DNA from: Macrostomum hystrix
Lineage: Eukaryota > Animalia > Platyhelminthes
Length of the DNA stretch: 64,000 nt
Direction of reading: 5' to 3'
Assembly: GCA_950097015.1 (NCBI GenBank)
Contig: CATNEN010000024.1
Span: forward strand, 3,658,001 to 3,722,000
In this document: positions 1 through 64,000 of the stretch, piece by piece
Layout: each line of letters begins with the position of its first letter
Numbering within the stretch: position 1 is the first letter of the stretch
The notes under the pieces: generated by a model
The model's database searches: none
What the model was told of the DNA's origin: nothing
What the model saw: only the letters and a program-made list of their open reading frames with translations
Made by a program: the position numbers and the translations under genes

Positions 1-1650
1 CTTTCAACTTTTTCAACGCTCTGGCGCATTACCTCTAGCTTGCCAGCAAAGTCTTTTGGGAACCAATCCGGACCGCGCTCAGGAACCGTTTCGCAGCAGC
101 CAAGAAGTTCCTAGACAAAAAAAATACAAGTGGCGCTAGTTTAAGTAGCTTCTGTTTTTGCCACGGGAGGGATATTAGACTGACAGGAACATTGAGAGAA
201 ATAGAGACAGAAATGACAGAAATAGAGAGGGATATCAGAACTGACAGGAACAGTGAGGGATATCAGAACTGACAGGAACAGTGAGGGATATCAGAACTGA
301 CAGGAACATTGAGGGATATCAGAACTGACAGGAATAGAGAGGGATATCAGAACTGACAGGAATAGAGAGGGATATCAGAACTGACAGGAACAGTGAGGGA
401 TATCAGAACTGACAGGAACAGTGAGGGATATCAGAACTGACAGGAACAGTGAGGGATATCAGAACTGACAGGAACATTGAGGGATATCAGAACTGACAGG
501 AATAGAGAGGGATATCAGAACTGACAAGAACAGTGAGGGATATCAGAACTGACAGGAACATTGAGGGATATCAGAACTGACAGAAATAGAGAGGGATATC
601 AAAACTGACAGGAATAGAGAGGGATATCAGAACTGATAGGAATGGGGAGGGATATCAGAACTGATAGGAACAGTGAGGGATATCAGAACTGACAGGAACA
701 GTGAGGGATATCAGAACTGACAGGAACAGTGGGGATATCAGAACTGATAGGAACGGGGAGGGATATCAGAGCTGACAGGAGCGAATAAATTGTGTGAAAA
801 AGTATTATTTTTACCTGTAGAAATGCCAGCACTTTCTCCGGTGTATCCATGTCAGACTTGGCGCCGGCATTAAGCGCCAAGCGCATTAATTCGCCGCTCA
901 AATCGCACACGCCAAGTAGATAATCGAACGGCGACACCAGCAGGTTGGACGGCAGGCGGGTGCGCAGATTGGCTAGACTCAGCAGGCGTCCACTGGACAG
1001 GAACTCCTGGAATGTCATGGCTTCAATGAGCTCCTGCAGGCCCAGACAATAAGCCCGCCTGTACTCCCATTTGTCCTGACCGGCCAACTCGGTGCTGATT
1101 GGCCGCAGCTTGGCAGCAATGAGCTTCTCCAAGCGCTGCGAGGCTTCAGCCAGCACGTCCGAGCGTTCAGCTTCGGTGGCTCCGGCAACGCGGTGCAGTG
1201 TGAAGATCACGCGCTTACTCTCCGTTGTGATGTCGCGAGATAGCTTCACTATGCGCTCTCGCCTGTCCTGCTTGGCATCTAGGCGTTCTTTAAACACCTT
1301 TAGAGAGTAGAATTTTGAAAATAATGTGCACGTGCATGCCAACTAAGCACAATATTGGGTCTACAATAGCCTTTAATGATACTTTTATAACTATCCTTTA
1401 TAAAGGGTCTTCGACTTCGACAGTAATCGCTGAATATCTCGTGAAGTAGGCAGCGGGTATTTGAACTACCCCGTGGTCTCTTCCCAGGGGGGTAATAGTG
1501 TGGTCTTTCTACCGTTAAAGGAATAAAAAAATAATTATTACTCGTGCATTAATTTACCTGAAACAGGGCTTCAACATTGTCAGAGCTGTCTTGAAGACGT
1601 GGCTGTTTATAGCTGTCAGAGGATAATTCTGTGCTGGTCACAGCTGTCAT
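1..1650 (-). CDS. TSNAX: Translin-associated factor X (TRAX), 3' end beyond the window
   Basis: Minus-strand exons 1558-1650 (MTAVTSTE...VEALFQ|GTAAAT), 815-1297 (VFKERLDAKQDRRERIVKLSRDITTESKRVIF...GLQELIEAMTF...DYLLGVCDLSGELMR...FLQ|GTAAAA) and <1-110 (ELLGCCE...KLEVMRQSVEKVE). All junctions are phase-0 GT-AG. Motifs match the translin/TRAX family. The first exon is also open back to an acceptor at 1692, so the start codon is uncertain. Confidence 0.9.
166..780. repeat. 28-bp minisatellite in a TRAX intron
   Basis: About 20 tandem units of GAGGGATATCAGAACTGACAGGAACAGT inside intron 111-814. Confidence 0.95.
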
Positions 1651-2087
1651 TTCAAATGGTCGCTTACTCGTTTTTGTTGTCTGTTTTAGCTCCTGAAAAA
1701 TGAATAATTATACAAATTTTTAATATACTCTTTATCATCTGCAATACATCATGTATTTGATTTCCTATAACGAAATCAGTTCTCTAAAATAGCTAAAAAC
1801 TGGAGTGTACATAATGATACCTCATTATTTAGCTACACCTGTCCTAATCAGAGGTGCATCCAACAGAACAGCTGCTGTTATTTCATGGCACATTTGAACG
1901 CTGCATCTGGCTTTTTAGTCGATGAACTGGGGGCGAAAACACACCCACACTTAATTACCCCAGCTAAAGTTGGTTGAGACCATTTAACAGATGGGTAAAC
2001 TGATATAATGTGTATCATTACATAATGACATATATATAATATCATATCACATATCATTATATGACATATAGTCATACGAGCTATAAT

Positions 2088-2410
2088 GACTTCACCAGGC
2101 CACCAGCAATTGTCCCTGAACCACTTGAAGATATTGGCCCACCACTGCCACCCGGCTTTACCAAGCCACAGGCCATTGTCCCTGAACCACTTAAAGACAT
2201 CGCCCCACCACTGCGACCTGACTTTACCAAGCCACAGGCCATTGTCCCTAAACCACTTGAAGACATTGCCCTGCCACTGCCACCTGACTTCACCAGGCCA
2301 CTGGCCATTGTCCCTGAACTGCTTGAAGACATCAGCCTGCCACTGCCACTTGACTTTGCTGGGCCACCAGCTGTCATCCCCACACTGCCGGGAGCTGACT
2401 TTGCTGGCCA
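2088..2410 (+). repeat. 66-bp tandem repeat encoding 22-aa Pro-rich units (ORF 2061-2435)
   Basis: Units start at 2088, 2154 and 2220 and continue, 4-5 copies. Translation DFTRPPAIVPEPLEDIGPPLPP and variants. Confidence 0.8.
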
Positions 2411-2810
2411 CTGCAGCACACCTACCAAGTGCTAAAAAGAAGCTCTGAGTATAACCAGGCAGTGCTAGCCACTTCACATTTGTTGTTTGCTAGCAGGAGA
2501 CTCGGACAAGCAAAGGTTTTATGTTTGTCTGTCATGTCTGTTTAAAGCTGTTTCTCAAGTTCTTAAGTCACTACTTTTATGTAGCATGATAGCTACACAA
2601 CTATATATATATATATGAAAGAATAGCTAGCATTATAGCAAACCTTCTCTTAGAAAGTAGAGAATGAAAAAACAAATACCTATATTAACCATAGCCAATT
2701 AAAAAGGAGTATATGGGGTGACTGCCTCTCATCTTAGGCAGTTCAATTATAGAGAACACCATTTGTAAGTTGTGACACTTACTAAGTAACTTTCATGCAC
2801 TTTATAATAT

Positions 2811-4190
2811 GGCAGAGCTTATTCCCATGGTCCTGTGCCGATAATTTCAATTTTATCCACACAGATACGTGCCGATAATTTTCTGCTTATCCACATGGCA
2901 GCTTGTATGAATAGGTCTAAAACTCTTTATATATGCCGTGCCGTTAATTTCAATTTAATCCACACGGTTCTGTTCTTTGAAACAGAAACTTTGAAACCCT
3001 TTTGGGTTTGAACATTTTGCTGAACCCTCGAGCCAATAGATCGACAAAGTTGCCAGTGTGTTACAATAGTGTTCTACATTTTGACCTACACATTCATTAA
3101 CCAACATTAATGTCATCCTTTTTAATTTTTGTAATAACAACTTACTAAATCTTTTGTCATCATTACACGTTTTCATTCAAATTGTATTGACTTAGAAAGT
3201 AAGAAGTAAATCAAAGAAAATCATACGAGACAACCAGCAGAATTCTAGTCAGCACCAAACTTGTCACACATATTATACATCATTGTAATTATTTTGGCAG
3301 AGCTAATTCCCACGGTCCCGTGCCGATAATTTCAATTTTATCCACACGGATCCATGCCAATAATTTTCTGCTTATCCACACAGCAGCTTGTATGAATAGG
3401 TCTACAACTCTTTATATATGCCTGGCCATTAACTTCAATTTTATCTACACAGTTCTGTTCTTTGAAACAAGGCCCTTTCAGGTTTGAAAGTTTTGTTGAA
3501 CCCTTGAGCCAATAGTTGCCAGTGTGTTATGACAGTGTTCTACATTTCGACCTACACATTCATTAACCGACATTAATGTCATCCTTTTTAATTATTTTAA
3601 TAACAACTCACTAAATCTTTTGTCATTGTTATGTGTTTTTATTCGAATTGAATTGACTTAAAAAGTAAGAAGTCTATCAAAGAAAATCATACGAGTCAAC
3701 CAGCAGAATTCTAGTTAGCACCAAACTCGTCACACATATTATACATCATTGTTATTCTTTTACACTATACATTGATAGTGTACACTATACACTATACTCT
3801 GAAGCAAAAGCCGAATGCTCAGAGAAGAATAGGTAGGGACTTGAAAGTAGACCTATTCATACAAGCTGCCATGTGGATAAGCAGAAAATTATCGGCATGG
3901 ATCCGTGTGGATAAAATTGAAATTATCGGCATGGATCCGTGTGGATGAAATTGAAATTATCGGCATGGGACCGTGGGAATAAGCACTTCCTATTATTTTA
4001 CACTTTGCATTGCTAGTGTACACTATTCACTATACTCTGGAGCAAAAGCCTTATGCTCAGAGAAGAATAGGTAGGGACTTGAAAGTAGACCTATTCATAC
4101 AAGCTGACATGTGGATAATCAGAAAATTATGGGCATGGATCCGTGTGGATAAAATTGAAATTATTGGCAAGGGACTGTGGGAATAAGCAC
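2811..4190. repeat. Composite direct plus inverted (foldback-like) repeat
   Basis: Direct copies A (~2811-3295) and B (~3296-3750), then direct copies C (~3760-3990) and D (~3997-4190). The ends of C and D (3848-3984, 4086-4188) are the reverse complement of the first ~110 bp of A and B. Confidence 0.85.
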
Positions 4191-4315
4191 TTCCTTATAA
4201 TTATAATATATTATAATTATCTTCAAAAAATTATAGTCATAGTTGATTTTTATCCAATTTTATCACTTTTTTGTGTAGTGAAAGCTAAAGATAAGCCTTA
4301 GGCCTAGTATTTATT

Positions 4316-5352
4316 GGATCCTAGACACTTCGTCATCTTACAACTTTGTCATCTTACAACTTGGTCATCCACTTGGAAGGTAGGACACTTTGTCATCCAG
4401 CCAATTGGCATGCTTTAAAGTTTGGTCAGTTCGTCATCTTTTAATAACAAGCAATCAAGTTCGTCATCAATAAAGTGAGGGTGGGGACGTGGGGACGGGG
4501 TGGTGGGGCAGAGCTGTGAACACACTTCACACTCTAAATTATCAAAAAGAGTTGTCAAAACTGATTTCATTATGAGGCAGACCCATGAAATATTCCCATA
4601 AAACCTAAAGTTGAATTTACGCCACATTGACCAATATTATTTTGCAAACAATTTCAGTTGTTTAAATGCCCTTACCAACCCCCACCCAAAATACTATATA
4701 TCATGCAATTTTTGCCTAAAAAGACTTGACATTTTTGTCCCGAAATACAAAAGAGGAGACTAGGGAAATAGATCTTAGGAAGAGAGAACTGAGTGAAATA
4801 AATTGGAGTTGTTCTTGTGTTAATTATTGCTTTAGAATAATATAAGAAAAACATTTTGAATAGGGAAGGTTAGATATATAATAATAATATTCATGTTGAA
4901 TTAGACAACTTTAATCCATTGGATGCTCAATAGGGTTGGTTAAAATCAGTGCAGTATTATAAGGTGTCTTGCCGCTTGGACACAAAATTGCTATCATAGG
5001 TAGATAATAATATTGTTCTGAGTTAGATAGCTATAGAATAACCATATTATATAGTGAAGGCAGAGATAAATAATAGTAAGAATAGCTAAATTTATAATAA
5101 GTACAGTTTTTGCAGATAGGAAATAAAAGTAAAGAAAGAGGGCCTATGACAATTATAAGTGTTAAAAGATAGGTGCCAACACGATGTGAGGAGGGGTGGG
5201 GAGGGGTGGTTCTGTTCTAACTTTGAAAACTTTTGTTTTATAGATGACGAAGTGTCCACAAGTCTAAGTCTCTTTGTCATCCACCCTCTAAGATATTGGA
5301 CAGATCATCATCTGGATGACGAAGTTGTAAGATGACGAAGTGTCCAGGTACC
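4316..5352. mobile_element. Non-autonomous TIR DNA transposon (MITE-like), superfamily uncertain
   Basis: Left end GGATCCTAGACACTTCGTCATCTTACAACTTTGTCATC matches the reverse complement of the right end, GGTACCTGGACACTTCGTCATCTTACAACTTCGTCATC. Flanks TATTTATT and TAATTATT match at 7/8 and may be an 8-bp TSD. CTTCGTCATC subrepeats inside. No transposase ORF. Confidence 0.75.
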
Positions 5353-6123
5353 TAATTATTCTAGCCATTGCAGAATACAAATAATGCTAACATCCATTGT
5401 TGTTTAATCTGACATTTAGCTTCAAATGTGGGTGGCCAGGGTGGCCCTCAATACTTAAATAGGCAGCAATAATTTTAAAAAGTACAAAAATCAGTTCTTT
5501 CTTAACAATAGGCCCTACTTGTGCGACACACCTCCAAGATGTAAAACAAAAGTTACTAAGGCCAGCTTCTTAAGTTAAACCTATTGTAATCAAATTAAAA
5601 AAACGATTACAACCTTTTTAACTAGGCATTCTGAAGCTATAATCATGGGTATCGATAGTTCATGTGGTTCATTAGTACGAACCACAAGATGTGGCTAAAT
5701 AAAGTAGCGCGCGCAGGCGGCTACACTGCCACAGCGACTACTTACTTAAGCACACAATTGCACGCTAGAGGCACAAGCAGAAATGTATGTTTCCTATAAA
5801 AACGCGTTTCGGATTTTCAAATATACAAACTATAATGTTTAATAACAAATCGTTTGTCAATTAACTTTAGGACTCGCTATAGTGGCGCTTTTGTTGAAAT
5901 TTTTTAAGTAGCTTTTGTCTTTAAGATTTGATATATATTTTTTTTATTTAGACGAGCGTATTAAGTTTATAATTATTCAACTTCATTAAAAAGTTGTTCA
6001 AGCTTCACTGACCGGTCTGATTCACCTGATACCGTCGATAAGCCTTCAAAAGGTGTATTTTTAGACGACCTGAATACAATTACTTTTACTGTCTAAATAA
6101 TTACATCTACAGAGTTTTTGAAA

Positions 6124-18979
<12,856 letters not shown>

Positions 18980-19366
18980 ATTAATGCAGCAGACATTTTT
19001 ATACCCCTTTGCTCTCTCTCTGTCAGTTGTTTAGTAGATTAAAATTTAAATCAATAAATTAACCGGTTTTTTAAGTCTCGTGACCTATGTGTTGTTTCTG
19101 TGCGTGCAAACCTATTCCATCTATTTGTTCTGTTGTTACTTTATCTATGTTGCCTATATACCTATATATACAGGTGTAATAACTCGATAAATCATATTGC
19201 ATTGCTGTAATCGCAAAGGCGAAAAATACAATGCGAATTCAACTGTGTATGGATGCGAAATCGAACTCGCGACCTATTTGCTACGCCAATTTTGTTTATG
19301 TACATTGTATAACTAGCGTTATTGAGGTCCTCAGGAACCCTCTAACTGTTTCTAGTACTTAACTTG

Positions 19367-19920
19367 ATTTGACAGCTTCTAGCACCTGTCCTGGTCCCCT
19401 CATTTGACAGCTTCTAGCACCTGTCCTGGTCCCCTCATTTGACAGCTTCTAGCACCTGTCCTGGTCCCCTCATTTGACAGCTTCTAGCACCTGTCCTGGT
19501 CCCCTCATTTGACAGCTTCTAGCACCTGTCCTGGTCCCCTCATTTGACAGCTTCTAGCACCTGTCCTGGTCCCCTCATTTAACAGTTTCTAGCACCTGTC
19601 CTTGTTACCCGTATTTGACAGCTTCTACTCGCTACTCGTAGCACCTGTCCTGGTCCTCTCATTCGACAGCTTCTAGCACCTGTCCTTGTTCCCCTTATTT
19701 GACAGCTTCTAGCACCTGTCCTGGTCCCCTCATTTGACAGCTGGTATTTGACAGCTTCTAGCACCTGTCCTGGTCCTCTCATTCGACAGCTTCTAGCACC
19801 TGTCCTTGTTCCCTTATTTGACAGTTTCTCGCACCTGTCCTGGTCCCCTCATTTGACAGTTTCTAGCACCTGTCCTGGTCCCCTCATTTGACAGTGTCTA
19901 GCACCTGTCCTGGTCCCATA
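19367..19920. repeat. 35-bp minisatellite downstream of DHX15
   Basis: Tandem TTTGACAGCTTCTAGCACCTGTCCTGGTCCCCTCA units. Confidence 0.92.
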
Positions 19921-20604
19921 TTCAATCATTATCAAGAGGCTCTATCCTTGTCCCTCGAAAGTGGAGAGAGCCTCGTCAGTTTCCAAGGCTTTACTAATTG
20001 AAAATTTCAAGGCGTGGCTGTTTAACGTCAGCTCGTGTTGCAATTGTTGCGTTTTTAACATATTAATATTGTTAGCCTATGTTCACATTCTGTCATAGTT
20101 CTATGCAGACTGGCGTTTAGAATTCTGCTAAAATTAATATCAAAATATAAAGGCACACCCTTTTCGAGCTGATTATGCAGCACCCAAATTTAACAACCTG
20201 CTTGCAACTAAATTAAAATATGCCAGCAAAAATAGATTTATAACATTATGCCCTCCTACCTGATCAACCGACTGTCACGCATTTTAAGCACATTTAGAAA
20301 CCAGCAAAATGTTTTTTTTCGTTTGACGACGAAACAATTTAAATAAGAAGTGATTGTGTAATGCGACGCGACTAATCCAACCACAGATGCTGTGTGAGTT
20401 ATATTGCAATCAGTCTCTTTGTTTTTGCTTTTACTTAATTTATAATTCAATGTAAAAAGTCAAACCTCACATCCAATGATCTCTTTCAGATCTCTTTATC
20501 TGGCCAGATGTGCAGCTGTTGCCCGGCGCATCTGAAAGTTGCTGTTCAGTCCATGGACTGGGGGCACCCCACACCCACCCTCAATTACCCCAGCCTAATG
20601 CCAT

Positions 20605-20688
20605 CTTCCGGAATCACAAAACATCGGAATCTTCGAGATATTCAACGATTCTTGTCGGGGTGTTTGGTGGCAAAAACCATTAAAAATC
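20605..20688 (+). repeat. Dispersed repeat fragment, second copy at ~31017-31099 (-)
   Basis: CTTCCGGAATCACAAAACAT...GATATTCAACGATTCTTGT.GGGGTGT..GGTGGCAAAAACCA recurs in reverse orientation in vax intron 1. Confidence 0.75.
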
Positions 20689-21269
20689 ATATTTTTTCTG
20701 CTTACAAAGTCGTGAGTTCGATGTTCTGGCTAATACGAACTAGGCTTCAACTCAGATGAGAATGTCAACTCAACAGAATTGCCACCGAAATAATGCGTCT
20801 GAGGACATAGTCCTGCGTGTTGTTTATTATTTTATATTTTTGTTTCCTCTGTAAGCCTAAAATATAGCGGCCTTTTCCGAGATTTCGTTTCGGTTGGTTG
20901 AACAGAGGTTTCTATATTTATATAAAAAGGGGATTTTAAATTAATTAGTTCCAGTTTGGCATCCACTCTGATTCTCGGCAGCTTTGAAATACAAATGCGC
21001 GCTATGATTGCTTTGGTTAAAAATAGATTTTCAAATTTGTTTGAATTTGTTATATCTCGTGAACTTGTTTTTTTCAGACAGATCTTTTTTGCAGTCACCA
21101 TCGAATTCGGAAAGTATTGGGAGTTTGATTATTTCTGAAAAAACGAGTAATCGTAACCGGCCAATAGGGATTTCGAAAATAAAGTTCTTTGGAGATTTAG
21201 GTTTGGATCTCGACATTGAAGGATTTCGACGATTCTGGATTTCAACAATTCTAAATTTCGAAAGTCTAG

Positions 21270-21945
21270 ATTTTGACAATTCAGGATTTCGAAAATTTCA
21301 AATTTTAACTATTTTACATTTCGACAATTCAGGATTTCGTCAATTTAGGATTTCGTCAATTCGGGATTTCGTCAATTTAGGATTTCGACAATTTAGGATA
21401 TCGTCAATTCAGGATTTCGTCAATTAGGATTTCGACAATTTAGGATATCGTCAATTCAGGATTTCGTCAATTTAGGATTTCGACAATTCAGGATTTCGTC
21501 GATTCGGGATTTCGTCAATTTAGGATTTCGTCAATTTAGGATTTCGTCAATTTAGGATTTCGACAATTCAGGATTTCGACAATTCAGGATTTCGTCGATT
21601 CGGGATTTCGTCAAATTAGGATTTCGACAATTCAGGATTTCGTCAAATTAGGATTTCGTCAATTCAGGATTTCGTCAATTCAGGATTTCGTCAATTCAGG
21701 ATTTCGTCAATTTTAGGATTTCGTCAATTCAGGATTTCGTCAATTCGGGATTTCGTCAATTTGGGATTTCGTCAATTCAGGATTTCGTCAATTCGGGATT
21801 TCGTCAATTTAGGATTTCAACAATTAGGATTTCGACAATTCAGGATTTCGTCAATTCAGGATTTCGTCAATTTAGGATTTCGTCAATTCAGGATTTCGTC
21901 AATTTAGGATTTCGTCAATTTAGGATTTCGACAATTCAGGATTTG
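21270..21945. repeat. 16-bp minisatellite
   Basis: About 40 units of AATTCAGGATTTCGTC with variants. Confidence 0.92.
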
Positions 21946-21999
21946 TTGAATTTCAACTAGAATGATCTCATGATGTTTTATAGTTTTACCTTTCTTTTA

Positions 22000-22419
22000 C
22001 CCGCTAAAAAATAGGGATGTTTCTTTGGGTGATTCCAGTTGGAATCTGCGGTGTTTCCAGAAAAAGAAACAGCCGAACGGTGGAAACATACCAATCGGAT
22101 GATTCCATGCTTAGAATCTACCCAACTGGGCGTTTTCTCGGTGCTTCTTGGTGACGAAATAGAATCACCCAAAGAATCCTCCAGTTCGGAAGATTCCATG
22201 CTCAGAAACCGCCGAGGAATCGCCAGAAAATAATTCTCTGGTTGTCCCATGGGCCACTGGTTCGGGTGATTCTTCGGCGGTTTCCGCACAATTTACGGTT
22301 ACATCAGCTGCTTCCTGGGTGGTTTCTTTAACTCTTGCGAGATAGGGGGGATTTTGGTAGATTCCACTCCTATTTTGTACAAAAAACCCGCCGAAGAAGC
22401 AGCCGAATTTTTTACAGGG
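22000..22419. mobile_element. 420-bp MITE with CCC...GGG ends and TA TSD
   Basis: Left TA|CCCGCTAAAAAAT, right ATTTTTTACAGGG|TA. Internal subrepeats TTCTTCGGCGG / TTCTTTGGGTGA. Confidence 0.6.
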
Positions 22420-23024
22420 TAATTACGGTTGACTGCTTTTCACTGACCTTAATTAGTTGTTTATTTTAGAGAACTCAAAGTCCCCTCTGATTTGACAAGT
22501 TTTCTAGCTAGGCATTGACATTTGAACTGACAAAATCAAAAGAGAAAATATTGGATTTTACATTCCGCGATGGGGGCTACTATTTTTAGACTGCTCTGGC
22601 TTGACACCCGCGAGATATCGAGTGACTCGTTTCGTTCGCACCTAATGAAGCTGGGCCGCGTGAGAATTCTTGAGCACACACTGAGGAGATCTAACTATGT
22701 CTCGCGGGAGTTTTCGGGACACAGCTATAACCACCCACGCAGTGTCAGCAAGTATAGTCGAGGTTCTGTTGAGTTTCAAGCCTGTGAGAATAGTGCTAAT
22801 AGTACTCGCACAGATCTGAGCTGGGCGCAGTTCTAATTGACTGCGAAAAAATAACGATTGGCTGACTCTGAGAGCTACCAACTGTAAATCAATCAAAGTC
22901 ACCTACAACCATTGCGGTGATATATCAAGCCTCCCTACAGGAGCAGTGAGTTCGCTTCTCGCGTTCTCTTTAAATCTGCGCCTAATTAATATTAGAGATT
23001 CGAGTCGCTTAGCAACCGGTTACT

Positions 23025-24297
23025 ATGCGGGCTCCGTTGATCTTTCTGGCCAGCTGTGCTCTCCTGCTGATTGCTGCGCACCTGTGCAGCGCAGCGCCTG
23101 AAACTGTTGACAGCGACAAGATTAGCGCTGAGAGGCGGTCGGCTTTCAGCTTTCGTAAGTTATTGTTACTCCCCTGGTCCTTTATCTAGTACACACTCTT
23201 GATTTCAGCTCGATATTTTTTACACTTTTTGGCCACTAGGAATTTCTCCTGATCCTCTAGCCAATTTTCTTTGGTCTTGCAGACAGAAGCATGGGTCCTC
23301 TACACACTCCCTTGGTTATCTTAGCACTCTTCTGGTCCTCTAGACATTCCCCTGGTCCTCTAGACACTCCCTTTGTTATCTAGACACTCCCTTGGTTATC
23401 TAGACACTCCCTTTGTTATCTATAGGCACCCCTTGGTTATCTAGGCACTCCTTGGTTATCTAGACACTCCCTTGGTTATCTAGGCACCCCTTGGTTATCT
23501 AGACACTCCCTTGGTTATCTAGGCACCCCTTGGTTATCTAGGCACCACTTGGTTATCTAGGCACCCCTTGGTTATCTAGACACTCCCTTTGTTATCTAGA
23601 CACTCCCTTTGTTATCTAGGCACCCCTTGGTTATCTAGACACCCTTTGTTATCTAGAGTCCTAGACACTCCCTTTGTTATCTAGGCACCCCTTGGTTATC
23701 TAGACACTCCCTTTGTTATCTAGACACTCCCTTTGTTATCTAGGCACCCCTTGGTTATCTAGACACCCTTTGTTATCTAGAGTCCTAGACACTCCCTTTG
23801 TTATCTAGGCACCCCTTGGTTATCTAGGCACCCCTTGGTTATCTAGGCACCCCTTTGTTATCTAGGCACCCCTTGGTTATCTAGGCACCCCTTGGTTATC
23901 TAGGCACCCCTTGGTTATCTAGACACTCCCTTGGTTATCTAGACACTCCCTTGGTTATCTAGGCACCCCTTGGTTATCTAGGCACTCCCTTGGTTATCTA
24001 GACACTCCCTTGGTCCTTTAGACACTCCGTTGGTCCTCTAGACACTCCCTTGGTCCTCTGGTCCTCTAGATCCCTAGTCACCTTACATTTTCGCTTCTAT
24101 TATAATTCGTAAAAGTTTAACAGCAAAAATGCAGCTACATTCCACTCGCTAAAATTCGTAACCCTGCAGACAAGTACTACGAGCCGCTGATGCTCTATTG
24201 CACCCGGCACTGCCGCAAACAGCGCGGCAGTGGCTGCTACGGCTTCTATAAGCACGGCTGGCACGGCTCTAAGTGTGTGTGCCTGTGTCCCAATTGA
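23025..24297 (+). CDS. Two-exon secreted Cys-rich cationic prepropeptide (defensin/mytilin-like antimicrobial peptide candidate), 85 aa
   Basis: Exon 1 23025-23154 (MRAPLIFLASCALLLIAAHLCSAAPETVDSDKISAERRSAFSF, donor C|GTAAGT). Exon 2 24170-24297 (acceptor CTGCAG|, HKYYEPLMLYCTRHCRKQRGSGCYGFYKHGWHGSKCVCLCPN*). Phase 1 on both sides. AATAAA at 24348-24353. Confidence 0.82.
23270..24070. repeat. 20-21-bp minisatellite filling the intron of the Cys-rich peptide gene
   Basis: Tandem CTAGACACTCCCTTGGTTAT units. Confidence 0.92.
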
Positions 24298-24679
24298 GTG
24301 TTTGAGTCCATTCTGAAGGCTGATCGAATCACTTATTATAGTAAAACAATAAACTTTCGGGACTGCAAACATTTTTTCAAATTGGCGCGCTGCTGCTATG
24401 GTCACCTGTCTGCATAATTTACTTCGACAGTGCAATCCATACAAACTGGCCGATGAGATAAATAAAACCTATGGACCTCTATTATGTACACCTATAAATG
24501 TGTCAGGTTTTAATCATTTTCAATCAATTATTTATTTGCAGTGGCTATCATTTAGGGTGCCTAACCTCTAGAGGACACAAATCTAGGCAGAGATCAGAAG
24601 ACAGAGCGCAGAAATAAGGCTTGTGGGCTTGTCGTGTAAGTCAGGGCAGATGTACATACGTGTGTAGGTGTGTGCATGT

Positions 24680-25325
24680 GTTCAGTGTCTACTCCATCCT
24701 TCAGTGTCTACTCTATCCTTCAGTGTCTACTCCATCCTTCAGTGTCTACTCTATCCTTCAGTGTCTACTCCATGCTTCAGTGTCTACTCTATCCTTCAGT
24801 ATCTACTCTCCTTCAGTGTCTACTCCATCCTTCAGTGTTTGTCTACTCCATCCTTCAGTGTCTGTCTACTCCATCCTTCAGTGTCTACTCCATCCTTCAG
24901 TGTCTACTCCATCCTTCAGTGTCTACTCCATAATTCATCAGTGTCTACTTAATCCTTCAGTGTCTACTCCATCCTTCAGTGTTTGTCTACTCCATCCTTC
25001 AGTGTCTGTCTACTCCATCCTTCAGTGTCTACTTCATCCTTCAGTGTCTACTCCATCCTTCAGTGTCTACTCCATCCTTCAGTGTCTACTCCATCCTTCA
25101 GTGTCTACTCCATCCTTCAGTGTTTGTCTACTCCATCCTTCAGTGTCTGTCTACTCCATCCTTCAGTGTCTACTTAATCCTTCAGTGTCTACTCCATCCT
25201 TCAGTGTTTGTCTACTCCATCCTTCAGTGTCTGTCTACTCCATCCTTCAGTGTCTGTCTACTCCATCATTCATCAGTGTCTACTCCATCTTTCAGTGTCT
25301 ACTCCATCCTTCATTGTCTACTTTA
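24680..25325. repeat. 19-bp minisatellite (with +4-bp variants)
   Basis: Tandem TCTACTCCATCCTTCAGTG units. Confidence 0.92.
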
Positions 25326-25919
25326 CTGAAACATCTTCTAAGGCCTACATTATATTTAAGTGTCTATTCCAGTTCTGATGTACATCATTTACAAGTATAA
25401 TTTTAAATAAAATATGAAGATTTATGACAATTTCACGCATGACTGACTGATCTAACAAACGCAAACTAACAACCTGGCCGATTTCATGCTTAACGACAGT
25501 ACCTTGGCGTGCCCTTTAAGTTTCAAAGAAGTGTTGACTGAAAGTGAAACTGCATCGAAATATGGACTAGAACTACGAGTTGGTCAATTCAGTATTCAGC
25601 ATTAAATTTAAAACCTAAGCTAACTCATATTGACTAAAACTTAGAAAATATTTTGGATCAAATTGAAAATATATGCAATAAATTCAAGTCTGAATCCGAG
25701 GTTTCCTACTACGATTTTAGCGAGTAGTAAGTCAGGCATTCGAAGTCTATTTTTGAGCTCTAGATATTTATTTCACTTTTATCTTCAAATATTATAAGCC
25801 GCTTTTGCACAACATCGTAATTACGTAATAACAAAAGCCATGACAATTTTTATTTAAAACGGCATCTCCAGAACATGAGGGAAATCGCAGAACAAAAAGA
25901 GGTAATTGATAAAACAATT

Positions 25920-26460
25920 GAGAGAGAGGCTGAGAGAGGAGAGGGAGGCTGAGAGAGGAGAGGGAGGCTGAGAGAGGAGAGGGAGGCTGAGAGAGGAGAG
26001 GGAGGCTGAGAGAGGAGAGGGAGGCTGAGAGAGGAGAGGGAGGCTGAGAGAGGAGAGGGAGGCTGAGAGGAGAGGGAGGCTGAGAGAGGAGAGGGAGGCT
26101 GAGAGAGGAGAGGGAGGCTGATAGGAGAGGGAGGCTGAGAGGAGAGGGAGGCTGAGAGAGGAGAGGGAGGCTGAGAGAGGAGAGGGAGGCTGAGAGAGGA
26201 GAGGGAGGCTGAGAGAGGAGAGGGAGGCTGAGAGGAGAGGGAGGCTGAGAGAGGAGAGGGAGGCTGAGAGAGGAGAGGGAGGCTGAGAGAGGAGAGGGAG
26301 GCTGAGAGAGGAGAGGGAGGCTGAGAGAGGAGAGGGAGGGTGAGAGAGGAGAGGGAGGCTGAGAGAGGAGAGGGAGGCTGAGAGGAGAGGGAGGCTGAGA
26401 GAGGAGAGGGAGGCTGAGAGGAGAGGGAGGCTGAGAGAGGAGAGGGAGGTGCAGAGAGGA
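25920..26460. repeat. Purine-rich 19/17-bp minisatellite just 3' of GGCT
   Basis: Tandem GAGAGAGGAGAGGGAGGCT units. Confidence 0.93.
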
Positions 26461-26520
26461 GAGGGGGGTTGAGAGAGGAGCAGAGGATCACAGATATCTA
26501 GCCTGATTGACTACTTAAGT

Positions 26521-27171
26521 TCAGCGGCCCAGACATTTCAGAAAGTCGACTTGGCAGGGCGGCACGCCTTCAAGAGTCGCCGAGCACAGTTGTAAAACTT
26601 CGTCATATTTTTCGCACCTTCCAGTGTAGCCGTTGTGCTCTCGCTGGCGCAGGGCGTTGACGTAGTCGACTGGCAGGCCAGACTGTACCGCGCCGCGCAG
26701 GATGACGTCGAGATAGTAGGGCGATGGCGGCATTGGCTTGAAGCGCACCATTCGATAGCTGCGGCACTGATGCGAGCCGTCAGCTAATTCAACGGTTACG
26801 CTGATTCGCTCGTAGATTCCTTGTTGAACGCCCTCCTGATTGTCTAGCGATTCGGCGTCTCGATCAGACATCGACCAGACGGCACCATAGACAACAGGTG
26901 GCGGCGCCTGGCTATTGTCACTGCCGCCAGTTGTTGCTGATGCTGCAACTAAAGTGGCGGCGCCACCGTGCCAGGTGCGCTGCCGGTTGTTACCGGTGGA
27001 CTTAGCCGACTCAGTCAGGTAGTGATGCGGATCAGCGAACTCCAGCCGATAGTCGGATAGTCGGCCGGTGGCCACGAACTCGGCTGACGGATTGGCCAAC
27101 CGCAGGCGCTCGCGCAGCAGATTGCTGCCATAGCCAAAGTAGAGAAAATGGCCAGGTTTGATCAGAGGCAT
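26521..27171 (-). CDS. GGCT: Gamma-glutamylcyclotransferase, single exon, 216 aa
   Basis: FLYFGYGSNLLRERL..NPSA, WHGG.AT, VYGAVW...LDNQEGV, CRSY and PPSPYY..VI..GA...GLP align by eye with the GGCT family. Confidence 0.92.
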   Translation of the reverse strand: MPLIKPGHFLYFGYGSNLLRERLRLANPSAEFVATGRLSDYRLEFADPHHYLTESAKSTGNNRQRTWHGGAATLVAASATTGGSDNSQAPPPVVYGAVWSMSDRDAESLDNQEGVQQGIYERISVTVELADGSHQCRSYRMVRFKPMPPSPYYLDVILRGAVQSGLPVDYVNALRQREHNGYTGRCEKYDEVLQLCSATLEGVPPCQVDFLKCLGR

Positions 27172-27421
27172 TGCCTAGATGTGCGCCGTCTGCGAGACAA
27201 TTCAGTTTTTCTTCTCTTTTGCTTTAAGTTTGCGAAAATTCTCGACATTGTGTAAATATTAAGACAAGATAATATTGTGTACATTGTGTAAAAATGTAAG
27301 ATGTGCAGCCAACAGCACAGCGGCAGCTCTGAAGCAATGCAGAGTTTCTTGAGTGTCTTGTGTCACAAATTTGTCATTTGTGATCACAACTTTGTGACAC
27401 ACATTTTTTTCAATAGAGTAA

Positions 27422-27470
27422 GGAATCGAACCACTGACTTTTAGTCATGAATCCAGCACTCTAACTACTT
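27422..27470 (-). mobile_element. Decayed tRNA-derived (SINE-like) head
   Basis: Minus strand AGTAGTTAGAGTGCTGGATTCATGACTAAAAGTCAGTGGTTCGATTCC, with a partial A box and B box GGTTCGATTCC. No complete cloverleaf. Confidence 0.45.
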
Positions 27471-29269
27471 CCCGATCTAATTACTTATCCCTAGATAAGT
27501 AATTCAGACACCGGACTTACACCTAAGATAGCATAAAATAACTATTACATTAGAATTTATTATCTGTCAATGAGTTGAAAAAACAAAAGTTTTATGGATG
27601 GCAGTTTTTTATTTTTACACAAACTATTAAATAACAATTGAACTGTTGAAAATACTTAGGCTTCACACATTTTTCATTACTTTATCCTGCATATGAGTTA
27701 CTTAATTCAGATCGAATAAATTGAAGATGCTTTAGTTATGCTGTACGTGGTTAGTAAATAATTTTTTTCAGATAATGTATTCCAAATATAATTTAATAAT
27801 TATAAATATAACTTCATTCTTATACTAGTTTAATAATTTATAAATGCTAATCACTGTGATCATCATCTCTATAAAAATATATGCTTTTTAATTGTGATAA
27901 ATATGAGTACTGACTGATATAAGCATTTTATTAGCAAAATATTTTTAACATTTAATTATAAGATTTTGCATAAAATGGGTACTATGAATTGTTAACTTTA
28001 TCAAACTGTTTGCTTTGGTCTAGTTTGGTTTTTGGCCTCATTGTTCATTTTGCTTTATGATGAACGTCGACAAAAGGCTTCAATTAGTAAAAATAGTAGT
28101 TAACATATATTAAATTGTTTTAAGCAAAGGAAACTTTTTGTAAAACTTCTACATTTATCTAAAAAATTTACCTACATAAGGTACAGTACAGTATAGGCCG
28201 ATATTTTGATAAAAATGTAAAATATAATTCAATTCGAATTATCAAATGCAACAAGCTAAGTGAAAATTGAATGGCATTGACTGCAATCAACATCTTTACT
28301 TTTTAAAACCTTTCTAGGAAACTAATTTCATTCAAACTTGCGGTGAGAAAAACATCGCGCGGGTCTGTTAGCGTGAAGTCACTCAAAGTATCAACACAAA
28401 ATTTTCTATAGAAAAAAAAAATAATAATAAATAAGTAAAGATAAAAGCTCTGTTGAACTTATGCTTTAGGATTTCTTATCTTCCTAATATAATGGAAGCA
28501 GACCCAAAGCTATTTTTGCGTAACTTTGCCCAACATGTTGCGTCCGCGTTCAATTAAACGCTGTCACTAAATTTGTGCTGAAAAGAAGTGAATGGCAGTG
28601 TATTTTCGGCGAAAACTACATAATTTCTTCCTAATATTTAAAAAAAATATTCCTTCTCGTCCTTAGTCTGGCTGGTCAGTCAAATTCAAATCCAAATTCA
28701 AAACCCGCACATCTCGTCTCCGCGGGCCCAGGCCAAACCGAACCGAATGACCGATTTTCGTGAAAGTCTACCACTTTTCTCTTGAAATTTTGCCCTCTAC
28801 GATTTCAAAGCCGTCCGACGTCAGCAAATATTAAAATATCGTATATTATATCGTATTCTGTATGTGGAACTCTTGCTTTTCGAAATGGACGAGCTTCATG
28901 CAAAAATGTGAAAAGCATTGCCTCCTGTCCCTGTTATTTCTTTCATCGACATGTGCTTTATTTTTAGAAATAAATAGTCCCAAAACATTTTTCCCATCGA
29001 TCTCACAACGGGCCATTGAACTTCTGTCTGCAGTCCTTTTGCCAGTGAACAAATCAGCACCTGGTGTCGGGGCGGCAATATGACGAAATATAGTTTTTCA
29101 TGATTTTTTTATTTACGTCTTCAAAATATTCTCACACAATAGTATATTTTCCGCATGTGAATATACAAAGGGTACACAAGACTGTGCGAACGATTGGAGG
29201 ACAAAACTTTGTCGTCAAAAATGTTTTGATTTGCACCTTCTCTTTTCATTTTTATTCCCCCCAATCTGC

Positions 29270-29650
29270 CTTAATTTAGTTTCATTCTGCCCTTCATTAT
29301 TCATTTCATTCTCCCCTTTATTATTCATTTCATTCTCCCCTTCATTATTCATTTCATTCTCCCATTCATTGTTCGTTTCGTTCTCCCCTTCAATATTAAT
29401 TTCATTTCCCCTTCATCGTTCATTTCATTCTCCCCTTCATTGTTCATTTCATTCTCCCTTCATTGTTCATTCATTCTCCCCTCCATTCTTCATTTCATTC
29501 TCCCCTTCATTATTCATTTCATTCTCCCCTTCAATATTAACTTCATTTCCCCCTCATCGTTCATTTCATTCTCCCCTTCAATATTAATTTCATTCTCCCT
29601 TTTCATTATTATTTTTTTCCCCCCTTCATTGTTCATTTCATTCTCCCCTT
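29270..29650. repeat. Degenerate pyrimidine-rich minisatellite
   Basis: Recurring TTCATTTCATTCTCCCC. Confidence 0.8.
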
Positions 29651-30604
29651 CTTACCCTACATCCTACCGCTTCATTCTTCATCTTTCCATGCCTCTCCTA
29701 CTGTATCTAACACCTGTTTAACTATCGTGATACTTCCCCAAGAAACAATTCAGAGAAATGTCTAGAATTTGTGCTCCGCGGCGGGAACTAGCCGGCCGTG
29801 AGGAGATCAAGGCTCGCTCGCTCGCCAGCGAATCAGAATTCGATCCAAACGATAGACCAGCAGCGGCCCCGGTTGGAGCTGAAGCATCACTGGCCCAGCG
29901 ATTTGAGCACTCTCCAGATGATGAGGAAGCACGGAGAGCATGGCCGCTGCGGGGAATAGAGGAGGCGAGGTGGGTGAAGGGAAGGAGGAAGTGGGCGGGG
30001 AGGAAAACACGCATGAGCTATTGTTTGCTAAACTGTCTCCCCGCTTTCTCTCTCTCTCTCTATCGCTCAGCCGCTGTTATTTAATTTCGTCAAAACGAAT
30101 CAAATTAATTGCCATCACCTGCAGTTCTGAGTTGTATAAGAGCCGCTGTATTTTTTTCGCCTAAATAGACTAAAAGCGTTACGCTGTGTGTCTTCATTGA
30201 AGGTAATTACATGGCATCCGCTCACCGTTGTCGTATATCTCGAGTTGCCGAACCAGTCGTCTATGCCCTACCCCACTGATTTCATTAGCGCCCAACACAG
30301 CCTAATTAATTCCGTGCTGACACCATTGAAAAGCGAGAGTGGCCTCAAACCGGTGCTCAGCGGGGAGCCAAGCGAAATTAAAACTCTCAGCGGCCGGTGA
30401 CTGGGTGGGGGGCAACCAACGGCACAATGCGGCCACGTCTCCCTCTCCCTCCTCTCCCCTCTCCACCACTCACTCTCACTTTTTGGAGTCTTTATTTGTT
30501 CTGCAGAGGCTGTGCACGGCAGGGTGACAGTTCTAGAATAGTTTAAAACTAATAAAAATTCCTCTCAACTTCATTCCGTTTCATCCGCCAGCCACTCGCT
30601 TCAA

Positions 30605-30718
30605 ATGGACGATCACCAGAGTCACCACAGAATGTTCCAGCGACAGCAGCAGCAGCAGCAGCAGCAGCAACGCCAAACTCAGCATCACCCATTTCAGCGA
30701 CATCAAAATCATAATCAT

Positions 30719-30750
<32 letters not shown>

Positions 30751-33700
30751 GCAGCAACAGCAGCCATTTCAACACGACACCCTACCCGACTATTGTCGCA
30801 AGCTGACAGTTCGTGGTGAGTTCTGAATCAGCCAATGTCAAAATAGCTATTAGAAAAAATATTCCATATCAATATTGAGCTAAGTCTCGTGACAAGGACA
30901 TTGCTCAGTAGAAACCTCAATGGCGAATCCATGTTGGTTCAATAATAAAATAATTAACTATCTATCATAGCGGACATGGTTACACAATGAAGTTTCGTGA
31001 GCAGAAAACAGTTACCTTTTTAAGTGGTTTTTGCCACCCTACACCCCCACAAGAATCGTTGAATATCTGGACGATGCCAATGTTTTGTGATTCTGGAAGT
31101 TCTTTCATCAGATAGAGTGGAAAATTTGAACCCATGTTCTGGATTTTTCATGGTGATTGGTTGAATAATTTGGTAGCTACCGAAAAAGGTGGGTATTTGA
31201 AATACCCTGCTGCTAAACAAATGACATTTCAGGATGGTAAATCACTTCTCCGATCCTCAACGCAGAAAAAATGTTGATTTTGCTTTTCACTTAACTAGCG
31301 GCTCCACTTTTCGAAATTGTTTTTTTTCAGGGCCATAGAATTCCATCTGAAATGAATCAGCCACTTATAGCATGTGCCTAATTTAATTGCATGCGGTAGA
31401 AATGTGGGTCGGATTAGCAGACAATTAGCCCGGCCAGGCAGTTTAAATGAAATAGGTTCAGCCAAAAATCTACTAATTGCATGATCCCACTGTTATTAGT
31501 TGCCGCTTTATTTTTTCCTTTCATTATTTGACACCCAACTGCCGATTGGTAATTCTGCAGTTGTTTTAAAAGGCCTGCATGCAAATTTTTTTCTAGATGA
31601 AAACTGCCTGTTGGAATATGTTAATTAGTCCAAAAATGTGAATTGATTTTCACAGATGAAAAGAAGCTATGTTATTGTTTCAGCTCTTTGTTAATAGGGT
31701 GCCCTAGATTGCTACATTATTTTGTTATTCTGCGATTCACAAGGGAAATTACCTGGCAAAGGGAGCCTTTAAGCCTAAGTGGTTGGAGCTTCGGACTTTA
31801 GACTGAGAGGTCCTGAGTTCGAATTCCAACCCAAGGAATATAATTTTTAGGTGTCCATAGACTGTACACAGCTTTTGTAATGCGGCTTTAACAGTAGAAA
31901 GATCACAGGGGGCTGCTGCAAAAACACCCCAGATTAATAGGGATTTGAAGCTTCAAAAACACCACAGATTAATAGCTTTTGAAGCTTCAAAAACACCCCA
32001 GATCAATAGGATTTTGAAGCTTCAAAAACACCCCAGATTAATATGGTTTTGAAGCTTCAAAAACACCCCAGATAATTCGGGTTTTGAAGTTTTAAAAACA
32101 TCGCAGATTAATAGGGTTTTGAAGCTTCAAAAACGCCCCAGATTAATAGGTTTTGAAGCTTCAAAAACACCACAGATTAATCGGGTTTTGAAGCTTTAAA
32201 AACACCCCAGATAAATAGGGCTTTGAAGCTTCAAAAACACCACAGATTAATAGGGATTTGAAGCTTCAAAAACACCCCAGATTAATAGGGATTTGAAGCT
32301 TCAAAAACACCCCAGATTAATAGGGCTTTGAAGCTTCAAAAACACCCCAGATTAATAGAACCAGCTTTAAAAACATCGCAGATTAATAGGGTTTTGAAGC
32401 TTCAAAAACACCCCAGATTAATCGGGTTTTGAAGCTTCAAAAACACCCCAGATTAATAGGGATTTGAAGCTTCAAAAACACCCCAGATTAATAGGTTTTG
32501 AAGCTTCAAAAACACCCCAGATTAATAGGTTTTGAAGCTTCAAAAACACCACAGATTAATCGGGTTTTGAAGCTTTAAAAACACCCAGATAAATAGGGCT
32601 TTGAAGCTTCAAAAACACCACAGATTAATAGGGATTTGAAGCTTCAAAAACACCCCAGATTAATAGGGATTTGAAGCTTCAAAAACACCCCAGATTAATA
32701 GGGATTTGAAGCTTCAAAAACACCCCAGATTAATAGGGTTTTGAAGCTTCAAAAACACCACAGATTAATAGGGATTTGAAGCTTCAAAAACACCCCAGAT
32801 TAATAGGGCTTTGAAGCTTCAAAAACACCCCAGATTAATAGAACCAGCTTTAAAAACATCGCAGATTAATCGGGTTTTGAAGCTTCAAAAACACCCCAGA
32901 TAAATAGGGCTTTGAAGCTTCAAAAACACCACAGATTAATAGGGATTTTAAGATTCAAAAACACCCCAGATTAATAGGGCTTTGAAGCTTCAAAAACACC
33001 ACAGATTAATAGGGATTTTAAGATTCAAAAACACCCCAGATTAATAGGGCTTTGAAGCTTCAAAAACACCCCAGATTAATAGAACCAGCTTTAAAAACAT
33101 CGCAGATTAATCGGGTTTTAAAGCTTCAAAAACACCACAGATTAATCGGAATTTGAAGCTTCAAAAACACCCCAGATAAATAGGGTTTTGAAGCTTCAAA
33201 AACACCACAGATTAATAGGGATTTGAAGCTTCAAAAACACCCCAGATTAATAGGGCTTTGAAGCTTCAAAAACACCCCAGATTAATAGAACCAGCTTTAA
33301 AAACATCGCAGATTAATCGGGTTTTGAAGCTTAAAAAACACCCCAGATAAATAGGGCTTTGAAGCTTCAAAAACACCACAGATTAATAGGGATTTTAAGA
33401 TTCAAAAACACCCCAGATTAATAGGGCTTTGAAGCTTCAAAAACACCACAGATTAATAGGGATTTTAAGATTCAAAAACACCCCAGATTAATAGGGCTTT
33501 GAAGCTTCAAAAACACCCCAGATTAATAGAACCAGCTTTAAAAACATCGCAGATTAATCGGGTTTTAAAGCTTCAAAAACACCCCAGATTAATCGGGTTT
33601 TGAAGCTTCAAAAACACCACAGATTAATAGGGATTTGAAGCTTCAAAAACACCCCAGATTAATAGGAATTTGAAGCTTCAAAAACACCCCAGATAAATAG

Positions 33701-36700
33701 GGTTTTGAAGCTTCAAAAACACCACAGATTAATAGGGATTTGAAGCTTCAAAAACACCCCAGATTAATAGGGCTTTGAAGCTTCAAAAACACCCCAGATT
33801 AATAGAACCAGCTTTAAAAACATCGCAGATTAATCGGGTTTTGAAGCTTAAAAAACACCCCAGATAAATAGGGCTTTGAAGCTTCAAAAACACCACAGAT
33901 TAATAGGGATTTTAAGATTCAAAAACACCCCAGATTAATAGGGCTTTGAAGCTTCAAAAACACCCCAGATTAATAGAACCAGCTTTAAAAACATCGCAGA
34001 TTAATCGGGTTTTGAAGCTTAAAAAACACCCCAGATAAATAGGGCTTTGAAGCTTCAAAAACACCACAGATTAATAGGGATTTTAAGATTCAAAAACACC
34101 CCAGATTAATAGAACCAGCTTTAAAAACATCGCAGATTAATAGGGTTTTGAAGCTTTAAAAACACCACAGATTAATAGGGATTTTAAGATTCAAAAACAC
34201 CCCAGATTAATAGGGCTTTGAAGCTTCAATTACACCCCAGATTAATCGGGTTTTGAAGCTTCAAAAACACCCCAGATTAATAGGGATTTGAAGCTTCAAA
34301 AACACCCCAGATTAATAGAACCAGCTTTAAAAACATCGCAGATTAATAGGGTTTTGAAGCTTCAAAAACACCCCAGATTAATCGGGTTTTGAAGCTTCAA
34401 AAACACCCCAGATTAATAGGGTTTTGAAGCTTCAAAAACACCCCAGATTAATCGGGTTTTGAAGCTTCAAAAACACCCCAGATTAATAGGGATTTGAAGC
34501 TTCAAAAACACCCCAGATTAATAGAACCAGCTTTAAAAACATCGCAGATTAATAGGGTTTTGAAGCTTCAAAAACAACCCATATTAATAGGGATTTGAAG
34601 CTTCAAAAACACCCCAGATTAATCGGGTTTCATAAGCTTCAAAAACACCCCAGATTAATAGAACCAGCTTTAAAAACATCGCAGATTAATAGGGTTTTGA
34701 AGCTTCAAAAACACCCCAGATTAATAGGGTTTTGAAGCTTTAAAAACACCCCAGATTAATAGAACCAGCTTTAAAAACATCGCAGATTAATAGGGTTTTG
34801 AAGCTTCAAAAACACCCCAGATTAATAGGGTTTTGAAGCTTCAAAAACACCCCAGATTAATCGGGTTTTGAAGCTTCAAAAACACCCCAGATTAATAGGG
34901 ATTTGAAGCTTCAAAAACACCCCAGATTAATAGAACCAGCTTTAAAAACATCGCAGATTAATAGGGTTTTGAAGCTTCAAAAACAACCCATATTAATAGG
35001 GATTTGAAGCTTCAAAAACACCCCAGATTAATAGAACCAGCTTTAAAAACATCGCAGATTAATAGGGATTTGAAGCTTCAAAAACACCCCAGATTAATCG
35101 GGTTTCATAAGCTTCAAAAACACAGTTGATGGGATTTTGTAAGAAGACATACACTCACAAAGCTATGCAGCAGCGGTGATTGTACAGCGCCGATAAAAAA
35201 TAAGAATCAGCAGAAGCCAATTACGAAAACAGTCACAAAGAAGATTGACAGAGAACCATGGACCCATTCAGTGGCGCCCATTTAATCAGTGCCATGCTTA
35301 CTAAAATGCGATGCAGGCATTTGAGAATATTAAATAAATACTAATTAGAATGCACTGAGCTCGGGCAATTAAATGACAGTTGAAGACACTGAGTCCTTGC
35401 AGAAGGTAATTATCAAAATTGCTTCGAAAGCGTCGCTCAAAATATAGAGGGCTCGCTGGCAGAACAATGCATGCAGTAGCTCTGCCAAAACTGAGCCCAA
35501 AGGCTCAAGAGATCATTGCTGGCTCTTGTTTTTTGCTTTTTCTGGGACAAAAGAATACTCACATTCCTTCTATTGTTTGAGCCTCCTCCTGTGGCTGATT
35601 TTCAGCCCAATTAATCTTAATTGGTTTATTTTAGTTTGACAGAATTTTTTGTAATTAACTTTTAACAAGTTTCAATTTTTTTAATTGCTTCTGACTAATT
35701 AATTGGTCATTTAGTTAAATTCATCATTTCGCCTAGCAGACACCACAATCTTAGAACACCCCAAACACTATCATTGGGACACCCCAAACACTCTTATCTA
35801 TCAGTAGGACACCCCAAACACTCTTATCTATCGGTAGGACACCCCAAACACTCTTATCTATCGGTAGGACACCCCAGACACTCTTATCTATCACTAGGAC
35901 ACCCCAAACACTCTTATCTATCAGTAGGACACCCCAGACACTCTTATCTATCAGTAGGACACCCCAAACACTCTTATCTATCACTAGGACACCCCAGACA
36001 CTCTTATCTATCACTAGGACACCCCAAACACTCTTATCTATCAGTAGGACACCCCAGACACTCTTATCTATCAGTAGGACACCCCAAACACTCTTATCTA
36101 TCACTAGGACACCCCAGACACTCTTATCTATCAGTAGGACACCCCAAACACTCTTATCTATCACTAGGACGCCCCAGACACTCTTATCTATCAGTAGGAC
36201 ACCCCAAACACTCTAATCTATCACTAGGACACCCCAAACACTCTAATCTATCACTAGGACACCCCAAACACTCTTATCTATCACTAGGACACCCCAGACA
36301 CTCTTATCTATCACTAGGACACCCCAAACACTCTTATCTATCAGTAGGACACCCCAGACACTCTTATCTATCAGTAGGACACCCCAAACACTCTTATCTA
36401 TCACTAGGACACCCCAGACACTCTTATCTATCACTAGGACACCCCAAACACTCTTATCTATCAGTAGGACACCCCAGACACTCTTATCTATCAGTAGGAC
36501 ACCCCAAACACTCTTATCTATCACTAGGACACCCCAGACACTCTTATCTATCAGTAGGACACCCCAAACACTCTTATCTATCACTAGGACGCCCCAGACA
36601 CTCTTATCTATCAGTAGGACACCCCAAACACTCTTATCTATCAGTAGGACACCCCAGACACTCGTATCTATCAGTAGGACACCCCAAACACTCTAATCTA

Positions 36701-38071
36701 TCACTAGGACACCCCAGACACTCTTATCTATCACTAGGACACCCCAAACACTCTTATCTATCAGTAGGACACCCCAGACACTCTTATCTATCAGTAGGAC
36801 ACCCCAAACACTCTTATCTATCAGTAGGACACCCCAAACACTCTTATCTATCACTAGGACACCCCAGACACTCTTATCTATCAGTAGGACACCCCAAACA
36901 CTCTAATCTATCACTAGGACACCCCAAACACTCTTATCTATCAGTAGGACACCCCAAATCCCCCAAAAATGCTTCCAGACTCAAATGGCGTCCTGAAGGA
37001 GATGATCTTTCCCAAGGCCCTGGATTTGGACCGGCCGAAGCGAGCCCGGACAACTTTCTCCAGCGATCAGCTAATTCGCCTAGAAGAGGCCTTCAGGCGC
37101 AACCACTACATGATCGGCAGAGACAGGAACGACTTGGCCAAGACTCTCAGACTGTCCGAGACGCAAGTACGCAATGAATCACAATGAAACACCTGAATTA
37201 CACAATGACTCACCTACATTACACAATGAAACACCTGGATTACTCAATGACTCACCTGTAGTTCACAATGACTCGCCTGAGTTACAAAATGGCTCACACG
37301 AATCACAATGAGTCACATGAATCACAATGACTCACATGAATCACAATGACTCACATGAATCACAATGACTCACATGAATCACAATGACTCACATGAATCA
37401 CAATGACTCACATGAATCACAATGACTCACATGAATCACAATGACTCACATGAATCACAATGACTCACATGAATCACAATGACTCACATGAATCACACAA
37501 TGACTCACATGAATCACAATGACTCACATGAATCACAATGACTCACATGAATCACAATGACTCACATGAATCACAATGACTCAAAGCTCTGCATGTCCAA
37601 CCCTCTCCTGTTCCCTGAGTCCAGGTGAAAGTTTGGTTTCAAAATCGGCGCACGAAATTCAAGCGCGATCACGGCGTCCAGGGCTCGAGTCCGGACGAAG
37701 CTGCGGCCGAGGCCTTCGACCAGCCGGACAGTCCGATGGCTGGACGAAGGCCTCCTGAGCTGATGACGCTACCGCCAGCAGTCAAACCGCCGGCTTCTGT
37801 TGGTCATCGTCACCCAGCAGCTGACACAACTGACGCTGCCGCGGCTGCGGCTGCCGCTGCCGCGTACATGTATGGAATGCCGTGGTACCGACCTTCGGGA
37901 TCGATTCCCGGAGGAGACTGCGGCAACGTGCCGTCGTTTCTCGTGCCCCAACCGCCAGCTCTTAATCAGCAGCCGTATCAGCAGTTTGAGTCAATGAGTC
38001 AATTCCAGCCGAGTTTCGATCTGCAGTCGCCTTACAGTCAGATGGCCGGCATATTTAAGCCCAGAGAATGA
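30605..38071 (+). CDS. vax: Vax (ventral anterior homeobox) transcription factor
   Basis: Exons 30605-30815, 36979-37166 and 37625-38071 join in phase. They give [38 protein letters not shown]...LSETQVKVWFQNRRTKFKRD, the Vax-diagnostic pre-homeodomain extension plus homeodomain. PolyQ N-terminus, polyA stretch in the C-terminus. Confidence 0.9.
31765..31832 (+). mobile_element. tRNA(Lys)-like SINE head or tRNA pseudogene in vax intron 1
   Basis: GCCTAAGTGGTTGGAGCTTCGGACTTTAGACTGAGAGGTCCTGAGTTCGAATTCC has A-box-like and B-box-like motifs with broken stems. Confidence 0.45.
31915..35125. repeat. ~3.2-kb 35-bp minisatellite in vax intron 1
   Basis: About 90 units of AAAAACACCCCAGATTAATAGGGTTTTGAAGCTTC, with a recurrent shorter variant GATTAATAGAACCAGCTTTAAAAACATCGCA. 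Confidence 0.95.
35750..36960. repeat. 30-bp minisatellite abutting vax exon 2
   Basis: About 40 units of GGACACCCCAAACACTCTTATCTATCAGTA. Confidence 0.95.
37170..37585. repeat. 19-bp minisatellite in vax intron 2
   Basis: Tandem AATCACAATGACTCACATG units, degenerate at the 5' end. Confidence 0.92.
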
Positions 38072-38689
38072 ATTTCATTAAATCTACGAGCTAAAACAAA
38101 TCAAACCAGAGAACAAAAAAATGTCACACTGTTTCGTCTCACATATACTGCTGTGTTTTTTTTAAACAAAGTTGTTATGTAGCTGTAAGGAATACAATTG
38201 AAAACAAGAAAGCAATCGGTTTTTACAAAAACAAAAAAGTTTTTTTCGTGACAGTTAGTTTATAGTTTATAGTGTTTCTGTGTTCTTTTTAAAACTCCAT
38301 GAAATCTTCAAGCCTTTGACTACAACTTAACTGCTATATTGTCAGCTGAAATAGTCGAGGAATAGAAACATTGTCAATGTTTTTATCCGCTTTTTTTGTT
38401 ACAAATTCGATTTTTTAATTAAGCCCAATGTCATTATCACTGTTCTCCTTTGGCACTCCTCCTTCAATAGAACTGCAATCTAAGCACTTAATAAATGAAT
38501 ATATATATCGAGCGTTGTTTCAGCAAAAAAGTCTTAATTCAATTCAGCTGGTGTTGTAACACATGAAAAACCTATTGACTTGCCCTGGTCTGTCTAACTT
38601 TATTATTAATATGCATTCGAATAAATAAGGGATACACAGAGAAAGAGAAAGCTAAAAATGGTGGAAGAATTCTTTGTGGAGAAGTGGGA

Positions 38690-39110
38690 GACAACGGAAA
38701 AGAGGGAAAAGAGGGTAGAGAGGGAAAAGAGGGAAAACAGGGAAAATAGCTAGGGAAAAAAGAGAAGAGGGACAAAAGAGGAAAGAGAGGGAAAAGAGGG
38801 TAAAGAGGGAAAAGAGGGTAGAGAGGGAAAAGAGGGAAAACAGGGGAAAGTGGGAAAAAAGGGAAAACAGGGGAAAGGGGGAGAGAGGGAAAACAGGGTA
38901 GAGAGGGAAAAGAGGGAAAACAGGGGAAAGTGGGAAAAAAGGGAAAACAGGGGAAAGGGGGGAGAGAGGGAAAACAGGGTAGAGAGGGAAAAGAGGGAAA
39001 ACAGGGGAAAGTGGGAAAAAAGGGAAAACAGGGGAAAGGGGGAGAGAGGGAAAACAGGGTAGAGATGGAAGAGAGAGAAAAGAGGGAAAAGAGGAAAGAG
39101 GAAAATATGT
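38690..39110. repeat. Purine-rich low-complexity repeat with ~62-bp block duplications
   Basis: GAGGGAAAA and GGGGAAAG motifs. Confidence 0.85.
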
Positions 39111-39499
39111 AATGGTGGGGTGAAGTGTGTAAGTTGGGAAGATGTAAAATAGGAGGAAACGTAGTTTGCGATGGGATGAGCAAAGTACTAGTCATGGGGT
39201 TTTAGAGGGTGGCAATAAAAATTATGAAGGTAAATAGAATTGAAAAAAAAGAAAAAATATTTCATCGCTCGTAACTTAGAAAACAGAATATATTAAGTAA
39301 GTCGCTAGATTGTTGTTATTTTAGTCTATCGTAAATTTAATTTAAAAATCTGCTTAACAACAATTTGCGAATTTTAGTGAACACGGCGAATCAGATGAAA
39401 CGAGTTTTGAGTAGATGAGAGTTATGAGAATAGCAAATTTGGCATTTCAATTGCAGTCAGTCTGAGGCTGCGAATCGAGAAGCATCAATTTTGTTTGGG

Positions 39500-39906
39500 T
39501 CATTGCTGCCCATTGGGTCTTCTGTCTGCCATCCCTTCGGCCAAGTTTCTGCAAGGATTCGAATCCACGACGGTATTGAGAAAGACAAAGTTTTTTGTGG
39601 GGATATTTCAGGAAGCGAAAATGTCGTAAAAGTGCTTTTCCTCCAAAAATTTTTTTTTCATTTCAAGTCGGTTGTCCGTAAATATTTTTTGTCGTCCTAC
39701 AGAAATAAAACTGCCAATTTAACGACTAATTCAACTCACCCCAGCACAAAGTACATGGTAATTATTCCTAGAATGTAGAATGGCAGATTCAACCAATAAT
39801 TGCTGATCGCCTCCAACAAGATCCGGTTGTCAATGAAGAAGTGCTGATACAGTGGGTCTTCGTTTTGTATCATCTTCTTTCGCTTCCGGGGCTGGACTTC
39901 GAAAAT
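39500..39906 (-). CDS. Putative small single-pass membrane protein, or the 3' exons of a larger gene
   Basis: Exon 39740-39906 (IFEVQPRKRKKMIQNEDPLYQHFFIDNRILLEAISNYWLNLPFYILGIITMYFVL, donor GG|GTGAGT) joins in phase 2 to exon 39500-39548 (acceptor TTGCAG|, GNLAEGMADRRPNGQQ*). Confidence 0.55.
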
Positions 39907-40359
39907 CTTTCGATTAGATAAGATTTGATAAGATAAGATAAGATTAGATAAGATACAGTCAGATTTTGAAAGATTTTATTTCGACTTTATTGCTAGACTA
40001 AATATCTGCAGTGGTTTCCGTTTTAAAAAAGCTGAAAGGTTATAAGTTTTGTGTATTGCTTCTGCAGCAGTTATATAGAAGTGTCCTCGAAAGGGACTAG
40101 TTTTGCCATAGACTACACATTCCCGAAAAATCCGAATCCAAAAAATATTGAACCATGACTACGTGGCTATCGGGCGGGCTGATATTCAATTATTGCCATA
40201 GACGATGTTATTTTGGCCCGAAAAGTTGGGCCGATAATGGATTATTTTTGTGTATTTCAACGTATTTCAACAAAATAAACAAAACATCAAACAAAGCAGT
40301 TAGAGTCCAGAGCCAAAGTCTAATTTCGCAAAGCGACCTTTTTGCACTCACCTATAAGC

Positions 40360-40743
40360 TTAACATTTAGCCCCGTTCTTCTCCAAGACGATCGTCGGGC
40401 CGGATTTATCAGGCTGGCCAATAGTTGTGACGGCAGTTGGAACGCTGGATGACTTTTCGCAGAGTGCTTGTGCTTGTGCTTGTGCTTTCGAGATCGTCTT
40501 CATCATGCTGGCCAATGTGTTCTTGCCCAATACATCCTTTGGGCAATGCCATGCTCCATTCTGCCACTTGACGGCAGGCCTGGGAAACAGAGAGCCGTTC
40601 TCAGATGGAAGCTTCGAAAGATACAGTTTGATCCCTTCAACTGGGCACACAGATTTGTCTTGCACAGTAAAAATCCCAATCCCAATTATCATTAAATCAT
40701 TTTGTCTATGGTTGATATGGCTTGTCTTGTTACTCAGCCACAT
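40360..40743 (-). pseudogene. Crypton-type tyrosine recombinase (DUF3504-like) remnant
   Basis: CPVEGIKLYLSKLP...LFPRP....AWH....LGKNTLASMMKTISK matches the DUF3504/Crypton pattern from memory. The downstream HxxR and catalytic Tyr region is missing. Confidence 0.6.
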
Positions 40744-41229
40744 CTAGTCTATGGTACAATCACATTTTCGTTTATATATTATGAATCCCAATGGCAACAA
40801 ATCAGGAATAAAATTAGCCAATATAGCTTGCCTACTGATTTGTTAATGAAAACATTATTTATAATTCTCGCAATAATTCATTAGTAAGTGATTAAAATTG
40901 AGTTAGTCACGAGATGGCTAATTGACTGGCTATAGTGCCTCACGATAAATGTACGAAGAAAACTATGAAGATAAATTATTAATGAATGAAGCTTTCTAAA
41001 AGTCGTTATAACCTTTTTCAAGAAATTTTAAAAGAACAGCGTTGGATCTTCTTCCCATAAGTATTTATCAACATTTTAATGAAAAAAAATGGGAAAATTT
41101 CTAATCTCTCTTGTGAATTTTCCGTGATAATCAGTCATTAATAAATTTTCCAAGCAGAACCTCATAAACTTAATCCCAAAAACTATCAACTCTAAACCAT
41201 AATTCCTAAGGCATCAACCTAAATACCTA

Positions 41230-41530
41230 AACTTGAATCCCCTAAACTCTAAACCCCTGAACTCTAAACCCCTGAACTCTGAACCCCTGAACTCTAAACC
41301 CCTGAACTCTGAACCCCTGAACTCTAAACCCCTAAACTCTAAACCCCTGAGCTCTAAACCCCTGAGCTCTAAACCCCTGAGCTCTAAACCCCTGAACTCT
41401 AAACCCCTAAACTCTAAACCCCTGAACTCTAAACCCATAAACTCTAAACCCCGAACTCGAAACCCCGAACTCGAAACCCCTGAACTCGAAACCGCTGAAC
41501 TCTGAACCCCTGAACTCGAAACCCCTTAAC
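41230..41530. repeat. 15-bp minisatellite
   Basis: Tandem CTAAACCCCTGAACT units. Confidence 0.9.
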
Positions 41531-42104
41531 TATAAAACCCTTGAAGCCCTGTCGACCATGAACCCAAAAACTCAGATCCCAGTGTCCCAGTAGCCCTCTG
41601 AAACTCGCAGCCATGGAGTCCAAAGAGGGATTTCGTCCCTCCTCCGGAGGATTTTCTAAACCGACCAATCATAATTTCTTCCCAAGAATAGACAACAGGT
41701 GGAGCCAAAAATGTTTAGCCATTCATTTTCTGACTGCTTTGATTGATAAGCAAACAGTCGCAGCCACCTGTCCCCGAGCGCTTAGGTCTGCAGTTGTCGT
41801 TTGAAAAAATATTTTGGCAATCATTTCAAAGATTTTCTCTGTTTATTGGCTATATTTAAAATAGCGACCAAAACGACTTTGATTAGGGCAATTTCGTCTA
41901 ATTTTCTATAATTTTCTGCCGCAGTGAGGATAGTGACGCACTGAAATAGTTGTTTGTCCTGAAAAAATATTCTACTCGTACATCGTTCGCTTAATAGTCT
42001 ACTGACAGTAGGCGTGCTAGTTTAAATTGTTTTGAATTTGTAACACTGAGTCAGGAGACCTCAGTTCATCGATTTAGTCAAGCTGTTCGTATCATGATTG
42101 GGAC

Positions 42105-43075
42105 AAGAGTTAGGACTAGGATCAGGATTAGAATTAGGACTAGGATCAGGACTAGGATTAGGACTAGAATTAGGACTGGGATTAGGACTAGAATTAGGAC
42201 TAAGATTAGGACTGGGATTAGGACTAGAATTAGGACTGGGATTAGGACTTGAATTAGGACTGGAATTAGGACTAGAATTAGGATTATAATTAGGACTAGA
42301 ATTAGGACTAGAATTAGGACTGGGATTAGGACTGGAATTAGGACTAGAATTAGGACTAGAATTAGGACTAGGATTAGGACTAGAATTAGGACTAGAATTA
42401 GGACTAGAATTAGGACTAGAATTAGGACTAAGATTAGGACTAGAATTAGGACTAGAATTAGGACTAGAGTTAGGACTGGGATTAGGACTAGAATTAGGAC
42501 TGGAATTAGGACTAGAATTAGGACTGGGATTAGGACTAGAATTAGGACTGGAATTAGGACTAGAATTAGGACTAAGATTAGGACTAGAATTAGGACTAGA
42601 ATTAGGACTAGAATTAGGACTGGGATTAGGACTAGAATTAGGACTGGAATTAGGACTAGAATTAGGACTGGAATTAGGACTAGTATTAGGACTAGAATTA
42701 GGACTAGAATTAGGATTAGAATTAGGACTGGGATTAGGACTAGAATTAGGACTAAGATTAGGACTAGAATTAGGACTAGAATTAGGACTAGAATTAGGAC
42801 TGGGATTAGGACTAGAATTAGGACTGGGATTAGGACTTTAATTAGGACTGGAATTAGGACTAGAATTAGGATTAGAATGAGGACTAGAATTAGGACTAGA
42901 ATTAGGACTGCGATTAGGACTGGGATTAGGACTAGAATTAGGACTAGAATTAGGACTAGAATTAGGACTAGAATTAGGACTAGAGTTAGGACTAGAATTA
43001 GCACTGGGATTAGGACTGGGATTAGGACTAGAACTAGGACTAGAATTAGGACTAGGGTTAGGTTTAGGGTTAGGG
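42105..43075. repeat. Telomere-like hexamer/12-bp array
   Basis: Tandem ATTAGGACTAGA / ATTAGGACTGGG units ending in CTAGGG TTAGGT TTAGGG TTAGGG (perfect TTAGGG at 43064-43075). Confidence 0.9.
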
Positions 43076-43479
43076 TGCTCTTGGATTGGGGCTCGGGTTG
43101 GGACAAAGATAGTGACTAGCATAGTGACTAGGATTGTGACTAGCATAGTGACTAAGATTGTGACTAAGATTGTCACTAGGATTGTGACTATAGCATTGTC
43201 ACTAGGACTTGGATTAGAACTAGCGTAATACACAATATGTCAATGATCAAGACATAGAAAAGTAAGTTGTACACTTTGTCGATAGTCTCATGATCACGTT
43301 TATTTCTTGTAATAGCCAAATATGCATCAACCTTATAATGCTTTAATTAATATGTATTCAAAGATGTTTTGAAAAATGAACAGATTATAAAATTACTGTC
43401 CCAAAATTTTGCTTCATCTCTTCATCGAAATAATCAAAGCTTCAAGGTCATGTTCACCTTCCAGTGCCTGGTTGGACTC

Positions 43480-44228
43480 TCAGATGTACTGCAGCGGATC
43501 GTAGCGTCGGTGACGATCTTGATGCTTCCAGCTTGACCTTCGTCGACGAATGGCTAGCAATGGATCATAGCGCTTGACAACTCTGGCCCGCCGCGGCTCT
43601 GCGCAATCTTCGGGATCGGTACAGTCGTCTGGGGCGCTGAACTCCTCGTAGTCCGAATCGACGTCATCCAAATCGTCCACGTTGTTGTCAGCTTCGTCGA
43701 TCGTTGGTCGGAGACTGCGACACTGTGTCTGCGAAGTTTAATTTTGGTGGGTTGTACTGGGCTGATTGTCAAGATGGTATGTTGTACTGGGCTGATTGTC
43801 AAGATGGTATGTTGTACTGGGCTGATTGTCAAGATGGTATGTTGTACTGGGTTGATTGTCAAGATGGTATGTTGTACTGGGCTGATTGTCAAGATGGTAT
43901 GTTGTACAGGGTTGATTGTCAAGATGGTATGTTGTACAGGGTTGATTGTCAAGATGGTATGTTGTACTGGGTTGATTGTCAAGATGGTATGTTGTACTGG
44001 GTTGATTGTCAAGATGGTATGTTGTACTGGGTTGATTGTCAAGATGGTATGTTGTACTGGGTTGATTGCACTGAAGGTGGGTTGTACAGGGTTGATTGTA
44101 CTGAAGGTGGGTTGTACAGGGTTGATTGTACTGAAGGTGGTTTCTGAAGACTTTTCTAAGAAAGCAAAAGCACTCACCACTCCCACTGCAATGGCCAGCA
44201 GAAATATTGCTTCTAGGTGAAGTGCCAT
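43480..44228 (-). CDS. Two-exon neuropeptide/prohormone-like precursor, 99 aa
   Basis: Exon 1 44178-44228 (MALHLEAIFLLAIAVGV|GTGAGT). Exon 2 43480-43728 (TTCGCAG|TQCRSLRPTIDEADNNVDDLDD...VVKR-YDPLLAI-RRRR-SSWKHQDRH-RR-YDPLQYI*). Phase 0. AATAAA (minus strand) at 43299-43304. Confidence 0.75.
43745..44130. repeat. 30-bp minisatellite in the prohormone intron
   Basis: Tandem GTTGTACTGGGTTGATTGTCAAGATGGTAT units. Confidence 0.93.
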
Positions 44229-44492
44229 GACGGAACTGACCCGTATTGTGTAAGGACACAAGATTTGGCAGATATAGAAGCCTCAATGCCAAGTTAAAAA
44301 CTTTTCGACTAGAGACACAAATTTCAAACACTTTGGTGGCAGTAGTGGAAATTATTTCGAAAAGGAAATCAGAAATTTAGGCTCCTCAGTTGATAGAAAC
44401 TAGGTGCCCAAACCAATAGCAGCGCTAGCGCAACCCACCTCTAAACTATCATTGGGCAGAACTTTGTTCCACCCTATAAAGAAAGAATAATT

Positions 44493-46390
44493 CTCTAGAC
44501 AGTCAATGAGATCTTGAGATTGATCTAGACAGTCAATGAGATCTTGAGATTGATCTAGACAGTCAATGAGATCTTGAGATTGATCTACACAGTCAATGAG
44601 ATCTTGAGATCGATGTAGACAGTCAATGAGATCTTGAGATTGATCTAGACAGTCAATGAGATCTTGAGATTGATCTAGACAGTCAATGAGATCTTGAGAT
44701 AGATCTAGACAGTCAGTGAGATCTTGAGATTGATCTAGAAAGTCAATGAGATCTTGAGATTGATCTAGACAGTCAATGAGATCTTGAGATTGATCTAGAA
44801 AGTCAATGAGATCTTGAGATTGATATACACAGTGAATGAGATCTTGAGATTGATCTAGACAGTCAATGAGATCTTGAGATAGATCTAGACAGTCAATGAG
44901 ATCTTGAGATTGATCTAGACAGTCAATGAGATCTTGAGATTGATCTACACAGTGAATGAGATCTTGAGATTGATCTAGACAGTCAATGAGATCTTGAGAT
45001 TGATCTAGAAAGTCAATGAGATCTTGAGATTGATCTACACAGTCAATGAGATCTTGAGATTGATCTAGACAGTGAATGAGATCTTGAGATTGATCTAGAC
45101 AGTCAATGAGATCTTGAGATTGATCTAGACAGTCAATGAGATCTTGAGATTGATCTAGACAGTCAATGAGATCTAGAAAGTCCTTCTCTTTAAAACTTTT
45201 TTATGCTCACCTTACTAGCTTGAACAGGTAGACACACAAGCTTCAATTAAGATCTAGAGAATTTATTCACCTTTCTAATGAATAAAAGCATTTTGAAAAT
45301 ATGTTACATGATACAGAAGTTTTCTGTCTTATTCTTCAAGCGGTGCGTTAAAATTTCGTATCTGCCCATACTGGTCCGGAAAATGGAGACTTGGCGGGAA
45401 GTTGTCTCCAGTTTCTAGATGCAGAGCTCCACGCCTGAGCACTCAGGACAGCTTGACTACTCTTAGGGGTAGTGTAATATTGCCTGTTCAAAGTTGAGCA
45501 TCACTTAACTTGTCACTGAGTGCTCAGAGCTCCAATTGGAGGACATCCATTTGCTCTGTTGCTGTCTTACAGGCTTAGTTGAAGCAACAATGTTCTTTTC
45601 TAGGTTCGAAGTCTGAAAGTGATAGGATATTTTTAAAACAAAAACATTTTTCGGAGTCAACCTATTTTACTAATTGTGCTGTTTTATAGCAAAATTGGAT
45701 ATTTCTTGAAATTTCTTAATAAATTCTAGATCTCATTGACTGTCTAGATCTATCTCAAGATCTCATTCACTGTGTAGATCAATCTCAAGTTCTTATTGTC
45801 TGTCTAGATCTATCTCAAGATCCCGTTGACTGTCTAGATCAATCTCAAGTTCTTATTGTCTGTCTAGATCTATCTCAAGATCCCGTTGACTGTCTAGATC
45901 AATCTCAAGATCCCAGTGACTGTCTAGATCAATCTCAAGATCTCATTCACTGTGTAGATCAATCTCAAGATCTCTTTGACTGTCTAGATCAATCTCAGGA
46001 TCTAATTGACATTCTAGATCAATCTCAAGATCTCACTGACTGTCTAGATCAATCTCAGGATCTCACTGACTGTCTAGATCAATCTCAGGATCTCACTGAC
46101 TGTCTAGATCAATCTCAAGATCTCACTGACTGTCTAGATCAATCTCAGGATCTCACTGACTGTCTAGATCAATCTCAAGATCTCACTGACTGTCTAGATC
46201 AATCTCAGGATCTCACTGACTGTCTAGATCAATCTCAGGATCTCACTGACTGTCTAGATTAATCTCAAGATCTCACTGACTGTCTAGATCAATCTCAGGA
46301 TCTCACTGACTGTCTAGATCAATCTCAAGAACTAATGGACTTTCTAGATCAATCTTAAGTTCTCATTGACTATGTTGATCAATCTCAAGG
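44493..46390. repeat. Two inverted 30-bp tandem arrays around a ~545-bp spacer (foldback-like)
   Basis: 44493-45177 carries GAGATCTTGAGATTGATCTAGACAGTCAAT. 45725-46390 carries its reverse complement. About 22 units per arm. Confidence 0.9.
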
Positions 46391-46959
46391 TTTCAATTAT
46401 GTTGTATATTAATCTCAATGTCTCTTTGTTCTTCAGGTCATCTAAAGGTTTGGGTTCAGCTACAATTGATACAACTTTATTTACTGAGGTGTTCTCAGTG
46501 AATGTGAGTTGGTGCTGGCCCTAGCCAGGTGCATTGTCTCCCAGAGAAAAAGTGCCGCTTTTTCTTGAAGAATTTCTTATTGAAAACGTTAAAATAAATA
46601 TTTTAAAGTTTTATTGATTTCTAAAGCCAGTCCAAAGCTTTAAGTTGTCTTCTGCGAGTTAAAAGACAGAATTTGATAGCCGTGTCATATTCTCTCTTAA
46701 GACAGCTACTTTTAGATGGTCGAATAAAGTTTGTACACTTTTTTAATTTGAATCCCGATGGAGATCCTAGAAAATGCCAGAGCTCATTTTTTTTCCACCG
46801 AGCTTTTCTTAGCGCAATTTTTTTTGCAGGCGGCTTAAAAATTGCCGAGTTGAGGAGGAAATAAAAAAGGAATAAAACTAACATTAACGGGGCTCATGAA
46901 AACGCTCCTATAAACTGTGCGCTAATTGCTGTGAACCCCATTTTTAAGCTATCTATAAC

Positions 46960-48010
46960 TTCTCTATCTGTCTTTGCCTATCTGCTTCTCGTCATCCCTT
47001 TCTCTCAGTCTACTTCTCTACCTCTCCTTCTCTCAGTCTACTTCTCTACCTCTCCTCCTCTCAGTCTACTTCTCTACCTCTCCTCCTCTCAGTCTACTTC
47101 TCTACCTCTCCTCCTCTCAGTCTACTTCTCTACCTCTCCTTCTCTCAGTCTACTTCTCTACCTCTCCTCCTCTCAGTCTACTTCTCTACCTCTCCTCCTC
47201 TCAGTCTACTTCTCTACCTCTCCTTCTCTACGTCTACTTCTCTACCTCTCCTTCTCTACGTCTACTTCTCTACCTCTCTTTCTCTACGTCTACTTCTCTA
47301 GCTTCCATTCTCTCAGTCTACTTCTCTACCTCTCCTTCTCTACGTCTAATTCTCTACCTCTCCTTCTCTACGTCTACTTCTCTAGCTCCCATTCTCTCAC
47401 TCTACTTCTCTACCTCTTTTCTCTCACTCTACTTCTTTACCTCCCATTCTCTCAGTCTACTTATCTACCTCCCATTCTCTCAGTCTACTTCTCTACCTCC
47501 CTTTCCCTCAGTCTACTTCTCTACCTCCTTTTCTCTCAGTCTACTTCTCTACCTCCTTTTCTCTCAGTCTACTTCTCTACCTCTCCTTCTCTACGTCTAC
47601 TTCTCTACCTCTCCTTCTCTACGTCTACTTCTCTACCTCTCTTTCTCTACGTCTACTTCTCTAGCTTCCATTCTCTCAGTCTACTTCTCTACCTCTCCTT
47701 CTCTACGTCTAATTCTCTACCTCTCCTTCTCTACGTCTACTTCTCTACCTCTCTTTCTCTACGTCTACTTCTCTACCTCTCTTTCTCTACGTCTACTTCT
47801 CTAGCTCCCATTCTCTCACTCTACTTCTCTACCTCTTTTCTCTCACTCTACTTCTTTACCTCCCATTCTCTCAGTCTACTTATCTACCTCCCATTCTCTC
47901 AGTCTACTTCTCTACCTCCCTTTCCCTCAGTCTACTTCTCTACCTCCTTTTCTCTCAGTCTACTTCTCTACCTCCTTTTCTCTCAGTCTACTTATCTACC
48001 TCTCTCCTCT
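46960..48010. repeat. Pyrimidine-rich minisatellite with block duplication
   Basis: Recurring CTCAGTCTACTTCTCTACCTCTC. Explains ORFs 46931-48163 and 46974-47804. Confidence 0.9.
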
Positions 48011-48424
48011 TCTCGCATGGTATCACGAAGTGAGTGCGTGACAGGCACTCAAAAGCCAACTAGCTTGCAGCCGAGCTCGCAATCCCCGCTCATCCTCTCC
48101 CACATCCTTCCCATTCCTTTCGCCCGTATTTTTTTTCTCCGTCCCGGAAGAAGGAGAGTTTAGCGACGATGACGCCTGGAGTTTGACATCACGGAGATGC
48201 GGGCAGGCCGGCAGCAGTTCTAGTCAGCAATTGTCTGATACTGGGATCATATTTCCACACGCTCTCTTCCCTCAAACCAGGTGTTGCTTGTTCGCGAGAA
48301 CACAACATTTTCCAGATAATTATGCGAAAACTTTCTGTGAGAGTTCTTTTTCTCGAAGCCAAACAATTGCTCGATATCACGAATTCTATTTCCAATACTT
48401 GTTTGACAACCGAGGCATATTCTC

Positions 48425-49070
48425 TTAGACAGGTGTGTTTCCTTTTATACAGGTGTCATGTCTGTTAGACAGGTGTGATGCCTGTTAGACAGGTGTGTTG
48501 CCTGTTAGACAGGTGTGTTTCCTTTTATACAGGTGTGTTGCCTGTTAGACAGGTGTGATGCCTGTTAGACAGGTGTGTTGCCTGTTAGACAGGTGTGTTG
48601 CCTGTTAGACAGGTGTGTTTCCTTTTATACAGGTGTGTTGCCTGTTAGACAGGTGTGTTGCCTGTTAGACAGGTGTGATGCCTGTTAGACAGGTGTGTTG
48701 CCTGTTAGACAGGTGTGATGCCTGTTAGACAGGTGTGTTGCCTGTTAGACAGGTGTGATGCCTGTTAGACAGGTGTGTTGCCTGTTAGACAGGTGTGATG
48801 CCTGTTAGACAGGTGTGTTGCCTGTTAGACAGGTGTGTTGCCTGTTAGACAGGTGTGTTTCCTTTTATACAAGTGTGTTGCCTGTTAGACAGGTGTGTTT
48901 CCTTTTATACAGGTGTGTTGCCTGTTAGACAGGTGTGTTTCCTGTTAGACAGGTGTGTTGCCTGTTAGACAGGTGTGTTGCCTGTTAGACAGGTGTGTTG
49001 CCTGTCAGACAGGTGTGTTGCCTGTTAGACAGGTGTGCATTCTGTTAGGCTGGTGTGATCCTGTTAGACA
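48425..49070. repeat. 20-bp minisatellite
   Basis: Tandem CCTGTTAGACAGGTGTGTTG units. Confidence 0.93.
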
Positions 49071-49762
49071 CGTGTGTGTATTACATAATAAACGTTTTGT
49101 CTATAATTAATGAAGTTAGTGTTCACCTTTAATAGTTACTTGGACAATTTATTTTATAAGAATTGAGACAGCTGAAGACATAGGCAAAACATAGGAGGGC
49201 CCATATCGACATATTTATCGCTGTTTTTAAACAAAATTAACATATTTTTTCACACTTGAAGTCAAATGAACTGCAAAGCAGTGAGTTATATTGAATAGGC
49301 AAAGGTCAATAGAAAATTAAAGCATTAATATTGAATACAACGTAGGCCAATATATTAATTTCTCCAAAACTGACTGGTTATCATTATTAAAGTAATTCGT
49401 GTAAGTAATTTCCTCGATTGATAAACACCATGTAGTAAATGTCTAATATGCTACTATTAGTACAATTTTGAACTTGTATTCTGAATTGGCCTTAATGTAC
49501 GGGTATTTTTACTCGTAGTTGAAAAGTGTTATTAAAACGAAGCAAAAAAACAAATAAGGACAAATAGAAAGAGTAAGAGGAACTTTGCCTCCCATTAAAT
49601 ATCAAGACAGTCAAACTCAAATCTTTAATTAATTATAGGCTCAGTGGAATTTGATTTTTTGCAGAGATTAACTTAATCTACAGCGGTTGTTGAAGGCCAG
49701 GTAAGCATTGCAACCTCGGCATGGAGTGCCAGATATGAGTGAAGAAGTTCTGTCTGTAATTC

Positions 49763-52700
49763 TCATGAGCGGCTCATGGCTTCAATCATTTTCGATATTC
49801 GCTCATCGTTGCGCACAATATTGGCCTTGACTGTGGCGATCAGGTCCAGCTTGTCCCGCTCCGCCTGCTCAAGCTCCGACAGCTGGTGGCGCAGTCCGTT
49901 CAGCGAGGCGTCCGCGGTGCTGCAGGATTGTGTTCAGGAAAGGCTTCAGTTGTTCAGGGAGGGCTTCAGTTGTTCAGGGAGGGCTTCAGTTGTTCAGGGA
50001 GGGCTTCAGTTGTTCAGGGAGGGCTTCAGGTGTTAAGGGAAGGCTTCAGGTGTTCAGGGAGGGCTTCGGTTGCTCAGGAAAGGCTTCAGGTGTTCAGGAA
50101 AAGCTTGAGTTTTATGAACTCTAGTGTTTGGGTTTCATGTGTTCAGTCGTTTAAGAAAGACTTATTTTGCCAGTTTTCATAGTCCGTCACCTCTGTTCCT
50201 GCTTTAGCCGGGCCATGACCTCTTTGGTCTCGGCACGCCACCGCTCCAGCTCCTTGGACATGGACTCCAGATCCTCCTGCACGTAGTCGATGATCTTGCC
50301 CAGCGGGTTGGCCTCTCTGGTCAGCGCCTGCAGCTGCTGCTTTAGCCGGTCGATCTCGCGCGCAGTAGCCGCCTTCTCCCGCTTCCTGTTGGCGTCGGTT
50401 GTGGTCACGACCGTCCGGCCGGCCTCCTTGGCGCCGCCGGCCTCCTTGAACTCCTGCTTGGACTTCAGCATCTCCTTCACCAGGCCGCCATGTTGCTCGT
50501 CGCGGCCCTCTTCGTCGTCATCGTCGCCTAGGCCGCCTCCGCCGCCGCCGTCGCCGAAGCCGCCAGCTAGGAGGGTCGACGGCGCCTCTTCAACGACGAA
50601 TTGGTCATCGTCGGAGTCCTGGTCGCGCTCGATGATGACGCCGCTGACTCGCTTGCCGCTGCCATCGTCCACGACGCTTGTGCCGGCCTTGGACTTGAGC
50701 AGGGGCGCCGGCTTGGCACTGTAAGTCCGGCCTCCGCTGTGTACGCGAATGGCGGGGTTGGTGGTCGGTCGTCGGGGAGAAATGATTCTACCTGAGCTTC
50801 AGACTTCTCAGCCCAAAGTTGTGTGCCTTTGGCAGCCGTCCTCCCTCCCCCTAGTCCACGGACTGAACAGCTGTACCACAGTCTTTGGAAGCAACGCGTA
50901 GTAGCTACGTCTTTGCCAGTGGCTGTACAACTGGCCTAGGTGTAATTTCTATCAATCTACCTTAGGTTTTGTAGGGAATGTTTAGTAGGTTTTTGTAGGG
51001 AATGATTAAGAATGGGGATATTTAGATTTCAGCCTCCGAGAAAGACCATCAATGAATGGTGGAGATAGCTACCGAATGATTTAAAAACACTTTTTGAGGC
51101 AACTCAAGTCGACAATGCTCACCCGCCGGACTCGTCCGTGTCTCCTCTCTGCTTGCGCTGCAGTTCCTCTTCTGTGGAAGGCCAGGAAAATAATATTGAG
51201 AATTGAGGGGACACATTGTATCTAAGCTAAATCATTTGGTGACACTAGAACCACAGCCAGCAAGAGGCAATTCCGCCCATTCCGCTGACTCCTGATCTGT
51301 CCTGACTTTCTCATCGTCAATGTCAGGACAGATCAGGCCAAATTACACGACAAGCCCCCCCCCAAGCCTTCTCTCCGCGGCTGCGTCCCAAATAAATTTG
51401 GCCTCGTCGCGGAATTGAGCTCAGGGACCTTGGTGTGAGAGGCGAACGCGCGAGACCGCTCTGCCACTCACCCCTACCTATTGGATCCTTGTAATTAAGT
51501 ACTAATATGTATCCCCAGTCCACGGACTGAACTGCTGTACACACACAGCCTTTGGAACTAGCTGAGGCTGTTTAACTGGCCAAACAGGACTATTTGTCAT
51601 TTATATATTATCTTTTTGAACAGGAAAAAAGCTTCCTGTTAAATATCTTATACTGAGATAATGAAATACAGATTAGATGGCAAAAGTATTCTCGAACAGA
51701 ATTTTATACAGATGTATTGTCGCTAAATTTAAACTTTTTTTCCTAGGACTGAAACAAAAACAAAGGTAAGTCAACTAGGATATTATGATATGCAGTTTGA
51801 ATAGTTTTACTAGTTATGATCTAAATATAGTAGGGCATATTTAATTATGACACAAAAGTACACAGTAGTTTCGTGTTTAGCATGCCAGGAATTGTTACAA
51901 TTAGGACTAACAGACAGAAATGCTACAAAGAAAATAAACACAAACTGCCGATGGTGTGTTATACAGGAAGTCTAATTTGTTTGTTTAAAACTGTTTAAAA
52001 TTGTTTAAGGTGCATCAAAATTTTCATTTGTTTTTTTGCACACTCAAAATAACCAAGAAAACAAAAATGACGGAACAAAAATATGATCATTTCAGATAAT
52101 TAGACAAAATCCTGCCAGCAGGTAAAGATTTTGTGCGTCAAAAAAGACACTTTGACTCAACCTGCTTCTGCGTTGCTAGGAGCCCGTCGACCTACAAAAA
52201 TTTTTGACATAGTAAAATAGACTTCAGTGTTTTTTTAGACAAAATTGGTTTGCAATTAAACTGTGAAACGAGAAAATGTTTTCTGCGGAGTAAATTTGTT
52301 AATAGCATTTATTAAGGAAAATAAGCAGCAAATTATTTTTATAGCTAAAAATCGAAATCTTTTGATTTTTTGTGATTAAAGCGACCCCATCGAGATTGCT
52401 TGGGTTGGGTGGCGGCAACTTCAAAAGGGAATCAACACCAAATATAGATTCTGTAGGATGGCGGCAACATCAAAAGATATATGGAATTGCGGTTAACTGT
52501 AGACTCTGTGGGACGGCGGCAACATCAAAAGATCTATGGAATTGCGGTCAACTGTAGACTCTGTGGGACGGCGGCAACATCAGAAGATCTATGGAATTGG
52601 GGTTAACTGTAGACTCTGTGGGACGGCGGCAACATCAAAAGATATATGGAATTGCGGTTAACTGTAGACTCTGTGGGACGGCGGCAACATCAAAAGATCT

Positions 52701-55700
52701 ATGGAATTGCGGTCAACTGTAGACTCTGTGGGACGGCGGCAACATCAGAAGATCTATGGAATTGGGGTTAACTGTAGACTCTGTGGGACGGCGGCAACAT
52801 CAAAAGATCTATGGAATTGGGGTTAACTGTAGACTCTGTGGGACGGCGGCAGCATCAAAAGATCTATAGAATTGCGGTCAACTGTAGACTCTGTGGGACG
52901 GCGGCAACATCAAAAGATCTATGGAATTGGGGTTAACTGTAGACTCTGTGGGACGACAGCGATACATAAGAACAAAGGAAAGAATCTGTGAGAATGTGGC
53001 AGCAACAGCAATCACGACAGTCATATAGACAATTCCGAGGAAACAATGGAATGTACTTTTCGCTATCTAAACTTCCTGTTAGTGTATTAATCGAGGAATC
53101 CTTGTGAAAGCAATTTTAATGTGATACCGTTGTCACGTTGTCAAAACAATTTAATCAAACTCATGTAAAGAAGGTAAAGAAGGTACATCATATCTAAGAG
53201 TTTAGAAAGTCAACAGTACTCTCGATGCACTACTATTGGTAATAACGCATCGTGTTAAATTAAATAACAGAAGCCAAAGCTGCGTTATGCTGCGATAATC
53301 ATAATCTAAATCAGTAAAAAACAAAATTATTAATTGATCATCCATGCTTTCCTAGTTGCCATAGCAACAGCACACTCACCGTCGCGCAATCGCCGATTGC
53401 CCTTGGCGCTGGACGGCCGAGGAATTCGGTTCGGACTGCCTTCATCCTCCTTCGAAGCCCTCTGCCCGGAGTCCGTTGCCTCGTTGCTTGAGCCCTGTGG
53501 AAGAAGAGGCAATAGACTGTGATTTTCTGATTAGCGAGTTTTACAGACCGATTGACAGTCAGATCTCCTCGCTTTGACTTTAGTGTGTCGAAAACCTGTA
53601 CAGAAAATAACTTTTTTTCGGTCTAGAATCAGTACAGAATTAAACAATTTCTTGTCTAAAAGCTGTACAGAATTTACCGATTCTCTCTAACAGCTGTACA
53701 GAATTAACACATTCTCTCTCTAACATATGTACAGAATTTACCAATTCTCTCTCTAACATCTGTGCAGAATTAACCAATTCTCTCTAACAGCAGTACAGAA
53801 TTAACCAATTCTCTCTAACATCTCTACAGAATTTACCAATTCTCTCTAACAGCAGTACAGAATTAACCAATTCTCTCTAACATCTCTACAGAATTTACCA
53901 ATTCTCTCTAACAGCAGTACAGAATTAACCAATTCTCTCTCTAACATCTGTACAGAATTAACCAATTCTCTCTCTAACATCTGTACAGAATTAACCAATT
54001 CTCTCTCTAACATCTGTACAGAATTAACCAATTCTCTCTAACATCAGTACAGAATTAACCAATTCTCTCTAACATCAGTACAGAATTAACCAATTCTCTC
54101 TAACATCAGTACAGAATTAACCAATTCTCTCTAACAGCAGTACAGAATTAACCAATTCTCTCTCTAACATCTGTACAGAATTAACCAATTCTCTCTAACA
54201 TCAGTACAGAATTAACCAATTCTCTCTAACATCTGCACAGAATTAACCAATTCTCTCTCTAACATCTGTACAGAATTAACCAATTCTCTCTAACATCAGT
54301 ACAGAATTAACCAATTCTCTCTAACAGCAGTACAGAATTAACCAATTCTCTCTAACAGCAGTACAGAGTTAACCAATTCTCTCTCTAACATCTGTGCAGA
54401 ATTAACCAATTCTCTCTCTAACATCTGTACAGAATTAACCAATTCTCTCTAACATCTGTACAGAATTAACCAATTCTCTCTCTAACATCTGTACAGAATT
54501 TACCAATTCTCTCTAACAGCAGTACAGAATTAACCAATTCTCTCTCTAACATCTGTACAGAATTAACCAATTCTCTCTCTAACATCTGTACAGAATTAAC
54601 CAATTCTCTCTAACATCAGTACAGAATTAACCAATTCTCTCTAACATCAGTACAGAATTAACCAATTCTCTCTAACATCTGTACAGAATTAACCAATTCT
54701 CTCTCTAACATCTGTACAGAATTAACCAATTCTCTCTCTAACATCTGTACAGAATTAACCAATTCTCTCTAACATCAGTACAGAATTAACCAATTCTCTC
54801 TAACATCTGCACAGAATTAACCAATTCTCTCTCTAACATCTGTACAGAATTAACCAATTCTCTCTAACATCAGTACAGAATTAACCAATTCTCTCTAACA
54901 GCAGTACAGAATTAACCAATTCTCTCTAACAGCAGTACAGAGTTAACCAATTCTCTCTCTAACATCTGTGCAGAATTAACCAATTCTCTCTCTAACATCT
55001 GTACAGAATTAACCAATTCTCTCTCTAACATCTGTACAGAATTAACCAATTCTCTCTAACATCAGTACAGAATTAACCAATTCTCTCTAACATCTGTACA
55101 GAATTAACCAATTCTCTCTCTAACATCTGTACAGAATTAACCAATTCTCTCTCTAACATCTGTACAGAATTAACCAATTCTCTCTAACATCAGTACAGAA
55201 TTAACCAATTCTCTCTAACATCTGCACAGAATTAACCAATTCTCTCTCTAACATCTGTACAGAATTAACCAATTCTCTCTAACATCAGTACAGAATTAAC
55301 CAATTCTCTCTAACAGCAGTACAGAATTAACCAATTCTCTCTAACAGCAGTACAGAGTTAACCAATTCTCTCTCTAACATCTGTGCAGAATTAACCAATT
55401 CTCTCTCTAACATCTGTACAGAATTAACCAATTCTCTCTCTAACATCTGTGCAGAATTAACCAATTCTCTCTCTAACATCAGTACAGAATTAACCAATTC
55501 TCTCTCTAACATCTGTACAGAATTAACCAATTCTCTCTAACATCAGTACAGAATTAACCAATTCTCTCTCTAACATCTGTACAGAATTAACCAATTCTCT
55601 CTAACATCAGTACAGAATTAACCAATTCTCTCTAACATCTGCACAGAATTAACCAATTCTCTCTCTAACATCTGTACAGAATTAACCAATTCTCTCTAAC

Positions 55701-58700
55701 ATCAGTACAGAATTAACCAATTCTCTCTAACAGCAGTACAGAATTAACCAATTCTCTCTAACAGCAGTACAGAGTTAACCAATTCTCTCTCTAACATCTG
55801 TGCAGAATTAACCAATTCTCTCTCTAACATCTGTACAGAATTAACCAATTCTCTCTCTAACATCTGTACAGAATAAACCAATTCTCTCTCTAACATCAGT
55901 ACAGAATTAACCAATTCTCTCTAACATCTGCACAGAATTAACCAATTCTCTCTCTAACATCTGTACAGAATTAACCAATTCTCTCTAACATCAGTACAGA
56001 ATTAACCAATTCTCTCTAACATCTGTACAGAATTAACCAATTCTCTCTCTAACATCTGTAAGAATTAACCAATTCTCTCTCTAACATCTGTACAGAATTA
56101 ACCAATTCTCTCTCTAACATCTGTACAGAATTAACCAATTCTCTCTAACAGCAGAACAGAATTAACCAATTCTCTCTAACAGCAGTACAGAGTTAACCAA
56201 TTCTCTCTCTAACATCTGTGCAGAATTAACCAATTCTCTCTCTAACATCTGTACAGAATTAACCAATTCTCTCTCTAACATCTGTACAGAATTAACCAAT
56301 TCTCTCTAACATCAGTACAGAATTAACCAATTCTCTCTAACATCAGTACAGAATTAACCAATTCTCTCTAACATCTGTACAGAATTAACCAATTCTCTCT
56401 CTAACATCTGTAAGAATTAACCAATTCTCTCTCTAACATCTGTACAGAATTAACCAATTCTCTCTAACATCAGTACAGAATTAACCAATTCTCTCTAACA
56501 TCAGTACAGAATTAACCAATTCTCTCTAACATCAGTACAGAATTAACCAATTCTCTCTCTAACATCTGTACAGAATTAACCAATTCTCTCTAACATCAGT
56601 ACAGAATTAACCAATTCTCTCTCTAACATCTGTACAGAATTAACCAATTCTCTCTAACATCTGCACAGAATTAACCAATTCTCTCTCTAACATCTGTACA
56701 GAATTAACCAATTCTCTCTAACATCAGTACAGAATTAACCAATTCTCTCTAACAGCAGTACAGAGTTAACCAATTCTCTCTCTAACATCTGTACAGAATT
56801 AACCAATTCTCTCTCTAACATCTGTACAGAATTAACCAATTCTCTCTAACATCTGTACAGAATTAACCAATTCTCTCTCTAACATCTGTACAGAATTAAC
56901 CAATTCTCTCTCTAACATCTGTACAGAATAAACCAATTCTCTCTCTAACATCAGTACAGAATTAACCAATTCTCTCTAACATCTGCACAGAATTAACCAA
57001 TTCTCTCTCTAACATCTGTACAGAATTAACCAATTCTCTCTAACATCAGTACAGAATTAACCAATTCTCTCTAACATCTGTACAGAATTAACCAATTCTC
57101 TCTCTAACATCTGTAAGAATTAACCAATTCTCTCTCTAACATCTGTACAGAATTAACCAATTCTCTCTCTAACATCTGTACAGAATTAACCAATTCTCTC
57201 TAACAGCAGAACAGAATTAACCAATTCTCTCTAACAGCAGTACAGAGTTAACCAATTCTCTCTCTAACATCTGTGCAGAATTAACCAATTCTCTCTCTAA
57301 CATCTGTACAGAATTAACCAATTCTCTCTCTAACATCTGTACAGAATTAACCAATTCTCTCTAACATCAGTACAGAATTAACCAATTCTCTCTAACATCA
57401 GTACAGAATTAACCAATTCTCTCTAACATCTGTACAGAATTAACCAATTCTCTCTCTAACATCTGTAAGAATTAACCAATTCTCTCTCTAACATCTGTAC
57501 AGAATTAACCAATTCTCTCTAACATCAGTACAGAATTAACCAATTCTCTCTAACATCAGTACAGAATTAACCAATTCTCTCTAACATCAGTACAGAATTA
57601 ACCAATTCTCTCTCTAACATCTGTACAGAATTAACCAATTCTCTCTAACATCAGTACAGAATTAACCAATTCTCTCTCTAACATCTGTACAGAATTAACC
57701 AATTCTCTCTAACATCTGCACAGAATTAACCAATTCTCTCTCTAACATCTGTACAGAATTAACCAATTCTCTCTAACATCAGTACAGAATTAACCAATTC
57801 TCTCTAACAGCAGTACAGAATTAACCAATTCTCTCTAACAGCAGTACAGAGTTAACCAATTCTCTCTCTAACATCTGTGCAGAATTAACCAATTCTCTCT
57901 CTAACATCTGTACAGAATTAACCAATTCTCTCTAACATCAGTACAGAATTAACCAATTCTCTCTCTAACATCTGTACAGAATTAACCAATTCTCTCTAAC
58001 ATCAGTACAGAATTAACCAATTCTCTCTAACATCTGCACAGAATTAACCAATTCTCTCTCTAACATCTGTACAGAATTAACCAATTCTCTCTAACATCAG
58101 TACAGAATTAACCAATTCTCTCTAACAGCATGTACAGAATTAACCAATTCTCTCTAACAGCAGTACAGAGTTAACCAATTCTCTCTCTAACATCTGTGCA
58201 GAATTAACCAATTCTCTCTCTAACATCTGTACAGAATTAACCAATTCTCTCTCTAACATCTGTACAGAATTAAACCAATTCTCTCTCTAACATCATGTAC
58301 AGAATTAACCAATTCTCTCTAACATCTGCACAGAATTAACCAATTCTCTCTCTAACATCTGTACAGAATTAACCAATTCTCTCTAACATCAGTACAGAAT
58401 TAACCAATTCTCTCTAACATCTGTACAGAATTAACCAATTCTCTCTAACATCTGTACAGAATTAACCAATTCTCTCTAACATCTGTACAGAATTAACCAA
58501 TTCTCTCTAACATCTGTACAGAATTAACCAATTCTCTCTCTAACATCTGTAAGAATTAACCAATTCTCTCTCTAACATCTGTACAGAATTAACCAATTCT
58601 CTCTCTAACATCTGTACAGAATTAACCAATTCTCTCTAACAGCAGAACAGAATTAACCAATTCTCTCTAACAGCAGTACAGAGTTAACCAATTCTCTCTC

Positions 58701-61700
58701 TAACATCTGTGCAGAATTAACCAATTCTCTCTCTAACATCTGTACAGAATTAACCAATTCTCTCTCTAACATCTGTACAGAATTAACCAATTCTCTCTAA
58801 CATCAGTACAGAATTAACCAATTCTCTCTAACATCAGTACAGAATTAACCAATTCTCTCTAACATCTGTACAGAATTAACCAATTCTCTCTCTAACATCT
58901 GTAAGAATTAACCAATTCTCTCTCTAACATCTGTACAGAATTAACCAATTCTCTCTAACATCAGTACAGAATTAACCAATTCTCTCTAACATCAGTACAG
59001 AATTAACCAATTCTCTCTAACAGCAGTACAGAATTAACCAATTCTCTCTCTAACATCAGTACAGAATTAACCAATTCTCTCTCTAACATCTGTACAGAAT
59101 TAACCAATTCTCTCTAACATCAGTACAGAATTAACCAATTCTCTCTCTAACATCTGTACAGAATTAACCAATTCTCTCTAACATCTGCACAGAATTAACC
59201 AATTCTCTCTCTAACATCTGTACAGAATTAACCAATTCTCTCTAACATCAGTACAGAATTAACCAATTCTCTCTAACAGCAGTACAGAGTTAACCAATTC
59301 TCTCTCTAACATCTGTGCAGAATTAACCAATTCTCTCTCTAACATCTGTACAGAATTAACCAATTCTCTCTCTAACATCTGTACAGAATTAACCAATTCT
59401 CTCTCTAACATCTGTACAGAATTAACCAATTCTCTCTCTAACATCTGTACAGAATTAACCAATTCTCTCTCTAACATCTGTACAGAATTAACCAATTCTC
59501 TCTCTAACATCTGTACAGAATTAACCAATTCTCTCTCTAACATCTGTACAGAATTAACCAATTCTCTCTCTAACATCTGTACAGAATTAACCAATTCTCT
59601 CTCTAACATCTGTACAGAATTAACCAATTCTCTCTAACATCTGTACAGAATTAACCAATTCTCTCTCTAACATCTGTACAGAATTAACCAATTCTCTCTC
59701 TAACATCTGTACAGAATTAAACCAATTCTCTCTCTAACATCTGTACAGAATTAACCAATTCTCTCTAACATCTGCACAGAATTAACCAATTCTCTCTCTA
59801 ACATCTGTACAGAATTAACCAATTCTCTCTTAACATCTGTACAGAATTAACCAATTCTCTCTCTAACATCTGTACAGAATTAACCAATTCTCTCTCTAAC
59901 ATCTGTACAGAATTAACCAATTCTCTCTCTAACATCTGTACAGAATTAACCAATTCTCTCTCTAACATCTGTACAGAATTAACCAATTCTCTCTCTAACA
60001 TCTGTACAGAATTAACCAATTCTCTCTCTAACATCTGTACAGAATTAACCAATTCTCTCTCTAACATCTGTACAGAATTAACCAATTCTCTCTCTAACAT
60101 CTGTACAGAATTAACCAATTCTCTCTCTAACATCTGTACAGAATTAACCAATTCTCTCTCTAACATCTGTACAGAATTAACCAATTCTCTCTCTAACATC
60201 TGTACAGAATTAACCAATTCTCTCTCTAACATCTGTACAGAATTAACCAATTCTCTCTAACATCTGCACAGAATTAACCAATTCTCTCTCTAACATCTGT
60301 ACAGAATTAACCAATTCTCTCTTTAACATCTGTACAGAATTAACCAATTCTCTCTCTAACATCTGTACAGAATTAACCAATTCTCTCTCTAACATCTGTA
60401 CAGAATTAACCAATTCTCTCTCTAACATCTGTACAGAATTAACCAATTCTCTCTCTAACATCTGTACAGAATTAACCAATTCTCTCTCTAACATCTGTAC
60501 AGAATTAACCAATTCTCTCTCTAACATCTGTACAGAATTAACCAATTCTCTCTCTAACATCTGTACAGAATTAACCAATTCTCTCTCTAACATCTGTACA
60601 GAATTAACCAATTCTCTCTCTAACATCTGTACAGAATTAACCAATTCTCTCTCTAACATCTGTACAGAATTAACCAATTCTCTCTCTAACATCTGTACAG
60701 AATTAACCAATTCTCTCTCTAACATCTGTACAGAATTAACCAATTCTCTCTCTAACATCTGTACAGAATTAACCAATTCTCTCTCTAACATCTGTACAGA
60801 ATTAACCAATTCTCTCTCTAACATCTGTACAGAATTAACCAATTCTCTCTCTAACATCTGTACAGAATTAACCAATTCTCTCTCTAACATCTGTACAGAA
60901 TTAACCAATTCTCTCTCTAACATCTGTACAGAATTAACCAATTCTCTCTCTAACATCTGCTACAGAATTAACCAATTCTCTCTCTAACATCTGTACAGAA
61001 TTAACCAATTCTCTCTCTAACATCTGTACAGAATTAACCAATTCTCTCTCTAACATCTGTACAGAATTAACCAATTCTCTCTCTAACATCTGTACAGAAT
61101 TAACCAATTCTCTCTCTAACATCTGTACAGAATTAACCAATTCTCTCTCTAACATCTGTACAGAATTAACCAATTCTCTCTCTAACATCTGTACAGAATT
61201 AACCAATTCTCTCTCTAACATCTGTACAGAATTAACCAATTCTCTCTCTAACATCTGTACAGAATTAACCAATTCTCTCTCTAACATCTGTACAGAATTA
61301 ACCAATTCTCTCTCTAACATCTGTACAGAATTAACCAATTCTCTCTCTAACATCTGTACAGAATAAACAATTCTCTCTCTAACATCTGTACAGAATTAAC
61401 TAATTCTCTCTCTAACATCTGTACAGAATTAACCAATTCTCTCTCTAACATCTGTACAGAATTAACCAATTCTCTCTTTAACATCTGTACAGAATTAACC
61501 AATTCTCTCTCTAACATCTGTACAGAATTAACCAATTCTCTCTCTAACATCTGTACAGAATTAACCAATTCTCTCTCTAACATCTGTACAGAATTAACCA
61601 ATTCTTTTTATACAAAAATGCTATTGATTGAAATACATTATTTGTTTTGTCGAGAATTGAGGAAATCTAAAAAAAGAAAAATTAGTAAATAGTTTTTTGG

Positions 61701-64000
61701 TGGCGATCACGCCTAACAAACGATTAAACAATATTTTCACAACAATGAGATTGGTTATCTATTGAAGGCATGCACTATAAAGACAATTATTGCTTTTTTC
61801 ATTCAATGCACACATGCAAGTTTTGATTGTATCAAACTAAATATAATTTATTTCATTGTATAGTTTTATACTACTTGAAGTAGGGAAAGTTGCACGATGG
61901 ATCGAGAAACAAGAGTTTTATTTTTTTAAACTAAGAAAAGTTCTGGCGTCCTTCCTACTTTAGTAGTCTAACGGTTGATAGTAAGAAGCTAGAAATGAAG
62001 TAAACAGGAAGATCAGTATGATAATAAGCATTATCTGCGTTCTATTGGCATTTTACCGGAGCTGCGGAACCCCGACGAGAGCCAGTCTGGGATGTGGCGC
62101 CGCCCATCTGGATGTCATCATCGTCGTTGTCATGGCTACCCGGCTGATACGAAGGTAATCGTTATAGTTGGCGGAACTTTAGTTATCTTATCTTATCTTA
62201 TCTTTAGTCACTTATCTCAGAATGGAATTGGGCTTTTTTACCATTTAATATCGATCCTTAACACCTAAACCAATAAACTATGTCTGTTCAGACGAATAAA
62301 ATCTCCGCATTTTGCATTCACAACATTTACGACCTTGAGGGTCAACCTCTAAGGCACAGTGAGAGTGTACACCGCCTGACGATGAGAAAAAGTCAGGGCA
62401 GATTGATGTACACACCTGTGTGAGCGTGTGCCTACGTACAGTATCGGTGTGAGTGTGTGCTCAGGAGTCAGCGAAATGGGCAGAATTGCCTCCTCTTGCA
62501 GAAGTGTCACCAAATGATTTGTGAGTGACCACAACCCTCCTGCAAATAATAATTATTATTACTAACTATTGCTAATATCATTAAATTGTTTCTAAATAAT
62601 CAGAATCTGTGTAAAGTAGCTCGTAAATCAATTTAGCCATAGTTTTCTGTGCCTATCGAAAGCAATTGTCATGCAACAATCAAATTATCGCCATCAAATT
62701 ATCAACAATTACAGGGAAATATGTGAGAGGTGACAAATTGGTACTCGTAAATTTCATCTGTAAGCTTATAGCCTGAGTGACAGTGCAAAGCGATGCAGCA
62801 AGCTGACAAACATATTTGGACACGACACGCCTCCTCTTGATGTCTATCTACTGTGCTAGACTATGAATGGTTACCTTAGCAACCGAGGCGGCGGGCGCCG
62901 CCACCGGTGCCTCTTTGCCTGCCCTTCCCGGCGGTCTGTCAGCAGTTGGCTTTGGCTTGTCACGCTGCTTTTAAAGATTATTAACGAAGTGGGAAATTTC
63001 TAAGGGTTGTATTGTGAAGCAAGATTTGTCAGAAAGGAAGCTAACCTGAGCATCGGAGGTGCGCGACTTTTTATCGTCTCCTCGAACTCGGGTTCGCTCT
63101 TTGTCGCCGTCTTTGTCACTGCGGCCTCTGTCTTTTTCTTTTCCTCTGCTTTCCCGGTCTTTGTCCTTCTCCTTCTCCCTCTCTCGGTCTTTGTCCCTGT
63201 CCTTCTCTCTGTCTTTGCCCCTCTCTTTCTCTCCTTCGCGTTCTTTTTCTTTCTCTCTTTCCCGGTCTTTGTCCTTCTCATTCTCCCGGTCTTTGTCTCT
63301 CTCCTTTTCTCGATCTCTACTTTTTTCTTTGCCGCCTTCGTCCCGGTCACGCTTTTTATCCCGGCTGCCGTCGTCTTCCCGACGCCGCTCCTTTGAGCTG
63401 TGCTCGCGCTCGTCCTTCCGGCGCTCCTTGCTGTCCTCGCGCGGCTGCTTCTTGGAGCCACCGGCCGACGCCGCCGCCGGGCCCTCGCCATTGAGGACGC
63501 GTTTAACGAATTCGGCATTGTTAACCTGATGAAATATTGGAAAAAAAGAAGCGATAAAAATGCACATTGCTACTCACAGTAGGCTCATTCGCGTGCTTTC
63601 TTGTGTCCAAGAAGCACAAGGGGCTAATTCACCCGAGACTACGAGGTGAATTCGTAAATTCTAGAGCAGGGAGAATTTTTTGTTGCGCACCTTCTGAATC
63701 AAGAATTGAGTCGCCACCTATACAAAACTTCGAGATCCTTATCCTTTTAACTAAATCCCACCTTTTTGCCGAGTGCAGCGGCCAGATCTTGCAGAAATAG
63801 GTTGGTCTTGTCGGCCTCTTTGCCGGCAACAATTGCGGAGGGCTTGACTGCCACCTCTTTGCCATTAACCAGGCCTGGATTGCATTACGAGAGGGCAGGT
63901 GTTTTTTATGATTCTGTGGCAGAAATCAATGCACTATAATCGAGACTTTGGCGTTATCAAAGCTTACCAACCAGACGAATCACCTTGTCCAGGTAGGCGA
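49763..64000 (-). CDS. TRAF3IP1: Intraflagellar transport protein 54 (TRAF3IP1/MIP-T3), 5' end beyond the window
   Basis: Minus-strand exons >64000-63968, 63874-63762, 63525-63046, 62967-62875, 62143-62057, 53494-53380, 51171-51123, 50718-50191 (acceptor could lie further upstream) and 49919-49763, all phase-consistent. CH-domain end (AVKPSAIVAGKEADKTNLFLQ...VKRVL), charged R/K/E/D region, DDDQFVVE, HGGLVK, NPLGKIIDYVQED and a C-terminal coiled coil (VKANIVRNDERI). Confidence 0.92.
49925..50105. repeat. 20-bp minisatellite in the last IFT54 intron
   Basis: Tandem GGGCTTCAGTTGTTCAGGGA units. Confidence 0.88.
51402..51472 (-). mobile_element. tRNA(Val)-like SINE head in an IFT54 intron
   Basis: A box TGGCAGAGCGG (51456-51466), GTTCGCCTCTCACACCAAGGTCCC resembling the tRNA-Val anticodon arm, and a degenerate B box AGCTCAATTCC. 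Confidence 0.5.
52385..52955. repeat. 55-bp minisatellite in an IFT54 intron
   Basis: CTGTGGGACGGCGGCAACATC... recurs at 52506, 52561 and onward. About 10 units. Confidence 0.92.
53640..61605. repeat. ~8-kb 31/33-bp satellite filling IFT54 intron 53495-62056
   Basis: Roughly 245 units of AACATCTGTACAGAATTAACCAATTCTCTCT(CT). Explains all the ERELVNSVQML ORFs. Confidence 0.97.

Follow-up and report, generated by a model that had tools for sequence, protein, structure and literature searches.

A spliced Macrostomum hystrix gene for a secreted six-cysteine peptide with a predicted CS-alpha-beta-like fold

The window, i.e. the whole stretch of DNA analyzed here, comprises 64,000 nucleotides of the flatworm Macrostomum hystrix (assembly GCA_950097015.1, contig CATNEN010000024.1, positions 3,658,001 to 3,722,000). 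It contains a two-exon gene for a small, secreted, cysteine-rich peptide, the features of which are listed in Table 1; in contig coordinates the locus spans about 3,680,811-3,682,507. Exon 1 (23025-23154) consists of 43 full codons and one base of the next codon, which the intron splits, and encodes a basic N-terminus, a hydrophobic core ending in CSA, an acidic propiece, the pair RR and the residues SAFSF. The intron starts with GTAAGT and ends with CTGCAG. The split codon c/ac encodes His and is followed by 41 codons and a TGA at 24295-24297, which gives a precursor of 85 residues from both exons and a putative mature peptide of 47 residues. A previous examination of the letters without database searches, hereafter the sequence-only reading, had described the gene as unannotated; this is correct relative to the mechanical ORF track, to which the term is limited.

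Table 1. Features of the gene (window coordinates)
Feature	Position	Strand	Basis
5' UTR, minimum extent	22811..23024	+	X3 contig coverage 22811-23154; X4 contig start 22930
Putative signal peptide, residues 1-23 (MRAP, hydrophobic core, ...CSA)	23025..23093	+	translation
15-residue propiece ending in dibasic RR, net charge -1	23094..23138	+	translation, charge count
Codons 1-5 of the putative mature peptide (SAFSF) with base 1 of the split codon for His; exon 1 ends here	23139..23154	+	
Phase-1 intron, GT..AG, 1015 bases	23155..24169	+	contigs X3, X4; X1 loose end
Minisatellite within the intron, 20-bp unit, ~38 copies; alternatively 39-bp unit	23299..24054	.	TRF
Exon 2 coding: remaining bases of the His codon, then 41 codons with all six Cys, TGA	24170..24297	+	translation
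3' UTR, AATAAA at 24348 and 24461	24298..24507	+	contig ends 24385, 24418, 24487, 24507

Expression and splicing were assessed with assembled contigs of public runs over 22700-24700. A 662-nt contig (run X3, study P2) covers 22811-23154 and 24170-24487, and a 474-nt contig (run X4, study P2) covers 22930-23154 and 24170-24418, both with zero differing letters. The two contigs skip 23155-24169 exactly and thus reproduce the junction 23154/24170 proposed in the sequence-only reading. The contig of run X1 (study P1) begins at 24170 and carries a 17-letter overhang that equals the final bases of exon 1, which brings the support for the junction to three runs of two studies (X3 and X4 by exact skip, X1 by overhang). 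In run X2, a contig reaches through the 3' UTR as far as 24507, and the transcript was assembled in all four of the P2 runs listed. The second AATAAA (24461) is located 26-46 bases upstream of the contig ends at 24487-24507. The kind of run is not recorded as RNA; we infer that the contigs joining both exons derive from RNA, because exon 2 occurs only once in the M. hystrix genome and the gene is not present there in an intron-less form.

A short ORF with no known domain and with both exons below 60 codons could belong to a locus that is transcribed but non-functional, or could be a chance ORF. This explanation is hardly credible in view of the exact splice, of a start codon that is the first ATG of the transcript (none occurs in the 214 transcribed bases 22811-23024 upstream of 23025), of a GC3 of 0.65 in exon 1 and 0.80 in exon 2 against a GC content of 0.46 in the intron, and of the conservation of the frame, the six cysteines and the processing site in a second species. 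The locus is confirmed as a genuine M. hystrix gene with two exons that is both spliced and expressed.

The minisatellite in the intron is private to the locus: a 25-mer taken from its unit has 11 matches in the genome (at most 1 mismatch), each of them inside this intron. A second minisatellite is present at 24681-25322, about 175 bases past the 3' end of the transcript; it has a 19-bp unit (TTCAGTGTCTACTCCATCC, ~32 copies) and yields a spurious ORF of 259 aa at 24621-25400. Further along the window, two adjacent ORFs on the reverse strand (25850-27171) probably represent a neighboring multi-exon gene, the ORF at 26521-27171 matching AIG2_2/GGACT (gamma-glutamyl cyclotransferase-like, E 3.6e-24). 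A 307-aa ORF at 14633-15556 (+) has weak matches to DEAD and Helicase_C (E ~1e-6) and is probably part of a helicase gene or of a mobile element. No Pfam match at E<=0.001 was obtained for the ORFs at 8485-10161 (-, 558 aa), 35774-37177 (+, 467 aa) and 46931-48163 (+, 410 aa). ARAGORN predicted a tRNA-Ser (TGA) of 96 bases at 48638-48733 (+), a length that could accommodate an intron or a long variable arm, and a search of the window against Rfam gave no matches. The region 54001-62000 shows a sustained GC skew of -0.49 to -0.60 at a GC content of 0.32-0.34; the strong negative skew and the low GC content suggest a strand-biased repeat or satellite block.

The M. hystrix assembly Machtx_v2 (220,453,370 bases, 42 contigs), which is the published assembly of the species according to Wiberg et al. 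(2023, PMC10468722), was searched for further copies, with each exon searched separately. The gene is single-copy in this assembly when exon 2 and the M. lignano mature peptide are used as queries, and the search for paralogues named as a check in the sequence-only reading returned this locus only. One further genome match (C30, E 1.95) lacks the cysteine framework and was rejected as a chance match. Scanning the window in six frames for the framework recovered this gene and one low-complexity stretch at about 63100 only. A degenerate DNA pattern of the six cysteines was uninformative: it had 32,651 matches in the whole genome, mostly in CTG/TGC repeats, and its reversed control had 13,557.

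Pfam has no family that matches either exon, the M. lignano precursor or its mature part, even at E<=10, and the Pfam defensin and toxin models (Defensin_2, Gamma-thionin, Toxin_2/3/5, Macin and others) gave no match at E<=10. Searches of PDB sequences returned chance matches only, including those with a profile of the two-species alignment (A1). No candidates came from a word-index search of proteins in which exon 2 (41 aa) and the exon-1 ORF (1-43) were the queries; the length window applied to exon 2 excludes precursors of 85-106 aa. With phmmer, exon 2 was searched against 1.84 billion protein representatives and had one true relative (P0001, E 9.7e-10); P0002 and P0003, which were also returned, are repeat proteins and were rejected as spurious. 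When P0001 was used as the query, copies from M. lignano were the only relatives found.

P0001 is a Macrostomum lignano protein of 106 aa that bears the name 'Secreted protein' (UniRef entry A0A1I8ICZ0), and P0004 (A0A1I8JLN2) is a variant of it that differs in one residue. Both exons match this one protein collinearly: exon 1 aligns to residues 4-53 with 34% identity (E 6e-08) and exon 2 to residues 55-99 with 64% identity (BLASTP, 2e-19 pairwise; 64-72% across searches) and all six cysteines kept. At residue 54 of P0001 the two species share a His. Conservation extends to the end of the signal peptide, AHLCSA(A/V)PE; the RR of M. hystrix aligns with a KR in P0001 so that the dibasic site is kept, and both peptides have a net positive charge. 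Elsewhere in the propiece, both the length and the sequence have diverged. Because the mature part and the cleavage site are conserved and the propiece drifts, the comparison points to selection acting on the released peptide. Like the M. hystrix peptide, the M. lignano orthologue has six cysteines, the CYG, the blocks LMLYCTR and GSKCVCLCP, and the same predicted topology; it differs in a longer propiece, a 5-residue insertion before the third cysteine and a 7-residue C-terminal tail. M. lignano has several near-identical copies, two of them mis-modelled, whereas M. hystrix has a single copy. In the mis-modelled copy P0006 (117 aa), exon 1 is followed and exon 2 then appears to be read out of frame; in P0005 (397 aa), the prepropeptide is embedded in an unrelated 'WSC domain' fusion model. 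P0006 departs from P0001 right after SVFNL, which is the position of the M. hystrix intron, and this suggests that the intron site is conserved between the two species.

Many small secreted proteins of Macrostomum are produced in the prostate and other glands. A secretory or reproductive gland product (seminal fluid, adhesive, rhabdite/mucus or eggshell) with no immune role would also be in line with the assembly of the transcript in all four P2 runs and with the large sets of reproduction-related transcripts that are stressed by Wiberg et al. (2023, PMC10468722). The 64-72% identity to the M. lignano orthologue speaks against such a product, as does the peptide itself: adhesive and structural proteins typically have repeats or stretches of low complexity, and it has none. 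The gland explanation is accorded little probability.

The general architecture reported in the sequence-only reading, i.e. a signal peptide of approximately residues 1-23, an acidic propiece, RR and a cationic mature peptide of 47 residues, is seen in the translation. By the -3/-1 rule we infer cleavage of the signal peptide after residue 23. The cysteines are located at positions 10, 14, 22, 35, 37 and 39 of exon 2, corresponding to C54, C58, C66, C79, C81 and C83 of the precursor; all six fall within exon 2 and reproduce exactly the spacing C-x3-C-x7-C-x12-C-x-C-x-C given previously. Exon 2 has a net charge of +6, 7 aromatic residues and 3 His, the fourth His that had been counted in the mature peptide coming from the split codon. 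A C-Y-G that follows a conserved G-S-G constitutes a CXG gamma-core motif and is invariant in the two-species alignment. In the processing pathway proposed, signal peptidase would remove residues 1-23 of the 85-residue prepropeptide, and furin or a prohormone-convertase-type enzyme would cut after the dibasic site, releasing an aromatic-rich peptide of 47 residues with a net charge of +6.

A precursor of this kind could also be a convertase-cut prohormone, from which a neuropeptide-, hormone- or cytokine-like ligand acting on a receptor would be released. The prohormone architecture with its conserved dibasic site and divergent propiece is consistent with a signalling peptide, and a single copy conserved in two species suits a hormone or ligand at least as well as it suits antimicrobial peptides (AMPs), which are typically fast-evolving and multi-copy. 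The C-terminal ...PGRGRQ tail of the M. lignano peptide could be trimmed or amidated, and another candidate prohormone is present in the same window. However, no Pfam neuropeptide or hormone family matches the peptide, the tail is absent in M. hystrix, so that amidation would not be conserved, and the cationic and aromatic content together with the helix-hairpin models described below are a better fit to defence or to a toxin. A signalling role is considered unlikely.

The fold was predicted with AlphaFold2. The M. hystrix model was computed for exon 2 alone as a single sequence and is therefore without the first six residues of the 47-residue mature peptide (pLDDT 77; helix 3-12, strands 23-29 and 32-38). 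The M. lignano model, which spans that part, was computed for the mature peptide from a three-row alignment that included M. hystrix exon 2 (pLDDT 74; helix 3-24, a short helix in the insertion, strands 34-40 and 43-49). Both models have the same topology, a helix followed by a beta-hairpin. Foldseek against PDB returned nothing at E<=0.001, and a shape search of the ESM Atlas returned unrelated bacterial fragments only. VIA-align against 48,161 PDB representatives placed the nematode peptide ASABF at the top for both models (Z 3.7, rmsd 2.6, 39 residues; Z 3.4, 44 residues). The matches also included the plant defensin AtD90 (Z 3.3), termicin (Z 3.1) and SP11/SCR-type peptides (Z 2.9, 2.7) and, at lower scores, ABF-2 (Z 2.4, 2.6), eurocin (2.6), sugarcane defensin (2.5), a centipede CS-alpha-beta toxin (2.5), plectasin (2.2) and drosomycin (2.0); all Z are below 4, and these matches are interspersed with unrelated helix and hairpin fragments. 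A second look with the same method brought no further matches. The structure prediction named as a check in the sequence-only reading thus gave a helix and a hairpin with CS-alpha-beta peptides as the nearest structural neighbors (best Z 3.1-3.7). That CS-alpha-beta peptides are enriched among the matches shows which arrangement the models have; it is no evidence that the models are correct.

With protein-language-model features the nearest families were the scorpion short toxins (Toxin_5/Toxin_2), at 0.82 and 0.77, scores that are a lead only and lie in the range often reached by shuffled proteins. Together with the sequence motif of a cysteine-stabilised helix, the basic and aromatic surface and the centipede CS-alpha-beta toxin among the structural matches (Z 2.5), they would agree with a toxin-like modulator of channels, similar to the scorpion short toxins and used in defence against predators or in prey handling. 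Apart from the level of those scores, the lack of any toxin match in Pfam counts against such a modulator, and Macrostomum is not known as venomous. A toxin function is considered quite improbable.

CS-alpha-beta peptides can be described by a reference array (Tarr 2016, PMC5116183) in which the cysteine-stabilised helix is made up of C3, C4, C8 and C9, while the bond C2-C6 is needed to complete the fold. The topology that defines the superfamily (Cornet 1995) is predicted by both AlphaFold2 models. Both species have conserved CxxxC and CxC sequence motifs; in the M. hystrix model the DSSP helix ends two residues before the second cysteine. No cysteine occurs between the dibasic site and CxxxC in either species. 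As read from the translations, the canonical third disulfide (C2-C6 of the array) cannot form, because no cysteine precedes the helix; the spare sixth cysteine is the third one of the C-terminal CxCxC. In both models a two-residue turn sets the register of the hairpin and places the third cysteine opposite the sixth. The DSSP strands therefore suggest the pairing C54-C79, C58-C81 and C66-C83. The sequence-only reading had predicted C54-C81, C58-C83 and C66-C79, of which C66-C79 is disfavored by this register. In terms of the array, the framework would combine the helix pair with the C5/7-C10 bond that is 'extra' in eight-cysteine nematode and mollusc peptides, and would omit the canonical third bond. 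The peptide is predicted to be CS-alpha-beta-like and is assigned to no defined family. Of the defensin-like signature named earlier, CxxxC and CxC stand as sequence motifs; the topology is predicted, no sequence match was obtained in Pfam or PDB, and the third disulfide is lacking.

The function preferred here is that of a secreted host-defence effector, antibacterial or antifungal, that would act on the microbial envelope in the manner of CS-alpha-beta peptides. It is put forward tentatively, with a likelihood somewhat short of even, by analogy with those peptides. In the mature peptide, one alpha-helix would pack on a two-stranded beta-hairpin held by three disulfides; the helix CxxxC would be bonded to the CxC of the last strand, and the cysteine of CYG would be bonded across the strands to the remaining cysteine of the CxCxC. 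Once released, the peptide would act on microbial envelopes in the way of ASABF, termicin and the defensins of fungi and plants. The host-defence reading is weakened by the low Z scores, the lack of a Foldseek match and of sequence homology to CS-alpha-beta peptides, and the impossibility of the third disulfide. It is also weakened by the behavior of AMP predictors, which favor any cationic cysteine-rich peptide.

The M. lignano peptide has already been subjected to such predictors. In the survey of flatworm AMP-like peptides by Irvine et al. (2023, PMC10414684), A0A1I8ICZ0 and A0A1I8JLN2 constitute group 181 (file S5), the entry of which lists a signal peptide, one propeptide site and a 58-residue mature peptide starting at SVFNL. 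All 11 of the 11 AMP predictors were positive for this group, and it was dropped at the step 'Same genome', i.e. for its occurrence in one genome only (PMC10414684). The same study notes that protease inhibitors and signalling peptides also score as AMPs, places cysteine-rich candidates outside the tested set, and reports the CS-alpha-beta/defensin class as missing from flatworms (Irvine et al. 2023, PMC10414684). As P0001 and P0004 are the sequences of group 181, the M. hystrix peptide belongs with that group. The family has thus already been flagged computationally in M. lignano, and the present work adds a second species and transcript evidence. The claim of the sequence-only reading that the peptide might define a new AMP family was overstated, since the M. 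lignano orthologue was already present in UniProt and in group 181 (Irvine et al. 2023).

With an orthologue in M. hystrix, the reason for which the M. lignano peptide had been discarded, 'single genome only', no longer applies. If the CS-alpha-beta-like scaffold is correct, the class is present in flatworms and too diverged for homology search. A host-defence role, if true, would make the peptide a concrete candidate for an immune effector in a flatworm genus that is open to genetic work; transgenesis and RNAi are established in M. lignano. Should the peptide be a hormone or a toxin instead, it would still represent a new six-cysteine framework for that scaffold. The most far-reaching interpretation, that the two Macrostomum species harbor the first CS-alpha-beta-type host-defence family of Platyhelminthes, with a reduced, non-canonical disulfide array, is rather doubtful; if it holds, the fold would have escaped homology searches rather than have been lost.

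Among the known systems, ASABF and ABF-2 of nematodes (PDB 2D56, 5IX5) likewise are cationic, secreted peptides with a CxxxC helix and a CxC in the last strand that is followed by a further cysteine. ASABF has 8 cysteines, including the N-terminal cysteine of the canonical third bond, whereas the M. hystrix peptide has 6 and is without that cysteine; the structural alignments of ASABF to the models have 16-18% identity, and there is no match at the sequence level. The insect, fungal and plant defensins termicin (1MM0), plectasin, eurocin, AtD90 and drosomycin resemble the predicted fold in having a helix with antiparallel strands; in sequence, they share with the peptide the motif of a cysteine-stabilised helix and a CXG of the gamma-core type. 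The C1-C4 bond of the defensins (array C2-C6) is absent from the M. hystrix peptide, and its hairpin loop, with 12 residues between the third and fourth cysteines, is longer than in defensins. The scorpion short toxins (Toxin_5, Toxin_2) share the small alpha-beta-beta CS-alpha-beta scaffold with the predicted fold and differ in cysteine count and spacing, with no HMM match to the M. hystrix peptide. The likeness to mussel mytilins noted in the sequence-only reading extends to the C-terminal CxCxC and the cationic character; it did not hold for the cysteines, of which mytilins have 8 in another spacing and the M. hystrix peptide has 6, and no sequence similarity to mytilin was detected. Mytilin (mytilin B, 2EEM) is absent from the structural matches at Z>=2, for which it may lack a representative in the library. 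In mytilin B, a ladder of helix cysteines is bonded to the CxCxC strand, an arrangement that resembles the pairing suggested here by the hairpin register.
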